A stretch of DNA of 44,724 nt, taken from an uncultured Bacilli bacterium. GTDB taxonomy: Bacteria; Bacillota_I; Bacilli_A; RF39; UBA660. Below are positions 1 to 44,724 of this stretch, one piece after another. Under the pieces are notes generated by a model. It was not told the DNA's origin and did not search any database. It worked only from the letters and a program-made list of their open reading frames with translations. Numbering within the stretch: the first letter of the stretch is position 1; the number at the start of each line of letters is the position of its first letter. Both the position numbers and the translations under genes were made by a program. The stretch lies in contig CANQVR010000002.1 of assembly GCA_947627375.1 (NCBI GenBank), positions 1 through 44,724 of the forward strand, given 5' to 3'.

Positions 1-1301
1 GCACTTGTATTCTTATCTATTTCTTTAGTCTCGGCATTATATATACTACATACAGGTCTTGTTGTATCATTTGCTTTAGCATAGTATGTTTTATTTTCAC
101 TTACACTAATTGATGTTCCTGGAGTTTCTCCTGTTTTTTGAGCTTGGTCAGTTGTGAAGTATCCTGGTTTATCATATCCTGTTAATGGTGTTATCTCTGG
201 TAGTGTGATACTACATGAATCTGATGATCCTTCTATATCACAATAGTCACTTTGCTTATCACCTTGGATACTTGCTACTCCACTTCCTTTTTCATATGTT
301 ACTACTACTCTTTTCTTTATATTTATATTAGTTTCTAGTGTAATCTCTTCATTTGTATTATTATACTTATCTTTTACTACTCCTTTATCTATCTTTATTG
401 ATACTTTTCCATTCTTTTCAAATCCATTTAATGTTAGAGTATGTTGTATTCCATTATCTCCTGTTACTTCTGCGGCAGCTATTCCCTCTGTTAACTCTTT
501 CTTTGTAGGTTCTACTTCTTCATTATTTACTAATACATGGACATTATCCTTTGTCATGGTACTTGTTACTGTTCCACTTTCATCTGTACATTTTATATTC
601 ATTGTTATATCTTCATCTTTTGATGGGTTTTCTTTATTTACATTCTCTATTACACATGTTGGGGCTTTTTGATCTTTTGGTATTATCTCTCCTTCTGTTG
701 ATACATCTACTCTTAATTTAAATGTCTTCTCTTCTCCTGTTACATCATAATCTTCTCTTACCCACATTCTTAATCTAAAATATTTTGTTTCTGTTTTATT
801 TGCTACATCTTGATATAATAGTTTTCCTTTTACTTCTTTTCCTTCATCTTCTCTTTTGATATCTTCTAAATCATCAAATGTTGGTACTACTTCTTTATAA
901 TTATCATAAGGGGTATCACTTTGATCTGTTAGATACATCTTTACATACTTTGGATCTAATTTATTTTCTGCATCAGTTGTATCTACTGCATAGACATAAT
1001 ATGGTATTGTTGTATTTCCTCCTAGAGTTGCTTCTACATTAAAATCAAAATATCCTCTTGTTGCATTTTCATCTGTTTCTTTTATTAGTTTCCCTTCATC
1101 ATCTTCCATAGGTAGAGCATTTGATATTTCTATTCCATTTGTTGTTTCATTATAGACAAAGTTTATCTTTCCTGTTGTTACTTTATTTTCTTTTGTTCCT
1201 TCTTTTGAATAGATAAATGCTGCATATGTTACTCCTATTATTACTAATATTAATGACATTGTTAAGACTATACTTATTACCTTCTTACTATTTTCTTTCA
1301 T
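1..1301 (-). CDS. TasA/camelysin-like secreted protein with SipW-type signal/anchor, long C-terminal extension; partial, runs off left edge
   Basis: Open minus-strand frame absent from the ORF track because it has no in-window stop. ATG at 1299-1301 is preceded by a GAGGTG RBS. N-terminus MKENSKKVISIVLTMSLILVIIGVTYAAFIYSKEGTKENKVTTGKINFVYNE is paralogous to 32134..32862 and 32914..33585. Hand translation of several segments found no stops. Confidence 0.55.
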   Translation of the reverse strand, partial: MKENSKKVISIVLTMSLILVIIGVTYAAFIYSKEGTKENKVTTGKINFVYNETTNGIEISNALPMEDDEGKLIKETDENATRGYFDFNVEATLGGNTTIPYYVYAVDTTDAENKLDPKYVKMYLTDQSDTPYDNYKEVVPTFDDLEDIKREDEGKEVKGKLLYQDVANKTETKYFRLRMWVREDYDVTGEEKTFKLRVDVSTEGEIIPKDQKAPTCVIENVNKENPSKDEDITMNIKCTDESGTVTSTMTKDNVHVLVNNEEVEPTKKELTEGIAAAEVTGDNGIQHTLTLNGFEKNGKVSIKIDKGVVKDKYNNTNEEITLETNINIKKRVVVTYEKGSGVASIQGDKQSDYCDIEGSSDSCSITLPEITPLTGYDKPGYFTTDQAQKTGETPGTSISVSENKTYYAKANDTTRPVCSIYNAETKEIDKNTS

Positions 1302-1478
1302 CAAACAACACCTCTTAATCATTACTTATTTTGGATAATACTTTACAGTATTATACTTTTTTATTCTTTCAATATAAATTAATAATTTATACTGGTATTA
1401 ATATTATTAATTTAAAGATTTATAATTTATATATTAACTATTTAGTTAAAAAAAATTAAAGGAAAGAAATAAAATATT

Positions 1479-1748
1479 ATGAAAACAATGGAATTAGTTG
1501 GTCTTAATACCAAATGGTATAGATACCAAAACAAAATAACTCAAGAACAATTTTCAGAAATTACAAATTTTAAAATGTCATACATAAGTCTTATTGAATG
1601 TGGACATACTAATTTAACTTGTAATAACATCGATGTTATTGCCGAAGCTTTAAAGATTGAGGTTATTAAATTATTCGACCCAAAGACAGCACAAAAAGCA
1701 AAAGAATTACCTTTACGTGTTGATCAATACACACCTATTCCAGTTTAA
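1479..1748 (+). CDS. XRE-family helix-turn-helix transcriptional regulator
   Basis: 89 aa. ITQEQFSEITNFKMSYISLIECGHTNLTCNNIDVIAEAL fits the HTH_3 pattern. Divergent from the TasA-like gene. Confidence 0.7.
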   Translation: MKTMELVGLNTKWYRYQNKITQEQFSEITNFKMSYISLIECGHTNLTCNNIDVIAEALKIEVIKLFDPKTAQKAKELPLRVDQYTPIPV

Positions 1749-1870
1749 TTCCTCCCTATCTTATTAAGTTATAAATTAATAATCTATAACTTAATTATAT
1801 CATAGTCAAAAATTATAATTGGTGGAAAAATATGGCAAAAAGAAAAAGAGAATTTTTTTTAGTTCTCTTT

Positions 1871-2383
1871 TTAGGTTTCTAAATAATTTTCTCCTTTATG
1901 CGGCTCTAACCTGAGTAAATCATTAAAATCTTGTTGTCGTAACACTTCATAAATAACAATTGCTGCAGCATTAGATAAATTAAGTGCCCTCACATTTTTA
2001 GTCATCGGTATTCTCATACAATAATCTAAATTATATTTTAATATTTCTTTTGGAATACCAGTTGATTCTTTTCCAAAGATAAAATATAATTCTTTATCTT
2101 CTTCATTCTTATAATCAAAACTAGTATGAGGTTTTTTTCCATATCTCGTAAAGTAATAATAAATACCTTTATTTTTACTTTTAAAGTCCTCAAAATCTTC
2201 ATACACATAATATTCTAGCTTATCTATATAATTTACTCCACTTCTTTTTAAATACTTATCCGAAAGTGAAAAACCTAAAGGTTTTATTAAATGAAGTCTC
2301 GTATTAGTTGCGACACATGTTCTCATAATATTACCAGTATTTCCTGGTATTTCAGGTTCGTATAAGACGATGTTATTCATCAT
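1871..2383 (-). CDS. trmL: tRNA (cytidine/uridine-2'-O)-methyltransferase TrmL (SpoU/TrmH family)
   Basis: LYEPEIPGNTGNIMRTCVATNTRLHLIKPLGFSLSDKYLKRSGVNY closely matches the TrmL/CspR N-terminal motif; length about 170 aa. Confidence 0.75.
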   Translation of the reverse strand: MMNNIVLYEPEIPGNTGNIMRTCVATNTRLHLIKPLGFSLSDKYLKRSGVNYIDKLEYYVYEDFEDFKSKNKGIYYYFTRYGKKPHTSFDYKNEEDKELYFIFGKESTGIPKEILKYNLDYCMRIPMTKNVRALNLSNAAAIVIYEVLRQQDFNDLLRLEPHKGENYLET

Positions 2384-2903
2384 CTACTCCTACTTCATAA
2401 TATTCTAAAAAGGCTTTAGTTTTACTAATACTTAAAGGTTTATCTTTACTACCTTGTAATATATCAACTACTTCATTATCTTTTAAGATAATGAAAGCAG
2501 GATATGAAGTTGTAAGTTCTTTTTTGTAAGGATATTTATCATTAAACTCATCTACAAATCTATAAAGATCTACATCACTCAAATTAACATAAGTAATATT
2601 ATTTGTTAATCCTTCTTCGACAAGAAGTGGTTTTAATTTTTTCTCATAATTACGACACACTTCATCACTAGCAGTACATAAATACATTACAACACTAGGA
2701 TTCTCAGTAATATAATGATCTATTTCCGTATATCCAATCTCTGGTAGTGTATCACGAATAATTGGAGTTTGTTTATTATATTCGGAAACCGCAATATACT
2801 TATTAGCTATAAAATACAAAATTAAAATTGTACCTAGAAAAAGACATATTAAAATAATATAATTCTTTACTGGTATCTTTTTTTCGTGTTTTAATTTCAT
2901 CAT
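2373..2903 (-). CDS. Membrane-anchored thioredoxin-fold-like protein (hypothetical)
   Basis: Start moved to the MMKLK Met at 2903, which has an AGGAG RBS; the track ORF is 5'-extended. One N-terminal TM helix, then a Trx-like-sized domain without a CXXC motif. Confidence 0.4.
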   Translation of the reverse strand: MMKLKHEKKIPVKNYIILICLFLGTILILYFIANKYIAVSEYNKQTPIIRDTLPEIGYTEIDHYITENPSVVMYLCTASDEVCRNYEKKLKPLLVEEGLTNNITYVNLSDVDLYRFVDEFNDKYPYKKELTTSYPAFIILKDNEVVDILQGSKDKPLSISKTKAFLEYYEVGVDDE

Positions 2904-2980
2904 CAACAACTCCTTTTCTATTATTAGTTTACCACGAAATATAAATATATGTAACATAAATTTAGTAACTAGTGTAAAAT

Positions 2981-5900
2981 CTAGAATAAAGATAATTGAT
3001 TAGATTCATCCATTCCTTCGAATATTCCCATCTCACGCATTTTTTCTACTAATGTTTTAGAAATTTTACCACGATTAGAAACATCCTCTATACTTATAAA
3101 TTTTTGCTGACTTCTTGCTTTTACTAGTTGTTTAGCAGCAGTAATTCCTAGACCATCAATAGTAGAAAATGGTGGTATTAAGGTATTTTCATGTTCTTTA
3201 TCGATAATAAATTTAGTAGCTTCACTTTTTTCGATATCTATATTTGCAAATTTAAATCCACGAGCTGTCGCCTCTAAGGCTATTTTTAATGATTCTAATA
3301 TTCCTGTTTCTTTATTTGTAGCCTCATATCCTTTAGCAACTATATCTTCTATTTTTTGTTTGATGGAACTACGTCCTTTTATCATTGTTTCAATATCAAA
3401 ATCAGTTATACGAACTGAAAAAAATGCAGCATAATAATTTAAAGGTTGATGTACTTTAAACCAAGCTATTCTAAGGGCACTCATAACGTAAGCACAAGCA
3501 TGAGCTTTTGGGAACATATATTTAATTTTATGACAAGATTCGATATACCATTCAGGAATATTTGCTTTTTGCATAATTTCAACATATTTTTGCCAAGTAT
3601 CAGGATCCCCACTTGCTCGCCCTTTACGAACAAACTCCATTATCTTAAATGCTTGTAATGGTTCTACTCCCCAATTTATTAAAGATACCATAATATCATC
3701 ACGACAACCGATAACTTCTTTAAATGGAACTATCTTATTTTTAATAAGTTCTGAGGCATTTCCTGTCCATACATCAGTACCATGTGAAAGTCCTGAAATT
3801 TTTACTAGTTCAGAAAATGTTTTCGGTTTAGTTTCTTCAAGCATTCCAATGACAAATTTAGTACCGAGTTCTGGAAGTCCAAGTGTTCCTGTTTTACACA
3901 TTATGTCATCTTCTTTTACTCCTAAAGATTTTGGTGAACATAAAAGTTCAAAGACTAAAGGATCATCCATCGGAAGTTCAGTAACATCTAGTCCAGAAAG
4001 ATCTTCTAACATTCTAAGGACAGTCGGATCATCGTGACCTAGTATATCAAGTTTTAAAACATCTTGATCGATAGCATGATAATCAAAGTGAGTTGTCCTC
4101 CATAAAGAAGTATTATCATCAGCAGGATACTGGAAAGGTGTAAAATCAAAGACATCCATATAACCTGGAATAACGACAATTCCTCCTGGATGTTGACCTG
4201 TCGTTCTTTTAACACCAGTACAACCTATTGCCAGTCTTTCAACTTCGGCATTTCTAACATCTTCGATACCTTTATCTTCAAAATAACCTTTGACAAAACC
4301 AAAAGCAGTTTTCTCAGCTACAGTACCGATAGTCCCAGCACGATAAACATTATCAATTCCAAATAACTCTTTAGTATATTCGTGAGCTTTCCATTGATAT
4401 TCTCCTGAAAAATTAAGATCGATATCGGGAACTTTATCAGCATTAAAACCAAGGAAAGTTGCAAAAGGCATATCTTGTCCTTCTTTTGTTAAGCATTCCC
4501 CACACTTTGGACATACTTTATCAGGAAGATCATAACCTGATGAATATTCTAAAGCATAAGCTTTACCAGCCTCATCTTCAAACTCAGAATATTTACACTT
4601 TTTACATAAATAATGAGCAGGAAGAGGATTAACTTCTGTAATTCCCATCATCGTCGCTACAAAAGATGACCCAACCGAACCACGTGAACCGACAATATAT
4701 CCATCATCATTACTTTTTTTAACTAGTTTTTGAGCAATCAAATAAATAACATCAAAACCTCCCCCAATAATACCGGAAAGTTCTTCTTCTATTCTCTTTT
4801 CGATATTTTTAGGAAGTACATCTCCATACATTAAATGAGCTTTATTATAAACCATATCTTTAACTTCTTGTTCAGAGTTTTCTATCTTAGGTGAAAAAGG
4901 AACTCCACCTGTATCTATAATTACTTCTACTTCTTCAATCATATTTGCGATTTTATTTGGATTATCAATAACAATCTCACGTGCTAAGCTCTCATCTAAA
5001 AAGTTAAAATCATCAAGCATCTCATCAGTCGTTCTAAAATGATTAGAAGGAATCTCATTTATCCCTTTTCTCGCAAGAGGATGACGTCCTCCTCCAGGTA
5101 CTTTTTGATTGACGATTATCTCTCTAAATATTTTATCATCTCTATTAATATGATGAACATCTCCTGTTGCGACAATTATTTTACCAGCATCACGAGTTAC
5201 TCTAATTATTTTCTTTAAATGTTCTGAAAGTTCTAATTCATTTACAAAGTCTCCTGTTTGAATTAAATGATTATAACATTCTAATGGTTGTACTTCTACA
5301 TAATCATAAAATCTAACGATATTAGCTAACTCTTCTTCAGTTTTACTTTTAGCCATCGTAAATACTTCACTTTCATAACATCCACTACCAATTAAAAGTC
5401 CTTCTCGATATTTCTCTACTTCACTTCTAAGTATTCTAGGTGTCTTATAAAGATAAGTAGTATTAGCATATGACACTAATTTAAATAAATTCTTAAGTCC
5501 TGTTTTATTTTTTACTAATATATTAATATGATGCATACGTCCAAATTTATGAATATCATCATGGGATATCATTTCTAATAATTGATCCATTTTTTCTATA
5601 TTACGATTAGAAAGTTTCTTTAACATTTTATAAAATACTAAAGCTGTTCCTTCAGCATCGTAATCTCCTCGATGATGATGTTCCTCATCCCAAGGTATTT
5701 CATAACGTTTAACAAGTGCTGAAAGTGAGTGCCTTGCATAGTTAGTATCTAGTGTCCTTGAAAGTTCTAAAGTATCTATAATAGGATTAGTAACTTTTCC
5801 TAAACCATATTTTTTATAAGCCATCTCTAAAAATGAGGTATCAAATTTAGCATTATGCGCAACAAGAGGAAAATCTTCTATAAAATCTTTAAATCTTTTA

Positions 5901-7360
5901 ACTGCATTTTCTTCATTATCTTTATCCTCAAGCATCTCATCAGTAATACTAGTAACTTCTACTATTTTTCTAGGTAATTTTCTACCAGGATTGATAAGTT
6001 CATCATATCTTTCGATTATTTCACCATTTTTCATTTTAACGGCACCAATTTCAATAATAGAATCAGCTCCACCAGCATTAAAACCAGTTGTTTCTAAATC
6101 GAAAACTATATAAGTCTCATCTAACATCACATTTCGATTAGGACGTATAACTACATCTACATTATCATCGATCATCGAAAGTTCTGTTCCATAAATTACT
6201 GTAAATTTATCTTCTTCTTTTTTCTTTTTATTATATGATTTTACAAAGTTAAAAACATGCGGAAAAGCCTGAACACCATTATGATCAGTTATCGCAATAG
6301 CTTTATGCCCAAAATCAATAGCTTGTTTTACAAGTTCAATTTCATCACACACTCCATCCATCTGACTCATTTTCGTATGAGTATGTAACTCAACTCTTTT
6401 AACATCACTATTATCAACACGTTTTTCTTCAACTCGTTCAAGTTTTTCAATATCTCTCGCATTAAGTACTAACTCTTTAGCATAATTATCATTTCTAGAA
6501 TATCCTCTAATCCTATACCAAGTATTTTTCTTAAGTTCTTTTTTAAGTCTTTGATATTCTTTATCATTTCTCACAAAAACTTTACAATAAATACTATCAG
6601 TATAATCAGTTATCTTTAAAGTAATAATCTTAAAATCAGTCTTATTAGATTCAAAATATTCAATTCCAAAGATAACTCCCTCAACTATAATATTATTATC
6701 TTCTCCAAGTAACATCCTAATAGGAATACTTTTTCCTTTTATATGTTTTCCTAAAACCATTCCTTCTTCATTAACAGGTTTAAAATTTTTATTTTTCTTA
6801 GAATTATTCTCTATCTTACTTTTTTCTTTTTTTATTTCAATATCTTTAAAATTATATTTTTCTTTTTCTATTTCTTCTAAAATATTATTTTTACTTTCTA
6901 ATATGATAGGAATTTCTTTAGTATATCCAAATTTTTTATAAAAAGAGGAAATATCAGTTAATACTTTTTTTAGTTTCTCTTCTTCTTTTTTTAATTCGAC
7001 TACTAAAATTAATGAATCATCTTCTATTTGTAAACTATCTTGAAATAAAGAAATAATCTTTAATTTATCTTTTAATTTTTTTAAAAGATAAGGAAAATAA
7101 CTTTTAAGTATTTCTAAGTCTAAATTATCTACCTTATAAATAATATCTATCTTATCAATAGCAGGATCTATATTAAATTTATCTTCTTCTAAAGCTTCGA
7201 TTACTTTTATAGGAAAAAGAGTTTTATTTTTTATTATAAATTTATAACTATCCCTCTTTTTACTCACGACAATCTTTTCAAGTATAGCATCTTCAAAATA
7301 AGTATACATTTCCTCATCTATTTTAAATTTATCTAAAAGTAATTTAATATTTTTTTCCAT
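2981..7360 (-). CDS. polC: DNA polymerase III alpha subunit, Gram-positive PolC type
   Basis: 1459 aa. Has a PHP domain (VELHTHTKMSQMDG), an inserted DEDD exonuclease (FDLETTG ... HNAKFDTSFL), a zinc-finger CKKC...CPKC, the polymerase core and a C-terminal HhH. Confidence 0.97.
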   Translation of the reverse strand: MEKNIKLLLDKFKIDEEMYTYFEDAILEKIVVSKKRDSYKFIIKNKTLFPIKVIEALEEDKFNIDPAIDKIDIIYKVDNLDLEILKSYFPYLLKKLKDKLKIISLFQDSLQIEDDSLILVVELKKEEEKLKKVLTDISSFYKKFGYTKEIPIILESKNNILEEIEKEKYNFKDIEIKKEKSKIENNSKKNKNFKPVNEEGMVLGKHIKGKSIPIRMLLGEDNNIIVEGVIFGIEYFESNKTDFKIITLKITDYTDSIYCKVFVRNDKEYQRLKKELKKNTWYRIRGYSRNDNYAKELVLNARDIEKLERVEEKRVDNSDVKRVELHTHTKMSQMDGVCDEIELVKQAIDFGHKAIAITDHNGVQAFPHVFNFVKSYNKKKKEEDKFTVIYGTELSMIDDNVDVVIRPNRNVMLDETYIVFDLETTGFNAGGADSIIEIGAVKMKNGEIIERYDELINPGRKLPRKIVEVTSITDEMLEDKDNEENAVKRFKDFIEDFPLVAHNAKFDTSFLEMAYKKYGLGKVTNPIIDTLELSRTLDTNYARHSLSALVKRYEIPWDEEHHHRGDYDAEGTALVFYKMLKKLSNRNIEKMDQLLEMISHDDIHKFGRMHHINILVKNKTGLKNLFKLVSYANTTYLYKTPRILRSEVEKYREGLLIGSGCYESEVFTMAKSKTEEELANIVRFYDYVEVQPLECYNHLIQTGDFVNELELSEHLKKIIRVTRDAGKIIVATGDVHHINRDDKIFREIIVNQKVPGGGRHPLARKGINEIPSNHFRTTDEMLDDFNFLDESLAREIVIDNPNKIANMIEEVEVIIDTGGVPFSPKIENSEQEVKDMVYNKAHLMYGDVLPKNIEKRIEEELSGIIGGGFDVIYLIAQKLVKKSNDDGYIVGSRGSVGSSFVATMMGITEVNPLPAHYLCKKCKYSEFEDEAGKAYALEYSSGYDLPDKVCPKCGECLTKEGQDMPFATFLGFNADKVPDIDLNFSGEYQWKAHEYTKELFGIDNVYRAGTIGTVAEKTAFGFVKGYFEDKGIEDVRNAEVERLAIGCTGVKRTTGQHPGGIVVIPGYMDVFDFTPFQYPADDNTSLWRTTHFDYHAIDQDVLKLDILGHDDPTVLRMLEDLSGLDVTELPMDDPLVFELLCSPKSLGVKEDDIMCKTGTLGLPELGTKFVIGMLEETKPKTFSELVKISGLSHGTDVWTGNASELIKNKIVPFKEVIGCRDDIMVSLINWGVEPLQAFKIMEFVRKGRASGDPDTWQKYVEIMQKANIPEWYIESCHKIKYMFPKAHACAYVMSALRIAWFKVHQPLNYYAAFFSVRITDFDIETMIKGRSSIKQKIEDIVAKGYEATNKETGILESLKIALEATARGFKFANIDIEKSEATKFIIDKEHENTLIPPFSTIDGLGITAAKQLVKARSQQKFISIEDVSNRGKISKTLVEKMREMGIFEGMDESNQLSLF

Positions 7361-7401
7361 GCTACTACCTCCTGAAAAGAAAAAGTTTCATCGTAGAAAC
7401 T

Positions 7402-8235
7402 TTAGATAATTTCCAATTCATCTATTTTTAAAATATGTTTTTGATTCTTAATACAAAAATCTATAAAAGTATATAAATCTACTTTTCTAAGTTGTTTTTC
7501 ATACGTGTATTTAGAAACATCAAAAACTATTTTATCACGTTTCATATATTTTACTAAGTCATCTTTTTTAACACCTAAATACATAAGCCAATATGGATAT
7601 ATTTGCGTCTTTAAAAATTTAAGTGACTCTTCTCCTGATAAATATTTACTCTTACCAGTAATACGAGTGGCAAACTCGTTTAGTACCGCAAGTTCAGCTA
7701 CAGCTTTAACTATATCTTGATAATCTTTTTTAAAATCTTTAAGTTCTCTTTTAATAATTTCAAAAACTATATGCATCAAATTAGCTACTTCAGTTTTATG
7801 TTTAGAACCAAGAGTTAAAGTATTAACCTTAGAAACTGGTGGTTTGGTTACTGTAGAACACTTAAGTTTAGGTGTTATTACCAAAACTTGATATTGTTTT
7901 ATATCGATACGTAAAATATCTTTTAACTCTTTAATAGTTTGTTTTTTATATTTATCCCACATCTTAACTAAATAAACTCTATATTCTTCAGTTGCTTTTT
8001 TTAAATCTTTATAACCACTATAATCCATCATCAAATTATAAACAGTATCATCCCTCGGAATAAAATTTTTCGGATCTTTAAGAATAAGTTCATAATCACT
8101 ATAAGTTAAATTGTATTCTTTTTTATAACTTTGCCATAATTTTTGTTTATATCTATGTATATTTTCAGATATAGAAGCTTGAAATAACAAGTTCCAAATA
8201 AGTACATAATCATTTACTACAAATTTTAAGTTCAA
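7402..8235 (-). CDS. Hypothetical protein
   Basis: 277-aa ORF directly downstream of polC. No motif recognised. Confidence 0.5.
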   Translation of the reverse strand: MNLKFVVNDYVLIWNLLFQASISENIHRYKQKLWQSYKKEYNLTYSDYELILKDPKNFIPRDDTVYNLMMDYSGYKDLKKATEEYRVYLVKMWDKYKKQTIKELKDILRIDIKQYQVLVITPKLKCSTVTKPPVSKVNTLTLGSKHKTEVANLMHIVFEIIKRELKDFKKDYQDIVKAVAELAVLNEFATRITGKSKYLSGEESLKFLKTQIYPYWLMYLGVKKDDLVKYMKRDKIVFDVSKYTYEKQLRKVDLYTFIDFCIKNQKHILKIDELEII

Positions 8236-8333
8236 CTAAATCACATCCTGACATTTCTTCTCTATATAAAATATATCATAAGAAAAAAAATTTGAAAAGG
8301 ACTTAAAAGAAAAAAGCAACAAAATATTGTTGT

Positions 8334-9209
8334 TTAAAAAGTCTTAACTAGAAAATAAATAGCTGTTATAATTCCACATACTAATATTAAAACTAAACCT
8401 ATTTTTAAAGCTCCCATTAATTTAGAAGGCCTATCTTCCATTCCACTAAAATTAAAATCTTTATCAGATAGATCCATCGATTTAGTATAAAAAGATTTAT
8501 CCATATCTTTTAATATATCAGAATCAGTCTTACTACTTGTTTCTTTAGCTTTAATGATATCTACTTTCTTTAAAGTATCTTGATCTAAAATATCTTTACT
8601 AAAATTAAGTTTAGTATCATTACTAGGTATTTGATCTTCTAAGTTACTAGTCATAAGTTCACTTAATAAATCTACACTAGTAGCTTGATCGATTTCTCCT
8701 TTTAAAGTTTTAGAAGTAATCGTATCGATTAAATCTCTTAACTCTTCTTCATCAGGATTATTTTTACTTTCTCTTTCTTTACGATAATTTTCAAGCTCAC
8801 TTGGATTCAAGCTCGCCAAAATATTATAATTAGTATTTTTAAGTTTACGTTTTTTATCTAATTCATCGACATCTACTCTCGTATCTCTTGCTTCTTCTAA
8901 AATACGATTAATATCATATACTCTATTTTCATGATCTTGATATAAATGATTAAAATCATCTAATTCTTTTTTTACTCTTGGAGGTGGAGCAATTTCACTA
9001 TAGTCTTTATATTGATGATAGCCTTCTCTAGTTCTATAGTTTCTTTTTGCGGCATTTAAATCTATCGCATCTACTTGACTTATATCAGTAAAATTAGTAT
9101 ATTTTGTATTTTTACCTATATTACTATATAAATTTTGATTGCGACTAGAACGACGTGATGTTAAAGAATTGTTCTCTTGTGAACCATATCTATCCATACG
9201 ACTTGGCAT
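8334..9209 (-). CDS. Hypothetical tail-anchored membrane protein
   Basis: Start set at MPSRMDRY (ATG 9207-9209, GGAGG RBS). Charged, low-complexity body with a single C-terminal TM helix, LKIGLVLILVCGIITAIYFLV. Confidence 0.5.
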   Translation of the reverse strand: MPSRMDRYGSQENNSLTSRRSSRNQNLYSNIGKNTKYTNFTDISQVDAIDLNAAKRNYRTREGYHQYKDYSEIAPPPRVKKELDDFNHLYQDHENRVYDINRILEEARDTRVDVDELDKKRKLKNTNYNILASLNPSELENYRKERESKNNPDEEELRDLIDTITSKTLKGEIDQATSVDLLSELMTSNLEDQIPSNDTKLNFSKDILDQDTLKKVDIIKAKETSSKTDSDILKDMDKSFYTKSMDLSDKDFNFSGMEDRPSKLMGALKIGLVLILVCGIITAIYFLVKTF

Positions 9210-9330
9210 ATTTTTACCTCCAATCTTACTATAAGTGTAACATATTGTCGAAAAAAACAAAAGAAAGTAATTAACTATTTACGTAAAATCTTTTTTAGTT
9301 TATAATAAAAGTGTAAAGGAGAAGTTAAAA

Positions 9331-9519
9331 ATGAAAGTAAAAGTAAATGAAGATGCTTGTATCGGCTGCGGTGCTTGTGTTGCGATTGCTGATGATATTT
9401 TTCAAATCAATGATGAAGGATTATCAACTGCAACAAGTGAAAAGTTAGACGATAGTCAAGCTGATAAAGCTCGTGAAGCTATTGAATCATGCCCAACTGG
9501 GGCTATAGAAGAAAAATAA
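9331..9519 (+). CDS. Small single-cluster ferredoxin
   Basis: 62 aa. CIGCGACVAIA ... ESCPTGAI cysteine pattern; AGGAG RBS. Confidence 0.85.
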   Translation: MKVKVNEDACIGCGACVAIADDIFQINDEGLSTATSEKLDDSQADKAREAIESCPTGAIEEK

Positions 9520-9521
9520 AA

Positions 9522-9555
9522 AAATTCAAGTTAACCTTTCTTGAATTTTTTTATT
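9522..9555 (+). terminator. Rho-independent terminator, possibly bidirectional (ferredoxin / thrS)
   Basis: ATTCAAG-N9-CTTGAAT stem followed by a T-run and preceded by an A-run. Confidence 0.5.
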
Positions 9556-9609
9556 TTCTGATAATATTGTAACTTCTTTTCTTATTTTAAAATTATTTCT
9601 ACTCATAAC

Positions 9610-11379
9610 CTACATTTCCTTATTACAAGCTTTATTTTCTATTTCTTGTTTTAAAAGTTTTAAAAACTCTTCTTTCGTAACTGTCGTAGTTTCTTTTTTT
9701 CCATATAGACGATAACTGATAGTCTTATCATTTTTTTCGTTATCTCCAAGTATTAAAGTATAAGGAATTTTAGATGTTTGAGCTTCTCTTAAACGATAAC
9801 CTAGTTTCTCATTTCTATCATCTAATTTTACTCTAATATCATTATCACTTAAGAAATCAGCTATTTCTTTAGCGTATTCTCCTTGGTGTTCTGCAGATAC
9901 TGGCATTACTGCAACTTGAGTTGGTGCAAGCCAAGTTGGAAAAGCCCCTTTACATTCTTCGATAAAAAACGCTGTAAATCTATCGAATGTTCCAAAGATT
10001 GCGCGATGAATAACAACAGGAACTTGTTTTTCTCCATTACTCGCGATATATGATAAATCAAATCTTCTCGGTAATAAGAAATCTAACTGACATGTTGAAA
10101 GTGTAACTTCAGGTCCTACTGCTGGTTTAACTTCAACATCTAACTTAGGTCCATAAAAAGCTGCTTCACCAATAGCTTCAAAATAATCTATATCCATACT
10201 ATCCAATACTTGACGAAGAGTGTTTTCTGCTTCATTCCACATCTGATCATCATCAAAATATTTTTCAGTATCTTCAGGATCTCTAAGTGAAAGTCTAAAT
10301 TTATAATTAGTAATTCCAAAATCTTTATAAACATCTAAAATAAGTCCCACAACTTTTTTAAATTCTTCTCCTATTTGGTCAGGACGAACGAATAAGTGAG
10401 CATCATTTTGACACATACATCTAACTCTTTCAAGTCCTTTCACCGCACCACTTGCTTCATATCTAAAATCAGTTGCAGCCTCACCAATACGAATTGGTAA
10501 ATCACGATAAGAATGAAGACTATTTTTATATATTAACATATGATGTGGACAATTCATTGGACGAAGGACAAATTCTTCTTCATCAACTTTCATCACTGGA
10601 AACATATTTTCTTTATAATGATCCCAATGTCCACTAGTTTTATATAAATCTACTGTTCCAACACATGGAGTATAAACATGAAGATACCCAAGACGTCTTT
10701 CTTTATCATAAATATAATTTTCAAGTTGCTTTCTGATCAAAGCCCCATTAGGAAGCCATAAAGGCATACCAGATCCAACTAAATTATGACTCATAAAAAG
10801 TTCTTGTTCACGTCCTATCTTACGATGATCACGCATCTTACATTCTTCTAAATATTCTAAGTATTTATTCAAATCTTCTTCAGTCTCAAAACAAATACCA
10901 TATATTCTTTGTAGTACTTTGTTTTTAGAATCTCCTTTAAAATATGCTCCACTACTTTTAATTAATTTAAAATGTTTTAATTCTTTTACACTTTCAACAT
11001 GAGGTCCACGACAAAGATCAGTAAAATCTCCTTGAGTATAACATGATATTACTTCTTCGTCTTCGTTCATTCTCTCAATTAAATCAATTTTATATGGATC
11101 ATTTTTAAATCTTTCAAGAGCTTCACTTTTAGATATTTCTTCTCTTACAATTCTTTTTCCATCTTTAGCAATTTTTTTCATTTCTTTTTCTATTTTCGGT
11201 AAATCCTCATCAGTTAGAGTAATATCTCCTAAATCAATATCATAATAAAATCCATCTTCAATAACAGGACCAACCCAAAATAAAGCCTTTGGATATAAAT
11301 GTTTTACAGCTTGAGCAAGTAAATGTGCACAAGAATGATTAAGTACACTTAATTTTTCATCTTCTTTAATATTAATCAT
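9610..11379 (-). CDS. thrS: Threonine--tRNA ligase, lacking the N-terminal TGS domain
   Basis: 589 aa. It begins at the editing-domain motif HSCAHLLAQAVKHLYP and carries class II core motifs (FRYEASGAVKGLERVR, GPKLD) and an anticodon-binding domain. It is about 55 aa shorter at the N-terminus than Bacillus ThrS as I recall it. Confidence 0.95.
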   Translation of the reverse strand: MINIKEDEKLSVLNHSCAHLLAQAVKHLYPKALFWVGPVIEDGFYYDIDLGDITLTDEDLPKIEKEMKKIAKDGKRIVREEISKSEALERFKNDPYKIDLIERMNEDEEVISCYTQGDFTDLCRGPHVESVKELKHFKLIKSSGAYFKGDSKNKVLQRIYGICFETEEDLNKYLEYLEECKMRDHRKIGREQELFMSHNLVGSGMPLWLPNGALIRKQLENYIYDKERRLGYLHVYTPCVGTVDLYKTSGHWDHYKENMFPVMKVDEEEFVLRPMNCPHHMLIYKNSLHSYRDLPIRIGEAATDFRYEASGAVKGLERVRCMCQNDAHLFVRPDQIGEEFKKVVGLILDVYKDFGITNYKFRLSLRDPEDTEKYFDDDQMWNEAENTLRQVLDSMDIDYFEAIGEAAFYGPKLDVEVKPAVGPEVTLSTCQLDFLLPRRFDLSYIASNGEKQVPVVIHRAIFGTFDRFTAFFIEECKGAFPTWLAPTQVAVMPVSAEHQGEYAKEIADFLSDNDIRVKLDDRNEKLGYRLREAQTSKIPYTLILGDNEKNDKTISYRLYGKKETTTVTKEEFLKLLKQEIENKACNKEM

Positions 11380-11391
11380 AAAATCCTCCTT

Positions 11392-11600
11392 AAAATTAAA
11401 ACCACATTACATGCCAGGAGCTTGTAATGCGGTACCATCCTTACTTAACTTAATTTCTATAACGGTATAACCGGAATTACTTTTCATAATTCTACTAAGA
11501 AGGTAGTAATTTATTTATTCTTTCCTTGTTTACACCTACCACAAGGTCTCTTTAAAAGATAATAAACAAATCTTGTCCTTCCTCATCGTATTTACATTTT
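11392..11600 (-). promoter_or_regulatory. T-box leader (Thr specifier) controlling thrS
   Basis: Minus-strand leader contains an AGAGA box, a candidate specifier ACU followed by A (plus-strand AGT at 11505-11507) and the T-box sequence GGATGGTACCGCA. The terminator helix CCGCATTACA...TGTAATGTGG is followed by TTTTAATTTT. Confidence 0.8.
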
Positions 11601-11601
11601 A

Positions 11602-11629
11602 AGCATATCACAAAATATAAATTTGTCAA
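11602..11629 (-). promoter_or_regulatory. Candidate sigma-A promoter for the thrS leader
   Basis: Minus strand TTGACA (11624-11629), 16-nt spacer, extended -10 TGaTATGCT (hexamer 11602-11607). It lies only 7 nt downstream of the stop of array gene A. Confidence 0.45.
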
Positions 11630-11635
11630 TAAAAA

Positions 11636-12466
11636 TTATTTTAATTTCTTTTGATAAACTTTAGTTTTTGATGTATATGCCTCAAACATTAAATCTACTA
11701 AATTATCTATCTTTTCCATATCGATACTCGATTTTATTTCTTTTATAAAATAGTCTTCTAAAAATATTTTAATATCACTTTCTTCATAATTACTATTGTC
11801 TTTATATGAAAATGGCATACTTGTAAGTAAATTTTTAGCTATCGCAATATTTTCTTTTTTATCTATTAACCATTTTATTGGTTCTACTTTTACCCAATGT
11901 GTTTCTCCATATCTTGCTTCTTTTCCATTTGAAAATTGCCTATTACTATATATATTTAATTTATTTTCCATTCTTACATATTTATTATTTTGATAAATAT
12001 ACTCTTGATATTTTTCTTTTTCTTCTTTTAACATTGAAGTATAACTTTTTTTAGTTTCTTTAAGATTTCTTTTTTTATATAAATTTTCTAATTTCGTGTC
12101 TAAATATTTATCTACTATTGTCTTAGGATACTCTCCATATTCTACTATATCTCTATTGCTTTCTAATACTTTCTTAAGTTCTTCTTTATTTTCATAAATT
12201 TTAGTTAAATCAATCACCGGTCTAACTCCAAGACCAGTCATAAACGTATGACAAAAATTCATTTTACCAGTAAAATCGACATAAAACACATCATATACAT
12301 CATAAAAATTAAAAGTTCTAGTCCAATAATTTCCCATTCTATTATCATAGACTCCACCATTTATCATTTGATAAAAATCTGTTGCTTCTGCTTCTATTCC
12401 ATATTTTTTTAAAATATCCAAATTTTCTACTTGTTTTCTTGTAAGTAAAGTTATTTCATCTTTCAT
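11636..12466 (-). CDS. Array paralog A (CLec/DUF6273-like; most divergent, AT-rich loop)
   Basis: 276 aa. NYWTRTFNFYDVYDVFYVDFTGKMNFCHTFMTGLGVRPVIDL. Confidence 0.85.
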   Translation of the reverse strand: MKDEITLLTRKQVENLDILKKYGIEAEATDFYQMINGGVYDNRMGNYWTRTFNFYDVYDVFYVDFTGKMNFCHTFMTGLGVRPVIDLTKIYENKEELKKVLESNRDIVEYGEYPKTIVDKYLDTKLENLYKKRNLKETKKSYTSMLKEEKEKYQEYIYQNNKYVRMENKLNIYSNRQFSNGKEARYGETHWVKVEPIKWLIDKKENIAIAKNLLTSMPFSYKDNSNYEESDIKIFLEDYFIKEIKSSIDMEKIDNLVDLMFEAYTSKTKVYQKKLK

Positions 12467-12470
12467 ATGA

Positions 12471-13301
12471 CTACCTCACTTTCTGCTTTGCTTTCTTCTC
12501 TTCTGGCACATATGTCTCAAACATTAAATCTATTAAATTATCTATCTTTTCCGTATCTATACTTTTACTCGGCTCTATTTCTTTTATAAAATAATCTTCT
12601 AAAAATACTTTAATATCACTTTTCTCATAATCATCATCATTTTTATATGAAAATGGCATACATGTTAATAAATTTTTAGATAAGGCAATACTCGCATTTT
12701 TATCTATCAACCACTTTATTGGTTCTACTTTTAACCAATATGTTTTTCCTCTTATTGCTTTTCTTCTATTTATAAACTCACACTCTTCCCAATACATACT
12801 TGCTTCTTTTACTCTTATATATTTATTATTTTGATAAATATACTCTTGATATTTTTCTTTTTCTTCGTTTAACATCGAAGTATAACTTTTCTTCGTTCTT
12901 TTGAGTTTAACTTTTTGATATAATTCCTCTAACTTTTTTTCTAAATTTTCATCTACTACGGACTGAGGATATTCTCCATATTCTACTATATCTATATCAC
13001 TTTCTAATACTTTCCTTAGTTCTTCTTCATTTTCATAAATTTTAGACAACGATATTACTGGACGAACTCCATGAACAGGAAGAAAAAGAGCCCAGCACTC
13101 ACTATCAGAATCATCAACATAATAAACCTTAACCAATTTTTTAGCACATGGAGTTTTTGTCCAATAAGTTCCTGTTCCACAACAAATAAATCCATTTTGA
13201 ACTTGATAAAAATCAGTTAATCCAGCTATTTTCCCTTTTGTTTTTAAAACATCTAAATTTTCTGCCTGTTCTCTTGTAAGTAAAGTTATTTCCTCTTTCA
13301 T
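12471..13301 (-). CDS. Array paralog B (CLec/DUF6273-like; unrelated AT-rich loop)
   Basis: 276 aa. Its first 111 nt are identical to paralog D. Confidence 0.85.
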   Translation of the reverse strand: MKEEITLLTREQAENLDVLKTKGKIAGLTDFYQVQNGFICCGTGTYWTKTPCAKKLVKVYYVDDSDSECWALFLPVHGVRPVISLSKIYENEEELRKVLESDIDIVEYGEYPQSVVDENLEKKLEELYQKVKLKRTKKSYTSMLNEEKEKYQEYIYQNNKYIRVKEASMYWEECEFINRRKAIRGKTYWLKVEPIKWLIDKNASIALSKNLLTCMPFSYKNDDDYEKSDIKVFLEDYFIKEIEPSKSIDTEKIDNLIDLMFETYVPEEKKAKQKVR

Positions 13302-13305
13302 ATGA

Positions 13306-14136
13306 CTACCTCACTTTCTGCTTTGCTTTCTTCTCTTTTGGTACATAAGTTACAAACATTAAATCTATTAAATTATCTATCTTTTCCATATTTATACTTT
13401 TACTCGGTTCTATTTCTTTTATAAAATAATTTTCTAAAAATACTTTAATATCACTTTTCTCATAATCATTATCATTCTCATATGAAAACGGCATAGCGGT
13501 AAGTACATTTTTAGCTATCGCAATACTCTTTTTTTTATCTATTAACCACTCTATTGGCTCTACTTTTAACCAATATGTTTCTCCTTTTATTGCTTTTCTT
13601 CCATTTGCAAATTCACAATCATCCATAGATATATTTGCTTCTTTTACTCTTATATACTTATTGTTTTGATAAAAATACTCTTGATACTTTTCTTTTTCTT
13701 CTTTTAACATCGAAGTGTAACTTTTATTAGTTTCTTTAAGATTTCCTCTTTGATATAACCTTTCTAACTTTTTCTCTAAATCGCAATCTACTACTATCTT
13801 AGGATATTCTCCGTACTCTACTATATCTCTATTACTTTCTAATACTTTATTTAATTTTTCTTCTGATTTATAGATTTGAGATAACGGTATTACCGGACGG
13901 ACCCCAAAGTAGGAATCGTACACACTATCGTAGCTCACATAGCCGCAGCCTACATAGAATACGCAGAACGAGAAGTCAGAATACGGAGTTTTGGTCCAAT
14001 AGTCCCCTTTTCCATAATGAACATATCCTCCTTGAATTATATAAAAATCTGTTTCATCTGCTTCTATTCCATATTTCTTTAAAATATCTAAATTTTTTAC
14101 TTGTTTTCTTGTAAGTAAAGTTATTTCATCTTCCAT
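13306..14136 (-). CDS. Array paralog C (carries a partly decayed GC-rich variable cassette)
   Basis: 276 aa. Shares a block of about 205 nt identical to D downstream of the cassette. Confidence 0.85.
   Translation of the reverse strand: MEDEITLLTRKQVKNLDILKKYGIEADETDFYIIQGGYVHYGKGDYWTKTPYSDFSFCVFYVGCGYVSYDSVYDSYFGVRPVIPLSQIYKSEEKLNKVLESNRDIVEYGEYPKIVVDCDLEKKLERLYQRGNLKETNKSYTSMLKEEKEKYQEYFYQNNKYIRVKEANISMDDCEFANGRKAIKGETYWLKVEPIEWLIDKKKSIAIAKNVLTAMPFSYENDNDYEKSDIKVFLENYFIKEIEPSKSINMEKIDNLIDLMFVTYVPKEKKAKQKVR
13891..13986 (-). other. Variable cassette of paralog C (32 codons; GC-rich but with AT3 drift and a broken GC hairpin)
   Basis: Coding strand: CCG TAT TCT GAC TTC TCG TTC TGC GTA TTC TAT GTA GGC TGC GGC TAT GTG AGC TAC GAT AGT GTG TAC GAT TCC TAC TTT GGG GTC CGT CCG GTA. 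Confidence 0.6.
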
Positions 14137-14140
14137 ATAA

Positions 14141-14965
14141 CTACCTCACTTTCTGCTTTGCTTTCTTCTCTTTTGGTACATAAGTTACAAACATCAAATC
14201 TACTAAATTATCTATCCTTTCCATATTTATACTTGGTTTTATTTCTTTTATAAAATAATCTTCTAAAAATACTTTAACAACACTTTTTTCATAATCATTA
14301 TCATGTTCATATGAAAACGGCATAGCGGTAAGTACATTTTTTGCTATCGCAATTTTCGCATTTTTATCTATTAACCATTCTATTGGTTCTACTTTTAACC
14401 AATATGTTTCTCCTTTTATTGCTTTTCTTCCATTTGCAAATTCACAATCATCCATAGATATATTTGCTTCTTTTACTCTTATATACTTATTGTTTTGATA
14501 AAAATACTCTTGATACTTTTCTTTTTCTTCTTTTAACATCGAAGTGTAACTTTTATTAGTTTCTTTAAGATTTCCTCTTTGATATAACCTTTCTAACGTT
14601 TCATCTAAATCGCAATCTACTACTGTCTTAGGATATTCTCCGTATTCTACTATATCTCTATTACTTTCTAATATTTTATTTAATTCTTCTTCTGATTTAT
14701 AGATTTGAGATAATGGTATTACGGGGCGGACCCCAATGCCGGTGTCGTACGCGCCGTTGCTGCTCAAGCCGCCGGAGGTGACATAGAACACGCAGTACGA
14801 GTTGCCGGAATTCGGAGTTTTGGTCCAATAAATTCCTTTTCCAGCATCATCCAATCCATTTTGAACTTGATAAAAATCAGTTAATCCAGCTATTTTCCCT
14901 TTTGTTTTTAAAACATCTAAATTTTCTGCCTGTTCTCTTGTAAGTAAAGTTATTTCCTCTTTCAT
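14141..14965 (-). CDS. Array paralog D (carries a GC-rich NNC variable cassette)
   Basis: 274 aa. YWTKTPNSGNSYCVFYVTSGGLSSNGAYDTGIGVRPVIPL. Confidence 0.85.
   Translation of the reverse strand: MKEEITLLTREQAENLDVLKTKGKIAGLTDFYQVQNGLDDAGKGIYWTKTPNSGNSYCVFYVTSGGLSSNGAYDTGIGVRPVIPLSQIYKSEEELNKILESNRDIVEYGEYPKTVVDCDLDETLERLYQRGNLKETNKSYTSMLKEEKEKYQEYFYQNNKYIRVKEANISMDDCEFANGRKAIKGETYWLKVEPIEWLIDKNAKIAIAKNVLTAMPFSYEHDNDYEKSVVKVFLEDYFIKEIKPSINMERIDNLVDLMFVTYVPKEKKAKQKVR
14720..14815 (-). other. Candidate DGR variable region (VR) of paralog D, 32 codons
   Basis: About 64% G+C by hand count. NNC codons are interleaved with invariant scaffold codons. It ends in GGGGTCCGCCCC. Confidence 0.6.
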
Positions 14966-14969
14966 ATAA

Positions 14970-15800
14970 CTACCTCACTTTCTGCTTTGCTTTCTTCTCT
15001 TTTGGTACATATGTCTCAAACATCAAATCTACTAAATTATCTATCTTTTCTATATTTACACTTGCTTCTATTTCTTTTATAAAATTCTTATTTAAAAATA
15101 TTTTAATATCACTTTTTTCATAATCATTAGAATTATAACACGAAAAAGGCATATTGGTAAGTACATTTTTTGCTATAGCAATTTTCGCGTTTTTATCTAT
15201 TAACCATTCTATTGGTTCTACTTTTACCCAATATGTTTGTTCACTTTTTGCTTCTCTTCCATTTGCAAAATGATCATCCAAAAACACATATGAAATTCCT
15301 ACTCTTACATATTTATTATCATGATAACTATACTCTTGATATTCTATTTTCTTTTGTTTTAACATTGTTAATATAGAAGTATAATTTTTTCCGGTTTCTT
15401 TTAATTTACCCATGCTATATAATCTTTCTAAATTTTTTTCTAAATATTGATCTATGACTGTCTGAGGATATTCTCCATATTCTACTATATCTATATTACT
15501 TTCTAATACTTTATTTAATTTTTCCTCAGATTTATAAATTCTTGATAAGGGCATCACCGGACGTATTCCATGAGACTCAAAAGCAAGATCATGATTTATA
15601 TTAACATCATCATAGATAGCAAGCAAGAAACTTTTAGTATCTCCATCTGGAGTTTTGGTCCAATAAGGGCCTTTTCGATTATCAACATAACCTCCTTGAA
15701 TCATATAAAAATCAGTTGCTTCTGCTTTTTTTCCATATTTCTTTAAAATAGCTAAATTTTCTGTTTGTTCTTCTGTAAGTAAAGTTATTTCATCTTCCAT
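14970..15800 (-). CDS. Array paralog E (AT-rich loop)
   Basis: 276 aa. Confidence 0.85.
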   Translation of the reverse strand: MEDEITLLTEEQTENLAILKKYGKKAEATDFYMIQGGYVDNRKGPYWTKTPDGDTKSFLLAIYDDVNINHDLAFESHGIRPVMPLSRIYKSEEKLNKVLESNIDIVEYGEYPQTVIDQYLEKNLERLYSMGKLKETGKNYTSILTMLKQKKIEYQEYSYHDNKYVRVGISYVFLDDHFANGREAKSEQTYWVKVEPIEWLIDKNAKIAIAKNVLTNMPFSCYNSNDYEKSDIKIFLNKNFIKEIEASVNIEKIDNLVDLMFETYVPKEKKAKQKVR

Positions 15801-15804
15801 ATAA

Positions 15805-16638
15805 CTACCTCACTTTCTGTTTTACTTTCTTTTTCTTTGGTACATATACATCAAACATTAAATCTACTAAATTATCTAATTTTTTCGTATTTATACTTGA
15901 TTTTATTTCTTTTATAAAATATTTTTCTAAAAATATTTTAACATCACTTTTCTCGTAATTATTATTTGCTCCAAATGAAAATGGCATATTGGCAAGTACA
16001 TTATTAGCTATTGCTAACTTTTCTTTTTTATCTATTAACCACTTTATCGGTTCTACTTTTAACCAATATGTTTCTCCTTCCATTAATTCTCTTCCATTTG
16101 CAAAATGTTTACTATCATATACATCTAATTTATTTTCCATCCTGATGTATTTATTATTCTGATAAATATATTCTTGATAATTTATTTTTTGTTCATCAAA
16201 AAGTAAATTATAAACTTTCTCAGTTTTTAAAAGTATTTTTTTTCGATATAGGCTTTCTAACTTTTTCTCTAAATCGCAATCTACTATTGTCTTAGGATAT
16301 TCTCCATATTCTACTATATTTCTATTACTTTCTAATACTTTATTTAATTCTTCTTCAGATTTATAGATTTTAGATAACGGTATTACTGGGCGAACACCAA
16401 CACTGACGTTGTAGGCATAACTTATCTGCACATCACCATAGTTATCAACATGTAAGACATCGCTAAAATTACAGGAAGACGGAGTTTTTGTCCAATAGCA
16501 TCCTTTTCTTTCATCATCAAAATAAAATCCACCTTGAATTATATAAAAGTCAGTTACTTCTGTTTCCTTTCCATATTTCTTTAAAATATCCAAATTTTCC
16601 ACTTGTTCTTTTGTAAGTAAAGTTATTTCATCTTCCAT
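15805..16638 (-). CDS. Array paralog F (33-codon loop, intermediate composition)
   Basis: 277 aa. Confidence 0.85.
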   Translation of the reverse strand: MEDEITLLTKEQVENLDILKKYGKETEVTDFYIIQGGFYFDDERKGCYWTKTPSSCNFSDVLHVDNYGDVQISYAYNVSVGVRPVIPLSKIYKSEEELNKVLESNRNIVEYGEYPKTIVDCDLEKKLESLYRKKILLKTEKVYNLLFDEQKINYQEYIYQNNKYIRMENKLDVYDSKHFANGRELMEGETYWLKVEPIKWLIDKKEKLAIANNVLANMPFSFGANNNYEKSDVKIFLEKYFIKEIKSSINTKKLDNLVDLMFDVYVPKKKKVKQKVR

Positions 16639-16642
16639 ATAA

Positions 16643-17470
16643 CTACCTCACTTTTTGTTTTGCTTTCTTCTTCGGTACATATACATCAAACATCAAATCT
16701 ATTAAATTATCTATCTTTTCCATATCCATACTTTTACTCGGGTCTATTTCATTTATAAAATATTTTTCTAAAAACACTTTAATATTACTTTTCTCATAAT
16801 TATTATTTCCTCTATATGAAAATGGCATAGTAGTAAGTGCATTTTTAGCTATCGCAATTTTCGCATTTTTATCCATTAACCACTCTATTGGTTCTACCTT
16901 TAACCAATATGTTTCTCCTTTTATTGCTTTTCTTCCATTTACAAACTCATAAGCGTTATATATATTTGCCTCTTTTACTCTTATATATTTATTATTTTGA
17001 TACTTGTACTCTTGATACTTTTCTTTTTTTCTTTTTAACATCGAAGTATATCTTTTTTTAGTTTCTTTAAGCTTTCCATTTTGATATAAATTTTCTAACT
17101 TTTTCTCTATTTTTTCATCTACTACTGTCTGAGGATATTCTCCATATTCTATTACTTCAATACCATTAGATTTACTTATATTAAAGCCTTCTTTAGATTG
17201 ATAGATTTGAGATAATGGTATTACGGGGCGGACCCCATAGCTGGAGTCGTCCGCGTAGTCGTAGTTCACATCGCCGCCGGAGCCGACATAGAACACGTCG
17301 TACGAGTTATCGGAATCCGGAGTTTTGGTCCAATAAAATCCTTTTCCAGCAATACCCAATCCTCTTTGACTTTTATAAAAATCTGTTTCCTCTGCTTCCT
17401 TTCCATATTTTTTTAAGATATCTAAATTTTCTACTTGTTCTTTCGTAAGTAGAGTTATTTCATTTTCCAT
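16643..17470 (-). CDS. Array paralog G (carries a GC-rich NNC variable cassette)
   Basis: 275 aa. YWTKTPDSDNSYDVFYVGSGGDVNYDYADDSSYGVRPVIPL. Confidence 0.85.
   Translation of the reverse strand: MENEITLLTKEQVENLDILKKYGKEAEETDFYKSQRGLGIAGKGFYWTKTPDSDNSYDVFYVGSGGDVNYDYADDSSYGVRPVIPLSQIYQSKEGFNISKSNGIEVIEYGEYPQTVVDEKIEKKLENLYQNGKLKETKKRYTSMLKRKKEKYQEYKYQNNKYIRVKEANIYNAYEFVNGRKAIKGETYWLKVEPIEWLMDKNAKIAIAKNALTTMPFSYRGNNNYEKSNIKVFLEKYFINEIDPSKSMDMEKIDNLIDLMFDVYVPKKKAKQKVR
17222..17320 (-). other. Candidate DGR variable region (VR) of paralog G, 33 codons
   Basis: About 61% G+C and about 18% A on the coding strand, by hand count. It has the same scaffold and the same GGGGTCCGCCCC 3' end as D. Confidence 0.6.
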
Positions 17471-17474
17471 ATAA

Positions 17475-18313
17475 CTACCTCACTTTCTGCTTTGCTTTCT
17501 TCTTTTTTGGTACATATGTCTCAAACATTAAATCTACTAAATTATCTATCTTTTCCATATCTATACTTTTACTCGGCTCTATTTCTTTTATAAAATAATC
17601 TTCTAAAAATACTTTAATATCGCTTTTCTCATAATCATTATTTCCTTTATATGAAAATGGCATAGTGGTAAGTACATACTCAGATATAGCTATTTCTTCC
17701 TTCTTATCTATTAACCACTTTATTGGTTTTACTTCTATCCAATATGTTTTCCCATCTATTGCTTCTCTTCCAAACCCATAATGAAACTTAGAATGCTCTT
17801 TAAAAAGAACAGACTTTTTTACTCTTATATATTTATTATTTTTATATTTATATTCTTGATATTTTTTTCTTTTTCTTTTAACATTGAAGTATAACTTTTT
17901 TTAGTTTTTTTCAATCTATCTTCTTGATATAAATTTTCAAGTTCTTCTTCCAAATCCTCTTCAACTACAAACTGAGGATATTCTCCATATTCTACTGTTC
18001 CTATTTTACTTTCTAATACCTTATTTAATTCTTCTTCAGATTTATAGATTTGAGATAATGATATTGCGGGACGAACACCAAAGCTAGTATCACTTGAACC
18101 ACCTGTAATCACATCACCGCTAGGATAAGAATAAAAAACCTCATTCGAATTACTGATATATGGGGTTTTAGTCCAACATTCTCCTCTTCCAGAATAATAT
18201 GTTCCTTTTTGAACTATATAAAAATCAGTTATTAGATTTTCTTTTCCATAGCCTTTTAAAACATCTGATTTTTCTATTTGTTTTTTCGTAAGTAGAGTTA
18301 TTTCTTCTTTCAT
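17475..18313 (-). pseudogene. Array paralog H, split by a 1-nt frameshift in an A7/T7 run
   Basis: The span is 839 nt, not a multiple of 3. The N-terminal ORF 17825..18313 derails after SYTSMLKEKEK. The other frame reads on as YQEYKYKNNKYIRVK...WIEVKPIKWLIDK...MPFSYKGNN through to the normal C-terminus, which is the track ORF 17475..17663. Confidence 0.8.
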
Positions 18314-18404
18314 ATAATTACCACACTTTCTAATTTATTTTTTTGACAAAAAGAGACTACTGAGATCTTAAATATCTAATTTCTCAAGTAGCCCCTTAAT
18401 ATTT

Positions 18405-19136
18405 TTATCTAGAAGACCAGCTTTGAGGTAAATTAACAACAGTTTGAGCTCCTCTAAATCCCTCTCTAAAACGTCTTCTTAAATAATTGTAATAACCTGA
18501 AATAGATGAACAATTATTATCACTTGGTGAAAACAATGCACAGTCTGCTACTTCTAAATGTAAATGAACTCCTGTTGCATTACCTGTTTGTCCCATAAAT
18601 CCAAGTGGTGTATCTTTAGTAACTGTCATTCCACTTTTAATACCTCTAGCAAAAGCACTTAAATGTACATACATAGAAGTATAATCTTGTCCATTAATAT
18701 TATGATTAACTGTTACAATAAGTGCCCCAGCATTATCATAAAAAATACCTGAAATAACTCCATCAGCAATTGGATAAATTACTTCTCTCGTCCCAAGTGG
18801 ACTAGTTATATCATAACCAAAATGAAAATCACGATCTCTAAATCCCATCGAATTAGAAATATATCCATTATTAGTAGGATTATACCAATTTCTCACAGGA
18901 ACAACCTCTACAGGTACTTCTTCTACTGGTTTTTCTTCTACTTTTTTCTCAGTTGATTCTTTTATTTGATTTAAATTAATTTTAGCAGTCTCATAATCTT
19001 TACTACTAATATTATCGGTATAAAATAATATTTTTTTACTCTCTTTCTTAACGCTCTTTCCTTGAAGTTCTACTCCACTTCCTATCAAGATAAAAGAAAG
19101 ACCTATCAAGATAAATAACAACACGACTTTTTTCAT
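18405..19136 (-). CDS. Secreted/membrane-anchored M23 (LytM-type) peptidoglycan endopeptidase
   Basis: Start set at MKKVVLLFILIG. Has HFGYDITSPLG and GNATGVHLHLEV metal-ligand motifs. Confidence 0.8.
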   Translation of the reverse strand: MKKVVLLFILIGLSFILIGSGVELQGKSVKKESKKILFYTDNISSKDYETAKINLNQIKESTEKKVEEKPVEEVPVEVVPVRNWYNPTNNGYISNSMGFRDRDFHFGYDITSPLGTREVIYPIADGVISGIFYDNAGALIVTVNHNINGQDYTSMYVHLSAFARGIKSGMTVTKDTPLGFMGQTGNATGVHLHLEVADCALFSPSDNNCSSISGYYNYLRRRFREGFRGAQTVVNLPQSWSSR

Positions 19137-19197
19137 TATCAACCACTTCCCAAAAGTCAAAAATCGCTTGTTATTATAACAAAAAAGATATAAAATG

Positions 19198-21045
19198 TCA
19201 AAATCTATATCTCATATTAATCTCTTTTACAAATTGTTTATCTTTATCTTCTTTTTTATTTAATACTTCTACTAAATGTGGTAACTCTTCTTCATAACGA
19301 TAAACATCTTTATCTGTTCCCAAATGATGACAATAAAGATCTATCCCTCTTTGAACTACAATATCCGCTCTACGTCTTAAAGGAGATGAAGCATGAGTAT
19401 AATAAATTTTTTTATTATGTAAAAGATAAGTCCCTTCTAATGCGTAACTTGCACCTTCTTCATAGTTTAACATTCTATTAATAATTCTTTGTCTTTTTGG
19501 ATCATTTCCATTTTTATAACTATCGACAAAGTCTTTAGTCATCTTTATAATCTTTTGATCTTCTTCTTTTATTTTTTGTCTTACTCTATAAACTGTCTCA
19601 TAATTATTTTCATGAAAGAATTTAGCAATTTCTTCATTATTAAGAAGCATACATGACATAACAATACTCTCGGCATTAACATTCTTACTAAAATTATATC
19701 TTTTTCTAATTATTTTAAAAACATCTCTTAAATTATTAATTGTCTCTAAAAGTTTCTTATCATTACATCCATACTTCAAATATAAATCAACTTCATTATA
19801 AGATAGTTTTCTTCTATTATTAATAATTGTCTTTAGAAAACGTTTATTTAATATTTCTCCATCAGGTGCTATATTTAAATATAAAGATTGAGCAAATCTA
19901 GGAACTTGTTCACAAAGAGAAGCAATTTTACTAGAAAATTCATATGGAAACATTTTTAAATTATTAACATCATAATCATAGATATTTTCTCCTCCATATA
20001 AAGCATTTTGGACAATTTCAGAATAGAAATCAAAATAACTAGTAACTGCCGCAATATGAATACCAACTTCATAGCCTCCATTATCAAGTTTCTTAACCGA
20101 TAAAGCATCATCTACTCTTTCAGTATTAACAGAATCAATCGAAATAACATAATCATCTCTAAGACAATTTATATTAGATTGTGAAAATATCAAATCATTG
20201 TGCATAACATTAAATATCTTTTGATCAAATTCTTCTTCATAATCAGTTTTATCTAAAACAATATCTTTTTGATCATCAAAACACAAACTAGTTTCTAAAA
20301 ATTCAAGTACTTTCTTTTTTAAAGTAAAATTTGGGTTATTAGGATCAAGTTTATTTACAGTATCTAATAATTTATAAACACATTCAGATTTTTCATCTTC
20401 TCTAAAACGAAAACTTTTATTCTTAATAATAACACTTATAACTTTAGTATAATAATCTATTAGATCTTCATCGAATTCTTTACTATCACTACAAGCATTT
20501 AAATATTTCATAACGGTACTATACATTAAAGTATGATTTTTTAAATTAACAAGATTAACCGCTTCTGGAAAGTGATAAAAAATATTCTTTAAAAAATAAA
20601 TATTCTTAACATTAAATGCAATATGATTAATAAATTTATAATTACTAATATTATCATCTTTAAAATTATTTATAATATCTACAAGTTCATCTGTATTATG
20701 AATAATTCTTTTAAGATTTTTTTTATCATTTACTGTTAATTTACTATTACTTAAGATATTTTCTATTTTAATAGAAAATTTCTCAAGTTTTTCTTCTACT
20801 TTTTTCTGATCAATATTTTTATCATTATAAGAAATATCAGTTATTAGATTCAATCCTTTATTAATCATTATAATAGAATCATTTGTTTTATTAATTCTTA
20901 AATCTTGAAAGTTTTTAAGTTGTAGGTACATACTTTCTAAAATTAAATCTATAATAAAGTTACCATCATTATCATAAAGATTATATAAATTATTAACTGT
21001 CATGTTAGAATCTAATATTGATTTTTTTAGATTAACATTTTTCAT
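19198..21045 (-). CDS. RNB-domain (RNase II/R family) exoribonuclease-like protein with a novel N-terminal half and no S1 domain
   Basis: RNB motif I SIDSVNTERVDDALSV and motif IV HASSPLRRRADIVVQRG. The start is 1 nt after the dnaI stop (TAG T ATG). Confidence 0.7.
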   Translation of the reverse strand: MKNVNLKKSILDSNMTVNNLYNLYDNDGNFIIDLILESMYLQLKNFQDLRINKTNDSIIMINKGLNLITDISYNDKNIDQKKVEEKLEKFSIKIENILSNSKLTVNDKKNLKRIIHNTDELVDIINNFKDDNISNYKFINHIAFNVKNIYFLKNIFYHFPEAVNLVNLKNHTLMYSTVMKYLNACSDSKEFDEDLIDYYTKVISVIIKNKSFRFREDEKSECVYKLLDTVNKLDPNNPNFTLKKKVLEFLETSLCFDDQKDIVLDKTDYEEEFDQKIFNVMHNDLIFSQSNINCLRDDYVISIDSVNTERVDDALSVKKLDNGGYEVGIHIAAVTSYFDFYSEIVQNALYGGENIYDYDVNNLKMFPYEFSSKIASLCEQVPRFAQSLYLNIAPDGEILNKRFLKTIINNRRKLSYNEVDLYLKYGCNDKKLLETINNLRDVFKIIRKRYNFSKNVNAESIVMSCMLLNNEEIAKFFHENNYETVYRVRQKIKEEDQKIIKMTKDFVDSYKNGNDPKRQRIINRMLNYEEGASYALEGTYLLHNKKIYYTHASSPLRRRADIVVQRGIDLYCHHLGTDKDVYRYEEELPHLVEVLNKKEDKDKQFVKEINMRYRF

Positions 21046-21046
21046 A

Positions 21047-21964
21047 CTACTTTCTCCTATTTTTACTTACTAATTCCATTTCTTGAGTTAGTTGTTTAAT
21101 TCTTTCGACAATACGTCTTGCTTTAACTTTAGAAACTCCCCCTGGAATATTAGATAAGTTATTTTCTAGCTCATCAAGTGTTAAATTAGAAGTAAAAAAG
21201 GTTGGTAAATCCTCTTCCATTCTATATTGTAAAATAGGTCCGAGAACTTCATCTCTAGACCATACTGTTGCATTCTCTGCACCAATATCATCAAGAAGTA
21301 AAAGTGGTACTTTTTTAATATAATTAAATTTTTCTTCGTAAGATGATCCTGTTCCAAAAGAAGATTTTAAACTTCTTAAAAATTCTGGATAATAAACAAA
21401 AGCACTGACTACTCCATTATGTGCCATCTCGTTAAATAAAGACGCAATTAAGTAAGTCTTTCCACTACCAAATGATCCCGTCAAGTATAAACCTTTTGGA
21501 TTATCTCCTTTTTTATATTGATCCATAAAAGTTTTAAAATATTTAATAATAGGAAGTCTTTTTTTATCATCTTTATAAATATTCTTAAAAGAGGCATCAG
21601 CAATTTCTTTAGAAATATCAAAAAAGCCTAAGTTTTCTTTATACTTATTTCTTTCTTCATTTCTTACTGTTTTAGAGCAAGCAACATAACTAAAATCAAG
21701 TCTTTCACCTACAGTTTTAGGCATCAAAAAGTAACCTGAAATTTTATTCTTACAAAAAACACTATTTCGACATTTCTGACAGTTCTTACTTTCTTTAAAA
21801 CATTCTTCTAATCTGGAAGTATACTTCATTAATATTTCATCTTTAACATTTAACTTTTCGACAAATTCATAAAACTCTTTATCACTACAAGCTTCATGAA
21901 ATGATTTTTCTAACGCACGGGTATTCAAGGTATTATTTTCAATAACTTTATCTATCATTTTCAT
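21047..21964 (-). CDS. dnaI: Primosomal helicase loader DnaI
   Basis: 305 aa. N-terminal Cys-rich zinc module (CQKCRN..C), Walker A GSFGSGKTYL and Walker B LLLLDDIGAE. Confidence 0.85.
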   Translation of the reverse strand: MKMIDKVIENNTLNTRALEKSFHEACSDKEFYEFVEKLNVKDEILMKYTSRLEECFKESKNCQKCRNSVFCKNKISGYFLMPKTVGERLDFSYVACSKTVRNEERNKYKENLGFFDISKEIADASFKNIYKDDKKRLPIIKYFKTFMDQYKKGDNPKGLYLTGSFGSGKTYLIASLFNEMAHNGVVSAFVYYPEFLRSLKSSFGTGSSYEEKFNYIKKVPLLLLDDIGAENATVWSRDEVLGPILQYRMEEDLPTFFTSNLTLDELENNLSNIPGGVSKVKARRIVERIKQLTQEMELVSKNRRK

Positions 21965-22036
21965 ACCTAAACACCTCTTTTCATACTTATAATAATATTA
22001 TATATAAAAGGAGAAATCAATTGAATTTACTATAAG

Positions 22037-24130
22037 CTAATCTAGTGAAAAAGATATTTCTAATGTTTTTAAATCTATATTTATCGAGTTTTTATCAATT
22101 GTCGATAAATATGGAATAGAAAGCTTCTTAAGTCTTTTTAAAACAACTTCATGAGGATGATTAAATTTATTATCACGACCAGCTGAAATAACTGCTAAAG
22201 AGGGGGTTACTTCTTTTAAAAATTTTAGACTACTACTTGTTTTACTACCATGATGTCCCAGTTTAATAATATCAACTTTACCAATATCAAAAGTATCAAG
22301 TATTACTTCTTCACTTTTCACAGTAGCATCTCCCATCATTAAAACTGATGTTGCAAAACACTTGATATATAAAACTAAACTACTATCGTTTTCATTAGAA
22401 TTATTTTTATTTAAAGAGACAATAGAAAATTCTCCTAAATTAAAACTATCTCCTTGTTTTAATTTTTTAACTGGATGTTTTTTATTTATTTTTTTCTCTA
22501 AATTATTCATATTTCCCATATTTATATAAATTTTATCTATAGAAAAATTATCAATCAATTCTAGTGCTTCTCCTAAATGATCATAATCTCCATGAGTTAA
22601 AACTAAAACATCAAGTTTTTTAATACCTAAAGATTTAAGATATGGAATAGTTCTAGTTTTAACCAGTGAATAATTATTTTTTCTCTTCTGCCACTTTTCA
22701 TAATTAAAACTCATAATCCCACCAGTATCTATCAGCATTGCTTTCCCATTTGAATAAAACAAACTACTATCCCCTTGACCTACATCAATAAAAGTTACAA
22801 AAGAGCTTTTAAAAATATTCAGATAGTTATAATGAAAAACTAAAACAAAGATCAGAAAAGTCCAAAGTATCTTATTTTTAAAACGTATTACTAAAACGAT
22901 AAAGATAAATAACATTATATAATAAATTATATTAAATCTAGGAAATATCAATATTCCAAAATTAATATGTTTTAAAAATATAGTTGACTTTTCTAATATC
23001 TTAATAAATATTATTAAAATATTATCTAATACTGGAAATATATAAGTAATTAAAGATAAAGGAAATAAAATTATAGTGACAAAAGGAACATAAAACATAT
23101 TATAGATAATACTCATAAAATTAATTTGATAAAAAGAATATAAACTAATCGGAATACTTATTAAAAACGAAAGAGATGACGTGATAAATAGTTTAGTTAA
23201 ATAATATTTAAAACTATTTAATAAAGATGAAAAATAAATTAAAGCAAAACTGATCCCAAATGAATATAAAAATCCTACATCATATATAAAATATGGAGAT
23301 ATTAAAAGAGAAATAGCAAGTGTTAAGATAAATATATTTAAAGGTTTTATATAAAAATAATATATTTTGTTAAGAGAAAATAAAAAGAAAAATATCACTG
23401 CCCTTAAAATAGAAGCATTAAATCCTACTAAGATCAGATAAAAAGAAAGAAAAGACATTACTATAAAGTATCGCTTTTCTTCTCTTACTTTTAGTTTTTT
23501 TAAAAGACTGAGTAATAATCCACTTAAAAAAGTAATATGCATACCACTGATAGCAAATAAATGAGAAATACCTAAGAATTGATAATTCTCTTTTACATCT
23601 TTTTTTAGATCATTTTTATCTCCTAGTAAAAATGTCTTAATATAAGGAGCAGACTTCAACTTCTTAACACGATTATAAAAACTATTTTTAATCTTATAAT
23701 AGATATTTTCTTTTCTATTAATTATTTTATATTTACTAAGAGATACGATAAAGAATGTATCTTCTTTATATAAATAATCTTTATAAGAAAAACCATTAAA
23801 AACTGTATTCTTATCAGGAACATTAAATTCTCCAAAACATTTTATTTCAACACCTAATTTAATATTTTTTAAAAAATTATTTTTCTCTTTTAAAGTTTTA
23901 AAATAATAATTACCGATAACTTTCTCTTTATTTGAAACAATTAAAGTAAGTTTATTACCATCTACTTGATATTCTTCTAAAACACCAGCAAAAACTTTAG
24001 AATTCTTATTATAGATACTTTCTTTTGGTAATTGTAATCTAAAAATAGTAATAATTGCTACTATCAATAAAATTATTAAATAAGGATAATTACAAAGTAA
24101 GACGGTCCTTAATTTTAGCAAACACGGCAT
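22037..24130 (-). CDS. comEC: DNA internalization competence protein ComEC/Rec2
   Basis: Polytopic competence domain plus a C-terminal metallo-beta-lactamase domain (FIDVGQGDS, LTHGDYDHLGE, GHHGS). The start is uncertain because the track ORF overlaps comEA by 41 nt. Confidence 0.85.
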   Translation of the reverse strand: MPCLLKLRTVLLCNYPYLIILLIVAIITIFRLQLPKESIYNKNSKVFAGVLEEYQVDGNKLTLIVSNKEKVIGNYYFKTLKEKNNFLKNIKLGVEIKCFGEFNVPDKNTVFNGFSYKDYLYKEDTFFIVSLSKYKIINRKENIYYKIKNSFYNRVKKLKSAPYIKTFLLGDKNDLKKDVKENYQFLGISHLFAISGMHITFLSGLLLSLLKKLKVREEKRYFIVMSFLSFYLILVGFNASILRAVIFFFLFSLNKIYYFYIKPLNIFILTLAISLLISPYFIYDVGFLYSFGISFALIYFSSLLNSFKYYLTKLFITSSLSFLISIPISLYSFYQINFMSIIYNMFYVPFVTIILFPLSLITYIFPVLDNILIIFIKILEKSTIFLKHINFGILIFPRFNIIYYIMLFIFIVLVIRFKNKILWTFLIFVLVFHYNYLNIFKSSFVTFIDVGQGDSSLFYSNGKAMLIDTGGIMSFNYEKWQKRKNNYSLVKTRTIPYLKSLGIKKLDVLVLTHGDYDHLGEALELIDNFSIDKIYINMGNMNNLEKKINKKHPVKKLKQGDSFNLGEFSIVSLNKNNSNENDSSLVLYIKCFATSVLMMGDATVKSEEVILDTFDIGKVDIIKLGHHGSKTSSSLKFLKEVTPSLAVISAGRDNKFNHPHEVVLKRLKKLSIPYLSTIDKNSINIDLKTLEISFSLD

Positions 24131-24806
24131 CTCCTATTCCTTTAACATTTTTAACTTCTTCGATACTTTTAAAGCCTCCATTACTATTTCGATAATTAAT
24201 TATATCTAAAGCCTTCGCCTCACCTATTCCTGTTAAACTCATCAACTCTTCTTTTGTAGCGTTATTAAGCGACACACTAGAAGTCGTATTACTTGTTTTA
24301 CTTTGAGTACTATCACTATTTTGTTCACTATCGATACAAGCATCATTTTTTAATTGATATTCTTCACTGAACTGACATCCTTCTATAGCTGCTTTTTCTT
24401 TCTCTTTAGTCGCCACAAAATTTTGAACTTCCCACTTACTATAAATGATAATAACCATCTCATCACTTATTTTTTTACTTAAATTAATAACTGAAGTATC
24501 GGCCTTGTCAGTAAGACCTCCAGCCATTTCGACAACATCTTTTACTCTCTTGCCATCTTCTACTAAATATGTTCCAGGAGCCAAAACTTCACCTTTGATA
24601 TCGACATATAAATCTCCTCCGGCATCTTTTTCATCCTTTTTAAACAAACTACTCTTAGTATCTTTTTTTACAATACTCATCTTCTTTTTTTCTTCCTTTT
24701 TACCACTAAAGTTCTTCTGGATAATAAAACCTCCTAAAACTAAAAGGATTGCTGCGACAAAAGAGCAAGCAATAATTTGTTTTTTATAACGATATTTAAA
24801 TGTCAT
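24090..24806 (-). CDS. comEA: Competence protein ComEA (SLBB + helix-hairpin-helix DNA receptor)
   Basis: N-terminal TM helix, SLBB segment YVDIKGEVLAPGTYLV, and C-terminal tandem HhH LTGIGEAKALDIINYR...VKGIGDAVFAKIKD. Confidence 0.85.
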   Translation of the reverse strand: MTFKYRYKKQIIACSFVAAILLVLGGFIIQKNFSGKKEEKKKMSIVKKDTKSSLFKKDEKDAGGDLYVDIKGEVLAPGTYLVEDGKRVKDVVEMAGGLTDKADTSVINLSKKISDEMVIIIYSKWEVQNFVATKEKEKAAIEGCQFSEEYQLKNDACIDSEQNSDSTQSKTSNTTSSVSLNNATKEELMSLTGIGEAKALDIINYRNSNGGFKSIEEVKNVKGIGDAVFAKIKDRLTL

Positions 24807-24832
24807 TTTCCCACCTCCACTTATATCATTAT

Positions 24833-24860
24833 AGAAAAAAAGAAAGTTTTCACACTTTCT
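24833..24860 (-). terminator. Rho-independent terminator after the SEDS gene
   Basis: Minus strand AGAAAGT-GTGAAA-ACTTTCT followed by a T-run, starting right after the stop codon. Confidence 0.55.
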
Positions 24861-24861
24861 T

Positions 24862-26019
24862 TTACTTTTTTTTGATTTTTTTTCTTTTTTTCACATTTCC
24901 TCTAACTCCTGTCTCGACGCTTACCCGTTGGACAAAAGTCAAAGCCGCAATCAAACACCACGTAAAACTTCCTCCATAACTCATAAATGGAAGTGGTACT
25001 CCTGTCATAGGCATTAGTCCAAAAAGACCCATCAAATTAACTGCGATATGACAGAATATATAAACCGCAACTCCATAACAGATCATCGCTCCCCGATTAG
25101 TATAACTTCTCTTACCTATTACCAAAATCCGCATGAGTACTAAAATATAAAATATTATAATCGCAATACCAGTAACAAGTCCCAACTCTTCTATAATAAC
25201 TGCGAAAATAAAGTCAGTATAAGGTTCCGGTAAATACAAATATTTTTGCGTTGAATTACCAAGTCCTACACCCGTAAGTCCCCCATTATTAATCGCAATA
25301 TAACCATTACAAACTTGTGAACCGGTAGTAAATAATCTATCACACGGTCTCGTAAAATTAAATCTTTCCATCTGTCTTGCTTGAAAAATATTTTTTCCAC
25401 TGGCAACAAGTGCGAATGCTAGTAACATTCCTAAGATTGCAGCACAAAAACAAGTTTCTACTTTTATCTTTCTAGGTACAGGAGATGCCAAAAATATAGC
25501 GGCAACTATAAACATAAAGATAATCGCAGTTCCAAGATCAGGTTGCATTAAAATAAGTAAAGTAAGTCCGGCGGCAATCGCAATCGGAATAATACTAACT
25601 ACAAAACTTTTTAATTTTTTCTCATTAACTTCATAATACCTAGCCATCCAAACTATAAAAATAACTTTCAGAAACTCACTAGGTTGAAAACTAAAAAATC
25701 CAAAATCAAACCAACTTACAGCTTGGTTTTGAGCTTCTCCCATAATTAACAAAATAATCAAAGAGCCTCCAATTACAAAAAGTAAAAGCCAGGAGACTAT
25801 CCCATATAATTTTGTATTAAAATTAACCATAAATAAAAATATAATAAAACCTGTTACCAAAATAAAGGCTTGTTTAATAAAATAATTATAAGGACTTACT
25901 GCATGAGACATATAAGCAGTAACATTGCTGGAAGAAAAAACCATCACTAAACCAACTATAAATAATAGTAAAGTCATAAAAAATAATGGTTTATCGAGAT
26001 ACTTAATTACCTTCTTCAC
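24862..26019 (-). CDS. SEDS-family peptidoglycan glycosyltransferase (FtsW/RodA/SpoVE)
   Basis: 385 aa, about 10 TM helices. Contains QPSEFLK, PEPYTDFIFAVIIEELG and PFMSYGGS motifs. Confidence 0.85.
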   Translation of the reverse strand: MKKVIKYLDKPLFFMTLLLFIVGLVMVFSSSNVTAYMSHAVSPYNYFIKQAFILVTGFIIFLFMVNFNTKLYGIVSWLLLFVIGGSLIILLIMGEAQNQAVSWFDFGFFSFQPSEFLKVIFIVWMARYYEVNEKKLKSFVVSIIPIAIAAGLTLLILMQPDLGTAIIFMFIVAAIFLASPVPRKIKVETCFCAAILGMLLAFALVASGKNIFQARQMERFNFTRPCDRLFTTGSQVCNGYIAINNGGLTGVGLGNSTQKYLYLPEPYTDFIFAVIIEELGLVTGIAIIIFYILVLMRILVIGKRSYTNRGAMICYGVAVYIFCHIAVNLMGLFGLMPMTGVPLPFMSYGGSFTWCLIAALTFVQRVSVETGVRGNVKKRKKIKKK

Positions 26020-26157
26020 TCTACCACATCCCTATTCTATAACAATTTTATCATATTTGTGAAGTTTTACAAAGAAAAATGTAAATTAGGCAAGTTATAT
26101 TAACACATTTTAGACAAATTCATATCTTATAGTAGATTAGAAAAGGAGGCATAAGTT

Positions 26158-26319
26158 ATGTATTACTATGGTGGCGGATCTTGTGGCTGCGGTAACCAAG
26201 GTGGATACCAACCATATTATCCTGCATACGGATATCAAAACAATAGTTCTGTATATGCAATAATTTTAGTATTATTTATCTTACTTGTAATCGTGATAGG
26301 AACTAGATGGGCAAACTAA
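26158..26319 (+). CDS. Tiny YjcZ-like sporulation/membrane peptide (53 aa)
   Basis: Below the ORF-track cutoff. AAAGGAGG RBS 8 nt upstream. Sequence MYYYGGGSCGCGNQGGYQPYYPAYGYQNNSSVYAIILVLFILLVIVIGTRWAN has a Gly/Tyr/Cys-rich head plus the VLFILLVIV helix typical of the YjcZ tiny-TM family. A terminator hairpin follows at about 26343..26378. Confidence 0.55.
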   Translation: MYYYGGGSCGCGNQGGYQPYYPAYGYQNNSSVYAIILVLFILLVIVIGTRWAN

Positions 26320-26433
26320 TCATTAAATATTATTAAGAAGTAAAAAACAAATAGGCTTTTCTATTTGTTTTTTATATTATACTTTAATTTTTTTTACTTT
26401 TTTGGTATAATTAAGGGCAGTTGGGGTGATATT

Positions 26434-27000
26434 ATGTTAAAAACTAAAGATATTTTAGATGAAAAAGATAAAAGACTTAGAAACATTAGTAAAGAAGTTG
26501 TTTTTCCACTGACAAAAGAAGATAAAAAAATAATAAAAGATATGACTGAGTATTTAGTTAATAGTCAAATAGATGAATTAGCGGAAAAATATGACTTGCG
26601 CCCAGGTATGGGGATGAGCGCTATTCAATTAGGTATTAGTAAAAGATATTTTGTCATCGTCTATGAAGTAGATCCTGAGGCAACAGACAACTCTAAAAGA
26701 TTTGAAACTTATATAGTAATAAATCCCAAAATTATCAGTAACTCAACTGAAAAAATTTATGTTGATATGGGTGAAGGATGTCTTTCTGTTAATCGTGAAG
26801 TCGATGGTATCGTTCCAAGATATGCACGTATAACTGTGGAATATTTCGATGAACTTGGCAACAAAAAAACCACTCGTGCCCGTGAAGAACTAGCTATCGC
26901 TTTCCAACATGAAATAGATCACTTAAACGGAATCTTATTTATAGATCATATCGATAAAAATAATCCTTTCAAAGGTCAAAACGAATATCGAGCAATCTAA
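26434..27000 (+). CDS. def: Peptide deformylase
   Basis: Start moved to MLKTKDIL (ATG 26434). Motifs GMGMSAIQLG, EGCLS and QHEIDHLNG. Confidence 0.9.
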   Translation: MLKTKDILDEKDKRLRNISKEVVFPLTKEDKKIIKDMTEYLVNSQIDELAEKYDLRPGMGMSAIQLGISKRYFVIVYEVDPEATDNSKRFETYIVINPKIISNSTEKIYVDMGEGCLSVNREVDGIVPRYARITVEYFDELGNKKTTRAREELAIAFQHEIDHLNGILFIDHIDKNNPFKGQNEYRAI

Positions 27001-27021
27001 AAATAGTACTCAAAGTACTAT

Positions 27022-28038
27022 TTATTTTTTTATCTTTTTCATTTCATTTAGAACTTGTCTAATATTAATAGCTTTAATTAATTTAATATTATAATTATTT
27101 TCTTTTTTACATTTTAAAGCCTCTTTATAATTATTACTAGGTACGATAAAAACATCTGCTTTATCTTTAACGGCTCCCATTAATTTATATTTAACTCCCC
27201 CTATCTCACCGATACTACCATCTTCTTCAATCGTACCAGTTCCAACAATATTAAGACCTTTAGTAATATCTTTTTTCGTAAGTTTATTATAAATATCTAA
27301 AGTAAGCATCATGCCCCCACTCGGACCTGATTCACTACTTCTAAACTTCAAAGAAACCTCAGGACTAGTTTTATAATCATCTAAACGTGAAACCATTACT
27401 CCGACCATTAATTTACCATTTTCTAAATAAACTTCTACTTCGCGTTCAATTTCCTTTTTACCCCTTAAAAGTTTAATCTTTATCTTTTCTTTATCACTAC
27501 AAGAAGTAATAATTCTACTAAAGTCATCAAAAGAATTAACTTTTTCTCCTTTAACTTCTAATATTTCATCTCCTACATTAAGCATCTTTTTATTATGTTC
27601 TTCTACATAAATAATATAAAGATGACTTTTCTTTATTTGAAACTTCTTACCTGCCATATCATAAGCATGATATATTGCCCATTCATTAGCGACTTTTAAA
27701 TCAAGATCATCTCTAAACTCAAGATCACTTACTTTCTCTTCTTTACTATACTTATAATCATCCATACTTTCTTTTTCCCAAGAAGGCACGATAAAAGATA
27801 AGCCATAAGTTAAAATAGTTCCTTTAATTTGTGAGACATACGCAAGGCGCATACTTCCCTTACTCTTATAACTATTCTTAATTTGAACTCTATCTTTTAT
27901 ATCGACAGTTCCACCTCCAGTAATAATATAATAATTAACTGGACATAAAACTATAAAATATAAAATACCAAAAAATATAAGTGTCTTATATTCTTCTTTA
28001 ATAAATTTTTTAATCTTATCATAAATTTTATTAAACAT
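27022..28038 (-). CDS. YlbL/SepM-type PDZ plus Lon-like S16 serine protease
   Basis: N-terminal TM helix, a PDZ segment (VGDEILEVKGEKV) and a Lon-type catalytic region GPSGGMMLTLDIYNKL ... GGVKYKLMGA. Confidence 0.75.
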   Translation of the reverse strand: MFNKIYDKIKKFIKEEYKTLIFFGILYFIVLCPVNYYIITGGGTVDIKDRVQIKNSYKSKGSMRLAYVSQIKGTILTYGLSFIVPSWEKESMDDYKYSKEEKVSDLEFRDDLDLKVANEWAIYHAYDMAGKKFQIKKSHLYIIYVEEHNKKMLNVGDEILEVKGEKVNSFDDFSRIITSCSDKEKIKIKLLRGKKEIEREVEVYLENGKLMVGVMVSRLDDYKTSPEVSLKFRSSESGPSGGMMLTLDIYNKLTKKDITKGLNIVGTGTIEEDGSIGEIGGVKYKLMGAVKDKADVFIVPSNNYKEALKCKKENNYNIKLIKAINIRQVLNEMKKIKK

Positions 28039-28082
28039 CTAATCAACCTTTCAATCTAATTATAACAAAAAGTAGGTGAAAT

Positions 28083-29000
28083 ATGTTAAAAAAATATAAA
28101 GATTTTTTTATAATTACAAATATCCTCATTATAATAGTATCTCTTTTTTTATTTCCAACTCTTATAAAAAGACAAATTCTCTTATCTTTAAACGTCTTTA
28201 TAACAATTCTTTTTCCTACTTTCTTTCCTATGTTTTTATTTACAAATCTTTTAATTGAATATAATACTGTCATTATTATTAGTAAATATTTAAAACCTTT
28301 TATTGAAAAAATATTCCATGTAAGAGGAGAATGTGGTTATATTATTTTAATAAGTCTAATATCAGGTTTTCCCTCTGGTTCTAAAAACATTATCAGTCTT
28401 TTAGAAAAAAATCTCATCACTGTAACTGAAGCTAATTATTTGATAACTTTTACCCATTTTTCTAATCCCCTATTCATCCTTAATGTCGTAAACTTATCAC
28501 TTCATAATAAATTAATTTGTCTTAAAATACTCCTTGCGCACTTCTTATCAAACTTCATCATCGCCTATCTTTTAAGACCTAAGAAAAATACTTTAACAAA
28601 AGAAATATCTTTTAAAAAACAAAAAACAAACTTTTCTCTTAGTTTAAATAAATCCTTAAAAAATACCTACAACACTTTATCTTTAATCATGGGAACTACT
28701 ATCTTTTGTTTTTTAGTATCCGCTCTTATTATAAAAATATTTCACTTAAATAATTTTACAACTATTATTGTAAATGGATTATTAGACTTAACTTTAGGAA
28801 CAACTTCTTTAAAAAATATAAGTATACCTTTAATTACAAAGAGTATACTTATCTTAACATTTATCTCTTTTGGTTCAATATCAGTTCATCTACAAGTAGC
28901 AAGTATCCTAGAAAAGAAAGTAAAATACACTAACTTCCTTTATGGAAGACTTCTAGGTATTATAATATCTATAATTTTATTTATCATTATGCTGTTGTAA
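28083..29000 (+). CDS. YlbJ-like nucleoside-recognition-domain integral membrane protein
   Basis: 305 aa, polytopic. It neighbours the ylbL-like gene as in Bacillus. The call rests on context and general resemblance only. Confidence 0.4.
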   Translation: MLKKYKDFFIITNILIIIVSLFLFPTLIKRQILLSLNVFITILFPTFFPMFLFTNLLIEYNTVIIISKYLKPFIEKIFHVRGECGYIILISLISGFPSGSKNIISLLEKNLITVTEANYLITFTHFSNPLFILNVVNLSLHNKLICLKILLAHFLSNFIIAYLLRPKKNTLTKEISFKKQKTNFSLSLNKSLKNTYNTLSLIMGTTIFCFLVSALIIKIFHLNNFTTIIVNGLLDLTLGTTSLKNISIPLITKSILILTFISFGSISVHLQVASILEKKVKYTNFLYGRLLGIIISIILFIIMLL

Positions 29001-29625
29001 ATCCTAATGGTGCTTTAATATGAATACCATATCTATTCTCTAATTTTACTTTATTATGATAAAAGTTAACATCTATAATAAAGAAATTTTTCTCTTCTTT
29101 AAGACTAATATCACTTATTCTTAAAGATTTAATATTACTACATTTATATTTACCCACTCTTTCACTAGAAGACTCTCCAAAATCAGGTAAACTATGTGTT
29201 ACTTCTTTACCATCTTCAGTATAAGTAATTCTATTATTAAGACGATCTATAGTTAAAGTTTTAACCTCATCTGATAAAGCAAAATGAAGTCTATAAGAAA
29301 TCCTATTTAAAGTATTATTCTGACTTACGGCTTCACTATAAAATTTATCATTAGGATCATATTCTTTACACAAAGAACCATACTCTTTACCCATAGGTTC
29401 AACTTCTTCTAAAATATAATTAGTAATATCATCTTGTATAACTTTCGTCACACTATTTTTATAAGAAATTATCTCTTGTTTATAACCTTCTAAATCTTCT
29501 CTATCTTTATAACTCATAACAATATTTAAAAGTGAAATAGAAATAATAGATACCAGTGTAAAACAGATGACAACTTCTACTGCACTCATTCCTTTATTAT
29601 CTAACTTTCGTAACTTGATTAACAT
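28987..29625 (-). CDS. Prepilin-type (type IV pilin/pseudopilin-like) protein
   Basis: Class III signal MLIKLRKLDNKG|MSAVEVVI, with G at -1 and E at +5, followed by a hydrophobic helix. Confidence 0.65.
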   Translation of the reverse strand: MLIKLRKLDNKGMSAVEVVICFTLVSIISISLLNIVMSYKDREDLEGYKQEIISYKNSVTKVIQDDITNYILEEVEPMGKEYGSLCKEYDPNDKFYSEAVSQNNTLNRISYRLHFALSDEVKTLTIDRLNNRITYTEDGKEVTHSLPDFGESSSERVGKYKCSNIKSLRISDISLKEEKNFFIIDVNFYHNKVKLENRYGIHIKAPLGFTTA

Positions 29626-30169
29626 CTCTATTCACCTCGACAGTCGCATAACTTGTATAATGATCATCAATACTTTCTTCTAAATCTTTATTGTGTTCTA
29701 CTTCAACTATTACCCTATAATAAGAAGTATTTCCTGTTTTAAAGTCCGGTAGAGATGAAACATATCCTTGAAAACCAGGATGATCACCAAAACTTGACTT
29801 TACAGTACTTTTAAAACTAGTAAGCGTATAAGGTGTTATATAAAATTTAGTAACATTAAAGACATCAAAGAAATTATTACAAACATTACTATCTACAAAG
29901 TAAGTACCACAATCACTTTTTTTAATAGAAATATATCCATTACCCATAGTAGTCATTTTATTATTAAGTGTTCCGTTACCCTTTTCGATTATTAACATCC
30001 TCATCCAATGAGCAATATATTTCGTATCTAAATCATCATAAAATTCCACTTTCTCATATTCTCCAAGCACTGGCACAATATTAGTATAAATAACTGAAAA
30101 TATAGCTGCAATTGCTACTGATACAATTAGAGTTTCGACGAGTACAAACCCCTTATTATTTTTCTTCAT
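29597..30169 (-). CDS. Prepilin-type (type IV pilin/pseudopilin-like) protein
   Basis: Class III signal MKKNNKG|FVLVETLIV, with G at -1 and E at +5. Confidence 0.7.
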   Translation of the reverse strand: MKKNNKGFVLVETLIVSVAIAAIFSVIYTNIVPVLGEYEKVEFYDDLDTKYIAHWMRMLIIEKGNGTLNNKMTTMGNGYISIKKSDCGTYFVDSNVCNNFFDVFNVTKFYITPYTLTSFKSTVKSSFGDHPGFQGYVSSLPDFKTGNTSYYRVIVEVEHNKDLEESIDDHYTSYATVEVNRDVNQVTKVR

Positions 30170-30264
30170 TTTCTAAAACACCTTCTTGATATTCTTATAG
30201 ATATATTATATAATATATTATAGGAAAATACTAGATTAAAAAGATAAAAAGGGGTTGAAATAGT

Positions 30265-32025
30265 ATGGTCACATTTGATTTTGTCAAAACACCTATAACT
30301 CAGATAGCTGACTTTATCATTGTCCAATCGGCAAAAAACAGTGCCAGTGATATTCATTTTGACCCTAGGGAAAATGGTTTAATCGTCAGGATGAGAATCG
30401 ATGGTGAACTTAAAGATTACACTTTTATCCCAAAAGTTTATGAAAGAAATTTAATAACGAGACTAAAATTACTTGCTAGTATGAACATAACTGAAAGTAG
30501 ACTTCCTCAAGATGGTGCCATCAAAGGAAATATTGGTGGGATGAATTTAGACATGCGTGTTTCCTGCTTACCTACTAACGAAGGTGAAAAAGTAGTTATT
30601 CGTATCCTAGATTATTCGAGAAGTTTATCAGGAATGAAAGCTTTAGGATTTCATGAGCAAAACTTTGAAAAATTAAATCGTATGATTCATGTTCCTAATG
30701 GAATAATACTAGTAACTGGTGCTACTGGTAGTGGTAAAAGTACTACTGTTTACTCTGTTTTACAAGAATTAAACAAAGAAGAAACTAATATCATAACAGT
30801 TGAAGACCCAATCGAAATGAACATCGAAGGTATGAATCAAGTTCAAGTAAATAGTGAAATCGGTCTAGATTTTGCTACTGTTTTAAGATCTATTTTACGT
30901 CAAGACCCAAATATTATTCTAATTGGAGAAATTCGTGATTCTGAAACAGCTCAAATTGCCGTTCGTGCATCAATTACTGGACATTTAGTATTATCGACAA
31001 TCCATACTAATAATTCACTCGCAACTATCGAAAGACTTTTAGATATGAATGTTGAAAGATATCTACTTTCAAGTGCTTTAACAGGAATAATTTCTCAACG
31101 TCTTGCCAAAAAACTTTGTCCACATTGTCGAAAAGAAAAAGAAACTACTCCATATGAAAAGAAAGTTTTTAAAATTGCCTTAAATCAAGATATTAAAAAA
31201 ACATATATTGCCAACCCCGATGGTTGTAAAGAGTGTACCCATGGTTATAAAGGTCGTATCGCAATTCATGAAGTTTTAGAAATAGATGACAACATCCGTG
31301 ATGCTTTAACAAATCCTAATATTGAAAAAGATGATTTACGTGAGATAGTTTACACTCCTAAAGTTATTGCCATGTTACAAGATGCTTTAATCAAGGTTTT
31401 AAATGGTTTAACGACATTTGATGAAGTTTATAGAATCATAGATATAGATGATGATCTAGAATCAGTATTCAAAAAACAATCAGAAGAATACGAAGAAACA
31501 ACTCAAAACGAAACACACACTGAAGTAGAAACCAAAACCGAGGAACATAATGAAGATGAAGATAAAGAAACAGAAAATAAAGATGAGGAAAATCTTATTA
31601 TCCCTGGTATAAAAGAACAAAATGATGAAACTGCTACTAAAGATGAAAAAGATAATAAGAAAAAAGAACAAGATGATTCAATTGACATAGAAACTGAAGA
31701 AATAAAAGTAGTACCCCCTGATGAACAAGAAAAGAAAGATACTTTATTTGATGATTATTCAACTAAATATAATAATATAGATGATTTAGAATTAACTGAT
31801 GAAACTCCACAACTTGAAGCTTATTATAATGAATTAGGTGTTAAACCTAGAATATATCCAAGTATTAAAATAGCAGAAGATAATGATTTTGCTAAAATAT
31901 CTAGTATAGATCATGAAAATAAAAAACCTGTTAAATTAAAATTAGATGAAGAAAATAAAATTAATATGTCTGTACCTGATGAAGTACCGATTGCTAAAGA
32001 TATAACATCTGAAATTTTAAAATAA
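30265..32025 (+). CDS. GspE/PilB/ComGA-family secretion ATPase with an acidic C-terminal extension of about 190 aa
   Basis: Walker A GATGSGKST, Asp box, Walker B ILIGEIRD, His box STIHTN and tetracysteine CPHC...CKEC. The core ends near FDEVYRII, and a Glu/Asp/Lys-rich tail follows. Confidence 0.85.
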   Translation: MVTFDFVKTPITQIADFIIVQSAKNSASDIHFDPRENGLIVRMRIDGELKDYTFIPKVYERNLITRLKLLASMNITESRLPQDGAIKGNIGGMNLDMRVSCLPTNEGEKVVIRILDYSRSLSGMKALGFHEQNFEKLNRMIHVPNGIILVTGATGSGKSTTVYSVLQELNKEETNIITVEDPIEMNIEGMNQVQVNSEIGLDFATVLRSILRQDPNIILIGEIRDSETAQIAVRASITGHLVLSTIHTNNSLATIERLLDMNVERYLLSSALTGIISQRLAKKLCPHCRKEKETTPYEKKVFKIALNQDIKKTYIANPDGCKECTHGYKGRIAIHEVLEIDDNIRDALTNPNIEKDDLREIVYTPKVIAMLQDALIKVLNGLTTFDEVYRIIDIDDDLESVFKKQSEEYEETTQNETHTEVETKTEEHNEDEDKETENKDEENLIIPGIKEQNDETATKDEKDNKKKEQDDSIDIETEEIKVVPPDEQEKKDTLFDDYSTKYNNIDDLELTDETPQLEAYYNELGVKPRIYPSIKIAEDNDFAKISSIDHENKKPVKLKLDEENKINMSVPDEVPIAKDITSEILK

Positions 32026-32034
32026 ATACTATAA

Positions 32035-32061
32035 ATACTGAGAAAACTCAGTATTTTTTTT
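32035..32061 (+). terminator. Rho-independent terminator after the ATPase gene
   Basis: ATACTGAG-AAAA-CTCAGTAT followed by T8. Confidence 0.7.
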
Positions 32062-32071
32062 GGAAAAATAA

Positions 32072-32100
32072 CCAAAACAAAAGAGTCACTTTCGTGACTC
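32072..32100 (-). terminator. Rho-independent terminator after 32134..32862
   Basis: Minus strand GAGTCAC-GAAA-GTGACTC followed by TTTTGTTTT. Confidence 0.6.
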
Positions 32101-32133
32101 GACAATCAAAACTTATTTTTACTATTTAGATTA

Positions 32134-32862
32134 TTATGCTCCAGCAACAGCTGCTTTTCCATAAACATCTACTCTTACTTTATATTGTCCTTTTTTACCT
32201 TGTGCAAGTTTAGACATATCAAATGACTCAGCAACCCACATACGTAATCTATAATTAACAGTTTGTTCTGCACTTCCATCACTTGTAAATGTTCCAGAAT
32301 CTAGTAACATATTAGTTGCTGGAGTTCCTACATCTGATGCTTCTCCTGCTTGACTAAATGCTATTCCTGTTTTAGTATCATCAGAACCAAATTTTGTATT
32401 AGCTTGTGTATAATTTGTTCCACCTGCTGCATCTTTTTCTAGATATAATTTTACTGCAGTATCAGGTAATTGTTCAGTTGTGTCATTTCCAGTAACATCT
32501 ATTTTTCTTGCAGATACTTCGTAGTTAATTGATGTAGTACCTTTAATTGTTGCTTTAACTGTAAAATCGAATACTCCATGACCAGTTGTAGTAGTTCCAG
32601 CAGTTCCTGCAGAATCAGGTGTAATAGCTGCACCAACAGCATCGCTTACAGGCATAGCATCAGTAATCTCAATTCCATTTTCTCCTTCAGTATATTCCAT
32701 ATTGATTGTTCCTGTTGTAATTTGGTTTACTTTTTCACCAGTTTTAGTATAAACAAATGCTGCAAATGTTACTCCTATTACTGCTACTACAAGTATAGCA
32801 ACAGCTAATACTGATAATAATATTTGTTTTGATTGATTGTTATCTTTTTGATTATCTTTCAT
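32134..32862 (-). CDS. TasA/camelysin-like secreted protein (SipW-type signal), Ala/Gly/Thr-rich
   Basis: ILLSVLAVAILVVAVIGVTFAAFVYTKTGEKVNQITTGTINMEYTE resembles the SipW-type G-T-x-A-x-F ... N-x-x-T-x-G-x-[IL] pattern. C-terminal YRLRMWV...YKVRVDVYG block. Confidence 0.5.
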   Translation of the reverse strand: MKDNQKDNNQSKQILLSVLAVAILVVAVIGVTFAAFVYTKTGEKVNQITTGTINMEYTEGENGIEITDAMPVSDAVGAAITPDSAGTAGTTTTGHGVFDFTVKATIKGTTSINYEVSARKIDVTGNDTTEQLPDTAVKLYLEKDAAGGTNYTQANTKFGSDDTKTGIAFSQAGEASDVGTPATNMLLDSGTFTSDGSAEQTVNYRLRMWVAESFDMSKLAQGKKGQYKVRVDVYGKAAVAGA

Positions 32863-32913
32863 TTTTTCCTCCTACTTTCTTTTAATAATCATATTTTTTA
32901 TTTTTATTCTAAT

Positions 32914-33585
32914 CTATAAAGTGGCTTCGACATTCACTTTCATAGAAAATGTCTCATTCCCTCTTTCCAAAACCGGATAATTATCTGCCACCCATAGTCT
33001 TAGTCTATATTTTCTAGTTCCACTTCCTCTAAATGTATCATTATATAATCTTTTATTAGTTGGCTTACCAGTAGCTCTTTCTAAATTACTATATACAGGT
33101 ACATCTTTAGTATATCCTTCAACTGGCATATCATTCGTTGCATCAGTTAAATATACTTTAACATACTGTGGATCTAACTTCTCACTACTTGGTGATACAT
33201 CAGTTGCAGAGATTTCATAATTAACATGAGACGAATCTCCTAATGTAGCAGTTACAGTAAAATCGAAAAATCCTTGTGTAACATTAGCATTAGATGAATT
33301 CTCAATTGCTTTACCTTCAGAATCACTCATCGGCATAGCATCAGTTATCGAAATACCATTAGTAACTTCGTTATATTCAAACTTAATACTTCCACTACGA
33401 ATAGTATTTTCTTTAACGCCATCTTTACTGTAGATAACTACCGCATAAGTGACACTTATCACCATCATTACTAAGACTAGAACAGCTAAAATAGATAAAA
33501 CTACCTTTTTCCGATTTTCAGCCTCTTTTTCTTGGAGTTCACGTTCTCGAGCTTCTCTATCTTTAGCTTTATCGTTCTTGCTCAT
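32914..33585 (-). CDS. TasA/camelysin-like secreted protein (paralog)
   Basis: VISVTYAVVIYSKDGVKENTIRSGSIKFEYNE..., GFFDFTV and YRLRLWV...FSMKVNVEA blocks are shared with 32134..32862 and 1..1301. Confidence 0.5.
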   Translation of the reverse strand: MSKNDKAKDREARERELQEKEAENRKKVVLSILAVLVLVMMVISVTYAVVIYSKDGVKENTIRSGSIKFEYNEVTNGISITDAMPMSDSEGKAIENSSNANVTQGFFDFTVTATLGDSSHVNYEISATDVSPSSEKLDPQYVKVYLTDATNDMPVEGYTKDVPVYSNLERATGKPTNKRLYNDTFRGSGTRKYRLRLWVADNYPVLERGNETFSMKVNVEATL

Positions 33586-33717
33586 TACTTTATCCCTCCT
33601 ATAATAAAACTATATCATTAAAAAATGTTTTAGACAAGACATTTTTTTGTAAATTTGTCATTTTAATGTTAAGTATAATATTAATGCTTTCCAAAAAAAG
33701 GCAAAATTCTCTTTTTA

Positions 33718-35088
33718 CTATGAATTATAAGTATTTATTAAGTTTACAAATTCATTTTGTAAATCATTTAATCTTTCCTTAGTAGAAGCTTCAAATCTAG
33801 CTGTAATATTAGGTCCGGTATTAGATGCCCTAATTAGAGCCCAACCATCATCGAATAATATTTTCACTCCATCTATTGTTAAAACTTCATAATTTTGATT
33901 TTGAGCATACATTAGTATTTTTTCAACTACTACGAATTTTTTCTCATCATCAGATGGGAATTTTATTTCTTCAGTTGAATAATATACTGGTATATTTTGC
34001 ATTAAATCAGTTAAAGTTTGATCAGTCTTTGATAAAATCTCTACTAAACGAAGACCCGCATATATTCCACTGTCAAATCCTAAGAAACGATCTCTAAAGT
34101 AAACATGTCCTGAAAGTTCTCCACCAAATGGTAAATCATCTTCTCTTACTTTAGCTTTCGTATAAGAGTTTCCTGTCCTATAACAAATACCCTTTCCACC
34201 AAGTCTTTCGATTTCATCTTGAAGTGCCTTTGTACATTTAACATCATATAAGAAAGTCTTATTACGAACGTCATTAATAATATTACGTATTATCACAATC
34301 ATATAATAATCAGTCGGTACGAAAACACCCTTTTCACTAATAACTCCTACTCTATCTCCATCTCCATCAAAAGCAAGTCCTAAATCAGCATGATTTTCTA
34401 AAACTTTTTGTTTTAATACTGTAAGATTTTCTTCAATTGAAGGATCAGGATGATGATTTGGAAAACTTCCATCACTTTCGCAAAAAATATCGATTACTTC
34501 TATATTAAATAAAGAAAATATTTCTTTCGCAATAATACTAGGAGTTCCATTACCACAATCGATCACTACTTTTACACGACGATCACCAAAATCAAGTGAT
34601 TTTTTAAATAGTTCTAGATAATCAGGTTTTATATTATAATTTGTAACAGTTCCTTCTCCGCTTTTAAAGTTCCCTTTCTTTATATAATTATAAAAATCTT
34701 GAATCTCTTGCCCTTTAGCATTACCTGATTCATCAAAAGCAATTTTAAAACCATTTTCATCTTTAGGATTATGACTAGCTGTAATCATAACACCTGATGG
34801 TATATTAAGTTTTATAGCGGCATAATAATACATCGGTGTCGTTACAAGGTCTAAAGAGATAACTTCGACTCCAGTTTCAGTTATTCCTTTAATTAAAGAA
34901 TTGTAAAGAGCGGGACTAGAAAGTCTATTATCATGTCCGACAATACATTTACTTTTACCTATATCTTGAATATAACTACCGAAACCAAGTCCTATATAAT
35001 ATGCAACATCTTCAGTTATATTTTTCCCATAAACACCTCGAATATCATAACCACGAAAAATATGTCTATCAATATTTTCTATCTGCAT
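33718..35088 (-). CDS. Phosphoglucomutase/phosphomannomutase family (alpha-D-phosphohexomutase)
   Basis: Active-site loop TASHNPKDENGFK, metal loop FDGDGDR and sugar loop GGELSGH. 456 aa. Confidence 0.8.
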   Translation of the reverse strand: MQIENIDRHIFRGYDIRGVYGKNITEDVAYYIGLGFGSYIQDIGKSKCIVGHDNRLSSPALYNSLIKGITETGVEVISLDLVTTPMYYYAAIKLNIPSGVMITASHNPKDENGFKIAFDESGNAKGQEIQDFYNYIKKGNFKSGEGTVTNYNIKPDYLELFKKSLDFGDRRVKVVIDCGNGTPSIIAKEIFSLFNIEVIDIFCESDGSFPNHHPDPSIEENLTVLKQKVLENHADLGLAFDGDGDRVGVISEKGVFVPTDYYMIVIIRNIINDVRNKTFLYDVKCTKALQDEIERLGGKGICYRTGNSYTKAKVREDDLPFGGELSGHVYFRDRFLGFDSGIYAGLRLVEILSKTDQTLTDLMQNIPVYYSTEEIKFPSDDEKKFVVVEKILMYAQNQNYEVLTIDGVKILFDDGWALIRASNTGPNITARFEASTKERLNDLQNEFVNLINTYNS

Positions 35089-35169
35089 CTTATCCCTCCT
35101 ATTTTATTTAATTATAGCATTAATCATTATTTTGTGCAAAGAAAAAAGCATACCGAAGTATGCCCTAAA

Positions 35170-35847
35170 TTAATTCCTTAAAATAGCTTCATTAACATCA
35201 ACTATATAATTATCCATAGGAGTATTCATTCCTAACATATCATTCATATTAGTCATGTTATTCATATTATTATCTACTTGATCTTGTTTTTTATTAAACT
35301 TTTTTTGATAATAATTAAATAATTCTTTAAAACGATTATAATGTACTATCTCACGTTGTCTTAACCATAGAAGTGGTCTAAGTACATCAGGATCATCAGT
35401 TAAATCAATAATATTTTCATAGACAGCACGAGCTTTTTGTTCTGCAGCCATATCCTCAGATAAATCCGCAAGAGGATCTCCAGTTGTCGAAATATAAGTT
35501 ATTGTAAACGGTACTCCATTAGAATCAGTTGGATAAAGAGCTTTTTTATGTTCTGCATAGTGAGCATCTAAGCCAGCTGCTTTAATCTCATCAATTGTGG
35601 CATCTTTCATAAGTTGATAAACCATTGCCGCAATGATCTCTAAATGTGAAAGTTCTTCAGTTGCAATATCAGTAAGTAATGCTTTACCTTTATTATCAGG
35701 CATTGTATATCTTTGATTAAAATAACGAAGTGCTGCCGCAAGTTCACTTTGACTACCACCATATTGATCGATTAAAAGTTTTGCCAAACGAACATTTTTA
35801 GTTTTAATATCAACTGGAAATTGTAATCTTTTTTGATATCTAAACAT
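35170..35847 (-). CDS. cotJC: Spore coat protein CotJC (manganese-catalase family)
   Basis: MFRYQKRLQFPVDIKTKNVRLAKLLIDQYGGSQSELAAALRYFNQRY and EELSHLEII ferritin-like motifs. Confidence 0.85.
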   Translation of the reverse strand: MFRYQKRLQFPVDIKTKNVRLAKLLIDQYGGSQSELAAALRYFNQRYTMPDNKGKALLTDIATEELSHLEIIAAMVYQLMKDATIDEIKAAGLDAHYAEHKKALYPTDSNGVPFTITYISTTGDPLADLSEDMAAEQKARAVYENIIDLTDDPDVLRPLLWLRQREIVHYNRFKELFNYYQKKFNKKQDQVDNNMNNMTNMNDMLGMNTPMDNYIVDVNEAILRN

Positions 35848-36334
35848 TACTTACACCTCCTTTATCAAACGGAAATGTTTGTTCTTCCCATAAAAATGGT
35901 GATTTAACAAGTGCATCGCTACTAACTGTAAGTGGACCATATTGACTTTCATACTTTTCCAACAATTCATTAGCGCGTCTTCTATAATCATTAAATAAAT
36001 TTAATGCTTTTTTATCTTCAGGATGTAAGTCTAAATAAAGATTTAATTCATGAGCAGCAAAATCATATTCACTAAGTTCTAAAAATAATTTTTGTCTTTC
36101 ATCTTTAGGTGTTAACTTATATGGTTTATAATTTTTATATGGAGTATATAAATCTTTAAATAAATTACCTTTTTCATATGCCTCTTTTGGTGCAAATAAC
36201 TCCATTCCTCCAACAGTTACTCTATCATCTGCACTTCTATCCATATTATAATTATCATAAGATGGTACATAAGAAGTATTATTGATATTACTTCTTAAGT
36301 TATTATAATTATCCAAATAGTTATAGTTATACAT
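35840..36334 (-). CDS. Fused CotJA-CotJB spore coat protein
   Basis: Start set at MYNYNY (GAAGGAGG RBS). The N-terminal part has a CotJA-like segment, FAPKEAYEKGNLFKDLYTPY. The C-terminal part has the CotJB signature YDFAAHELNLYLDLHPEDKKALNLFNDY...YESQYGPLT. Confidence 0.65.
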   Translation of the reverse strand: MYNYNYLDNYNNLRSNINNTSYVPSYDNYNMDRSADDRVTVGGMELFAPKEAYEKGNLFKDLYTPYKNYKPYKLTPKDERQKLFLELSEYDFAAHELNLYLDLHPEDKKALNLFNDYRRRANELLEKYESQYGPLTVSSDALVKSPFLWEEQTFPFDKGGVSNV

Positions 36335-36410
36335 AATAGCCTCCTTCATAATTAAAGTATTCTTTTAGGACTATCGTGTATAGATATTAACCTAGAATTT
36401 AAAAAAATTA

Positions 36411-36439
36411 TTGCATATTTACCTATTTCTTGATAAAAT
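36411..36439 (+). promoter_or_regulatory. Candidate sigma-A promoter for tRNA-His
   Basis: TTGCAT, 17-nt spacer, TAAAAT. The -10 element ends 18 nt before the tRNA 5' end. Confidence 0.5.
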
Positions 36440-36457
36440 ATATATGTATTTTCAAAT

Positions 36458-36534
36458 GGCGATATTGGTGAAGTGGTTAACACACTGGTTTGTGGCACCA
36501 GCATGCATCGGTTCGATCCCGATATATCGCCCCA
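36458..36534 (+). tRNA. tRNA-His (GUG)
   Basis: Cloverleaf readable by eye. Anticodon stem CTGGT/ACCAG with loop TTGTGGC (anticodon GTG). The 8-bp acceptor stem includes the His-specific G(-1):C73 pair. T-arm GGTTCGATCCC, and CCA is encoded. Confidence 0.9.
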
Positions 36535-36543
36535 TATTGAACT

Positions 36544-36570
36544 AAACCCTTTTTTATAAGGGTTTTTTTA
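36544..36570 (+). terminator. Rho-independent terminator after tRNA-His
   Basis: AAACCCT-TTTTTATA-AGGGTTT followed by a T-run. Confidence 0.7.
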
Positions 36571-36637
36571 TTTATAAAATTATTTCATTTTTAATTAAAT
36601 TATGTTATAATAATCCCTATCAAAGGAGGTTTTTACT

Positions 36638-37231
36638 ATGAATAAAGAATTAATCGAAACAAATAATAATCATGGTGCCGTTTTAGATGAAAATGGAAAT
36701 GTCAATTTAATCAAAAAAGAAAACGATTCATGTCAATTTGAAGAAATATTATCAAAAGAAAATGATTTAGAAAATTTAAAATCACAACTAGAAGATCATC
36801 AACATGACCTAAATTGGAATGAGATTAAAACAGGATTGGCTAAAATATATAATTTCTTAGCAATAGCGGTAGCTATTATCCCATTTGTTTTTTCTCCTAT
36901 ATCACTACCTACACTAGGAGTATCACTTTTTTTCTATTCTTGTATCAAAGTGGGATCTTTATGTGTGTGGGGTACAAAAAGAAGGAGAAATCGTGAAAAA
37001 CAGAAACTAACTTCTGACATTGAAACAAAGAAATTAGAAATATCTAACCTAGAAAAGGAATTAACTAAAGCAAAAGAAAAAGCTAAATATAAAGTCGAAA
37101 AACCAACTATTAATCAATCTAAAGAAGAAAATTATAGAAAAGAAAGTTCCCTTGAATTTTCAATACCAATAGACAATGATAACTCAAAGAAAAATAATAA
37201 AGTAAAAGTTTTAAGTTTATCAAAAAGATAA
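36638..37231 (+). CDS. Hypothetical membrane protein with coiled-coil flanks
   Basis: 197 aa, GGAGG RBS. Central hydrophobic hairpin (LAIAVAIIPFVF...LFFYSCIKVGSLCVWG) between charged helical segments. Confidence 0.55.
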   Translation: MNKELIETNNNHGAVLDENGNVNLIKKENDSCQFEEILSKENDLENLKSQLEDHQHDLNWNEIKTGLAKIYNFLAIAVAIIPFVFSPISLPTLGVSLFFYSCIKVGSLCVWGTKRRRNREKQKLTSDIETKKLEISNLEKELTKAKEKAKYKVEKPTINQSKEENYRKESSLEFSIPIDNDNSKKNNKVKVLSLSKR

Positions 37232-37262
37232 TAAAGTTGATGTCAACCCAAACGTAAAACAA

Positions 37263-37291
37263 TTGTCAAACAAATTTATATATGCTATAAT
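37263..37291 (+). promoter_or_regulatory. Sigma-A promoter for the proS leader
   Basis: TTGTCA, 17-nt spacer, TATAAT. Confidence 0.65.
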
Positions 37292-37297
37292 AATTTT

Positions 37298-37500
37298 GTA
37301 AATCTATGAAGAGGACACAATAGATAAATCTAGTATTCAAAGAGAGTTAGAGTTTGCTGAAATCTAACAATACTACTTACCTATTCCTACCTCGGAGTGA
37401 AATGCTAAATCATTTCCGGCTAAAACCGTTATTAAATTAAGTAAATTGAGGATGGTACCGTGCATAAGCACTCCTTTGGTATCATCTTTTATTATAGGAG
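37298..37500 (+). promoter_or_regulatory. T-box leader (Pro specifier) controlling proS
   Basis: AGAGA box (AAAGAGAG), candidate specifier CCT followed by A at 37386-37388, and T-box GAGGATGGTACCGTG. The terminator helix GATGGTACC...GGTATCATC is followed by TTTTATT. Confidence 0.8.
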
Positions 37501-37507
37501 GATTTTT

Positions 37508-38782
37508 ATGAAATTAAGTAAACTAAATATCAAAAAAATTAATCTAAATGATGTCGATGAGAACTATTCAGTTCAAGATATCTTATTAAAACTTGGCGAA
37601 CTATATCAATTTGAAAGTGGTCTATATGGTTATGGTAATCTGTGGATGAAACTAGAAAGAAAAATAGAAAATATAATTATCAGTGAACTTGATAAAGCTG
37701 ACTGTATTCATGTAGATTTTCCAAAATTACAACCAAAAAAAATATGGGATCAATCTAATAGATGGGATACATATACTAAAGATGCTGATATTATGTATAT
37801 AGTAGATAATAATTTAGGTACTTATGGCCTTGCTCCTACAGCTGAAGAATGCGCAACAATCTTTGGTTCTAATAGACTTCCATCTTATAAAAACTTACCT
37901 ACTATTTATTATCAAATAGGAGATAAATTTAGAAAAGAAATTAGAACTAGAGGATATTTATTTAGACCTCGTACTTTCATTATGATGGATGCCTACTCTT
38001 TTGATAAAAACGAAGAAGATATGCATAAAACTTTTTCTAAAATGCATGATGTATATTTAAATATCTTTAAAAGAATTGGTATTAATATAATCCCTGTCGT
38101 AAGTGATGGTGGCAACATGGGAGGAAGAGTATCCGAAGAGTTTCAAGCTATAACTGAACTTGGGGAAGATATAATTTTATATGATAAGAAACATAATGTT
38201 GGTTTAAATAAAAATGTTTTAGAATTTGATGATAAAGAAACTTTCATAAAAGCCTTCGGTGTTGAAAACATTAATGATTTAGAAGAATATAATTCAGTAG
38301 AACTTGGAAATAACTTTGAACTAGGTACTAAATACTCTTCTTCGATGAAACTTTATTATACTGATGAATCTGGAGAAAACAAACCTTATTACATGGGCTG
38401 TTATGGTATAGGTCTAGGTAGAATTATTGCTTGTATTTTAGAAAATAGTCTTATCAAAGAAAAAGATAAAATAAAAGGTTTCTCTCTTCCTTATAATATT
38501 GCTCCATACAAAATACAAATTATCTATAATGAAAAAAATATTACTGAAGCCCAAAAATTATATGAAACACTTCTAGATAGTAATATAGAAGCAATATTAG
38601 ATGATCGAGATAACTTAACTATTGGTAATAGAATAAATGATGTTTATGTTTTAGGTACTCCTAAGATGATTATTTTGGGAAATAAATTTGATGGTGAAAC
38701 TTATGAACTTGAAGATACTAAAACACATGAAGTAGAACAATTATCTTTAGAAGAATTAATAGACACTTTAAAAAGTCATTAG
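37508..38782 (+). CDS. proS: Proline--tRNA ligase, bacterial-type core without the INS editing domain
   Basis: Start moved to MKLSKLN (GGAGG RBS). Class II motifs (FRKEIRTRGYLFRPRTFIMMDAYSF, GCYGIGLGRI) and an anticodon-binding domain. Only about 45 aa lie between motifs 2 and 3, where bacterial ProRS normally has about 180. Confidence 0.85.
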   Translation: MKLSKLNIKKINLNDVDENYSVQDILLKLGELYQFESGLYGYGNLWMKLERKIENIIISELDKADCIHVDFPKLQPKKIWDQSNRWDTYTKDADIMYIVDNNLGTYGLAPTAEECATIFGSNRLPSYKNLPTIYYQIGDKFRKEIRTRGYLFRPRTFIMMDAYSFDKNEEDMHKTFSKMHDVYLNIFKRIGINIIPVVSDGGNMGGRVSEEFQAITELGEDIILYDKKHNVGLNKNVLEFDDKETFIKAFGVENINDLEEYNSVELGNNFELGTKYSSSMKLYYTDESGENKPYYMGCYGIGLGRIIACILENSLIKEKDKIKGFSLPYNIAPYKIQIIYNEKNITEAQKLYETLLDSNIEAILDDRDNLTIGNRINDVYVLGTPKMIILGNKFDGETYELEDTKTHEVEQLSLEELIDTLKSH

Positions 38783-38807
38783 TAAAAGAGAACTAATGAC
38801 TTTTTTA
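38774..38807 (+). terminator. Rho-independent terminator after proS
   Basis: AGTCATTAG-N10-CTAATGACT followed by T6. The stem overlaps the stop codon. Confidence 0.7.
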
Positions 38808-38971
38808 TTTATAACTAAACTAAAGTTTAAAGTAAAGAGTGAAATGTATTTTATATTAAATGGTGAGAAACTTTCCCTTTTATCTTCTTATAAGCTCCAT
38901 CTCCTTTCTACAATTTCATTATATAAAAGAAATACAGTTAAATTATAAAAAGATTATGGGAAATTATGTTA

Positions 38972-40756
38972 TTATTCTACTGTTACACTCTTTGCTAAAT
39001 TCTTAGGTTTGTCTATGTCACATCCACGAAGTACAGCAATTTCATACGCTAAAAGTTGAAGCCCTGGAACTACTAAAAGTGGTTGGACAAATTCACTTGT
39101 CGTAGATACGACAATTTTTAATTCCTCATAATTATCAAGTTTTTCAGTTGTTGCAATAATCACTTTAGCACCACGAGCAACTACCTCTAAAACATTAGCA
39201 TACGTTTTATCTTTAGTTAACTCATCAGTAATAATCGCTATAACTGGAGTACCTTCATCAATTAAAGAAATAGTTCCATGTTTTAATTCTCCAGCTTGGA
39301 ATGTTTCACTATGAATATAAGATATTTCCTTAATTTTTAAACTACCTTCCATACTCATAGAATAATCTATTCCACGTCCAATAAAGAAAACATCTTCGTG
39401 TTTATATATTTCTTTAGCAAGATTTTTATATAAATCACGTTTTTCTAGAACACTTTTAATTTGTCTAGGAATTTCTTTATAATCCTCAATTAAACTATTG
39501 TACTCATCATCAGTTAATAATCCTTTATTATGAGCTGTTTCACGAGCAAGCATTGTAAGTACCAAAGTTTGTAAAATATAAGCTTTAGTAGTAGCAACAG
39601 CAATCTCAGGTCCAGCTTTAATAAATAAAACATTATCTGCTTCATTAGCAATAGTAGAATACTCTGCATTGACAATAGCTAAAGTATCTATTCCTTCTTC
39701 TTTAACTTTATTCATAGCAGCGATAGTATCAGCAGTTTCCCCTGATTGAGAAATTAAAATAACTAAAGTTTTTCTCGTATATAATACTGTCTGATAACGA
39801 TATTCACTAGCAACTTCAACTGTAGTTGGAATATGAGCATATTTTTCTAATAAACTCTTCCCAACCATTCCTGCATACATCGCAGATCCACAAGCGACAA
39901 TATGAATTTCTTCATATTTAGATAAATCTAACTTTTCTAATTTATCTTGATAATAATTAATTAAGTTTTCAACAACTATAGGTTCTTCCATCATTTCTTT
40001 CAACATGTAATGTGGATAACCATTCTTACCTGCTTCTTCTTTTAAGTAAGTTGTCTCTTTAACTTCTTTAGAGACAATCGCACCATCTTCAGCATATATT
40101 TTAACATCATGTGCTGTAAGTTCTGCTACTTCATAAGTATCAAGTAACATATATTTATTTGTATAGTCAAGTATAGCCGGAATATCTGAAGCCATAACTA
40201 CTTCATCTTTGCCAATTCCAATAATAAACGGACTATCTTTACGAGTTGCATAAAGTTTATTGCTCTCACCATCTATCATAATCACAAGAGCAAAACTACC
40301 TGTTAGTTGTTTAACTGCATCTCTGATCGCAATGACAGGATCTTTTGCTTTTAACTCTTTATCGATTAAAGCTGCGATAACTTCAGTATCAGTTTCAGAT
40401 TGAAAATCATATTCCTTACTTAAGCTTTCTTTTAATGCATTAGCATTTTCAATTATTCCATTATGAACAAGCGTAACACGTCCCACATTATGAGGATGTG
40501 CATTTTCATCCATAACTCCTCCATTAGTAGCCCATCTAGTATGTGCAATACCATAAGTCGCATCAATTAACTCCATAGAAGAAAGTTTCTCCTCAAGTTC
40601 CTTAACACGCCCTACTTTCTTCACTATTTGTAAAGTATTACCATCACTTAAAGCTACTCCCGCAGAATCATATCCACGATACTCTAACGTGGTAAGACCA
40701 CCAGTCAAAACCTCACTTACTCTTCTTTTTCCTAAATATCCAACAATTCCACACAT
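38972..40756 (-). CDS. glmS: Glutamine--fructose-6-phosphate aminotransferase (isomerizing)
   Basis: Start moved to MCGIVGY (Cys2 nucleophile, AGGAGG RBS). Two SIS domains, and a C-terminal KPKNLAKSVTVE. Confidence 0.95.
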   Translation of the reverse strand: MCGIVGYLGKRRVSEVLTGGLTTLEYRGYDSAGVALSDGNTLQIVKKVGRVKELEEKLSSMELIDATYGIAHTRWATNGGVMDENAHPHNVGRVTLVHNGIIENANALKESLSKEYDFQSETDTEVIAALIDKELKAKDPVIAIRDAVKQLTGSFALVIMIDGESNKLYATRKDSPFIIGIGKDEVVMASDIPAILDYTNKYMLLDTYEVAELTAHDVKIYAEDGAIVSKEVKETTYLKEEAGKNGYPHYMLKEMMEEPIVVENLINYYQDKLEKLDLSKYEEIHIVACGSAMYAGMVGKSLLEKYAHIPTTVEVASEYRYQTVLYTRKTLVILISQSGETADTIAAMNKVKEEGIDTLAIVNAEYSTIANEADNVLFIKAGPEIAVATTKAYILQTLVLTMLARETAHNKGLLTDDEYNSLIEDYKEIPRQIKSVLEKRDLYKNLAKEIYKHEDVFFIGRGIDYSMSMEGSLKIKEISYIHSETFQAGELKHGTISLIDEGTPVIAIITDELTKDKTYANVLEVVARGAKVIIATTEKLDNYEELKIVVSTTSEFVQPLLVVPGLQLLAYEIAVLRGCDIDKPKNLAKSVTVE

Positions 40757-40766
40757 ATTTTTCCTC

Positions 40767-41171
40767 CTACTCATTTATATTGTATGTAATTTTATATAGA
40801 AAGGAATTTAAAACAACTCCTATTAATGAACATGACAAAATAACAAAATTTGCATTACAATATTCCATACTAATTTCATCTAAAAGATATCTTTTAAAAT
40901 CCACTGCATCATATATCTTATAACACACTAGTAAAAAATATAAAGTAATTACTATAATCAATATATTATATATGGGAAGTTTTGTAAGTTCCTTGTTCTC
41001 TGGTAGGTAGAAATAAAGTCTAACCATTAGAAATATTGTCAAAGAAATAATTAATATAACCCCCTGCCAAGACGATTTAAATATCAAAGGTAATAATTCT
41101 ATTACTGCAAGAAGAATTATTAAAATACATATCTGCCCAGTATAATATAAATATTTTCGGAAATTACTCAT
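40767..41171 (-). CDS. Small polytopic membrane protein (hypothetical)
   Basis: 134 aa, 4 predicted TM helices. It overlaps the upstream AAA+ gene by 8 nt and ends 10 nt before glmS. Confidence 0.55.
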   Translation of the reverse strand: MSNFRKYLYYTGQICILIILLAVIELLPLIFKSSWQGVILIISLTIFLMVRLYFYLPENKELTKLPIYNILIIVITLYFLLVCYKIYDAVDFKRYLLDEISMEYCNANFVILSCSLIGVVLNSFLYKITYNINE

Positions 41172-42105
41172 ACCTATCCTTTTTAACTACTTTAGTTTGT
41201 TCAATCTCATCTTTAAACACTTGATCAAATCTAGGCAACTCCTTTTCAATTACGTCTTGATATACATTTTTAGTATTTTCTATCGCACGTCTTACATCCA
41301 TAATATTTACTACATCTCTGTTATCAAAAGAGGCATAAGAAAATGATTCTTGCATAAGTGTTAAAACAATATCTGGATAACGTGATCCTATTTCATATAT
41401 TCTTCTAAATTCACTAGTAAGATCCGTTAAAAATTCAGCAATCTTTTGTCTAACAAAAGGTCCATATTTCATTTTAACACCAGTTCTTTTCTCTATTTTA
41501 GGAATAGTTCCCATAACTATTTTAATAGTTTCACTTCTATTAGGTTCACTAACATCTACTCTTTGAAAACGTCTAGTAAAAGCCTTATCTCTTAAAATAT
41601 ATCTTTCATATTCTTCACTAGTTGTCGCTCCAATAACTTTAATATCACCACGATCAAGTCCCGGTTTAAACATATTCGCAAAATCTAGTGCTTCTCCCTT
41701 AGAACCCATCAAAGTATGAATCTCATCTATAAAAAGTATTAAATTATTATACTGTTTAAGTTCGTCAATTAAGTTTTGAATCTTAGATTCTCCTGTTACT
41801 GGATCGATACCAAGAAGTGCAGAAGTATTAATTTTAATAACTCTATAATCCTTTAAAGCATTAGGAATATTACCAATCTGAATACGATAAGCAATACCTT
41901 CGACTATTGCCGTTTTACCAACACCAGGTTTTCCTGTTAAAATAACTGATTTATCAGGAGTAAGAAGTACAAGTACAGCATCTTTAATCTCTTTTTCTCT
42001 ACCTATCGCTGGATTAGTAACAAACTCTTTTTGAGTAAAGTCTTCTCCATAAGTATCTAAAATACTAATACGCTTTTTTCTAATATCAAATTTCTCTTCT
42101 TCCAT
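41164..42105 (-). CDS. Stand-alone AAA+ ATPase resembling the D1 module of ClpA/ClpB/ClpC
   Basis: Start set at MEEEKFD (GGAGGAGG RBS). GREKEIKDAVLVLLTPDKSVILTGKPGVGKTAIVEGIAYRI, Walker B LILFIDEIHTL, and sensor/arginine region GATTSEEYERYILRDKAFTRRFQRV. It has no N-domain, no D2 module and no ClpP loop. Confidence 0.7.
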   Translation of the reverse strand: MEEEKFDIRKKRISILDTYGEDFTQKEFVTNPAIGREKEIKDAVLVLLTPDKSVILTGKPGVGKTAIVEGIAYRIQIGNIPNALKDYRVIKINTSALLGIDPVTGESKIQNLIDELKQYNNLILFIDEIHTLMGSKGEALDFANMFKPGLDRGDIKVIGATTSEEYERYILRDKAFTRRFQRVDVSEPNRSETIKIVMGTIPKIEKRTGVKMKYGPFVRQKIAEFLTDLTSEFRRIYEIGSRYPDIVLTLMQESFSYASFDNRDVVNIMDVRRAIENTKNVYQDVIEKELPRFDQVFKDEIEQTKVVKKDRYE

Positions 42106-42195
42106 TTGTGCCTCCTCCCTATTAATATTATAACACAAAAAAATATAGAAAAAACAAATTTAACTTAGAAACTTATTTTTTCTATAATAATTATT

Positions 42196-43017
42196 TTAAT
42201 AATTTCCATATTGATATAATGGATTATCTATAGTTATTTTACAATTTTCATTAACTATATATATTTTTACTCTACCAAAGTCCGCTGTTTCTATTTCAGC
42301 TGTTGTTCCTTGATCCATATAGGAATAAATATAATATGTAAGTCCTCCAAACTTTTTAGGATTAAGTTTTCCTTTTGCATTTTTAGCTACCGGCTTGACA
42401 TGTAAATCATAGACTCGCCAACTTGAGATTTTAGGATCTAAGTTAGCATAATTACGATTAGGACTTCCTTCAACTACAATTATACTATCCGTATATTTCC
42501 ATGCTCCTTTGCCACTTATAATATTAGTATTATTCATAAAAAAGGCCTCTTCAAATTCTATTTCATTTTTAAAACTATAAATTCCATACTTATTAATCAT
42601 CCAAGTAGTATCACTTCCACGAGATACTTCAATATGACAGTGAACTCCTGATGCATTACCTTTATTACCCATATTTCCAAGTTGTGCACCTTGTTCTACA
42701 ATTTGCCCTACAAAAGAATCAAGTGAATTATCATGAGCAGTCATAAAAGTTACATAGTCGATTGTTCCATCAGCATACCTTACTTTATCAACCGACTGCC
42801 ACATTACTTGACCCGATTCAGGATAAACTTTAACACAACGTACTTTACATGGAGCATAATAAGGATATCTAACACCTATTTGTAAACCTCGCACATCCAT
42901 AGCTTTAGTACCCTTATGACTTACACTTCCGCCACTACCTTGGGTAATAAACATATCTGTAAAAGGACATAATAAATCTTCAATTCCTCCTCTTACACTT
43001 TTTTCTCCTTTAAGCAT
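42196..43017 (-). CDS. Phage-type endolysin: M23 peptidase domain plus a C-terminal SH3-like binding domain
   Basis: No signal peptide. SHKGTKAMDV and GNASGVHCHIEV M23 motifs. The start overlaps the holin stop (TAATG). Confidence 0.7.
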   Translation of the reverse strand: MLKGEKSVRGGIEDLLCPFTDMFITQGSGGSVSHKGTKAMDVRGLQIGVRYPYYAPCKVRCVKVYPESGQVMWQSVDKVRYADGTIDYVTFMTAHDNSLDSFVGQIVEQGAQLGNMGNKGNASGVHCHIEVSRGSDTTWMINKYGIYSFKNEIEFEEAFFMNNTNIISGKGAWKYTDSIIVVEGSPNRNYANLDPKISSWRVYDLHVKPVAKNAKGKLNPKKFGGLTYYIYSYMDQGTTAEIETADFGRVKIYIVNENCKITIDNPLYQYGNY

Positions 43018-43232
43018 TATACCGTCTCCTCTTTCATATTCATAACTGCACTGATACCCGCAGCCACACTAGATGCAAAAAGTCCATAAAGCATCGTGCC
43101 AATTACTTCTTTAGAAGATGAAAAATCAACAGTGGGAATCATTGCTACCACCGAACCTAAAAAAGCCATTATAAATGTACGCAAAGCATTAACTAAATAT
43201 CCCTTTATTCTTTCCATATTCATTTTCATCAC
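43017..43232 (-). CDS. Phage holin-like small membrane protein
   Basis: 71 aa with two TM helices and a charged C-terminus (MKEETV). Translationally coupled to the endolysin. Confidence 0.6.
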   Translation of the reverse strand: MMKMNMERIKGYLVNALRTFIMAFLGSVVAMIPTVDFSSSKEVIGTMLYGLFASSVAAGISAVMNMKEETV

Positions 43233-43351
43233 TCCTATTATAATATAAGTAACAAAAACAAAATAATGTAGTAAACAACACTAAAAATTAAAAAAAATGT
43301 CTTTTTTTGTAATTTAATCTAAAAATAGGAATAATTTTTCAAATTATTTTC

Positions 43352-43386
43352 TACGCATATACGTAAGTATTACGTGTATATGCGTA
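43352..43386. promoter_or_regulatory. Long near-perfect palindrome; candidate operator in the holin / XRE divergent region
   Basis: TACGCATATAC (43352-43362), N13, GTATATGCGTA (43376-43386), with an inner ACGTA...TACGT sub-palindrome. Confidence 0.5.
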
Positions 43387-43439
43387 AATTTAATTCTTCA
43401 TTTTTTGATAAAATTATACATATTAAGAGGTGATGAACA

Positions 43440-43685
43440 ATGATTAAATTTCAAAAAGCAGTTAGTATGCGCATCTATGAATTATGTGATAAATATAACT
43501 ATACACCTAATGGTCTTGCTGAACGCTCTAACATTCCACCATCTACATTACAAAATATAACTAGTTGCAGAAATATAAATCCAAGTTCTTATGTAATATT
43601 TCAAATATGTATTACTTTAAAAATTTCTATTCGTGATTTTTTTGATAGTGAATTATTTGATCCTAAAAATATTACTTATCAATAA
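43440..43685 (+). CDS. XRE-family HTH regulator (phage repressor-like)
   Basis: 81 aa. MRIYELCDKYNYTPNGLAERSNIPPSTLQNI fits the HTH_3 pattern. Confidence 0.65.
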   Translation: MIKFQKAVSMRIYELCDKYNYTPNGLAERSNIPPSTLQNITSCRNINPSSYVIFQICITLKISIRDFFDSELFDPKNITYQ

Positions 43686-43690
43686 TCAAA

Positions 43691-43719
43691 ATAAGATTCA
43701 AAACTGAATCTTATTTTTT
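43691..43719. terminator. Bidirectional rho-independent terminator
   Basis: ATAAGATTCA-AAAC-TGAATCTTAT flanked by an A-run and a T-run, between convergent genes. Confidence 0.65.
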
Positions 43720-43741
43720 AATTAATAACAAGAATTATAAT

Positions 43742-44644
43742 TTATTTAAGTGATAATATTTTATTTTCTGAAAGTCCTGTTACTTTACTTATAAAAGAAA
43801 TATCCATTTTTTCTTTTAGTAAGTTTTTCGCAATTGATGTTTTTTCTTTGTTCATACCTTTATTCATACCTTCAAGTCTTATACTCGCATCTCTATCTCT
43901 CATGTAATGTCTTTCTATCTCTTCATGTTCTTCTAATGTTATTAATCCTTCTTCTAAAATACCTTTTAAATCTTCTCTATATTTTTTCATTATTTTATCG
44001 CCTCCTATTATTTTTTCTATTTCTTTTTCTTCCTCTTCATTCATTACAAGCATAAATCTATCTAATCTACTTAACTTGTCTATATTATATCTTACTTTTC
44101 TGATATTTGGAAGAAAAATATGATATACTTCACATATGTCTGTTAAATAATGAAATTTATCTTTATCTATATTTGATAATCTATATTTTATCATCTTTTC
44201 ATTTATCCCTTTAAATATATAATTATCTATATTTATTAATCTTACTTTCTTATAATTATATCCTTCTCCTTTTTTCCTTATATTAGTAAATACTTTAAAT
44301 AAATATTCTATATTTCTAATTAATCTATTTACATCAGGAAATCTATTCATTTCTATTAATACTAGATATTCTCCAACTAAACATAATAAATCTACTGTTT
44401 TAGTTGTTTCTTTTATTTTATCTTTATTTAATTTATTATTTAGAAATATTATATTATTAAATACATAATTAAAATTTAAATCTAATGTTTCAGATATAAT
44501 TAATGAAGCATATTCTTTTTTATTTTCATTATTAATCATGATATTAAAGACATCATCTACAACTGTAGGCATAAAGTTGCTATTAGGATTAACTTTATAA
44601 TAGTATTTATTGCTTTCAATCGGCTTTGTATTATATAAGTACAT
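43742..44644 (-). CDS. Rpn-family (PD-(D/E)xK) recombination-promoting nuclease / putative transposase-like
   Basis: VDLLCLVGEYLVLIEMNRF resembles the D...E.Q/N nuclease core. The C-terminal tail SIAKNLLKEKMDISFISKVTGLSENKILSLK is typical of that family. Called from memory of the family. Confidence 0.45.
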   Translation of the reverse strand: MYLYNTKPIESNKYYYKVNPNSNFMPTVVDDVFNIMINNENKKEYASLIISETLDLNFNYVFNNIIFLNNKLNKDKIKETTKTVDLLCLVGEYLVLIEMNRFPDVNRLIRNIEYLFKVFTNIRKKGEGYNYKKVRLINIDNYIFKGINEKMIKYRLSNIDKDKFHYLTDICEVYHIFLPNIRKVRYNIDKLSRLDRFMLVMNEEEEKEIEKIIGGDKIMKKYREDLKGILEEGLITLEEHEEIERHYMRDRDASIRLEGMNKGMNKEKTSIAKNLLKEKMDISFISKVTGLSENKILSLK

Positions 44645-44724
44645 AAAATTCCTCCTCCCATAATAAAGTCAAGTATTTCTTACAAAATTTGACTTAATTT
44701 TATGTTTTTAATTTTATTTTACAT

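Follow-up and report, generated by a model that had tools for sequence, protein, structure and literature searches.

The eight tandem genes at positions 11636-18313 of the window, by which we mean the whole 44,724-nt stretch analysed here, are very probably an array of free-standing, cytoplasmic recognition modules of about 275 aa that are targets of a diversity-generating retroelement (DGR; targeted hypermutation driven by a reverse transcriptase), with the hypervariable loop as their variable region (VR), and they probably serve an ATPase/VWA/peptidase machine. The initial annotation of this DNA had described tandem paralogues with an embedded Shine-Dalgarno sequence, encoding cytoplasmic proteins and forming an accessory insertion, and this description stands, but it left the loop unexplained and the family unnamed. 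On the sequence evidence, the family is a large and uncharacterised one of DGR targets, and the loop is its VR.

All eight copies lie in the same orientation on the minus strand. The ORF list and the reading frames of copy H agree with the first count of seven intact head-to-tail genes (274-277 aa) and one frameshifted copy, which carries a 1-nt deletion; successive starts are 829-843 bp apart, close to the period of about 835 bp given earlier. Copy H (17475..18313), the first in the array, is a pseudogene: the loss of just one nucleotide from an A-run near 17879 divides it between an ORF of 162 aa (17825-18313) and one of 62 aa (17475-17663), the remainder being open in another frame, and the same frameshift is present on an independent contig, L001. 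It is followed by the intact copies G (16643..17470; 275 aa), F (15805..16638; 277 aa), E (14970..15800; 276 aa), D (14141..14965; 274 aa), C (13306..14136; 276 aa), B (12471..13301; 276 aa) and, last in the array, A (11636..12466; 276 aa), which has a divergent C-terminal tail. The maximum 19-aa Kyte-Doolittle hydropathy of the array proteins is at most 1.05 and neither a signal peptide nor a TM helix was found in them, in keeping with the cytoplasmic location already proposed.

The junction between copies is AAAGTGAGGTAG-T(T/C)AT-ATG, with GAGGT located 6 nt ahead of each ATG. The spacer before the ATG is 4 nt throughout, as first reported, but it is not uniformly TTAT: this sequence occurs at five junctions and TCAT at two (C-B and B-A). 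Similarly, the claim that every gene ends in K-V-R-stop, forming the Shine-Dalgarno sequence of the next, holds for the junctions but not for copy A, which ends ...KVYQKKLK and so lacks both KVR and the embedded Shine-Dalgarno sequence. The degenerate version of the junction noted ahead of copy H, AAAGTGTGGTAATTATATG, is indeed present there; this copy (TTAGAAAGTGTGGTAATTAT then ATG, 18314..18336, minus strand) is a relic of the duplication-unit boundary and agrees with a unit that takes in the junction. Head-to-tail duplication would have carried the stop/Shine-Dalgarno junction along and thereby coupled the copies in translation, a coupling with which the sequence is consistent. Furthermore, there are mosaic blocks of 100% identity among the copies, and these show the swapping of blocks between array copies by gene conversion.

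Mean pairwise identity falls to 0.16-0.44 at alignment columns 51-80, compared with 0.6-0.8 elsewhere. The loop had been described as wholly different in every copy, and the drop is certainly steep, but copies C, D and G have a common invariant nucleotide scaffold within it. The VR of copy G (17224..17317; all VRs are on the minus strand) is 81 nt long, consists of NNC/NNT codons and has 56% GC, and that of copy D (14722..14812) is 78 nt long with 60% GC; both are followed by an intact boundary, GGGGTCCGCCCCG. In copy C (13893..13983; 45% GC) several third-position C's are replaced by T or A and the boundary, GGGGTCCGTCCGG, has 2 mismatches. Over the rest of each gene GC is 0.25-0.27, and the genome is 28% GC. 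The remaining copies hold VR remnants: F (16386..16479; 39% GC, 3 boundary mismatches), H (18067..18160; 36%, 3), B (13058..13148; 35%, 4), E (15557..15647; 32%, 5) and A, the most decayed (12217..12310; 25%, 5). Another two fresh copies, P4 and P5 (VR GC 0.61 and 0.58), occur at a second locus, L085, from the sample that also gave L001, in the order partial module, P5, P4, AAA+ protein (402 aa), 133-aa protein, DUF2201 protein (586 aa). D, G, P4 and P5 all have the same flawless 13-nt 3' boundary, and the number of boundary mismatches tracks VR freshness across the copies. These sequences show that the VRs of D and G are recently written and that of C is slightly decayed, whereas F, H, B, E and A have lost the boundary and drifted back towards the GC content of the genome; these five of the eight look abandoned.

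We took D and G in the window and P4 and P5 at L085 as the 'fresh' VR set. Here, 33 of the 34 variable VR columns fall at codon positions 1-2 (19/14/1 by codon position in the 81-nt VR versus 26/25/33 in 330 nt of flank; Fisher p = 2.9e-5), and the third-position C's are essentially all kept. The amino acids at variable codons are all reachable from AAY, with K, E, Q, M and W absent, and the invariant codons, TCC, TCG, GTG, TTC, GTC, GGC and GCG, all lack A. Two differences depart from this pattern: GTG has become TTG in D, which is not a change at A, and a C/T difference stands at one third position. Upstream of the VR, copies G and P4 show 100% and 93% identity over 180 nt, yet about 25 of their VR positions differ. 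The corresponding template repeat (TR) would encode N-S-N-N-S-N-N-V-F-N-V-N-T-N-G-N-V-N-N-N-N-A-N-N-T-N-N-G-V-R-P, which resembles the real TRs of relatives, for example ...VVNNNGNDNNNNVNNRNNGARP at locus L020.

Relatives of the family occur at 240 loci among GTDB species representatives, in small-genome gut Bacilli and gut Alphaproteobacteria MAGs, the closest in the collections searched being 37% identical; phage and plasmid collections gave no family matches. In most relatives the module makes up the N-terminal part of a MoxR-like AAA+ ATPase (fusions of at least 550 aa account for 41 of the 95 family ORFs at the fetched loci), which is followed by a protein of 133 aa and a DUF2201 peptidase-VWA protein. 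The 133-aa protein lies downstream in 36 loci, as does the DUF2201_N+DUF2201 protein, which is a SprT-like metallopeptidase plus VWA protein. In 21 loci a reverse transcriptase (RT) that has GNQ(S/T)SQ and YMDD motifs and matches Pfam RVT_1 is directly upstream of the family gene, together with a bAvd-like protein, and in 18 an Avd/TR/RT cassette immediately precedes the target. The 18 TR-VR pairs have 255 of their 288 mismatches at a template A. In relatives the invariant G-x-R-P of the family alignment marks the end of the VR, at the position of GVRPVI in the window copies, and RT-linked relatives have a VR GC excess of +0.11 to +0.25, like the window copies. PADLOC models recognise no component except the RT. 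In relatives, the upstream cassette rewrites exactly the VR segment by adenine-specific mutagenic retrohoming. In the window organism, the module seems to have been split from the ATPase and amplified, and the most probable role of the array is to provide the AAA+ ATPase/133-aa/DUF2201 machine with interchangeable subunits for ligand recognition, a link drawn from homologues and short same-sample contigs rather than a closed genome.

Pfam and tblastn searches of the whole 44.7-kb window found no RT, Avd, TR, integrase or transposase, which extends the earlier statement that no RT, integrase or transposase flanks the array, and there was no RT, Avd or TR on the contigs tied to the same organism (L001, L085-L090, L099 and L100). 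For this reason the cognate template of the array is one we infer rather than observe. However, the missing RT does not exclude a retroelement, because DGRs act on remote targets (PMC5758913). With no cassette in the window, the array would therefore be a remote (trans) target set, served by a DGR that lies elsewhere in the genome or was lost only very recently. It is possible, although unlikely, that the loops owe their sequence to a DGR whose cassette has since gone, leaving a fixed, germline-like set of modules that changes by duplication, drift and gene conversion only. The failure to find an RT or TR would fit this, as would the clear decay series and the identity of the VRs of C, D, G, F, E, H, P4 and P5 across every sample and assembly compared, although these same-organism samples and assemblies are few; no VR difference indicative of ongoing diversification was seen among them. 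Fixed relatives without a DGR also exist (the P0013-P0019 lineage, in which the loop is conserved and contains K/E/M), and one relative, at L057, has an RT apparently disrupted by an IstB-like insertion. However, D, G, P4 and P5 retain VRs of 56-61% GC, their third-position C's and an intact, identical boundary in a 28% GC genome, which argues for very recent writing, and the absence of a cassette is weak evidence because the assemblies are fragmentary and break at arrays.

The same breakage raises the question of whether the eight-copy array, or its mosaicism, is a metagenome mis-assembly of fewer repeats, which we consider very unlikely. All of the related contigs end within arrays, the 3' half of copy E differs between the window and L001, and the same caveat applies to published tandem-target cases (PMC5758913). 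However, the copies are eight distinct sequences, with 70-88% pairwise identity and a unique VR in each, and L001, a second contig of the array from another assembly, gives the order H-G-F-E-D with identical VRs. Because copy order and loops recur in this way, the array is not a chance pattern.

Ordinary divergence of paralogues, in which diversifying selection or relaxed constraint would act on a surface loop and a retroelement would have no part, is strongly disfavoured. Copies A, B and E taken alone show no obvious DGR signature, no RT lies nearby, and a second, lesser identity trough at columns 171-180 seems to have diverged in the ordinary way. But this explanation fails on the NNC-codon tracts of 56-60% GC, the placing of 33 of 34 variable columns at codon positions 1-2, the AAY-reachable amino-acid set with its A-free invariant codons and, finally, the homologues' TR-VR pairs at the same site.

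The array is an accessory insertion between dnaI-RNB-M23 and thrS, as the initial annotation held. The thrS gene has its own TTGACA-16-TATGCT promoter-like site (11629-11602, minus strand), within a few bases after the copy A stop, and a T-box leader (11413-11595, minus strand; a full-length match of 80.8 bits, below the Rfam gathering score of 93, E = 4e-18). A housekeeping or regulatory role tied to threonyl-tRNA synthetase expression through T-box read-through and a conserved thrS neighbourhood is hardly credible: as noted before, copy A and the thrS promoter/T-box have no terminator between them, and a distant single-copy homologue, P0015, has thrS on one side and a class II aaRS gene on the other, with tight spacing, but among 84 loci scanned thrS adjoins a family gene in the P0015 lineage only, the dominant conserved neighbours are RT/Avd, the 133-aa protein and DUF2201, and thrS has the promoter-like site and leader just described.

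Multiple, tandem and remote DGR targets have been documented, including seven remote targets in Treponema denticola and eight tandem targets in Stenotrophomonas (PMC5758913). Like these, the array has several paralogous targets for what would be one template, possibly far from the RT, with changes limited to TR-adenine positions and a GC-rich boundary at the VR 3' end. It differs in having no RT or TR within 44 kb, in the graded decay of its copies, in their apparent coupling through the duplicated stop/Shine-Dalgarno junction, and in a VR near the N-terminus, 80 codons into a 275-codon gene, a placement reported as rare in a DGR survey (PMC5758913).

No well-characterised family with a defined function was matched; the mechanism of diversification is known, and the family itself is uncharacterised. 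There is a likeness to the C-type-lectin-like DUF6273 (PF19789) targets of Faecalibacterium prophages and the 'tentaclins', in which the VR lies at the C-terminal end of the domain (PMC11792537, PMC10743442). The array proteins match this same end of the profile (WW/YWTKT ... G-x-R-P), and in an AlphaFold2 model (pLDDT 88.9) their VR is predicted to form a surface beta-hairpin (strands 58-63 and 66-71), as in DUF6273 targets. However, the matches cover about 65 profile positions at 18-21 bits, below the curated cut-off of 23.5, and the remaining approximately 190 aa have no Pfam match. Foldseek searches of PDB and BFVD returned no C-type-lectin or other match (best E 0.16 and 0.14), and a profile search of PDB sequences gave nothing relevant. 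Furthermore, DUF6273 targets are phage tail or receptor-binding proteins, whereas the array proteins are cellular and cytoplasmic, with no counterparts in phage or plasmid collections.

The proposed sensor role recalls the MoxR-vWA 'ternary' conflict systems, which have DGR-diversified sensors (PMC10907252, PMC7159879). Here, however, the variable domain is N-terminal and is either joined to the ATPase itself or separated from it, DUF2201 takes the place of VMAP with a trypsin-like peptidase as the partner, PADLOC models pick out the RT only, and the hosts are gut bacteria rather than multicellular cyanobacteria and purple sulfur bacteria. Finally, the relatives follow the Avd-TR-RT cassette logic of the prototype, the Mtd DGR of Bordetella phage BPP-1, and share its adenine-specific mutagenesis, AAY template codons and GC-rich element at the VR 3' end. 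They differ in gene order (Avd-TR-RT-target) and in a target that is not a tail fibre, and in the array copies no hairpin downstream of the VR stands out against shuffled sequence. The array belongs to a known kind of system, which it expands in an unusual way, and does not constitute a new kind.

On sequence comparison, the family to which the eight tandem genes belong is a bona fide target family of diversity-generating retroelements (DGRs), and the hypervariable loop of the array is homologous to variable regions (VRs) demonstrated in its relatives. We took as a DGR cassette a DGR-clade reverse transcriptase (RT) with an (I/L)GxxxSQ motif and a YxDD box, together with a template repeat (TR) paired with a VR, the mismatches lying almost only at TR adenines. 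When the neighbours of the family gene were clustered over 78 loci, an upstream RT of ~350 aa with GLPLGNQ(S/T)SQWFA, YMDD and a Pfam RVT_1 match was found at 21 loci. In these relatives a ~195-aa protein resembling bAvd, the DGR accessory protein, lies ahead of the RT, and a repeat of the target's variable segment sits between the two. Across 18 TR-VR pairs, 255 of 288 mismatches fall at template adenines and the rest mostly within the final few bases, a stretch over which a DGR template usually departs from its target. The VR ends at a family-invariant G-x-R-P, which is the GVRPVI bounding the loop in the window, and the window copies can be aligned, over 85-100% of their length, with the RT-adjacent targets' N-terminal domain; they are thus homologous to proteins with a demonstrated VR segment. 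It is from these TR-VR pairs and this common end that we identify the family as DGR targets and the window loop as a VR. The VRs of RT-linked relatives also show a GC excess of +0.11 to +0.25.

The same comparison places the domain in an operon. In 41 of 95 ORFs the ~270-aa domain forms the N-terminus of a protein of at least 550 aa, whose C-terminal half is AAA+-like and has a Walker A motif (GxSGxGKS). A 133-aa protein follows downstream in 36 loci, as does, also in 36 loci, a 400-600-aa protein with Pfam matches to DUF2201_N (SprT-like metallopeptidase) and DUF2201 (VWA-like). Searches returned 3026 RT clusters (E <= 1e-40) and 3200 ATPase clusters (E <= 1e-60). The operon is common to gut Bacilli and gut Alphaproteobacteria metagenome-assembled genomes (e.g. 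loci L027 and L028), which suggests transfer between phyla. Two loci depart from this arrangement. At L057 (5256-13900), some 6-7 tandem family copies or fragments lie beside a 684-aa ORF in which an IstB-like ATPase is joined to the C-terminal part of a DGR-type RT, and the DGR there may have been disrupted by an IS21-like element. At L093 (6001-11782), in another lineage, gene calling breaks the target downstream of the RT into two ORFs (76 and 231 aa), and a 459-aa AAA_5 protein comes next; module and ATPase may have separated independently here, or frameshifts may be the cause.

Within the window, three of the eight copies (D, G and C, in an array lettered from H, read first, to A, read last) carry the nucleotide signature of DGR activity, and past writing of the loops by a DGR is well supported by the sequences. 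The GC content of the VR falls from 0.60 in D and 0.56 in G through 0.45 in C to 0.39 in F, 0.36 in H, 0.35 in B, 0.32 in E and 0.25 in A, against 0.22-0.27 in the rest of each gene. Further fresh VRs, with a GC content of 0.61 and 0.58, belong to P4 and P5, family copies at a second locus (L085). In D, G, P4 and P5 the VRs align codon for codon, and invariant codons free of A (TCC, TCG, GTG, TTC, GTC, GGC, GTG, GCG) alternate with NNC or NNT. A DGR-target VR should differ only where template adenines fit, so that AAY codons vary at positions 1 and 2 and are fixed at position 3; the variation in these four copies is of this kind. Their variable columns number 19, 14 and 1 at the three codon positions of the VR, versus 26, 25 and 33 in the adjacent 330 nt (Fisher p = 2.9e-5). 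All residues at the variable codons can be reached from AAY, K, E, Q, M and W being absent, and the one exception to the adenine pattern is a single G-to-T change. With the variable columns set to A, the template translates as N-S-N-N-S-N-N-V-F-N-V-N-T-N-G-N-V-N-N-N-N-A-N-N-T-N-N-G-V-R-P and resembles real templates of relatives, for example that of L020 (…VVNNNGNDNNNNVNNRNNGARP). In the 180 nt leading up to the VR, copies G and P4 show identities of 100% and 93%, but within the VR they differ at ~25 positions.

The 3' boundary of the VR follows the same gradient. Relative to the closing 13-nt tract GGGGTCCGCCCCG, which all four fresh copies (D, G, P4, P5) share unchanged, C has two mismatches, and F, H, B, E and A have between three and five each; the integrity of the boundary therefore tracks the freshness of the VR. 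The tract is a candidate for the GC-rich, IMH-like element expected to be conserved where the VR of a DGR target ends on its 3' side. A cruciform or hairpin downstream of the VR was considered and dropped, the folding energies of D and G being no different from those of shuffled sequence.

The array itself (11636-18313, minus strand) is largely as the initial annotation described it: seven intact ORFs (A-G) of 274-277 aa and a broken eighth copy, H, with a start-to-start period of 829-843 bp. In copy H, the loss of a single base from an A-run near 17879 leaves two ORFs, of 162 and 62 aa; beyond it the frame stays open, and an independent contig from another assembly (L001) shows this break too. 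All junctions read AAAGTGAGGTAG plus four bases plus ATG. The K-V-R-stop codons of one gene thus hold the GAGGT of the next, six bases ahead of its start codon, a structure that on sequence is compatible with translational coupling of the copies. The claim that every junction carries this embedded Shine-Dalgarno (SD) sequence and a 4-nt spacer was borne out, except that the spacer, given as TTAT throughout, is so at five junctions and TCAT at two. The basic KVR tail holds likewise at the junctions but not in the last copy, A, which ends in a divergent …KVYQKKLK without an embedded SD. The degenerate junction reported 5' of copy H is present (AAAGTGTGGTAATTATATG), and we agree that transmembrane helices are absent, there being no hydrophobic segment (highest 19-aa Kyte-Doolittle value 1.05). 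Pairwise identity falls to 0.16-0.44 in the loop between YWTKTP and GVRPVI, and a second, smaller trough covers residues 171-180. This patch (KEANISMDDC, MENKLNIYSN and others; near 13597-13626 in copy C) lacks the GC and NNC signature and may be an adjacent surface loop under ordinary divergence.

Neither a MoxR-like AAA+ ATPase nor a VWA partner is encoded in the window; the candidate operon for a ternary-type MoxR-VWA NTPase system is at L085, a locus from the same sample as L001. Here a partial module, P5 and P4 are followed by a 402-aa AAA+ protein, the 133-aa protein and a 586-aa DUF2201 protein. The 402-aa protein has weak Pfam matches to Sigma54_activat, AAA and AAA_5 and shares ~65% identity with the fused relatives over their C-terminal halves, and its nearest database neighbours are almost all fusions of 620-630 aa. 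In this organism, therefore, the recognition module appears to have been split off from the ATPase and amplified. From sample, coverage and shared blocks of 100% identity, we infer that the window array and L085 lie in one genome, the module being present eight times in the window, three times or more beside the ATPase gene, and once as a singleton (P0011) that has its own promoter-like site. Blocks of 90 nt at 100% identity recur between copies that are otherwise 70-88% identical, also across loci (B/D, G/P4, H/P4, C/D and D/P5), and point to frequent gene conversion, although part of this sharing could stem from chimeric assembly on short contigs. On L001, copy E (P0003, 10001-10825) has the 5' half and VR of window copy E, but over its 3' half it is identical to blocks of P5 and D; either recombination between strains or chimeric assembly would account for this. 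The DUF2201 protein (L085, 3524-5284; L099 and L100) contains a low-complexity insert of ~5 repeats of SQESGEEQxQDSNQ, the number of which appears to vary: one sample has a protein of 586 aa, and two have a protein of 568 aa.

How large the family appears varies with the method: word indexing gave 32 relatives only, a profile search of 1.84 billion representatives returned 3723 (50% clustering; 1088 with E <= 1e-30), and GTDB species representatives contain 240 family loci, among which the closest relative is at most 37% identical to the window copies. The family is found mostly in uncultured gut Bacilli ('Tenericutes', Coprobacillus sp. CAG:605) and in metagenome-assembled genomes of gut Alphaproteobacteria. 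One protein, P0173 (4237 aa), has seven stretches matching the family profile. A phage or plasmid origin was rejected, tblastn finding no match to the family in either the phage or the plasmid collection. The window proteins match Pfam DUF6273 (PF19789) at 18.1, 19.2 and 20.9 bits, all below the gathering threshold of 23.5, with residues ~13-88 aligned to profile positions 105-171 of 172 (the last ~65), and PF19789 is listed for several members in the collection's precomputed annotation; Foldseek searches of the PDB and BFVD yielded no significant match, whether to a C-type-lectin or FGE-type fold or to any other. Searching PDB sequences with a profile was of no help in assigning a fold, and NCBIfam had no match to the window proteins. 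PADLOC, too, gave them no match and recognised only the RT among the components of relatives. A YWLKVEPIEWL... motif, which we take to resemble the N-terminal half of DUF6273, had raised the idea of a circular permutation; it was abandoned, as the C-terminal halves of ten members lack a DUF6273 match even at E <= 10. In an AlphaFold2 model (pLDDT 88.9, pTM 0.83), the variable segment is predicted to form a beta-hairpin with strands at 58-63 and 66-71.

The cassette that wrote these loops was sought within the window and beyond. No ORF of the window matches RVT_1, tblastn with two relatives' RTs gave a best E of 1.9, and the window holds neither an Avd nor a TR-like sequence outside the array. 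An IUPAC pattern of the invariant VR positions had no match in JGI metagenomes or IMG/VR, and the two matches to a shorter pattern, in genomes of 58-60% GC, were attributed to chance. None of the 3026 clusters retrieved with a relative's RT can be assigned to this organism, because the best 120 are all 64-99% identical; two candidates for the cognate enzyme proved to come from other samples. The organism's own ATPase is found only on contigs of at most 5.3 kb, all of which break in the array. The 231 nt upstream of P0011 contain a terminator-like hairpin and a promoter-like site and no RT. Four assemblies from different samples (L087-L090) end at the same base, position 1, 231 nt upstream of P0011, which suggests a repeat or other assembly-breaking feature directly upstream. 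Each copy has one and the same VR across all the assemblies and cluster members available, and the differences between samples fall outside it; the VR variants within or between populations that ongoing diversification would give were not seen among them.

We infer that the writing was done in trans by a DGR located elsewhere in the genome, recently for D and G and at an earlier time for C. Its cassette may sit upstream of the ATPase locus, the place it has in relatives, or its loss may be very recent; copies with a mutated boundary would have escaped rewriting and then drifted. By analogy with the fused relatives and with MoxR-vWA systems, the modules may serve as alternative recognition subunits for the AAA+/133-aa/DUF2201 machine. 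The serious alternative, itself on the improbable side in our judgement, is that the repertoire is orphaned, the DGR having been lost and the array now being a fixed set. Mis-assembly of the window array is unlikely, since all copies are distinct and L001 reproduces their order, and may still affect details. Ordinary divergence of paralogues cannot yield the codon-position pattern or the GC-rich tracts.

Around the array, the minus-strand order is comEC, a dnaI-like gene, genes for an RNB-domain RNase and an M23 peptidase, then the array and thrS, two ORFs (277 and 308 aa; 7402-8235 and 8334-9260, minus strand) without a Pfam match at E <= 0.001, and polC. A functional link to thrS was rejected: tblastn over 84 loci finds thrS in the P0015 lineage only, and 70-odd loci without thrS contradict a thrS-related role, so we treat the adjacency as coincidence or local ancestral position. 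P0015 (311 aa; L002/L003/L015, 10001-10936) is a distant single member in a spore-former, between thrS (2-nt gap) and a class II aminoacyl-tRNA synthetase gene (4-nt overlap). The loop of P0013-P0019 is conserved and contains K, E and M, and looks like a fixed version without DGR diversification. In the window, thrS is preceded by a T-box leader (11413-11595, minus strand; full-length match, E = 4e-18, 80.8 bits against an Rfam gathering score of 93) and by a promoter-like TTGACA-16-TATGCT (11629-11602, minus strand) within a few bases of the stop codon of copy A. A perfect (12/12) sigma-70-type promoter with a TG extension precedes the M23 gene (19201-19173, minus strand) and a bulged, terminator-like hairpin with a T-run follows it (~18355-18392, minus strand), leaving the array without an obvious promoter of its own; the earlier failure to find a convincing promoter upstream of H was repeated here for the interval between this hairpin and H. 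The reported lack of integrase, transposase or RT genes beside the array extends, by Pfam, to all ORFs of the 44.7-kb window. Genes for CotJB and a CotJC-type Mn-catalase (35170-36349, minus strand) and a GC content of 27.9% indicate that the host is probably a spore-forming low-GC Firmicute, for which the GTDB representative set holds no species-level relative.

The analysis shows how a loop that is hypervariable among tandem paralogues can be the footprint of a known mechanism even where no mobile-element gene lies nearby. DGRs with multiple, tandem (up to eight) and remote targets have been catalogued, and N-terminal VRs are reported to be rare (PMC5758913). DUF6273 is described as a C-type-lectin-like target domain with the VR at its C-terminal end (PMC11792537, PMC10743442). 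A full-text search gave nothing relevant joining 'retroelement' with DUF2201, and we found no description of an N-terminal VR module fused to an AAA+ protein with DUF2201, nor of an array of detached modules coupled in translation. The architecture of an N-terminal VR module and MoxR-like AAA+ domain, followed by the 133-aa protein and the DUF2201 peptidase-VWA, thus appears to be undescribed as a DGR target and is very abundant in gut metagenomes, with 3723 family representatives and ~3000 clusters each for RT and ATPase. Eight neighbouring targets also form a natural decay series, from freshly written to fully drifted, in which loss of the 13-nt boundary tracks drift. Such a series could inform what a DGR requires for target recognition and the rate at which a VR relaxes once abandoned in an AT-rich genome. 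Cytoplasmic DGR targets have been linked to MoxR/vWA systems in multicellular bacteria, and DGR-diversified components have been proposed as sensors (PMC10907252, PMC7159879). If the modules act in trans on one ATPase/VWA/peptidase machine, they would offer a simple, tractable case of modular, hypermutable intracellular recognition. Very tentatively, and with more doubt than conviction, we propose a two-tier intracellular repertoire: detached modules would form a cassette library (at least 12 genes at three or more loci), copies with an intact boundary would be hypermutated by the DGR, gene conversion would spread and archive the variants, and any module could plug in trans into the single ATPase/133-aa/peptidase-VWA complex, the RT/ATPase machinery (>3000 clusters) being an abundant, undescribed class of gut DGR common to Bacilli and Alphaproteobacteria. 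Such a repertoire, if true, would be akin to a V-gene library with somatic hypermutation, housed in the cytoplasm of a small-genome gut Firmicute.

Follow-up and report, generated by a model that had tools for sequence, protein, structure and literature searches.

A tandem array of DUF6273-type genes

The window, meaning the whole 44,724-nt stretch of DNA analysed, is a 27% G+C chromosome segment from a low-GC Gram-positive bacterium. Its genes include those for PolC, ThrRS, DnaI, ComEC, FtsW, CotJ, GlmM, GlmS and ProRS, and an Rfam scan of it reported one tRNA and nothing else. Between the genes for a secreted M23 peptidase (18405–19160) and ThrRS (9610–11379) lies a head-to-tail array of seven complete paralogous genes, A to G, with a broken eighth copy, H (Table 1). 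A DUF6273-type module is N-terminal in each of A to G, and the cassette with which this work is concerned is inside that module. The array went unreported by Tandem Repeats Finder as its period, 835 nt, is above the 500-nt limit of that tool. In a related MAG (GCA_947629395.1), whose ThrRS falls in the same 90%-identity cluster, the peptidase gene directly adjoins that for ThrRS and there is no array, from which the array is taken to be a lineage-specific insertion.

The family is small, with only 24 members found by protein search. The window locus is also present in the ENA assemblies ERZ27249386, ERZ27249389, ERZ27249395 and ERZ27249684, all of one accession series. A second locus in the same assemblies (contigs L003 and L002) has at least three further paralogs, and both complete genes of L003 have the same GC-rich scaffold as D with different variable codons. 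There is also a single-copy paralog (L004), whose cassette is decayed. Gene conversion between paralogs does occur in the array, paralog E being converted in one assembly. All differences but two between the window and a further contig, L008, fall within 14968–15500. One array adjoins a MoxR-type ATPase and a VWA/metallopeptidase pair.

Table 1. Features of the array, its cassettes and the left edge of the window (VR, variable region; non-A mismatches are those counted at non-adenine sites of the inferred template described in the text)
Feature	Position	Strand	Remarks
Paralogs A to G, head-to-tail	11636–17470	−	seven complete genes, 274–277 aa, 4 nt apart
Pseudogene H, broken eighth copy	17475–18313	−	two fragments
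N-terminal fragment of H	17825–18313	−	162 aa
C-terminal fragment of H	17475–17663	−	62 aa
Paralog D gene	14141–14965	−
Putative live VR of D	14723–14815	−	codons 51–81 of 274; 31 codons, CCG...CCC; 65% G+C
Putative live VR of G	17225–17320	−	32 codons; 61% G+C
3′ boundary of VR of D	14699–14734	−	core GGGGTCCGCCCC (14723–14734), then GTAATACCATTATCTCAAATCTAT; candidate IMH
3′ boundary of VR of G	17201–17236	−	IMH-like
VR of C, recently decayed	13894–13986	−	51% G+C; ~10 non-A mismatches; boundary mutated to GGGGTCCGTCCG
VR of F, decayed	16387–16482	−	43% G+C; 22/59 non-A mismatches
VR in N-terminal fragment of H, decayed	18068–18163	−	40% G+C; 27/59 non-A mismatches
VR-equivalent of E, fully decayed	15558–15650	−	35% G+C; 32 non-A mismatches
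VR-equivalent of A, fully decayed	12218–12313	−	29% G+C; 33 non-A mismatches
VR-equivalent of B, fully decayed	13059–13151	−	39% G+C; no alignment to template
VR of L004 paralog, decayed			51% G+C; 20 non-A mismatches
Signal-anchored surface-protein gene cut by left edge	1–1301	−	at least 433 aa

D, G and E match Pfam DUF6273 (PF19789) with 31.6, 30.1 and 29.7 bits respectively against a gathering cut-off of 23.5 bits. The match extends over residues ~24–86 and involves only model positions ~103–170 of 172 (126–170 for D). Diversity-generating retroelements (DGRs) are reverse-transcriptase (RT) systems by which adenine-templated codons are rewritten. Among their targets are proteins with DUF6273, a C-type-lectin-like domain whose C-terminal end holds the VR, as known from nd4/nd12 tentaclins (PMC10743442), Faecalibacterium prophages (PMC11792537) and Toutatisvirus (bioRxiv 10.1101/2024.10.15.618418), all of gut phages, and there as here the VR at the end of the model has a predicted beta-hairpin plus loops. 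The original prediction that the cassette occupies the VR position of a C-type-lectin fold is in keeping with this, the cassette being at the C-terminal end of DUF6273. A VR near the 5′ end of its gene is rare according to one of these three papers. PHROG matches include a Hoc-like head-decoration family.

An AlphaFold model of D (pLDDT 88.2, pTM 0.83) has a beta-hairpin at residues 58–63 and 66–71. Foldseek comparison of this model with PDB and BFVD yielded no match with E ≤ 0.001 and no significant C-type-lectin match. Circular permutation of DUF6273 was considered but is not supported: permuting the construct improved the match only slightly, from 31.6 to 34.0 bits, and the C-terminal 146 aa alone had no DUF6273 match. 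The remainder of the D protein has no match to the N-terminal half of the Pfam model, alone or permuted. Since Foldseek gave nothing significant and circular permutation was unsupported, membership of the fold rests on the partial Pfam match.

Putatively live cassettes and their inferred template

The cassette of D was originally noticed as a stretch of about 64% G+C at 14720–14815. The G+C content of that span is 63.5%, compared to 27.0% for the remainder of the gene; the cassette is indeed there, but the span includes one extra codon, GTA, beyond 14723–14815. A hand alignment had given 19 substitutions between the D and G cassettes, 18 of them at first or second codon positions, and recounting confirmed both numbers (11/7/1 by codon position). 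That this is the reverse of paralog drift also stood, the corresponding split for the remainder of the two genes being 40/35/56 (Fisher P = 0.0017). The flanks, TATTGGACCAAAACT and GTAATACCATTATCTCAAATCTA, show no difference between D and G, as had been claimed. Within the cassette D is one codon shorter than G; a complete round of homing should have restored the missing codon.

An origin of chimeric cassettes in short-read assembly of tandem repeats would suit a repetitive family whose arrays are interrupted by contig ends (L002, L003 and L008) and whose coverage is only 5–7×. However, the cassettes of D and G are found base for base in the independent assemblies L001 (100% identical to the window over 20.8 kb) and L008, L002 has the same cassettes as L003, and reading frames are intact. 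An assembly artefact is hardly credible.

Four live cassettes were compared, those of D, G and both complete L003 genes. They vary at 34 of 96 sites, 19 being first, 14 second and one third codon positions; outside the cassette the split for the same genes is 57/49/74 (Fisher P = 2.8e-6). Just 3 of the 62 invariant sites are A, where ~29 would be expected from the coding-strand background of 47% A (binomial P = 1.6e-13), and all three are inside AAY-type codons. At 28 of the 34 variable sites A is still seen in at least one copy. The scaffold codons that lack A are CCG, TCC, TCG, GTG, TTC, GTC, GGC, GCG and the terminal GGG GTC CGC CCC. This scaffold and a further 36 nt are invariant across the four copies, while the remainder of the genes varies at about one quarter of sites. 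D has no mismatch to the other live cassettes at its 58 invariant (non-A) sites. The variable codons of the four cassettes specify no K, E, Q, M or W.

Setting each variable site to A yields an inferred template, CCGAATTCCGAAAACTCGAACAACGTGTTCAATGTCAACACCAACGGCAATATGAACAACAACAACGCGAACAACACCAACAATGGGGTCCGCCCC (letters without codon spacing; translation PNSENSNNVFNVNTNGNMNNNNANNTNNGVRP), which starts CCG AAT TCC GAA, ends with GGG GTC CGC CCC, and includes ACC, ATG and GAA besides 16 AAC/AAT codons. Each live cassette differs from it at 19–21 of 35–37 adenine sites (D at 20 of 35); that there are zero mismatches at non-adenine sites merely reflects how the template was derived, since the same four cassettes were its source. 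Independent support for adenine specificity is the scarcity of A among the invariant sites. As judged from the sequences, the pattern of the four cassettes is the one that adenine-specific mutagenic retrohoming would leave if all were written from one AAC/AAT-rich template. The original prediction of substitutions specific to adenine sites held, and the two further cassettes, from L003, sharpen it. The AAC/AAT-rich template repeat (TR) that it envisaged also fits the footprint, except that a codon given there as TAT is AAT in the inferred template.

That these cassettes were written by a DGR is, in our estimate, about 90% probable. The DGR reading that had been proposed for the D cassette is supported by the footprint in the four cassettes, by the placement in DUF6273, and by the occurrence elsewhere of a homologous complete DGR (below). 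Without a retroelement, the interleaving of conserved scaffold codons with variable ones would have to come from diversifying selection on a surface loop plus gene conversion within the paralog family. Ligand contact is a likely role for the loop, and gene conversion between paralogs of the array is a fact. However, selection leaves unexplained the 64% G+C within a gene of 27% G+C, the near-absence of A at invariant sites (P = 1.6e-13) and the freezing of third positions while first and second positions vary. Gene conversion would homogenise the variable codons too, and a homologous TR with its RT exists elsewhere. An origin of this sort is very improbable. Live DGR VRs can be recognised from one window without RT or TR, comparison of paralogous cassettes being sufficient.

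An IMH-type element, the point at which mutagenic homing begins, had been predicted at the 3′ boundary. Part of this stands. The 36 nt from GGGGTCCGCCCC through GTAATACCATTATCTCAAATCTAT are the same in the four live cassettes, synonymous sites included, and variation resumes right after. The GC-rich boundary is thereby conserved, and its core, GGGGTCCGCCC, also occurs in both the TR and the VR of the related DGR that was verified. The hairpin part of the claim does not hold. The GGGG-TCCG-CCCC hairpin has a 4-bp stem with −2.9 kcal/mol when taken alone, and in its 79-nt context z is 0.05 relative to shuffled sequences, so a hairpin or cruciform at the VR 3′ end was rejected as no better than shuffled sequence. 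A hairpin or cruciform near the VR 3′ end is present in some DGRs and is not universal.

A related DGR and the search for the cognate RT and TR

The absence of an RT or template from the window, also claimed originally, was borne out in three ways. An A-masked ungapped scan of both window strands with the D, G and C cassettes gave non-self candidates of which the best had at least 15 non-adenine mismatches; the window ORFs read as housekeeping genes, none being RT or Avd; and tblastn with DGR RT fragments and bAvd against the window and L002–L008 gave nothing below E = 0.09. Wider searches with N-masked scaffold patterns in genomes, viral sequences (two patterns) and metagenome contigs gave only chance matches in genomes of 65–77% G+C, and cassette BLAST against phage records gave no match. 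None of the RT-bearing contigs of P0049, P0086, P0110 and P0093 is from the samples of the window. The genes downstream of the L003 array, tried as candidates for RT and Avd, are instead for a MoxR-like ATPase, a 133-aa ORF and a DUF2201 protein.

When the protein collection was searched with the inferred TR, translated in six frames and concatenated, P0040 was found in addition to paralog G and P0003 of the same family. P0040 represents the C-terminal portion of an RT, with …FLGYRF…, and continues into NSNNVFNLNSSGYANNNNANNTNNGVRP. In the DNA concerned (L014) the stop codon of the RT is closely followed by a TR whose end is GGGGTCCGCCCA. Relatives of the P0040 RT have the DGR-type motifs GLPIGN(M/L)TSQ and YMDD. 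In L016 the order is a large target, a 126-aa ORF, bAvd (PF22296), RT and TR, and the target has a C-terminal …QWTITP…GVRPVV cassette. Mismatches between the L014 TR and the L016 VR are at 17 of 33 TR adenines and at 1 of 66 other bases. The template can be rebuilt from cassettes with sufficient accuracy for a homologous DGR to be recovered from public sequences.

This related DGR (L016 with L014, L015 and L018) comes from metagenome contigs of low-GC bacteria. The window cassettes align to the L014 and L016 sequences at the DNA level and in the same VR reading frame, with GGGGTCCGCCC in common and with a homologous scaffold (ACT CC., TC., GTG TT., GCG and GGG GTC CGC CC.). Unlike the window paralogs, the L016 target is a large surface protein with its VR at the C-terminus. 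The related TR has AAT where the window template has AAC, and TCT and TTT for its TCC and TTC. Because it is more AT-rich than the window scaffold, the L014/L016 type of TR is a relative, not the cognate template.

The RT genes of the related contigs are disrupted. That of L014 is interrupted by a group II intron (RF00029, 52.6 bits), placed on our reading of the letters directly after YMDD. Those of L016 and L017 have a three-recombinase insertion between GLPIG and NMTSQ, that of L020 has a frameshift, and all 70 RT matches are of 262 aa or fewer. The TR of L016 itself has undergone ~10 non-A changes after the disruption of its RT, with its VR still fitting the intact type of TR.

The gene cut by the left edge of the window is pertinent to where a cognate RT might be. 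The N-terminal domain of its product is also that of the L016 target (27% identity across 178 aa, E = 0.006). The full-length proteins that match it best are P0117 (1059 aa, 43% identity, E = 1e-139) and P0118 (1151 aa), whose C-terminal module, …WRIIGVF…VGLMYPSDYG…YQWTLTP…VRPVVYLKS, is that of the L016 target. The left-edge gene may be a candidate in-cassette DGR target, with VR, Avd, RT and TR a few kb beyond position 1, and repeats shared with VRs could be the reason why the contig ends there. At the right end of the window a PD-(D/E)XK-like gene (43742–44644) was compared with the gene beside the L015 TR; synteny was rejected because identity is only 27% and there is no DNA similarity.

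Proposed rewriting, known systems and decay

In the scheme that we propose, which follows the established mechanism of DGRs, a TR elsewhere in the genome would be transcribed, and a DGR reverse transcriptase with Avd would copy the TR RNA to cDNA with random bases being inserted opposite template adenines. The cDNA would then take the place of the VR, with the GC-rich 3′ element GGGGTCCGCCCC as its anchor. Because AAC/AAT codons contain the template adenines, randomisation would affect ~20 residues in a surface beta-hairpin and the adjoining loops, and could never create a stop codon. One template would serve no fewer than four targets remote from it, namely D and G in the window and two genes of L003. 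Loss of the 3′ element would end rewriting and leave the cassette to drift to 27% G+C, as in C, then in F and H, and then in E, B and A.

In the reference DGR, that of Bordetella phage BPP-1 (Mtd, Avd, TR and Brt), mutagenesis is adenine-specific and acts on AAY codons, the homing boundary is marked by a G/C-rich element at the VR 3′ end, and the VR is part of a lectin-like fold. Its only target is in cis and carries the VR at the 3′ end of the gene, with a hairpin/cruciform downstream. The window cassettes resemble it in the probable adenine mutagenesis of AAY codons, in the G/C-rich 3′ boundary and in the position of the VR in a putatively lectin-like domain; they differ in that at least four targets would be served in trans and in the lack of a convincing hairpin.

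The gut-phage DUF6273 DGRs have, like the system proposed here, more than one target per DGR, and some genomes retain targets without a DGR, as may be the case here. In contrast to those targets, the window proteins are small (~275 aa) and without a signal peptide, match only the last 45–68 positions of the Pfam model, and are encoded in a chromosomal, tandem array between housekeeping genes with no RT or TR nearby.

In cyanobacteria (PMC7517822) one DGR can have dispersed paralogous targets far from its RT, a likeness to the scheme proposed here, and graded TR/VR homology among paralogs is seen there as in the window. Most of the cyanobacterial DGR variable proteins are predicted to be cytosolic (PMC7517822). 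However, the matches of that survey are only near gene 3′ ends, whereas the window VR is at codons 51–81 of 274, and the cyanobacterial paralogs are dispersed while those of the window are closely packed in tandem. Neither the domain family nor the phylum is shared.

Adenine-directed DGR mutagenesis, DUF6273 targets, multiple or remote targets, cytosolic variable proteins and graded paralog homology are all already described. Particular to the present case are the tight tandem array with live and fossil cassettes, the VR at codons 51–81 of a small protein without signal peptide, and the core-chromosome context. The window is a good example of a known mechanism; the mechanism itself is not new.

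A broader reading is speculative and, on balance, unlikely. According to it the array would encode small binding proteins, apparently intracellular, as a repertoire that evolves by birth and death. [quoted passage not shown] A single distant DGR would rewrite, in trans, several copies at two loci, and copies without the 3′ element would fossilise where they stand. In view of the MoxR-type ATPase and the VWA/metallopeptidase pair beside one array, the repertoire could then be a diversified intracellular sensor set, e.g. against phage, rather than a surface adhesin.

Whether DGR-written cassettes are still being rewritten is a separate matter. We infer the sequence of the cognate TR, its location and continued activity, and the chances that the system is still active are evenly balanced. 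The system here may also be dead, since none of the related RT genes that were inspected is whole, all being interrupted or truncated. The live cassettes could then be fossils: DGR-written, with RT or TR since lost or inactivated, and now ordinary coding sequence that has not had time to decay. The likelihood of this is appreciable though short of even. Among the assemblies that hold it, the consensus of each cassette shows no variation, even where paralog E is gene-converted; but these assemblies are of one ENA accession series and may be from closely related samples, and a consensus hides minority variants. All related RT genes seen are broken (by the group II intron, the recombinase trio or a frameshift, with none of the 70 matches longer than 262 aa), the L016 VR has kept its fit to an intact-type TR while its own TR acquired the non-A changes noted above, the one-codon deletion of D is unrepaired, and 6 of 10 copies have decayed already. 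Against fossil status, there are zero substitutions at the 62 scaffold sites and the 36 flanking nt in four copies despite strong AT pressure, whereas the neighbour C has ~10.

The scaffold mismatches of C are mostly GC to AT, and copies no longer rewritten appear to relax toward the composition of the genome. This would mean that the template maintains a GC-rich island against the AT pressure of the genome. With live cassettes next to others that died recently or long ago, the array is a natural series for the rate at which a VR decays after homing stops.

Disruption of related reverse transcriptase genes

The reverse transcriptase (RT) genes of related diversity-generating retroelements (DGRs), on contigs from other metagenomes, carry three different kinds of disruption (L014, 21-94; L016, 2889-6070; L020, 281-1361). 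From a reading of the sequence, a group II intron appears to be present in L014 just past the codons for YMDD. In L016 three tandem tyrosine recombinase genes are inserted at GLPIG|NMTSQ, and it is at this same spot that the L020 gene has a frameshift. The RT matches number 70 and all are of 262 amino acids or fewer.

The database protein P0040 (L014, 70-582), an RT-tail protein that reads into the template repeat (TR), has two TAG codons read as glutamine, so that translation of the L014 locus under code 11 does not give this protein. It is only because the entry reads through these codons that the TR is present in the protein database and could be found.

Variation and decay within the paralog array

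Between the window and the same locus in another assembly (L008) there are 103 differences. All but 2 of them are within paralog E, in its C-terminal half (14968-15500), and in the L008 assembly this half resembles D. This looks like either gene conversion between paralogs or chimeric assembly. The cassettes of D and G are unchanged between the two.

Cassette length is 31 codons in C (13894-13986) and D (14723-14815), and 32 in the others. In the best alignments the codon missing from C and that missing from D are at different positions, inside AAC-GGC-AAT. Either two independent in-frame deletions or a second template would account for the shorter cassettes. The array's upstream end is taken up by the eighth copy, paralog H, a pseudogene split into two ORFs and with its cassette decayed. 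In paralog G, an arginine/serine-rich antisense ORF crosses the GC-rich cassette; most likely it results from the base composition and is not a gene.

Neighbors of the array and the edge of the window

Gene order at the corresponding locus of a related genome (GCA_947629395.1, CANRDQ010000004.1) is that of the window: FtsW, ComEA, ComEC, DnaI, RNase R-like, M23 peptidase, ThrRS and PolC. The paralog array between M23 peptidase and ThrRS is absent there. In L003 (1904-5284), the second array of the window's organism has directly after it the genes for a MoxR-like AAA ATPase, a 133-aa ORF and a DUF2201 metallopeptidase/VWA protein; this set and the variable proteins may have a functional connection.

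The closest full-length relatives of the left-edge gene, P0117 and P0118, end in a variable region-type module, that of the in-cassette target of a related DGR. Just past the window edge is a possible position for the missing RT and TR. Judged by eye, two small proteins encoded next to type IV pilus/competence genes appear to share the N-terminal domain family of its product; the first of them gives a weak alignment (E = 0.002) to the DGR target of L016, a large surface protein.

Coordinates of features in the window
Feature	Position	Strand
Signal-anchored surface-protein gene, interrupted by contig end (left-edge gene)	1-1301	minus
77-aa antisense ORF across cassette of G	17215-17448	plus
Paralog H, 162-aa N-terminal ORF	17825-18313	minus
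Paralog H, 62-aa C-terminal ORF	17475-17663	minus
Pseudopilin-like ORFs	28987-30169	
PilB-like ATPase	30265-32025	
Small signal-anchored protein, first	32134-32862	
Small signal-anchored protein, second	32914-33585

Follow-up and report, generated by a model that had tools for sequence, protein, structure and literature searches.

The G+C-rich patch in gene G is very probably the variable region (VR) of a target of a diversity-generating retroelement (DGR) whose template lies outside the contig. This conclusion is drawn from the composition of the patch, from the way in which it varies between paralogs, and from a related template repeat (TR) and reverse transcriptase (RT) found in other genomes. 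The stretch of DNA that was analysed, 44.7 kb in all, is referred to as the window.

Composition and setting of the G+C-rich cassettes

The chromosome of the host, a low-G+C spore-forming Firmicute, has a G+C content of 27%, and 99-nt stretches taken over the whole window have a mean of 27.9% G+C (sd 6.4). In a scan of the whole window, stretches of at least 55% G+C were confined to two places, at 14.7 kb in paralog D and at 17.2 kb in paralog G. The second of these is a cassette of 99 nt (window 17222-17320, minus strand), which codes for the peptide PDSDNSYDVFYVGSGGDVNYDYADDSSYGVRPV. The original prediction had described it as 33 codons long, with about 61% G+C and about 18% A. The recount (C31 G29 T21 A18) gave 60.6% G+C and 18.2% A, and the coordinates and the translation agree with 33 codons. 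Outside the cassette the coding strand of gene G has 26% G+C and 47.9% A, and GC3 is 0.84 in the cassette vs 0.19 elsewhere in the gene. Composition, GC3, the shared frame and the TR adenines (see below) place the putative VR of paralog G, i.e. the tract that was presumably copied from TR cDNA, at 17225..17320 (minus strand), starting with CCG GAT TCC and ending with GGG GTC CGC CCC.

Gene G (16643..17470, minus strand) belongs to a tandem array of eight head-to-tail paralogs, A-H, which was delimited by ORFs, their translations and a repeat period of about 835 nt (11636..18313, minus strand). The ORFs of the other paralogs, all on the minus strand, are at 11636-12466 (A), 12471-13301 (B), 13306-14136 (C), 14141-14965 (D), 14970-15800 (E) and 15805-16638 (F); paralog H is disrupted (17825-18313, with a remnant at 17475-17663). 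The spacing between paralogs is 4 nt, and the last codons, AAA GTG AGG TAG, hold the ribosome-binding site of the next gene. The array has thrS on one side and a gene for an M23 peptidase on the other. Other genes of the window encode PolC, ThrRS, a DnaI-like protein, an RNB exoribonuclease (RNase R-like), ComEC, FtsW/RodA, peptide deformylase, GlmS, CotJB, a CotJC-like Mn catalase and one tRNA.

No RT, Avd, TR or prophage module was found in the window by motif scan, BLAST and Pfam search. Neither a TR nor an RT came up when the two cassettes were used as BLAST queries or when the window was scanned for G+C-rich patches and for YxDD, and Pfam scans of nearly all window ORFs of at least 100 aa returned housekeeping genes outside the array and no DGR component. 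Two more paralogs, P0002 and P0003 (X2 and X3), are encoded on a second contig, L005 (ERZ27249389), which was assembled from the same sample as one of the contigs holding the organism. Each of them carries a G+C-rich cassette of 33 codons.

Variation on a shared frame

The cassettes of G, D, X2 and X3 were aligned by codon. The VR of paralog D (14723..14815, minus strand), which was recognized by the frame of G, by a common 36-nt 3' end and by its GC3 (see below), is 32 codons long and has a 3-nt deletion at codons 21/22. The frame common to the four cassettes is TGG ACC AAA ACT CCG NNT TCC NNN NNC TCG NNC NNC GTG TTC NNT GTC NNC NCC NNC GGC NNT GTG NNC NNC NNC NNC GCG NNC NNC NCC NNC NNT GGG GTC CGC CCC GTA ATA CCA TTA. 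There are 35 variable sites, mostly in NNC or NNT codons, and their distribution over the three codon positions is 19/14/2. In the flanks of the same genes the corresponding numbers are 11/10/11 upstream and 23/18/22 downstream. Pairwise identity is 100% at the frame sites vs 75-88% in the flanks for most pairs. Adenine occupies 3 of the 47 invariant sites (codons 6-32) and is the commonest base at the variable sites (56 of 139). Two sites do not fit a simple origin from adenine, position 3 of codon 8 (T/C) and position 1 of codon 22 (G/T), the latter beside the deletion of D.

In DGR targets the variation is characteristically limited to positions 1 and 2 of codons derived from AAY, within a frame that does not vary. 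The pattern in the four cassettes is that expected if they had recently been copied from one template with the adenines read randomly, and we know of no other process that gives such a variation pattern. The proposal that the cassette was produced by adenine randomisation by a retroelement is thus in agreement with the variation pattern, and also with the Pfam domain and the related TR and RT cassettes described below.

It had also been suggested that the 33-codon form (G) and the 32-codon form (D and C) correspond to two distinct TRs. The deletions in D and C are different: in D, AAT GTG was replaced by TTG, and C lost one GGC out of GGC GGC. Because the two shorter forms go back to one 33-codon frame by different deletions, separate TRs are not needed.

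Template repeat and reverse transcriptase in related genomes

To search for the TR, a template peptide, WTKTPNSENSNNVFNVNTNGNVNNNNANNTNNGVRPV, was deduced from the cassettes, and six-frame translations of the deduced template were compared with the protein collection. Two proteins were retrieved. P0074, a TnpB-like ORF in truncated form, continues into a template repeat and ends with ...SPNSSNSNNVFNVNNNGNVNNNNANNTNNAVRP, and P0075 comprises the C-terminal end of a reverse transcriptase, which continues into ...NSNNVFNLNSSGYANNNNANNTNNGVRPAD. The contig encoding P0074 (L051) is a chromosomal piece of 90.8 kb, also with about 27% G+C. Its gene order is tig, TR, a gene for a MutS-domain-I-like (MutS_I-like) protein, bAvd and a 386-aa RT (RVT_1), with the TR 260 nt upstream of the MutS_I-like, bAvd and RVT_1 genes. 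The RT has the motifs LPIGNMTSQ and YMDD. Its identity to the DGR RT of phage nd12 is 34%, and the RTs of Faecalibacterium and Bordetella phages are among its relatives. RVT_1 proteins with IGNMTSQ and YMDD are also encoded in other related genomes. The set of MutS-like, bAvd and RT genes recurs in five further RT relatives, and TRs of the same family were found on L055-L057, L058, L060 and L064. In a sixth relative, L062, bAvd is present and the RT (P0167) is split into pieces.

Two of the related contigs, L058 and L057, have a target in cis. On L058, over 113 nt, the VR departs from the TR at 23 adenines and at one non-adenine, and the pattern on L057 is similar and adenine-only. Because these differences lie almost exclusively at adenines, the RT lineage of the relatives is that of a bona fide DGR. 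When the TR of L051 was aligned with the cassettes of the window, 31 of the 34 sites that vary between cassettes fell on TR adenines (Fisher p = 1.2e-16), and only 5 TR adenines were invariant in the four cassettes. The same TR has about 12 non-adenine mismatches to the cassette frame, and because of these it is a homolog of the template and not the template itself.

The cognate TR of the cassettes was not found in the window or in the genome, metagenome and viral collections searched with exact patterns. A scan of 596 Gb of representative genomes with the exact frame gave one match, in a Truepera SppA-like gene, and a scan of the JGI metagenomes one match in a high-G+C actinobacterial ORF; both were attributed to chance. 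In IMG/VR the full pattern had no match, and two shorter patterns had 40 matches, all on phage contigs and mostly of 55-72% G+C, in which at most 44 of 82 frame positions agreed. Of the clusters of RT relatives that were looked up, 0 of 7 came from the four samples holding the organism. We infer that the organism has a TR and an RT of its own and that they lie outside the contig. A remote template is plausible because no target was found within 10 kb of the L051 element and because remote targets are documented (PMC5758913).

The common 3' end

In the window there are two exact copies of the G+C-only 12-mer GGGGCGGACCCC (plus strand; GGGGTCCGCCCC when read in coding direction), one in D at 14723-14734 and one in G at 17225-17236, and the number of chance matches expected from shuffles is 0.02. 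D and G also agree completely over the adjoining 24 nt, GTAATACCATTATCTCAAATCTAT; the 3' end that had originally been noticed as common to the two genes extends to GTA ATA CCA. The 12-mer and the 24 nt together form a 36-nt site (17201..17236, minus strand, in gene G), which has no differences among G, D, X2 and X3 and is a candidate homing-initiation (IMH-like) site. A copy of the 12-mer with 2 mismatches is present in paralog C (13894-13905). Of the three substitutions in the 36 nt of C, two affect the 12-mer (GGGGTCCGTCCG) and one the 24 nt, and in the A+T-rich paralogs the site is more degenerate than in C. If the IMH of Bordetella phage BPP-1 is taken as a model, the 36-nt 3' end may play the homing-initiation role.

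The original prediction that D and G are targets of one element acting in trans stood in part. It gained from the shared 3' end and from the related element with no target nearby; the TR and RT of the organism itself were not found. One retroelement acting in trans from a remote TR is presumably responsible for both cassettes.

The G+C-rich hairpin that had been proposed for this end did not hold up. GGGG-TCCG-CCCC would form a 4-bp stem of about -4 kcal/mol, which is no better than in shuffled sequences (z -0.02 to -1.3). The segment, which also codes for the conserved G-V-R-P motif of the family, is more aptly seen as the G+C-rich terminus of the homology tract, resembling the G+C-rich part of the IMH. 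A 10-bp inverted repeat downstream of the VR of G (AATACCATTA...TAATGGTATT) was dismissed, as it has no visible counterpart in D.

The target protein

The product of gene G, a DUF6273-related, lectin-like protein of 275 aa, has no signal peptide. It matched Pfam DUF6273 with 30.1 bits and the product of D with 31.6 bits (cut-off 23.5); the scores of A, H and others were below the cut-off. The match in G extends over residues 24-86 and corresponds to positions 103-170 of the 172 positions of the profile. Every paralog opens with a segment of the form W-T-K-T-P ... G-V-R-P-V (residues 47-85), which matches the C-terminal part of DUF6273. It is this part of the domain that contains the DGR VRs of gut phage proteins (PMC10743442, PMC11792537, bioRxiv 10.1101/2024.10.15.618418), and in a published description of DUF6273 the domain is C-type-lectin-like and its VR makes a hairpin at the surface (PMC10743442). 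An AlphaFold2 model of G, built with 47 homologs, is a confident single chain (mean pLDDT 90.2, pTM 0.85), in which the VR (residues 51-82) maps to the strands 58-62 and 68-72 and the surrounding loops.

In the canonical order of DUF6273, represented for instance by P0069, GEYPQ...EPIxW is followed by S-x-I-R-x-W-L-N and then by WxxSP...GV(RP). The order in G departs from this: WTKTP...GVRPV comes first, then EYGEYPQ...KVEPIEWL, and then NYEKSNIKVFLEKYF. Because a permuted G sequence matched profile positions 28-170 across the C-to-N junction, the profile comparison indicates a circular permutation of DUF6273 in the family of G. A profile search found at least 1111 protein clusters of the permuted family at E <= 1e-30, and some of the proteins have two or three full copies. 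Foldseek comparison of the G model with PDB and BFVD gave no global match, the permutation being a handicap for a sequential aligner; the local matches were to 9qa6, an IgA peptidase (94 columns, rmsd 3.8), and to phage DUF6273 proteins. A phage origin of target G was considered and rejected, as tblastn found no match in 50,697 phage records.

Proposed cassette decay and mechanism

The cassettes of the paralogs can be ranked by GC3. The values are 0.90 for D, 0.87 for X2, 0.84 for G and 0.84 for X3, then 0.63 for C, 0.35 for F and 0.23 for H, and 0.17-0.19, i.e. background, for A, B and E. Outside the cassettes, the genes carrying G+C-rich cassettes have GC3 values of 0.13-0.19. Paralog C appears to contain a decaying former VR (13894..13986, minus strand): it keeps the frame, with the loss of one GGC and the degenerate 12-mer mentioned above, and several of its third positions are altered, mostly towards A or T. 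In F and H only scattered frame codons can be recognized. Taken from composition alone, the simplest reading of this gradient is that it would separate recently written cassettes from abandoned ones. All paralogs would then descend from one targeted ancestor, and the copies with the intact 36 nt would be those that are still rewritten, or were the latest to be. In an A+T-rich genome with a G+C-rich template, the composition of a cassette would show how recently the paralog was rewritten, and this makes target gain and abandonment unusually legible in the array.

These observations can be accommodated in the following scheme. A G+C-rich TR outside the 44.7-kb contig would be transcribed, and the DGR reverse transcriptase would copy the transcript, misreading the template adenines. 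The cDNA would replace the tract of gene G that extends from about codon 50 to the G+C-rich GGGGTCCGCCCC end. One TR would serve every paralog with an intact 36-nt 3' end, that is G, D and the two on a further contig of this organism. Once its 3' end has mutated, a paralog would no longer be rewritten, and its cassette would drift to the A+T-rich composition of the genome. As the VR probably codes for the surface hairpin region of the DUF6273 ligand-binding domain, rewriting would alter binding specificity.

Nested within this scheme is the question of whether the targets are static relics, written by a DGR that has since been lost or inactivated. No variation of the VRs was seen between assemblies or between cluster members: G, D, C, P0002 and P0003 were identical wherever they occurred in the assemblies. 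The C-terminal gene bodies of the paralogs differ by recombination between samples. Members of the protein clusters were considered as VR variants and rejected as such, since their differences lie outside the VR only. As no diversification was observed between assemblies or cluster members, present-day activity of the element can be presumed at most. The fossil reading is also in line with the degenerate RTs of some relatives (P0080 has no YMDD stretch, and P0167 of L062 is split) and with the fact that neither RT nor TR was recovered for the organism. Against it, four cassettes show no decay of the frame at all, whereas the abandoned cassettes of C, F and H have clearly drifted to A+T; therefore, the writing must have been recent relative to the divergence of the paralogs. 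Moreover, a single clonal strain may be present in all the samples, and minor variants are lost when reads are collapsed into an assembly. On balance we regard the loss or inactivation of the element as rather unlikely.

Relation to known systems

DUF6273 proteins are targets of DGRs in phages of gut Firmicutes: tentaclins, the Mtd-like targets of nd4 and nd12, the Faecalibacterium prophages Lelie, Roos and Pioen, and Toutatisvirus; for tentaclins an N-terminal position of the VR has already been reported, and two targets per element are known (PMC10743442, PMC11792537, bioRxiv 10.1101/2024.10.15.618418). The genes described here share with them the Pfam domain with the VR at its C-terminal end and presumably a TR rich in AAC and AAT and an element with two or more targets, and the RT of the related cassette is, as mentioned, similar to that of nd12 (34% identity). 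Unlike the phage targets, those of the window are chromosomal and lie outside a prophage, they have no Ig-like or tail domains, and they are arrayed as at least eight paralogs, whose domain order is circularly permuted and which do not adjoin the element.

Remote targets and MutS-like (MSL) accessory genes have been described for cellular DGRs (Wu et al. 2018, PMC5758913). As in Treponema denticola, Legionella and lineage-4 of Wu et al. 2018, the targets here would be far from the RT and several would depend on one TR, and the combination of MSL, Avd and RT known from the cellular MSL DGRs (PMC5758913) is present in L051, L055, L058, L060 and L064. In contrast to the cellular systems, in which the target domain is a CLec of the FGE-sulfatase type, the domain here is DUF6273, the host is a spore-forming Firmicute with 27% G+C, and the targets are arranged in a head-to-tail array with graded decay.

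A third point of comparison is provided by the cytoplasmic CLec "antigen sensors" diversified by DGRs, which are encoded beside conflict systems with MoxR ATPase and vWA proteins and for which diversification in trans has been proposed (Thiohalocapsa PB-PSB1, cyanobacteria; PMC10907252). Like these, the proteins studied here have no signal peptide. In addition, the two paralogs with G+C-rich cassettes on L005 are directly upstream of genes for a MoxR-like AAA ATPase and a DUF2201 metallopeptidase/vWA-like protein. The array of the window differs in that MoxR and vWA genes are absent beside it, its flanks being thrS and the M23 peptidase gene, and the targets have no effector or adaptor domains. 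The neighbours on L005 may nevertheless be taken as a lead for function.

Targeting of DUF6273, remote and multiple targets, MutS-like accessory genes and cytoplasmic CLec targets next to MoxR/vWA genes are thus all known separately. Particular to the present case is the combination of four features: a chromosomal array of at least eight paralogs, a permuted domain, a remote element and a composition gradient that marks the copies which are, or were, targets. The known DGR mechanism is unchanged by these findings. DUF6273 targeting by DGRs would be extended from tail and decoration proteins of gut phages to a chromosomal, permuted family without signal peptides in a low-G+C spore-forming Firmicute. 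Search pipelines that require an RT nearby would miss such targets, as the element and the targets are presumably on different contigs.

A more far-reaching interpretation, which we consider speculative and on the whole improbable, is that the lectin-like proteins of the array are cytoplasmic sensors and that the array is a repertoire of the "write-and-archive" kind. A single remote TR of high G+C content would keep rewriting those paralogs in which the 36-nt site is intact. If the site mutated, a useful variant would be frozen and kept as a paralog drifting to A+T, to be reshuffled by recombination of the C-terminal gene bodies, and the sensors would feed a conflict system of the MoxR/vWA type such as the one beside the paralogs on L005. 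If this were true, cassette GC3 would be a natural clock for the time elapsed since the last rewriting.

Other explanations for the G+C-rich patch

The patch could in principle have been acquired without reverse transcription: a homologous gene in an organism of higher G+C content might have supplied the segment to some paralogs through gene conversion or horizontal transfer. The composition jump at the boundaries of the patch is sharp, and the flanks retain enough similarity to allow homologous recombination. This explanation leaves unaccounted for why the cassettes share the frame and the third positions and differ at about 33 sites in codon positions 1 and 2, which fall on TR adenines, and no donor was found in the exact-frame scans of the 596 Gb of genomes, the JGI metagenomes and IMG/VR. 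We consider it very improbable, and copying from a TR remains the preferred origin of the patch.

An assembly or binning artefact, i.e. a chimeric join with reads of a G+C-rich organism, which the original prediction had named as a possible refutation and for which only the low coverage (about 5-7x, taken from contig names) could be cited, has a negligible probability, since independent assemblies from at least three samples agree over both boundaries, the reading frame is kept through the cassette, and the encoded WTKTP...GVRPV motif matches that of the paralog family. Two of these assemblies come from other ENA samples; the identity is 100% in L002 and complete over gene G in L003, and both carry the same sequence across the two cassette boundaries.

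The mechanical ORF list also contained an ORF of 77 aa on the plus strand (17215..17448), antisense to gene G. As originally suggested, this Arg/Ser-rich ORF is a spurious by-product of G+C richness: the frame stays open solely through the lack of stop codons in the G+C-rich cassette. Off-frame ORFs of a similar kind overlie the cassettes on L005.

Sequence exchange among the paralogs

Comparison of the window with a contig from a metagenome sample of the same organism (ENA ERZ27249389, contig L003) revealed about 100 differences in 440 nt of paralog E (window 15012-15456 versus L003 12015-12453), where the C-terminal body of the gene had been swapped for sequence typical of another paralog. 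The remainder of the 12.9-kb overlap, including all variable regions (VRs), was near-identical. Recombination between paralogs thus reshuffles the gene bodies and leaves the cassettes fixed.

A second array of paralogs was found in the same metagenome (contig L005, 1-5353; ENA ERZ27249389 NODE_6628). There, downstream of two genes with GC-rich cassettes, come genes for a MoxR-like AAA ATPase of 402 aa, for a protein of 133 aa and for a DUF2201 metallopeptidase/vWA-like protein of 591 aa that contains a Ser/Gln/Glu-rich repeat, and then the start of another paralog. This layout resembles the published conflict loci that combine DGR-CLec with MoxR/vWA.

Architecture of the array

The inter-gene gap is 4 nt at window 16639-16650 and at all other junctions within 11636-17470. 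The conserved tail of the paralogs, K-Q-K-V-R-stop (AAA CAA AAA GTG AGG TAG), includes the Shine-Dalgarno sequence for the gene that follows, so translational coupling constrains the C-terminal residues. Paralog H is disrupted and occupies two separate ORFs (window 17475-17663 and 17825-18313): the N-terminal ORF is 162 aa long and ends in a low-complexity tail, and the family C-terminus is encoded in a separate 62-aa ORF. This arrangement indicates an internal deletion or a frameshift.

Directly downstream of the VR of paralog G, a 10-bp inverted repeat (AATACCATTA ... TAATGGTATT, window 17147-17220, minus strand) with a loop of about 54 nt shares sequence with the conserved 24-nt 3' site. 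Because no counterpart of its distal arm can be seen in the sister paralog D, the repeat is probably fortuitous.

The circularly permuted DUF6273-like family to which paralog G belongs (alignment A1) is widespread: among 1.84 billion representatives, 1111 clusters match at E <= 1e-30. Some members contain two or three full copies in tandem within a single chain, which would be compatible with the circular permutation having arisen through tandem duplication.

Related DGR loci

In one related genome (L051, 10001-10663) a truncated IS605-family TnpB ORF with an HTH_OrfB_IS605 N-terminus continues at its end, in frame, into the template repeat (TR). No target gene was found within 10 kb of this TR; an IS insertion may have removed the cis target. 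About 280 nt separate the TR from the MutS-like gene, and this spacer is well conserved between L051 (10640-10920) and a second relative, L064 (130-420), the RTs of the two cassettes being 78% identical; the spacer is probably the structured part of the DGR RNA. In two other contigs (L060, 1764-4867; L063, 1-2735) three tyrosine recombinase genes lie directly upstream of the MutS-like, bAvd and RT genes, and in L060 a TR-like sequence is located past the recombinase trio, on the opposite strand.

Degenerate copies were also present among the close relatives of the RT. One protein (P0080) lacks the YMDD-containing stretch, and another (P0167; L062, 819-1937) is broken into three ORFs at the syntenic site adjoining beta-lactamase2 and priA.
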